NCBI GenBank assembly: GCA_963843575.1
Contig: CAWJKZ010000003.1
Span: forward strand, 1-15,688
Length of the DNA: 15,688 nucleotides
Source of the DNA: an uncultured Acidobacteriota bacterium
GTDB lineage: Bacteria > Acidobacteriota > UBA6911
Reading direction: 5' to 3'
Part shown: positions 1-15,688 of the stretch, piece by piece
Layout of the letters: each line of letters begins with the position of its first letter
How positions within the stretch are numbered: position 1 is the first letter of the stretch
Translations under genes and position numbers: made by a program
Notes under the pieces: generated by a model
Seen by the model: only the letters and a program-made list of their open reading frames with translations
Told to the model about the DNA's origin: nothing
Databases searched by the model: none

Positions 1-221
1 CCACCAGATCGGCCACACTCCTCGCCGTCGGCGACAAGCACGGCCGCCGCGCCCGACGCGATGCAGCTCCTGGCGCAGGCCGCGTGGCCCGGGTCGGCCC
101 CTTTCTTGGGCGCGCAGCCCGCGTCGCAGATATACCCGGTCCACTCCGCTGCATACGCGCCGCCGCCGACGAGCATCCCGAGCAGAAGTGTCGCTGAAAT
201 TCGCCTGGTCAACCTCTTCAC
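1..221 (-). CDS. Small secreted Cys-rich hypothetical protein (runs off the left window edge)
   Basis: Manual translation, absent from the ORF track because there is no stop in the window: MKRLTRRISATLLLGMLVGGGAYA|AEWTGYICDAGCAPKKGADPGHAACARSCIASGAAAVLVADG. Sec-type signal peptide ending AYA and two CxxxC motifs. SD GAGGAG at 228-223; start is GTG 221 or in-frame TTG 212 (better SD spacing). Confidence 0.75.
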   Translation of the reverse strand, partial: MKRLTRRISATLLLGMLVGGGAYAAEWTGYICDAGCAPKKGADPGHAACARSCIASGAAAVLVADGEECGRSG

Positions 222-261
222 ACTCCTCAATGCCGGTCCTGAAATAGAAACCGACGCTTGA

Positions 262-270
262 ATTCTACCA
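262..270 (-). promoter_or_regulatory. Extended -10 element (TGGTAGAAT) for the small secreted protein gene
   Basis: The minus strand reads TG-G-TAGAAT in the intergenic gap, about 40 nt upstream of the start. Confidence 0.5.
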
Positions 271-292
271 TGCGGCGGGGAGGGTGCTGGGC

Positions 293-926
293 TCAGGGCG
301 TGGCCACGAACCGCTTGGGCCCCGAGACGCACGGCGAGTCTCGATCGACGAAGCGGAGCGGCCACTCGCGCGCTTCGCCGGCGTAGTCGATGCCTATGCG
401 CGGTGTTACGGCAAGCCGCGGGGCAGGCGTCGGCCCCCCCAGCACGCGGACGGCCCCGCCGCCCAGCAGGTCGAGGCCGCTGAGCCTCGCAGTGATGCCC
501 AGCCTCGCGCAGAGACGCCCCGGCCCGGAAAGCAGCTTCGGCGGGCAGCCGTCGGGCACTCCGGCGGCCCGGAGGAGGACGGCCTCCGCGACTCCTTGGC
601 AGCCGGTCACGACGTTGGCGCAGAAATGCATGCCGTACACCAGGAAGACGTACAGGTGGCCCGCCGTCCATGTACATCGGCTCGACCCGTGCAGTCCGCC
701 TCCCTCCCCACGAGTGTGCCGCCCGGTCCTTCGCGCCGAGGTAGGCCTCCGTTTCGACGATCCGCGCTCCGTACCAGTGCCCGCGGTAGCGGCGGGCGAA
801 CCAGGCCCCGACCAGCCGACGCGCGACCTCGACGGTGTCCTGGCGGAAGAAGTCCCGGCCGAAGTCGTCGAGCTCCGGCAACCGGGGATCCAGCAGCAGT
901 CTGGAGTCAGGGGCGATCTGAGCCAT
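293..926 (-). CDS. mpg: DNA-3-methyladenine glycosylase (MPG/AAG family), with one +1 frameshift near 660-662
   Basis: N-terminal frame from ATG 926: FFRQDTVEVARRLVG...RIVETEAYLGAKDRAAHS...RVEPMYMDG. C-terminal frame: GHLYVFLVYGMHFCANVVT...AVLLRA...SGPGRLC...TPRIGIDYA..WPLRF. The span is 634 nt (3n+1); removing one base from the CCC at 660-662 joins the two frames. Confidence 0.9.
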
Positions 927-1000
927 TTCGAATGTCCCAGGCCAGGCGGGGGCCGCGGATTGGATCTCGACACCGCGTCGGGCCCACCGGGGCCTGACGG

Positions 1001-1013
1001 ATTATGATATAAC
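1001..1013. promoter_or_regulatory. Back-to-back -10 elements: TGATATAAC (+, leaderless to ATG 1020) and CATAAT (-, toward mpg)
   Basis: ATTATGATATAAC is the only AT-rich patch between the divergent genes. TATAAC at 1008-1013 lies 6 nt before ATG 1020 with no SD; 1001-1006 reads CATAAT on the minus strand. Confidence 0.55.
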
Positions 1014-1019
1014 GCGCGC

Positions 1020-3033
1020 ATGGACACCAATCGCGAAAGCGGCCGGGCGGGACGCGACCTCCTCGGCGGTGGCGAACTCTTGGATCGCGTGAAGACGAGG
1101 GCCGCCGGGCCGGCCGGCCGGCTGCCTTTTACCGAAGAGATGCTGCGCGAGCGGCCGAGTGGCGACCTTTTCGGCTGGTCGCAGGATGCGGGCATGGGCT
1201 GGGATCCGGGCGAACTCGGGCGCACGGAGTTCCTGATCCTGAGCACCCAGGGGGGCCTTCGGGCGGATTCGGGTGAAGCCGATCGCCCTGGGGTTTCACA
1301 TCGGCCACTGGGAGGTGGGGTTGCTGGTCGGGGCGGCTGCGCGCGAATTCAAGACCACTAGGATGCGATCCCGTTCGCCGGCTGCTGCACGGATCCGTGC
1401 GACGGCCGCACCCAGGGCACGCCGGGCATGATGGACAGCCTGCCGTACCGCAACGATGCGGCGACAGCTGCTGCGTCGCCTCGATCCGGTCGCTGCCGAC
1501 GCGCCGGGGCGTCCTCGGGGTGGCGACCTGCGACAAGGGGCTGCCCGCCATGATGATGGCGCTCGCCGGCAGCCGCACGCTCCCGTGCGTGCTCGTGCCA
1601 GGCGGCGTGACACTGCCTCCCGACAAGGGCGAAGATGCCGGGCAAAGTCCAGTCGATCGGCGCCCGTTTCGCGCACGGCGTGATTACGGTCGAGCGAAGC
1701 GGCCGAGCTGGCGTGCCGCGCATGCGCGACCCCGGGCGGCGGGTGCCAGTTCCTGGGAACGGCCGCGACTTCGCAGGTGGTGGGCGAGGCGCTGGGCCTC
1801 TCCCTGCGCGCATTCCGCCCTGGCTCCCTCCGGCCAGCCCGTCTGGCTGGATGCCGCGGCGAGATCCGCCCGCGCCCTCGCGTTCTGGACTCGCGCGGGC
1901 ATCGCGCTGGCCGACATCCTCACGCCGGCCGCGATCCACAACGCCATGGTCGTGCACGCCGCCTTCGGCGGTTCGACGAACCTGCTGCTGCACGTACCGG
2001 CGATCGCCCACGCGGCCGGACTTCCCCGGCCGTCGGTGGACGACTGGATCTCGGTCAACCGCAGCGTGCCGCGGCTGGTCGACGTCACTGCCCGAACGGC
2101 CCCGCGAATCACCCGACGGTCCGCGTGTTCCTGGCCGGCGGAGTGCCGGAGGTCATGCTGCACCTGCGGCGGCTGGGGCTGCTCCGTGAGGATTGCCTGA
2201 CCGCCGCAGGGCTGACGCTCGGCCGCGTCCTCGACTGGTGGGAGAATTCCGACCGTCGCCGCCGCTCGAGAGAACGCCTGCGCCAGGCGGACGGGATCGA
2301 TCCCGACGAGGTCATCTTCACGCCCGAAAACGCGGCGCGGCGGGGGTTGACCAGCACCGTGACCTTCCCCAGGGGCAACCTGGCCCCCGAGGGGTCCGTG
2401 GTGAAAAGCACGGCCATCGACCCGTCGGTCGTTGATGCGGACGGGGTGTTTCGGAAGGTCGGACCGGCACGGGTGTTCACCTCCGAAACCGGTGCCATCG
2501 CCGCCATCAAGAGCAACGGACCCGATCGTATCCGGGCAGGCGACGTGCTGGTCCTGATCTGTCGCGGCCCGGCGGGTGCCGGGATGGAGGAGATCTACCA
2601 GATCACGGCTGCGCTGAAACACCTTCCGTGGGGCAAGCACGTCACCGTACTGACCGACGGTCGCTTTTCCGGCGTCTCCACCGGCGCGTGCATCGGCCAC
2701 ATCGGACCGGAGGCCCTCGCCGGCGGCCCGATCGGCAAGGTGCTGGACGGGGACCGCATCCGGGTCGTCGTGGACCGCAACCAGCTGACAGGCTCGGTGG
2801 ATTTCGTGGGGGACCCCCACGGGGAGTTCGGGGTCGCCGAAGGGGAGCGCATACTCGGCGAAAGGGCGCCCCGACCGGACCTCCGCCCCGATCCGTTGCT
2901 GCCGGACGACACACGGCTCTGGGCCGCCCTCCAGGCGTGCAGCGGCGGCACGTGGGGCGGGTGCGTAACCGATCCGGCAGCGATAGTCGCGGCCCTGTCT
3001 CGGGGAGCCGCCGAGGCAAGCCCCGGGAAATGA
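1020..3033 (+). CDS. yjhG: YjhG/YagF-family D-xylonate dehydratase (IlvD/Edd family), broken by multiple frameshifts that are probably sequencing errors
   Basis: Colinear motifs across frames: [134 protein letters not shown]. Frame changes near 1275, 1355, 1467, 1483, 1640, 1695, 1808 and 2087-2092. Confidence 0.92.
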
Positions 3034-3081
3034 TCTCCCGCGCTTCCCGATGCGAGGGGAGATCGAGCCAACGGCCCGTGG

Positions 3082-3996
3082 CTACCCCGTTGCCGGCCCG
3101 CCGGGCACGAGGATGTGTCGGAGGGCTTCGCAGAGAACAGGGTGGCGGAAGCGGAAGCCGGCAGCCTCAAGACGCGCGGGAATCACCCGGGCGCTGCTGA
3201 GCAGCATCTCGTCCCCCATCTCGCCGAGCGCGAGCCGGGCGACGAACCCCGGGACGGCAAAGACCGTCGGCCGGGAAAGCGCCGCACCCAGTTCCCGGGT
3301 GAATTCAAGGTTCGTGGCCGGGTTAGGGGATACGGCGTTAACCGCGCCAGACAGAGCGTCATCCGTCAGGACGCGCACGACGACCTCTACGAGGTCGCCC
3401 AGGGAAATCCAGCTCCAGTACTGCCGGCCGCTGCCGAAGCGTCCTCCCAACCCCATTCGGAACGGCGGCAGCATTTTGGGCAGTGCACCCCCCAGTCCGC
3501 TCAACACGATGCCGAGGCGCAGCCGTGTCACCCGGATGCCCCGGCGCTCGGCCGCTGCCGACGCGCCTTCCCAGTCGCGGCAAACCGAGGCGAGGAAACC
3601 GCTTCCCGGCGGGCTCTCCTCCGTTAGCACCTCGTCCCCGCGATTCCCATAATAGCCGACGGCCGAGGCGCAGATCAAAGCCCTGGGCGGTTCGCGAAGC
3701 GAGGCGAGTGTATCCGAAAGAATCCGCGTGCCACCGACCCGGCTGTCGTAAATGCGCCTCTTGCGCTCGCTGGTCCACCGCCCGGAGAGGGACTCGCCGG
3801 CAAGGTGTACCACGGCATCGAAGTGCTCGAGTGCCGCCGGGGCGAGGCCGGCGCTCGCGGGATTCCAGAACAGTTCGTCCGCTCCGGGCCTGGGAGGGCG
3901 GCGCACCAGCCGGAACACGCGTTCCCCCGCGCCCTTGAGCCGCTCGACCAGCGCCGAACCGATGAGACCGGTGGATCCCGTGACGAGTATCTTCAT
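3082..3996 (-). CDS. TIGR01777-family NAD-dependent epimerase/oxidoreductase (YfcH-like)
   Basis: MKILVTGSTGLIG Rossmann start, VVHLAGE, SASAVGYYG-like motif (CASAVGYYG), GFLASVCRDWE, GSGRQYWSWI, LLSSARVIPARL..AGFRF. SD GGGAG upstream of ATG 3996. Confidence 0.92.
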   Translation of the reverse strand: MKILVTGSTGLIGSALVERLKGAGERVFRLVRRPPRPGADELFWNPASAGLAPAALEHFDAVVHLAGESLSGRWTSERKRRIYDSRVGGTRILSDTLASLREPPRALICASAVGYYGNRGDEVLTEESPPGSGFLASVCRDWEGASAAAERRGIRVTRLRLGIVLSGLGGALPKMLPPFRMGLGGRFGSGRQYWSWISLGDLVEVVVRVLTDDALSGAVNAVSPNPATNLEFTRELGAALSRPTVFAVPGFVARLALGEMGDEMLLSSARVIPARLEAAGFRFRHPVLCEALRHILVPGGPATG

Positions 3997-4145
3997 AGGT
4001 CTCCCGACTGAAGTCACAAAAACCGTACCACCATTGACGGCGCACCGCAACGCGGGCGGGAACCCGAGACCCCGGACCTGATAAATTCAGTGCCGCTCCC
4101 GTTCCGTGCTCCTGTCGGAGAGCCTGATCGCCAGACGCCGGGAAC

Positions 4146-4502
4146 GTGAGTGGTGTCGGAATCAGCATCCGGGTTCGGCGCTCGCGGCATGGCGGATTGC
4201 CGCGAGACAAGCAAGCCCGCCGCATCATCCTGGCCGACGACAACGAGGAACCCCGGGAGTTCGTCCGACGCATCCTGACGCAGCGGTACGACGTCGAGCC
4301 GGTCGGGGACGGCGCGGAAGCCCTGGCCGCCGCGCACCGACAACCGCCCGATCTGGCCCTCACCAGCGCAACGATGCCCGGCGTGGACGGGCCTCGCACT
4401 GGTGCGCCACCCCACAGGCAAACTCCTGTTCACAGCGTTTCCATCTGGTTCGGTGGAAGCAGGCCTGCCGCTCCGGCGCCCTGGTACTTGCGCAGGGGGT
4501 AG
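4146..4502 (+). pseudogene. Degenerate response-regulator receiver (REC) domain fragment
   Basis: RIILADDNEEPREFVRRILTQRYDVEPVGDGAEALAAAHRQPPDLALTSATMPGVDG matches REC beta1-beta3, but the phospho-acceptor Asp position is Ser. A +1 shift at GGG 4389-4391 continues as DGLALVRH...LLFTA. Start and end are uncertain. Confidence 0.65.
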
Positions 4503-4536
4503 CGTCAACGGTGGAATGAAAGGCGCCGTGCGGTCG

Positions 4537-5259
4537 TTACCAGTTCTCGATCATGCTGGGGTGATACACGGGCGGATTGAGGAAGCGCACGTCCCGGCGT
4601 TTGAAGATGCCCACCAGCAGCATCCCTGCCACGAACCCGCCGATGTGCGCCCAGAACGCCACGCCGCCCCCGCTCCCCTGGCCGGCCATGCTGCCGCTGA
4701 AAAGCTGGAGCACGAACCACACGCCGAGGACCCACCCCGCCGGGATGTACATCATCCGCACGAAGAAGCCCAGGAACACCAGCGTGAGCACGCGGGCCCT
4801 GGGGTAGAGCAGGATGTAAGCCCCGAGCACGCCCGAAATGGCTCCACTGGCACCGATCGAAGGGATCGTCGAGCTCGGGTTGGACACCACGTGCGCCAGC
4901 GAGGCCAGTACGCCCGTCAGGAGGTAGAAGAGAAGGAACCGCACGCGCCCCATCGCCTCTTCGATGTTGTTGCCGAAGATCCAGAGGTACAACATGTTCC
5001 CGAGCAGATGCATGATGCCGCCGTGCAGGAACATGCTGGTGAAGACCGTCAGGAGCGGCGGGACCGCGAGCAGCGAGGCCGGGAGAGCGCGCTCGCCCAG
5101 GACGACGGCCGGGATAGCCCCGTACTGATAGACCATCGTCTGCCCGTCCTTGGCACCCAGGGATACCTGGTACGCGAAAACGACGACATTGATGGCAATC
5201 AGCGCAATCGTCAGGAATGGCGTGATCGTTGTCGGGTTGTCGTCCCGCAGGGGAAACAT
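4537..5259 (-). CDS. Rhomboid-family intramembrane serine protease
   Basis: MFPLRDDNP N-terminus, SMFLHGGIMHLLGNMLYLWIFGNNIE, catalytic GASG, AFWAHIGGF (catalytic His), several hydrophobic helices; SD GAGGA. Confidence 0.95.
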   Translation of the reverse strand: MFPLRDDNPTTITPFLTIALIAINVVVFAYQVSLGAKDGQTMVYQYGAIPAVVLGERALPASLLAVPPLLTVFTSMFLHGGIMHLLGNMLYLWIFGNNIEEAMGRVRFLLFYLLTGVLASLAHVVSNPSSTIPSIGASGAISGVLGAYILLYPRARVLTLVFLGFFVRMMYIPAGWVLGVWFVLQLFSGSMAGQGSGGGVAFWAHIGGFVAGMLLVGIFKRRDVRFLNPPVYHPSMIENW

Positions 5260-5599
5260 GCGTCCTCATCCTTGCCGGCGGCACCGGCTCTCCCGGGTTC
5301 CGGCGGCACACGCCGCGCCAGGCCTTCCGCTGGGAACATTGAAGCACATCCCCGACCAGCCCGCAATGGGCGCGGTAAGGAGCTTCCCGCCTGTGCCGGA
5401 TGTGGTTCTCAAAGTCGCTGGATGTCGACCTTCTGCTGGAGATGGTGGACAGGCTCGTGAGGAGGACCGCCGAGAGCAGGCGATACCGGTCGCGTTGACT
5501 CGCGGCCGGGCATCGGCCGAGGAGATCGGCACGGCACGGTTGGCATACCTTCCATCGAGAGCGGGTCGGAGCCGCGGCGGTGCCTGGGACGCCAAAGCG

Positions 5600-5628
5600 T
5601 TGTGTGCGGCCGATTTGAGAGTTACAAT
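5600..5628 (+). promoter_or_regulatory. Sigma70-type promoter TTGTGT-N17-TACAAT; predicted TSS about 5635
   Basis: -35 at 5600-5605, -10 at 5623-5628, spacer exactly 17 bp. The predicted TSS coincides with the first arm of a long-range helix. Confidence 0.65.
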
Positions 5629-5634
5629 ACGTCG

Positions 5635-5835
5635 ATCGCTCAACACCGAGAGATCCGGCGCACAGAATGGAACATGCCGGGAAGTCCGCACGACCACGCA
5701 GCGCCCCCGGAGGGACGCGTGGAGGTTCGAACCGGCCTGCGACAGGGGTTCGCGGAAGACGGCTGAGTTGGGAAAAGCGTGCGGCTGGGCTGGGGCCTAC
5801 CGTCGCCTTCACGCCCGTTTGTCTCCGAGAGCGAG
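5635..5835 (+). ncRNA. Candidate structured leader or ncRNA (~200 nt) upstream of the NYN gene; family not recognised
   Basis: Nested helices found by eye: TCGCTC 5636-41/GAGCGA 5829-34; GAGAT 5650-54/GTCTC 5821-25; CCGGCG 5655-60/TGCCGG 5675-80; CCGCACG 5686-92/CGTGCGG 5778-84; CCACGC 5694-99/GCGTGG 5717-22; CGAACC 5728-33/GGTTCG 5747-52 enclosing CCTG-CGA-CAGG. Confidence 0.5.
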
Positions 5836-5856
5836 CGCCATGCCACAGAGGTGAAA

Positions 5857-7338
5857 ATGACAGAGGAACGCTTGAAATTCGCGGTGTTCATTGACTTCGA
5901 CAACATCGAGATCGGGGTCCGGACGACGCTGTCGCGCCGGTTCGACATCGACACCGTGCTGGAGGCCATCAAGGAGCGGGGAGAGGTGGTCACGAAGGTT
6001 GCGTACGGAAACTGGAAGCGCGCGGACGAGTACAGCCAGGCGATGACAGAGCACGCGGTCCAGATGGTCCAGCGCAACGTCACACCGCGAGGGGACAAGA
6101 ACGGCGCCGACATCAACCTGGCGCTTGACGCGCTGGAAATGGCCTTCACCCGGGAACACATCAACGCATTCGTGATCGTGGGGGGCGACAGCGACTTCAT
6201 CGCACTCGTTGAGAAACTCAAGCAGTACGACAAGTCCGTCTTCATCGTGGGGGGACGCGCCTTCACCAGCACGATCCTGCAACGGAACTGCCACGAGTTT
6301 ATCGCCTACGAGAACCTGGTGGCCACGTCTCCGCCGGCCCGAAAACCCGCCGTCAAGGCACAGGCGACCAGCCGCGCGCAGATTGAAGATGCGCTGCCGC
6401 TCATCCGGCGCGCCCTCAAGATACTCGCCGACCGCGAGGTCTCGCCGCAGCTCGGTTTGCTCAAGAGCACCCTCCTGCAACTCGATTCCACTTTTTCGGA
6501 GAAGGACTACGGCACCGGCAGCTTCCGCGAATTCATCCAGAAGATGGCCAACGCAGGCTTCCTCAATCTGAAGCAGGTCGACCGCAGCCTGATGGTCGAG
6601 CTCAGGGACAGCGAACCGCAGGCGGCTGCCGTGGCTGCCCCGCGCGTCGAGGAGCCTCCTTCCGAAGCTGCGGAAGCGGCGCCGGAGGTCGCGCCGGAAC
6701 CCGAGCTGCAGCCACGTCCCCTCGAAGGGGGACGCGACCTGTTTGGGCTGTTCCAGAACGCCCGCGTGAGGCCGCGCTGGCCGATGTATCTGCGGAACAT
6801 GAAGCAGTACCTCAGGGCAGCCGACCCGACGTTCGACGAGCGCGCGCACGGTTTCGCTACTATCCACGACCTTGTCAGGCAGGGACAGCGGGAAGGCATC
6901 TTGCGGATCGAACGGAACCGGCAGGGGATATTGCGCATCTTCCCGGGCGACCGGTTCCCGGGCGAGGGTGCACTGCCCATTCCAGAGGTCCCCGAGATTC
7001 CCGAGCCCGAAATCAGTGGGATCGAAGTCGAATCCGTCCTCCAGGAGGCGCCTCCCCTGGCGGCCGAGCAGATCACGGAATCGGCGCCCGAGGTAGTTAA
7101 CGAACCGCTGCCCGAGGTTCCTGGCGAGAGCGCCGTTGCGGTGCCCGCCGAGGAAGCCGCGGCAGTCCCGGCGGAAGCTGCCGTCGCCGAGGTTGAGGCC
7201 GAAGAGGCCCAGCCGTTTTTCCCTCCGGTGGAAAGGGCGAGGCGGCGCCGGAGCCCGGGTCCTGCAGCGGCGCAGCGCAAACGGCAGCCGTCGGCGCGCA
7301 AGCCGCGGACAAAAAAGAAGGTCGAAGCCGAAAGCTGA
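5857..7338 (+). CDS. NYN (LabA/DUF88, PIN-like) ribonuclease-domain protein with two OST-HTH/LOTUS domains and a disordered acidic/basic C-terminal tail
   Basis: NYN acidic motifs FIDFDNI, KNGADINLALDA, GGDSDF. LOTUS-like motifs LKSTLLQLDSTFSEKDYGTGSFREFI and MKQYLRAADPTFDERAHGFATIHDLV. E/P/A-rich linker and tail ending in RARRRR...RKPRTKKK. SD GAGGTG before ATG 5857; 493 aa. Confidence 0.9.
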   Translation: MTEERLKFAVFIDFDNIEIGVRTTLSRRFDIDTVLEAIKERGEVVTKVAYGNWKRADEYSQAMTEHAVQMVQRNVTPRGDKNGADINLALDALEMAFTREHINAFVIVGGDSDFIALVEKLKQYDKSVFIVGGRAFTSTILQRNCHEFIAYENLVATSPPARKPAVKAQATSRAQIEDALPLIRRALKILADREVSPQLGLLKSTLLQLDSTFSEKDYGTGSFREFIQKMANAGFLNLKQVDRSLMVELRDSEPQAAAVAAPRVEEPPSEAAEAAPEVAPEPELQPRPLEGGRDLFGLFQNARVRPRWPMYLRNMKQYLRAADPTFDERAHGFATIHDLVRQGQREGILRIERNRQGILRIFPGDRFPGEGALPIPEVPEIPEPEISGIEVESVLQEAPPLAAEQITESAPEVVNEPLPEVPGESAVAVPAEEAAAVPAEAAVAEVEAEEAQPFFPPVERARRRRSPGPAAAQRKRQPSARKPRTKKKVEAES

Positions 7339-7350
7339 AGGCGGGCCCGG

Positions 7351-7779
7351 TCAGCGGAGCGAACGGAGATAGGCGATCACCGCCTCGGCATCCTGGCCGT
7401 TCATGTGGAACTGAGGCATCGGAGCCTGGGGCACTCGTCCGTCGAGTCGGGAGCCTCTGGTCAGGAGACTGACGACGTCCTCGTCGCGGAACCCCGGGAG
7501 ACCGGCGATGTGCGGCGCCCGCACCGCCCATCTCTGATTGGGCCAGGGTGAAGCTACGGGGATGGGGGCCCCCTGAAGGAGACGGAGCCGGTCTAGGTCG
7601 CCCCCCACCGAGCGCGGTGTGTGACACTGCACGCACTGCGCCACGCTGTTGACGATGTACTCGCCGCGTTGGACCGGGCCGTTTGCGCCCGCGGCGGCGG
7701 GCGACGGCGGGATCTTCATCTGAGCCCATCCGCCAAGAACAATCGACAGAATCCCCAGCACACCCGGCGCCACCTTCAT
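7351..7779 (-). CDS. Secreted monoheme c-type cytochrome
   Basis: Signal peptide, RGEYIV..AQCVQCHTP heme-binding motif, APHI, distal PMPQF (candidate Met ligand), AVIAYLRSL terminal helix; SD GGAGG. Confidence 0.9.
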   Translation of the reverse strand: MKVAPGVLGILSIVLGGWAQMKIPPSPAAAGANGPVQRGEYIVNSVAQCVQCHTPRSVGGDLDRLRLLQGAPIPVASPWPNQRWAVRAPHIAGLPGFRDEDVVSLLTRGSRLDGRVPQAPMPQFHMNGQDAEAVIAYLRSLR

Positions 7780-7957
7780 CCCGTCCCTCCTGTGAGAAGT
7801 GCCACGTACATTTTACAGAACCGGCCCGCAAAATCCCGCATTACCACGTTCCCTTGGCTCATTTTCGCGGCGAGGAAGCTCCTCGGCGACCTGGAAGCGC
7901 GGCCCCCCGCTTGCCCTCGATCGGGGCCGCGGCCTGTCCACGCCGCTTCACATGTCC

Positions 7958-7963
7958 TATAAT
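7958..7963 (+). promoter_or_regulatory. Consensus -10 (TATAAT) 6 nt before GTG 7970: probable leaderless promoter
   Basis: CC-TATAAT-TCCCGG-GTG with no SD; the crotonase-like sequence begins right after this GTG. Confidence 0.6.
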
Positions 7964-7969
7964 TCCCGG

Positions 7970-8743
7970 GTGAGCGAGTGTCTCCGGACGACCGAATCGG
8001 GCGTGGCCCGATTGACCATCAACCGGCCCGATCGACGCAACGCGCTTGACGGCGCCACCATCGAAGCCCTGCGGCAGGCATTGCGCTCGTCGGTGGACGA
8101 CACGGCCGCGCGTGTCATCACCCTGACCGGTTCCGGCGACACGGTCTTCTGCGCCGGGGCAGACCTCAAGGCCGCCCTGGGTGAAGAGCAGGCGCCCGGC
8201 GACTTCGGCCGGGCCGGGTACCGCGAGCTGCTGCTGGAACTGCGGCGCTGTCCAAAGCCCACCGTCGCCCTTGCCCGCGGCCACGTCATGGCCGGGGGGC
8301 TCGGGATCCTTCTGGCCTGCGATTTCGCCCTGGGATGCGACGACATCCACGTCTCCACCCCCGAGATCAATGTCGGCTTGTTCCCCATGATGGTGCTGGC
8401 GCTCCTGTACCGGCATGTGGGGAGGAAGAAGGCGACCGAGATGCTGTTCCTGGGCGACCGCATGCCAGCCGCGGAGGCCAGGGAGTGCGGCATCTTCAAC
8501 GCGTTATACGGGCGCGGCGACTTCGAACCCGCCTCAGCCGCTTACGTCGCTCAACTGGCGCGCAAGAGCGGCGCCGTGCTGCGGCTGGGCAAGAGCGCGA
8601 TCCTGCACGTCGAAGACCGGCTGCTCGCGGACGAACTGGAATACCTGGAGCACGAGCTCGGGCGGGTGATGACCACGGAGGACAGCAGGGAAGGCGTGAA
8701 GGCATTCCTGGAGAAGCGAGCTGCGCACTGGAGGGATCGATGA
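7970..8743 (+). CDS. Enoyl-CoA hydratase/isomerase (crotonase) family protein
   Basis: LTINRPDRRNAL, FCAGADLK, PKPTVA, AGGLGILLACD, TPEINVGLFP, EDSREGVKAFLEKR. Start re-assigned from 7799 to GTG 7970 (ATG 7952 is an alternative). Confidence 0.93.
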   Translation: MSECLRTTESGVARLTINRPDRRNALDGATIEALRQALRSSVDDTAARVITLTGSGDTVFCAGADLKAALGEEQAPGDFGRAGYRELLLELRRCPKPTVALARGHVMAGGLGILLACDFALGCDDIHVSTPEINVGLFPMMVLALLYRHVGRKKATEMLFLGDRMPAAEARECGIFNALYGRGDFEPASAAYVAQLARKSGAVLRLGKSAILHVEDRLLADELEYLEHELGRVMTTEDSREGVKAFLEKRAAHWRDR

Positions 8744-10104
8744 AGACGGTCCGGATCGGCGGCGCCCTCGGTTTCTGGGGTGATCGCGGCGACGCGCTGT
8801 TCGGTCTGCTGCGCGGCGGACCGCTGGACTACGTCATCATGGATTACCTGGCCGAGGTGACCATGTCGATCCTGCAGAAGCAGCGTTCGAAGGTCCCGGG
8901 CCTCGGCTACCCCCACGATTTTGTGCCGCTCGCGCTTCGCGCGCTTCCGGAGTTGCGCGCCCGGGGAGTGCGACTGGTCACCGACGCCGGTGGCCTGTAT
9001 CCAACCGGCCTGGCGCAGGAGCTGATTGCGAGGTCGCTCGAGGCCGGGTACCCCGATCTGAAGGTGGGCGTCGTATGGGGCGACGACCTCGTGCCCGAAC
9101 TCCATCGGCTCGCCGCCGCGGGGATCGACCTGCGGCACATGGAAACCGGGGCCTCGCAACGCGAGATCCCTGGGCCCATTCTGTCCGCCAACGCTTATTT
9201 CGGCGCCTTCCCCATCGCCGAGGCCCTGGCAGGTGGCGCCGACATCGTGGTCACGGGACGGGTCAACGATGCCGCGCTCGCCCTCGGGCCTCTTATCCAC
9301 GAATTCGGCTGGAGACGCCACGACTACAACCTGCTCGCCTGCGGCACCATCGCCGGCCACCTGCTCGAGTGCGGTGGTCAGGCCTCCGGCGGGAACTTCA
9401 ACGGGGGCTGGGAGCTGGTGCCGGACCTGGACCGCCTGGCTTATCCTGTCGGGGAGGTCGGCCCGGACGGCTCCCTCGTCATGACCATTCACCCCGGCCA
9501 GGGCGGGCTGATGACGCCGGCGGTCCTGACGGAGCAGCTGCTGTACGAAATCGGCGACCCGGCGGCATACGTGGTTGCGGACGTCGTATGTGACATCGAG
9601 GCGGTCGAGATGCGGGACCTGGGCGGAAACAGGGTGGCCGTCTCGGGGACGCGCGGCCACCCTCCGACGGACAGCTACAAGGTCTCGATGAGCTACGACG
9701 GGGGTTATCAGGTTGCGGTGGGCCTGGTGTACACCTGGCCGGACTGCGTCGCGAAGGCACGCGCCGCGGCTTCCCTCATGTTGAGGCGCCTGGAGAAGCT
9801 CGGCGTCTCTTACCGCGATGTCCATGTTTCCGTGTTCGGCCAGGGCGCCGTGCACGGGGCCATGTCGCACACGGTCGAGGACCCGAACGAGGTCTACCTC
9901 CGGATGGCGTTCTCCGTGACAGACCGGGAGAGCGCTGAGCGCGTTTCCCGGGAAATGGTCACCCACATCCTGTGCGGGATCCCCACGGCGTGCATGCTCG
10001 AGCCGGGGCGGTCCGTCCCGCACCGGGAGGTCCTGTACTGGCCAAGCCTGGTGCCCAAGAGCGCTGTCGCTCCGCGCGTCCAAGTGATGGGAGGCGGGCG
10101 GTGA
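8740..10104 (+). CDS. Acyclic terpene utilization AtuA-family (DUF1446) protein, large subunit
   Basis: VRIGGALGFWGD, DYLAEVTMSIL, SANAYFGAFPIAEALAGGADIVVTGRVND, AGHLLECGGQASGGN, EQLLYEIGDP. ATG overlaps the upstream stop (ATGA 8740-8743). Confidence 0.92.
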   Translation: MKTVRIGGALGFWGDRGDALFGLLRGGPLDYVIMDYLAEVTMSILQKQRSKVPGLGYPHDFVPLALRALPELRARGVRLVTDAGGLYPTGLAQELIARSLEAGYPDLKVGVVWGDDLVPELHRLAAAGIDLRHMETGASQREIPGPILSANAYFGAFPIAEALAGGADIVVTGRVNDAALALGPLIHEFGWRRHDYNLLACGTIAGHLLECGGQASGGNFNGGWELVPDLDRLAYPVGEVGPDGSLVMTIHPGQGGLMTPAVLTEQLLYEIGDPAAYVVADVVCDIEAVEMRDLGGNRVAVSGTRGHPPTDSYKVSMSYDGGYQVAVGLVYTWPDCVAKARAAASLMLRRLEKLGVSYRDVHVSVFGQGAVHGAMSHTVEDPNEVYLRMAFSVTDRESAERVSREMVTHILCGIPTACMLEPGRSVPHREVLYWPSLVPKSAVAPRVQVMGGGR

Positions 10105-10433
10105 AGGAAGTGCCACTGGTCAGGATTGCGCACGGGCGCAGCGGGGACAAGGGCGACACCCTCAACTGCGGCATCATCGCGCGCAGGCCGGAGTATTACC
10201 AACTGATCGCGCAGCAGGTGACGGCCGAGCGCGTCAAAGAACACTTCGGGGAGTTTTGCAGGGGAGAGGTGCAGCGCTACGACCTGCCGAAACTCCACGC
10301 CTTCAATTTCGTGCTCACGCACTCCCTGGGCGGGGGCGGCACCGCATCCCTCCGCATCGACACTCAGGGCAAGACCTACGCGGCGGCGCTGATGCGGATA
10401 ACCGTGCGCGTTCCGGACGAATGGCCGGTTTGA
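10101..10433 (+). CDS. Small AtuA C-terminal-domain-like protein (partner of DUF1446)
   Basis: IAHGRSGDKGD, V.RY.LP.L.AFNFV..SLGGGG..SLRIDTQGKT motifs. GTG overlaps the upstream stop (GTGA 10101-10104); 110 aa. Confidence 0.88.
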   Translation: MKEVPLVRIAHGRSGDKGDTLNCGIIARRPEYYQLIAQQVTAERVKEHFGEFCRGEVQRYDLPKLHAFNFVLTHSLGGGGTASLRIDTQGKTYAAALMRITVRVPDEWPV

Positions 10434-10445
10434 AGGGAACTGCCG

Positions 10446-11180
10446 ATGGACAGACACATGAGCAGGATTCAGGGGAAAGTCGCACTGGTGACCGGCGGGA
10501 CACGGGGCATCGGGCTTGCGATCTCCAAGGCGCTGCTGGACCGGGATGCCCGAGTGTTCGTCTGTGCGACGGGGCAGCGCGGCGTCGACGCGTCGCTGGC
10601 GGAATTGGCGCCGGCTCACCCCGGCGCGATTGCCGGAGCTGCGTGCGACGTGCGCCGGCCCGGGCAGGTCCGTGCCCTGATGCAGGCGGCGGAGACACGG
10701 TTCGGGGGCCTCGATATCCTGGTCAACAACGCCGGCATAGGCGTATTCAACCCGATGGAGGAGATGTCGGTGGAGGATTGGGACAGGACGATCGAGACCA
10801 ACCTCTCCGGCGTCTTCTACTGCTGCCGCGAGGCCATTCCCCTCCTCAAACGGCGGGGGGGCGGCTACATCATCAACATCGGCAGCCTGGCGGGCAAAAA
10901 CGCGTTCGCGGGCGGGGCCGCCTACAACGCCTCGAAATTCGGTCTGATCGGGTTCTCGGAGGCCCTAATGCAGGATGTCCGCTACGACCACATTCGGGTC
11001 AGCTACGTCATGCCGGGATCGGTCGCCACCGAATTCGGCGGATCCGGCCCCGAGACGCCCCCGGGCACCTGGAAGCTCCACCCCGAAGACGTGGCCCAGG
11101 TCGTCGTGAGCCTGCTCGACATGGATCCAAGGGCGCTCCCGAGCCGGGTCGAACTGCGGCCGTCGGAACCCCCAAAGTAA
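10446..11180 (+). CDS. Classical short-chain dehydrogenase/reductase (SDR)
   Basis: TGGTRGIG, CDV, NNAG, IGS, catalytic YNASK, PGSVAT; SD-like AAGGGA 7 nt upstream (ATG 10458 is an alternative start). Confidence 0.95.
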   Translation: MDRHMSRIQGKVALVTGGTRGIGLAISKALLDRDARVFVCATGQRGVDASLAELAPAHPGAIAGAACDVRRPGQVRALMQAAETRFGGLDILVNNAGIGVFNPMEEMSVEDWDRTIETNLSGVFYCCREAIPLLKRRGGGYIINIGSLAGKNAFAGGAAYNASKFGLIGFSEALMQDVRYDHIRVSYVMPGSVATEFGGSGPETPPGTWKLHPEDVAQVVVSLLDMDPRALPSRVELRPSEPPK

Positions 11181-11226
11181 GGGCCCGGGGGCGGCCGGCC
11201 ATCAGCCCCCTCCACGGAGGTGTCCC

Positions 11227-12033
11227 ATGAAGTATGCTTCGCCGCAGACGATCGTTCGCCTGGGTGTGCTGGCCCTCGGCGGCCTGCTGGCGGGAGCGTC
11301 GCAGGCCCTGGCCCAAACGGCGCTCCGCGTCGGATACGTCATCGTCACGCCCGCGTTCGGCGACTCCAGCCGGCTGACCGCCTTCGAGACGTTTCGGTTC
11401 CGGGGGAACACCTCGACCCCGCAGGCCAGCGTTCTCGACAGCGCGCTGGCCACGAATGTCTCGCTGTTCGTGGCCGTGGACATCCTGTCGGGCCGCAACT
11501 CCGGCCTCTCCGTCGTCAATCCCGGAAATGCCTCGACGGCCGTCGACCTGATCCTGTACCGCGCGAACGGCTCGGTGCTGTCGACGCAACGTGTGGTCAT
11601 TCCCGGCGGCCGACAGATCTCGTTGTTCCTCACCGAGCTGTTTGCACGGGAACCGGAGCTCCACTCGAGTTTCACGGGACTGCTGAACCTGATCAGCTCG
11701 TCTCCCGTCGGGGTGGTCGCCTTGCGCTTTCAGGACGAGGATTTCAGCCCTGTGCCCCTGGTTTTCAACCTGCCGTTTGTGTCGACGGTGCCGCCGCGGC
11801 TCAATGGGGCGGGGGGCCCGGGTGCTCAGCTCCTGCCACAGTTCGCCACGGGGGCAGGGTGGGCGAGCGAGATCGTTTTGAGCAACACGTCCATCGGGCC
11901 GATCACGGTGCGTGTGGACCTATTCGACCAGGCGGGAGGGCCGTTGACAACCGCGACGACCCGTGGAAACGGCAGCAGCTTCACGGGCATCACGATCCCA
12001 CCCAACGGGGTGGTCGTGCTCGCGACGAAATAA
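11227..12033 (+). CDS. Secreted hypothetical protein with two internally repeated beta-sandwich-like modules
   Basis: Signal peptide ending ALA|Q; SD GGAGGT. Repeat units SGLSVVNPGNASTAVDLILYRANG...VVIPGG and SEIVLSNTSIGPITVRVDLFDQAG...ITIPPNG. Confidence 0.75.
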   Translation: MKYASPQTIVRLGVLALGGLLAGASQALAQTALRVGYVIVTPAFGDSSRLTAFETFRFRGNTSTPQASVLDSALATNVSLFVAVDILSGRNSGLSVVNPGNASTAVDLILYRANGSVLSTQRVVIPGGRQISLFLTELFAREPELHSSFTGLLNLISSSPVGVVALRFQDEDFSPVPLVFNLPFVSTVPPRLNGAGGPGAQLLPQFATGAGWASEIVLSNTSIGPITVRVDLFDQAGGPLTTATTRGNGSSFTGITIPPNGVVVLATK

Positions 12034-12044
12034 GCCCGGCAAAT

Positions 12045-12072
12045 GCAGGCCGGTCGCAGGCGACCTGCCTGC
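12045..12072. terminator. GC-rich hairpin between convergent genes (U-less terminator-like or REP-like)
   Basis: GCAGGC-C-GGTCGC-AG-GCGACC-T-GCCTGC: 12 of 13 arm positions are complementary. It lies between the stops at 12033 and 12095 and has no good U tract. Confidence 0.55.
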
Positions 12073-12094
12073 GGCGCGCACACCACGGACGGAA

Positions 12095-13471
12095 TCACGG
12101 AGCCTGGTAGGGCTTGACCTTCTCGTCAATCTTCGCCCGGTCGCCGACCACTACGATAGTCATCCTGTCGGGATCGAGGTAGGTTTCGGCCACTCGCTTG
12201 AGGTCGGCGGCCGTCACCGCATTCACCTTCTGGACGTAGGTCTTCAGGTAGACGTCGCTGAGGCCCTGCAGATCGACAAAAGCCAGCTGACCGACGATGC
12301 CGCGGTTGGACGAGTTCTGCAGGACGAATATCCCGCTCATGTAGTTCTTGATGCCCTGGAGTTCGGTGTCGCCGACAGGTTCCTGCCGGAGGCGGTTGGC
12401 TTCATACAGGATCTCCTTGATCGACTCCGCGGTCACGGCCGTCGTCACGTCGGCGTCCTCGACCCAGTGGGCCGTGTGGTAGCGGGTGGAAAAGGCGCTC
12501 GAGGGGGAGTAGGTGTAGCCTTTCTGCTCGCGGATATTGGAGGTGATGCGCGAGGCGAAAGAGCCGCCGAGGATGTTGTTGAGCACCTGGAAGGGAACAA
12601 AGTCCTGGCTGGCCGGGTGCGCGCCAACCGGCAGGCCGATGCGCAGGGTGGACTGGGCGGCGTCGGGACGGTCGATCAGCTTGAACGCCTTCCGCGGTTC
12701 GACCTTAGGCGGGTCGCGCACGATGTCCGGCCCTGCCGCCCAGGACTCGAAGGCCGAGGTGATGGCCTGCTTCACCGCGGGGTCGAACCGGCCGACGACG
12801 AAGAGATGGGTTCTGCGCGCCCCGGTGTTCTTCCCGTAGAAAGCCCGCACCGCGTCGATGGTGTACGACTTCAGCATCGCTTCGGTCGGGTAGAGGCGCC
12901 CGTAGGGGTGCTCGCCATAGATCAGGGTGTTGAAGGCCTCGTCCGCCTGGGCCTGCGGCGTCGAAAGGCCGACGGCCACCCTGCGGATGAGGTTCGTCCG
13001 GATCCGCTCGAGTTCCGAATCGGGCAGGCGGGGGTTGCGGGCCACGTCAGCCACCAGCCGAACGGCGTCGGCCGCGAAATCGCTCAGGACGTCGATGCTG
13101 ATCTGCGAGTCGTCCAGGCCCGCACCGATCGAAAGCTGGCCACCCATGCGTGCCGCCTCCTGATCCACCTGCTCGGCGGTCCGGGACACCGTCCCTTCCT
13201 TCATCAACGCGGCCAGGGTGTCGGCGAGCCAGATCTCCTGCGGACCCTCGTTGGCGTTCCCGAAGGCCATACGCGCGCTGACGGTCACCACCGGGATCGT
13301 GCCGTAGGGGACGAGCGTGACCCTCATCCCGTTCCCGAGGGTGTAATTCTCCTGGGCGGGTAGCGCGAACGGTTTCGGTTTTCCGCCCTGCGGGGGGAGT
13401 TCTTTCGCCGCGGCGAGCGCGGGGGCGATGCAGAACAAACCGGCGATCCACAGCAGACTTGCGCTTCTCAT
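12095..13471 (-). CDS. M16B (pitrilysin/insulinase) peptidase, non-catalytic subunit, secreted
   Basis: Signal peptide, TLGNGMRV, HXXEH replaced by LADTLAALMKEGT, HPYG, NNILGGSFASRI..NIREQKGYTY (R/Y pair). ATG 13471 with purine-rich SD. Confidence 0.92.
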   Translation of the reverse strand: MRSASLLWIAGLFCIAPALAAAKELPPQGGKPKPFALPAQENYTLGNGMRVTLVPYGTIPVVTVSARMAFGNANEGPQEIWLADTLAALMKEGTVSRTAEQVDQEAARMGGQLSIGAGLDDSQISIDVLSDFAADAVRLVADVARNPRLPDSELERIRTNLIRRVAVGLSTPQAQADEAFNTLIYGEHPYGRLYPTEAMLKSYTIDAVRAFYGKNTGARRTHLFVVGRFDPAVKQAITSAFESWAAGPDIVRDPPKVEPRKAFKLIDRPDAAQSTLRIGLPVGAHPASQDFVPFQVLNNILGGSFASRITSNIREQKGYTYSPSSAFSTRYHTAHWVEDADVTTAVTAESIKEILYEANRLRQEPVGDTELQGIKNYMSGIFVLQNSSNRGIVGQLAFVDLQGLSDVYLKTYVQKVNAVTAADLKRVAETYLDPDRMTIVVVGDRAKIDEKVKPYQAP

Positions 13472-13485
13472 GTCACCCTCTCCCA

Positions 13486-14865
13486 CTATTCAGGCTTCGC
13501 CGTCGAGGCGCCGGCCTCGATGGTCAGCACGGTCCGATTCGTCTCGCGCAGGTATTCCTTGGCAACGCGCTGCACCAGGGCGGGATTCACCCGGCGGAGC
13601 TCGCTTTCGATCGAGTTGATCGCCGACGGGTTGTCGTCGAACAGGGCGAACGAAGCCAGCAGGTCCGCCTTGCCGAAGCCGCCCAGCTGCGCCAGGCTCT
13701 GATAAAAGCCGGAGCGGAATTTCACGAGCGCACGGTCCAACTCGGCCTGGGATACCGGTGTCTGCTGAACTCCCTGGACCACCCGGTCTATGGCGGCGAG
13801 GAGGTCGTTGGCGCTGGCGCCGGCGTCATGAATGAGGCTGGCCGTCCAGAGCATCGGACCGTTGTAGTTGAAGGCGTTTCCCAGCATGTTGATGCCTCCG
13901 TCGACCGATTCGGTCGCCCCGCGCTTCTTCACCAGCTCGCGGTTGAGCAGGCTGTCGTCCCCCTGCAGCAGGATCTGGTCGAGTAGGACCATGGCAAAGT
14001 GCTCCGGCGACCTTCGGGGCGGGATGTGGTAGGCGACGGCCAACGCGGGCTTCTGCGCCAGCTTGTCGACCTTGTTGAAGCGCTTTTCCTTTTCCTGCCG
14101 CGGCTCGTTCAGGTCCGGGGACGGGGGACGGCGGGCCGCGGCGATGCCCGAGAAGTACTTGTCGATCCACGCCCTCGCCTCGGCTTCGTCGAAGTCCCCG
14201 ACGACCGCGAGCGCCGCGTTGTTCGGCGCGTAATACGTGTTGAAGAACTGCCTGACATCGGCCAGGGTCGCCGCCTCGATGTGCTGGAGCTCGCCGTAGA
14301 AGTTGTGGGCATTGTACCAGTTGGTGTTGGCGTACTGCGGCATGTCCAGCCAGGGGAACCCGCCGTAGGGCTGGTTGAGCACGTTGACTTTCACCTCGTT
14401 GCTCACCACCCCCTGCTGGTTGGTCAGGTTTTCCTGCGTGATGGCGAGCCCTTTCATGCGGTCGGCCTCGGCCCAGAGCATCGTCTCGAGCTTGTGCGAC
14501 GGGACGACCTGGAAGTAGTTGGTGAAGTCGAAACGGGTGCTCCCGTTCAGGACGCCGCCGTTTTGCTGCACCAGCCGGACGAACTCCATTTTGCCGAGGT
14601 TCTGTGAGCCCTGAAACATCATGTGCTCGAAGAGGTGCGCAAAACCGGTGCGGTCCTTCGGCTCGATCCGGAACCCGATGTTGTAGTAGACGCCCACTAC
14701 AACCGTGGGGGCCGTGGCGTCCCTGGACAGGACGACCTTCATCCCGTTCGGCAGCTTGTAGTAGGTCACCGGGATGCTGAGCTGAGGAGGCGTCTGGGCC
14801 GCCCCGGCGGAAGTCAGGGGAATGAGCGCCAAAAAGGCCAGAAAAGCACGTGCTCGCGTAGACAT
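13486..14865 (-). CDS. M16B (pitrilysin/insulinase) zinc peptidase, catalytic subunit, secreted
   Basis: Signal peptide, KLPNGMKVVL, TGFAHLFEHMMFQGS (HXXEH), NGSTRFDFTNY, EADRM, VSNEVK (third Zn ligand), YYAPNNA. ATG 14865 with SD GGAG; the upstream extension to 14991 is rejected. Confidence 0.95.
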   Translation of the reverse strand: MSTRARAFLAFLALIPLTSAGAAQTPPQLSIPVTYYKLPNGMKVVLSRDATAPTVVVGVYYNIGFRIEPKDRTGFAHLFEHMMFQGSQNLGKMEFVRLVQQNGGVLNGSTRFDFTNYFQVVPSHKLETMLWAEADRMKGLAITQENLTNQQGVVSNEVKVNVLNQPYGGFPWLDMPQYANTNWYNAHNFYGELQHIEAATLADVRQFFNTYYAPNNAALAVVGDFDEAEARAWIDKYFSGIAAARRPPSPDLNEPRQEKEKRFNKVDKLAQKPALAVAYHIPPRRSPEHFAMVLLDQILLQGDDSLLNRELVKKRGATESVDGGINMLGNAFNYNGPMLWTASLIHDAGASANDLLAAIDRVVQGVQQTPVSQAELDRALVKFRSGFYQSLAQLGGFGKADLLASFALFDDNPSAINSIESELRRVNPALVQRVAKEYLRETNRTVLTIEAGASTAKPE

Positions 14866-14906
14866 GCTGGCTCCGTGGATTGTTGCGGCTGCTTGCCTGT
14901 ACACCC

Positions 14907-14945
14907 GTACAGTGTCGGTGCCCACCGACACCGTACAATATAATA
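14907..14945. promoter_or_regulatory. Divergent promoter region: 30-bp inverted repeat abutting overlapping -10 elements
   Basis: GTAC-A-GTGTCGGTG-CC-CACCGACAC-C-GTAC at 14907-14936. TACAAT 14934-39 and TATAAT 14939-44 on +; TATTAT/TATATT on -. Confidence 0.6.
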
Positions 14946-14989
14946 CGCGAGACGCGGGAAATAGTTCCTGCGAGCAGAGCGGAGGAGCC

Positions 14990-15688
14990 ATGATCGGCAG
15001 ACGTCAGTTTCTGGCCTCGGTTGCATGCGCGCTGGGGGGCACTGCCTCGCGGGGCGGGACGGAAGCCCTGGTCCAAACGGTCCGGGGGCCGGTCCCGGCG
15101 GGCAACCTCGGCGTAACCCTCATGCACGAGCACGTCATGGTCGACTTCGCTGGCGCCCGCACCGCCAGCCCGTCGCGCTACGATCCCGACGAGGTCTTCC
15201 GGACCGCGCTCCCGTACCTGAGGAGAATCCGCAGCCTGGGGTGCGGTACGTTCGTCGACTGCACGCCGGCCTGGATCGGGCGCGACGTCACCCTGCTCCG
15301 GAGACTCTCGGAGGCCAGCGGCCTCCATATCGTAACCAACACCGGCTACTACGCTGCCGGCGAAAGATACAAGTTCCTGCCCGAGCACGCCTTCACCGAA
15401 AGCGCAGAGCAGCTCGCGCGGCGCTGGATCCGCGAGTCCGAGGCCGGGATCGACGGCACCGGGATCCGGCCGGGCCTCATAAAGATCGGCGTGACGAGCG
15501 GCCGCCTGCCGGAGGTCGAGCGCAAGCTGGTCCGGGCGGCGGCCCTCGCCCAGCGGGGGACGGGCCTGCCGATCGGCTCGCACACCGGGGACGGGGCAGC
15601 CGCGCTGCACCAGCTCGAGATCCTGGCGGAAGCAGGCGTGCCGCCGGACGCCTTCATCTGGATTCACGCCCAGAGTGAGAAAGACACC
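14990..15688 (+). CDS. Phosphotriesterase-family (PTE/PHP amidohydrolase) protein with twin-arginine signal; runs off the right window edge
   Basis: Manual translation, absent from the ORF track because there is no stop: MIGRRQFLASVACALGG...VQTVRGPV..NLGVTLMHEHV...TFVDCTP..IGRD..LL..LSEASGLHIVTNTGYY...GIRPGLIKIG...GLPIGSHT...IWIHAQ. SD GGAGGAG. Confidence 0.93.
   Translation, partial: MIGRRQFLASVACALGGTASRGGTEALVQTVRGPVPAGNLGVTLMHEHVMVDFAGARTASPSRYDPDEVFRTALPYLRRIRSLGCGTFVDCTPAWIGRDVTLLRRLSEASGLHIVTNTGYYAAGERYKFLPEHAFTESAEQLARRWIRESEAGIDGTGIRPGLIKIGVTSGRLPEVERKLVRAAALAQRGTGLPIGSHTGDGAAALHQLEILAEAGVPPDAFIWIHAQSEKDT

Follow-up and report, generated by a model that had tools for sequence, protein, structure and literature searches.

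The window analyzed here is a 15.7-kb contig of an Acidobacteriota MAG whose genome, G000, is 88% complete. The leader under study lies between two divergent genes:

4537-5259, minus strand: rhomboid protease gene, divergent and upstream (PF01694, E 3.1e-35; codon-position GC)
5857-7338, plus strand: gene for an NYN + OST-HTH/LOTUS protein of 493 aa (Pfam domains; N-terminus alignment)

A Pfam search assigned the NYN domain of the downstream protein to PF01936 (E 1.2e-31) and its OST-HTH/LOTUS domain to PF12872 (E 2.4e-05), confirming the NYN-LOTUS gene that the first-pass annotation had placed downstream of a structured leader RNA; the nearest solved structure was 2qip (E 1.1e-07). The start of this gene at 5857 was set by a GAGGTG Shine-Dalgarno sequence and by alignment of the N-terminus with those of 29 orthologues. 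Because the orthologue N-termini align at 5857, an N-terminal extension from GTG 5779 was ruled out and that start was dropped. Since the upstream rhomboid gene is on the minus strand, the leader sits in a divergent intergenic region of 597 nt. This region is single-copy in the genome G000, and a repeat or mobile element was rejected on that ground. To our knowledge, neither the substrate nor the regulation of bacterial NYN-LOTUS (MARF1-like) proteins is known. Elsewhere in the window, the Pfam matches of a methylpurine-DNA glycosylase gene (331-854, minus strand) and of a dihydroxy-acid/6-phosphogluconate dehydratase gene (1397-3033, plus strand) are each divided between two reading frames; these split genes are frameshifts, from assembly indels or pseudogenes.

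The elements that define the 5' end of the leader are as follows, with G001 denoting the sole other genome of the same genus, also an Acidobacteriota MAG:

5592-5599, plus strand: conserved box CCAAAGCG, just 5' of the -35 hexamer, at which identity with G001 starts
5600-5628, plus strand: sigma-70-like promoter (TTGTGT, 17 nt, TACAAT), kept in G001 and rare as a motif
5634-5636, plus strand: predicted transcription start, 6-8 nt past the -10 hexamer, from promoter geometry only

The 17-bp-spaced promoter described in the first-pass annotation was found in place, with TTGTGT at 5600-5605 matching three of six consensus bases and TACAAT at 5623-5628 matching five of six. Both hexamers are identical in G001, and 15 of the 17 spacer bases are the same by our own count on the alignment. 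The pattern TTG-N20-TANAAT, which was picked post hoc, occurred once on both strands of the 15.7-kb window versus 0.01 expected, and was matched in one of 200 shuffles. A strict sigma-70 consensus scan placed the promoter below threshold because its -35 hexamer matches at only three of six positions. On the strength of its rarity and conservation, the promoter is judged to be more than a chance motif. Its position ~220 nt before the start codon implies a long leader, and it probably gives the NYN-LOTUS gene one of ~220 bases, with transcription predicted from promoter geometry alone to start at 5634-5636.

On the opposite side of the intergenic region, a candidate rhomboid promoter (TTGCGG, 17 nt, TTCAAT) was observed at 5338-5366 on the minus strand, its hexamers falling in the sole two short blocks (5338-5350 and 5361-5370) that G001 keeps within the gap 5269-5591. 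Between the divergent promoters, ~220 nt of the window (5371-5591), single-copy in the genome, lack an equivalent in G001, in which the conserved blocks on either side are separated by ~20 nt; the stretch contains a sub-threshold Rfam P10 match.

Comparison with G001 revealed a sharply partitioned leader. The two genomes share the divergent arrangement, with amino-acid identities of 81% for the NYN protein and 92% for the rhomboid protein, and their coding DNA is 76-86% identical. The promoter block was the sole strongly conserved non-coding stretch between them, and four other unaligned stretches gave matches of 10-13 nt only. Within the leader, which measures 222 nt in the window and 216 nt in G001, the following segments were distinguished:

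5592-5697, plus strand: promoter and 5' block (z 27.9 versus shuffles against G001)
5681-5697, plus strand: conserved tail of the 5' block (GAAGUCCGCACGACC...), which carries the 5' strand of a proposed 7-bp helix
5698-5818, plus strand: variable middle of the leader (alignment to G001 z 0.05; 234 of 500 shuffles scored as high)
5819-5856, plus strand: conserved 3' block, the last 38 bases (z 10.8 versus shuffles)

The 5' block comprises the promoter and the first ~63 transcribed bases. It has a sharp 5' boundary at the box CCAAAGCG, its conservation stops near 5697, and it gave BLAST segments at 5592-5660 (88.6% identity over 70 nt) and 5670-5690 (95% identity). The middle of the leader is no closer to G001 in sequence than chance would give, and it keeps its length (121 nt in the window, 119 nt in G001). 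The 3' block holds the Shine-Dalgarno sequence GAGGUG at 5848-5853, together with UCUC (5822-5825) and GAGCG (5829-5833), which are complementary to the GAGA and CGCUC of the first hairpin described below. Contigs from four DNA runs contained near-identical pieces over the leader, with 2 other letters each, and confirmed the leader to be gap-free; because they are near-identical to the window, they add no covariation signal.

Two adjacent hairpins were predicted in the 5' block, and RNAalifold retained a small set of helices on the pair of leaders:

5634-5655, plus strand: hairpin H1, formed by GAUCGCUC, a 6-nt loop and GAGAGAUC, with one G.A mismatch (stability; invariant arms)
5655-5680, plus strand: hairpin H2 (= P3), formed by CCGGCG, a 14-nt loop and UGCCGG (invariant arms)
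plus strand: P1, CGCUC with GAGCG (RNAalifold; invariant)
plus strand: P2, GAGA with UCUC (RNAalifold; invariant)
plus strand: P4, UCCGC with GCGGA (RNAalifold; invariant)

Each hairpin was more stable than its shuffles in both genomes (z -1.28 to -3.77). H1 had a predicted energy of -7.4 kcal/mol (z -3.77; 2 of 200 shuffles equally good) in the window and -7.7 (z -1.69) in G001, and H2 reached -8.5 (z -1.28) and -10.3 (z -2.69), respectively, with a pair probability of 0.84 in the window versus 0.24 in G001. Folded together, the first 71 nt of the leader were no better than shuffles (z -0.11). The arms of both hairpins are invariant between the genomes, whereas their loops vary: that of H1 carries two substitutions and a 1-nt insertion, and that of H2 one substitution and a 7-nt deletion in G001. 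Across 5634-5680, the five differences are thus confined to the 20 nt of loops, and the 28 nt of stems are free of them, a pattern that by our own post hoc arithmetic would arise by chance about 1% of the time if events were uniform. The retention of stems while loop lengths change tentatively favors a constraint acting on RNA over DNA operators of fixed geometry. How far H1 lies from the 5' end of the RNA depends on the start predicted from the promoter.

The helices retained by RNAalifold (P1, P2, P3, which is H2, and P4) are all invariant, so that these two sequences show no covariation, and the consensus fold was only slightly better than in column-shuffled alignments (z -1.54; equalled by 16 of 300). 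The window pair probabilities of P1 and P2 were low (0.04 and 0.12), the value for P1 being an underestimate because only the second of two tandem GAGCG copies was counted. As P1 and P2 use the arms of H1, H1 and the long-range P1/P2 pairing are mutually alternative. The longest helices of the two leaders (10 bp in the window, 5717-5726 with 5805-5814; 11 bp in G001) connect corresponding positions but are unrelated in sequence, a coincidence reached in 44 of 2000 shuffles with thresholds chosen after the fact. The helix at these positions has a probability of 0.055 in the window and 0.99 in G001, and the window leader would have to be forced into it at a cost of ~13 kcal/mol; it is not counted as a shared helix.

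The gene is far more widely distributed than the leader. Of 61 related genomes, 49 encode an NYN-LOTUS protein (G000 itself and the unpublished G046 are part of this count), and so do all 36 of the other family members searched. Relatives were drawn from metagenomes (the best 80 of 454, 51-77% identity) and from a scan of species-representative genomes (the best 80 of 350), neither of which contained a member of the genus beyond G001; the two scans added 160 loci without a further close relative. When the 600 nt upstream of the gene in 190 loci were searched with nhmmer and blastn, only the window itself and G001 were recovered, the latter being present twice (L002 and L111). A covariance model, R1, built from the two leaders likewise matched only G000 and G001 among 51 family genomes. 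These two matches exist by construction because R1 was built from those sequences; the others scored at most 18.6 bits, and those checked of the weaker matches sit on a contig other than that of the NYN gene. Among 182 other loci, R1 gave no match above 14 bits and none upstream of the gene. The comparison of orthologue upstream regions that the first-pass annotation had proposed therefore uncovered a leader homologue in G001 alone, and orthologues in other genera have the gene without this leader. With no leader homologue before the gene in the other loci, the long leader is a trait of one genus and not of the gene family.

Other loci showed upstream arrangements of their own. Many of them (L003-L030, L041-L109) have a -10-like box (TGCTATTCT, GATGTAATCT) ~10-25 nt from the start codon, so that their mRNAs would be short-leadered or nearly leaderless, and in 13 of 30 family orthologues the aligned start codon is TTG. 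Seven "g10-type" loci (L004, L006, L009, L027, L029, L030 and L031), of which six belong to a different genus within the family, carry a CTG[GA]TATA[AC]T box 198-211 nt before the NYN start codon, which implies a ~190-nt leader of constant length and poorly conserved sequence. A shared structured leader in that other genus was considered and rejected, given that the seven leaders fold at z -1.90 to +0.17; unrelated to the window leader, they gave a negligible consensus fold (-3.2 kcal/mol, z -0.54). In the literature on NYN, LOTUS and OST-HTH proteins in bacteria, we found no study of a bacterial NYN-LOTUS leader.

The first-pass annotation had gone further and drawn the whole leader as a closed ~200-nt multi-helix domain, which could act as a riboswitch-like sensor, an autoregulatory substrate or a partner RNA of the NYN-LOTUS protein. 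The strands it paired are all in the sequence: TCGCTC (5636-5641) with GAGCGA (5829-5834) as closing helix, CCGCACG (5686-5692) with CGTGCGG (5778-5784) as a 7-bp helix, and GACGG (5758-5762) with CCGTC (5800-5804) as an alternative or pseudoknot helix, as are the A-rich linkers. The RNAfold minimum free energy (MFE) structure of 5635-5856 includes the closing helix, the 7-bp helix and the inner hairpins and is essentially the hand-drawn model, and the 7-bp helix has a mean pair probability of 0.80 in the window ensemble. However, when the leader was set against dinucleotide shuffles, as the annotation had suggested, its energy fell on the weak side of the shuffled background (-82.1 versus -90.1 +/- 4.7 kcal/mol; z = +1.72), with 196 of 200 shuffles folding at least as well. 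The annotation's own caution that high GC makes chance helices common was borne out. The minus strand of the leader gave z = +0.25, and the G001 leader z = -1.21, with 26 of 200 shuffles equally good. The closing helix keeps five of its six pairs in G001. The 7-bp helix keeps four of seven pairs, and its 3' strand lies in the unconserved middle of the leader, as do the junction hairpins and the strands of the pseudoknot helix, of which two of five pairs are kept; the three helices together retain 11 of 18. A shifted register would give the 7-bp helix five pairs and one compensatory change in G001, a result that rests on a free choice of alignment. The conserved leader length, the marginal consensus fold and the post hoc coincidence in position of the longest helices would all suit a closed domain, but the two ensembles differ in precisely that longest helix, and a homologue before other orthologues was not found. 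No Rfam family (release 15) matched anywhere in the window at gathering score, in agreement with the annotation, which had recognized none; in E-value mode, 5350-6000 returned noise only, namely an upstream, minus-strand P10 match of 18.1 bits (gathering score 37) and a snoR79 match of 15.9 bits (gathering score 80). Binding by the encoded protein would be in line with the G-rich/G4 RNA preference of LOTUS domains described in the accessible part of PMC7498356, yet this preference is not mirrored here: G-run counts are at the shuffle mean and a canonical G-quadruplex motif is absent in both leaders, and a G-quadruplex ligand for LOTUS was accordingly rejected. The multi-helix fold is what a sequence of 65% GC yields by chance, and a large folded RNA is unsupported because only the two small 5' hairpins and the ribosome-binding end are conserved, the orthologue leaders being unconserved outside one genus. 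We consider a closed, functional domain improbable; what stands of the earlier proposal is the promoter, the long leader and the lack of a known family.

The conservation might instead reflect a constraint on DNA, with 5592-5697 consisting of the promoter and one or more operators, and with the leader either lacking an RNA function or preceding a main start near 5700. Repressor operators frequently sit around +1 to +22, and an imperfect palindrome, GATCGCTC-N6-GAGAGATC, occupies about these positions, matching its own reverse complement with 2 mismatches (0.04 expected, evaluated post hoc). Conservation is uniform from the hexamers and their spacer through the first 63 nt before it ends abruptly near 5697, and the -35 of the sigma-70-like promoter is weak. 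A second, ECF-type promoter (GGAAC-N17-CGAC, 5669-5694) is possible, with AGAAC-N17-AGTC read from the alignment at the corresponding place in G001, but a motif of this kind is of low information content, and the two genomes do not share its -10. The arm spacing, moreover, changes by 1 nt in H1 and 7 nt in H2 between the genomes, which is awkward for dimeric DNA binders, and a regulator gene beside the locus was not found. We regard a purely DNA-level constraint as unlikely. Coupling of translation to the downstream gene through a short upstream ORF (ATG 5674 to TGA 5764-5766, 30 codons) is very improbable. The aligned ATG opens a 30-codon frame in both genomes and, by our own reading, an in-frame Phe-Ala-Glu occurs near the end of each peptide, but the peptides are otherwise unrelated, the ATG lies inside the H2 stem without a convincing Shine-Dalgarno sequence, codon-position GC is weakly gene-like, and we estimate an open frame of this length to have about even odds at 65% GC. 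Extremely improbable, finally, is a reading in which the U-rich run 5816-5825 ends either a separate small RNA or an attenuator of the terminator type. A conserved T-rich run, CGTTTGTCTC in the window and CGCTTTTCTC in G001, comes after GC-rich pairing; against this, a scan of 5200-6000 found no intrinsic terminator, the local hairpin was no better than shuffles (z +0.31 for 5780-5828 and +1.37 in G001), and terminator-like sites across the window numbered 7 versus 7.7 expected. Titration of CsrA was also considered and rejected, the leader having 7 GGA motifs versus ~5 expected from composition by our own arithmetic. A CsrA homologue is encoded at G000:C14:649395-649550 on the minus strand (80 bits).

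We tentatively favor a lineage-specific long 5' leader in which the 5'-terminal tandem stem-loops are functional, in mRNA stability or protein binding, and the middle is an unconstrained spacer, an explanation that we hold to be quite possible. It builds on the promoter motif, the partitioned conservation, the stems kept while loops vary and the absence of the leader elsewhere, all of which were observed. The sigma-70-like promoter at 5600-5628 would drive transcription of a ~222-nt 5' untranslated leader (5635-5856), and selection would act on both of its ends only. Its first ~63 nt would fold into the adjacent stem-loops H1 and H2, beginning at or 1-2 bases from the predicted 5' end, and its last ~38 nt would provide the ribosome-binding site together with a short segment complementary to H1. 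If H1 and H2 act at the RNA level, they would be a 5'-terminal determinant of mRNA fate, protecting the message from 5'-end-dependent decay and/or serving as a protein-binding site, and the arms of H1 may pair instead with the 3' block through P1/P2. The central ~120 nt would be a freely evolving spacer with no conserved multi-helix domain.

Decay of mRNA can be controlled by 5'-terminal stem-loops, the E. coli ompA leader being the type case of an mRNA stabilizer of this kind. The leader described here is long and, like such stabilizers, has a hairpin with conserved stems predicted at its 5' end or 1-2 nt from it, a comparison that rests here on the start predicted from promoter geometry. It differs in having two adjacent conserved hairpins, the arms of which are also able to pair near the ribosome-binding site. 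We know of no study of the mRNA decay machinery of Acidobacteriota.

Autoregulation through hairpins in the mRNA leader is known for several RNases, as in the E. coli rne 5' UTR and the rnc and pnp leaders. The present leader is similar in that it is long, contains conserved stem-loops and lies before a predicted ribonuclease gene; unlike those leaders, to which it has no sequence or Rfam relationship, it belongs to an RNase gene of the NYN/PIN-like family and is confined to one genus, whereas the gene occurs in all 36 other family genomes. In eukaryotes, Regnase-1 (ZC3H12A) acts on a stem-loop in its own mRNA. It too is an NYN/PIN-like endonuclease, and the possible stem-loop target in its own transcript offers an analogy only, as Regnase-1 is a eukaryotic enzyme with a 3' UTR target and a different domain context. 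By this analogy, self-regulation by the NYN-LOTUS enzyme is possible. A stronger version, in which the nuclease would recognize and cleave its own mRNA at H1 and H2 and so limit it, and NYN RNase genes of unrelated phyla would have acquired such leaders independently as a bacterial parallel to Regnase-1, is distinctly improbable. The MARF1-like bacterial proteins, which share the NYN + OST-HTH/LOTUS architecture found downstream of this leader, are the subject of PMC7498356, the accessible part of which deals with the protein and does not mention a leader RNA.

In summary, the surviving finding is, as read from the two genomes, a block of promoter and leader that is specific to one genus and includes two conserved hairpins. 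The hand-drawn multi-helix fold, attractive but expected by chance at 65% GC, serves as a useful negative. A genus-restricted long 5' UTR with two conserved hairpins would add modestly to the large number of lineage-specific leaders in bacteria. If the enzyme recognizes this leader, however, it would provide a first handle on the substrate and regulation of NYN-LOTUS proteins.
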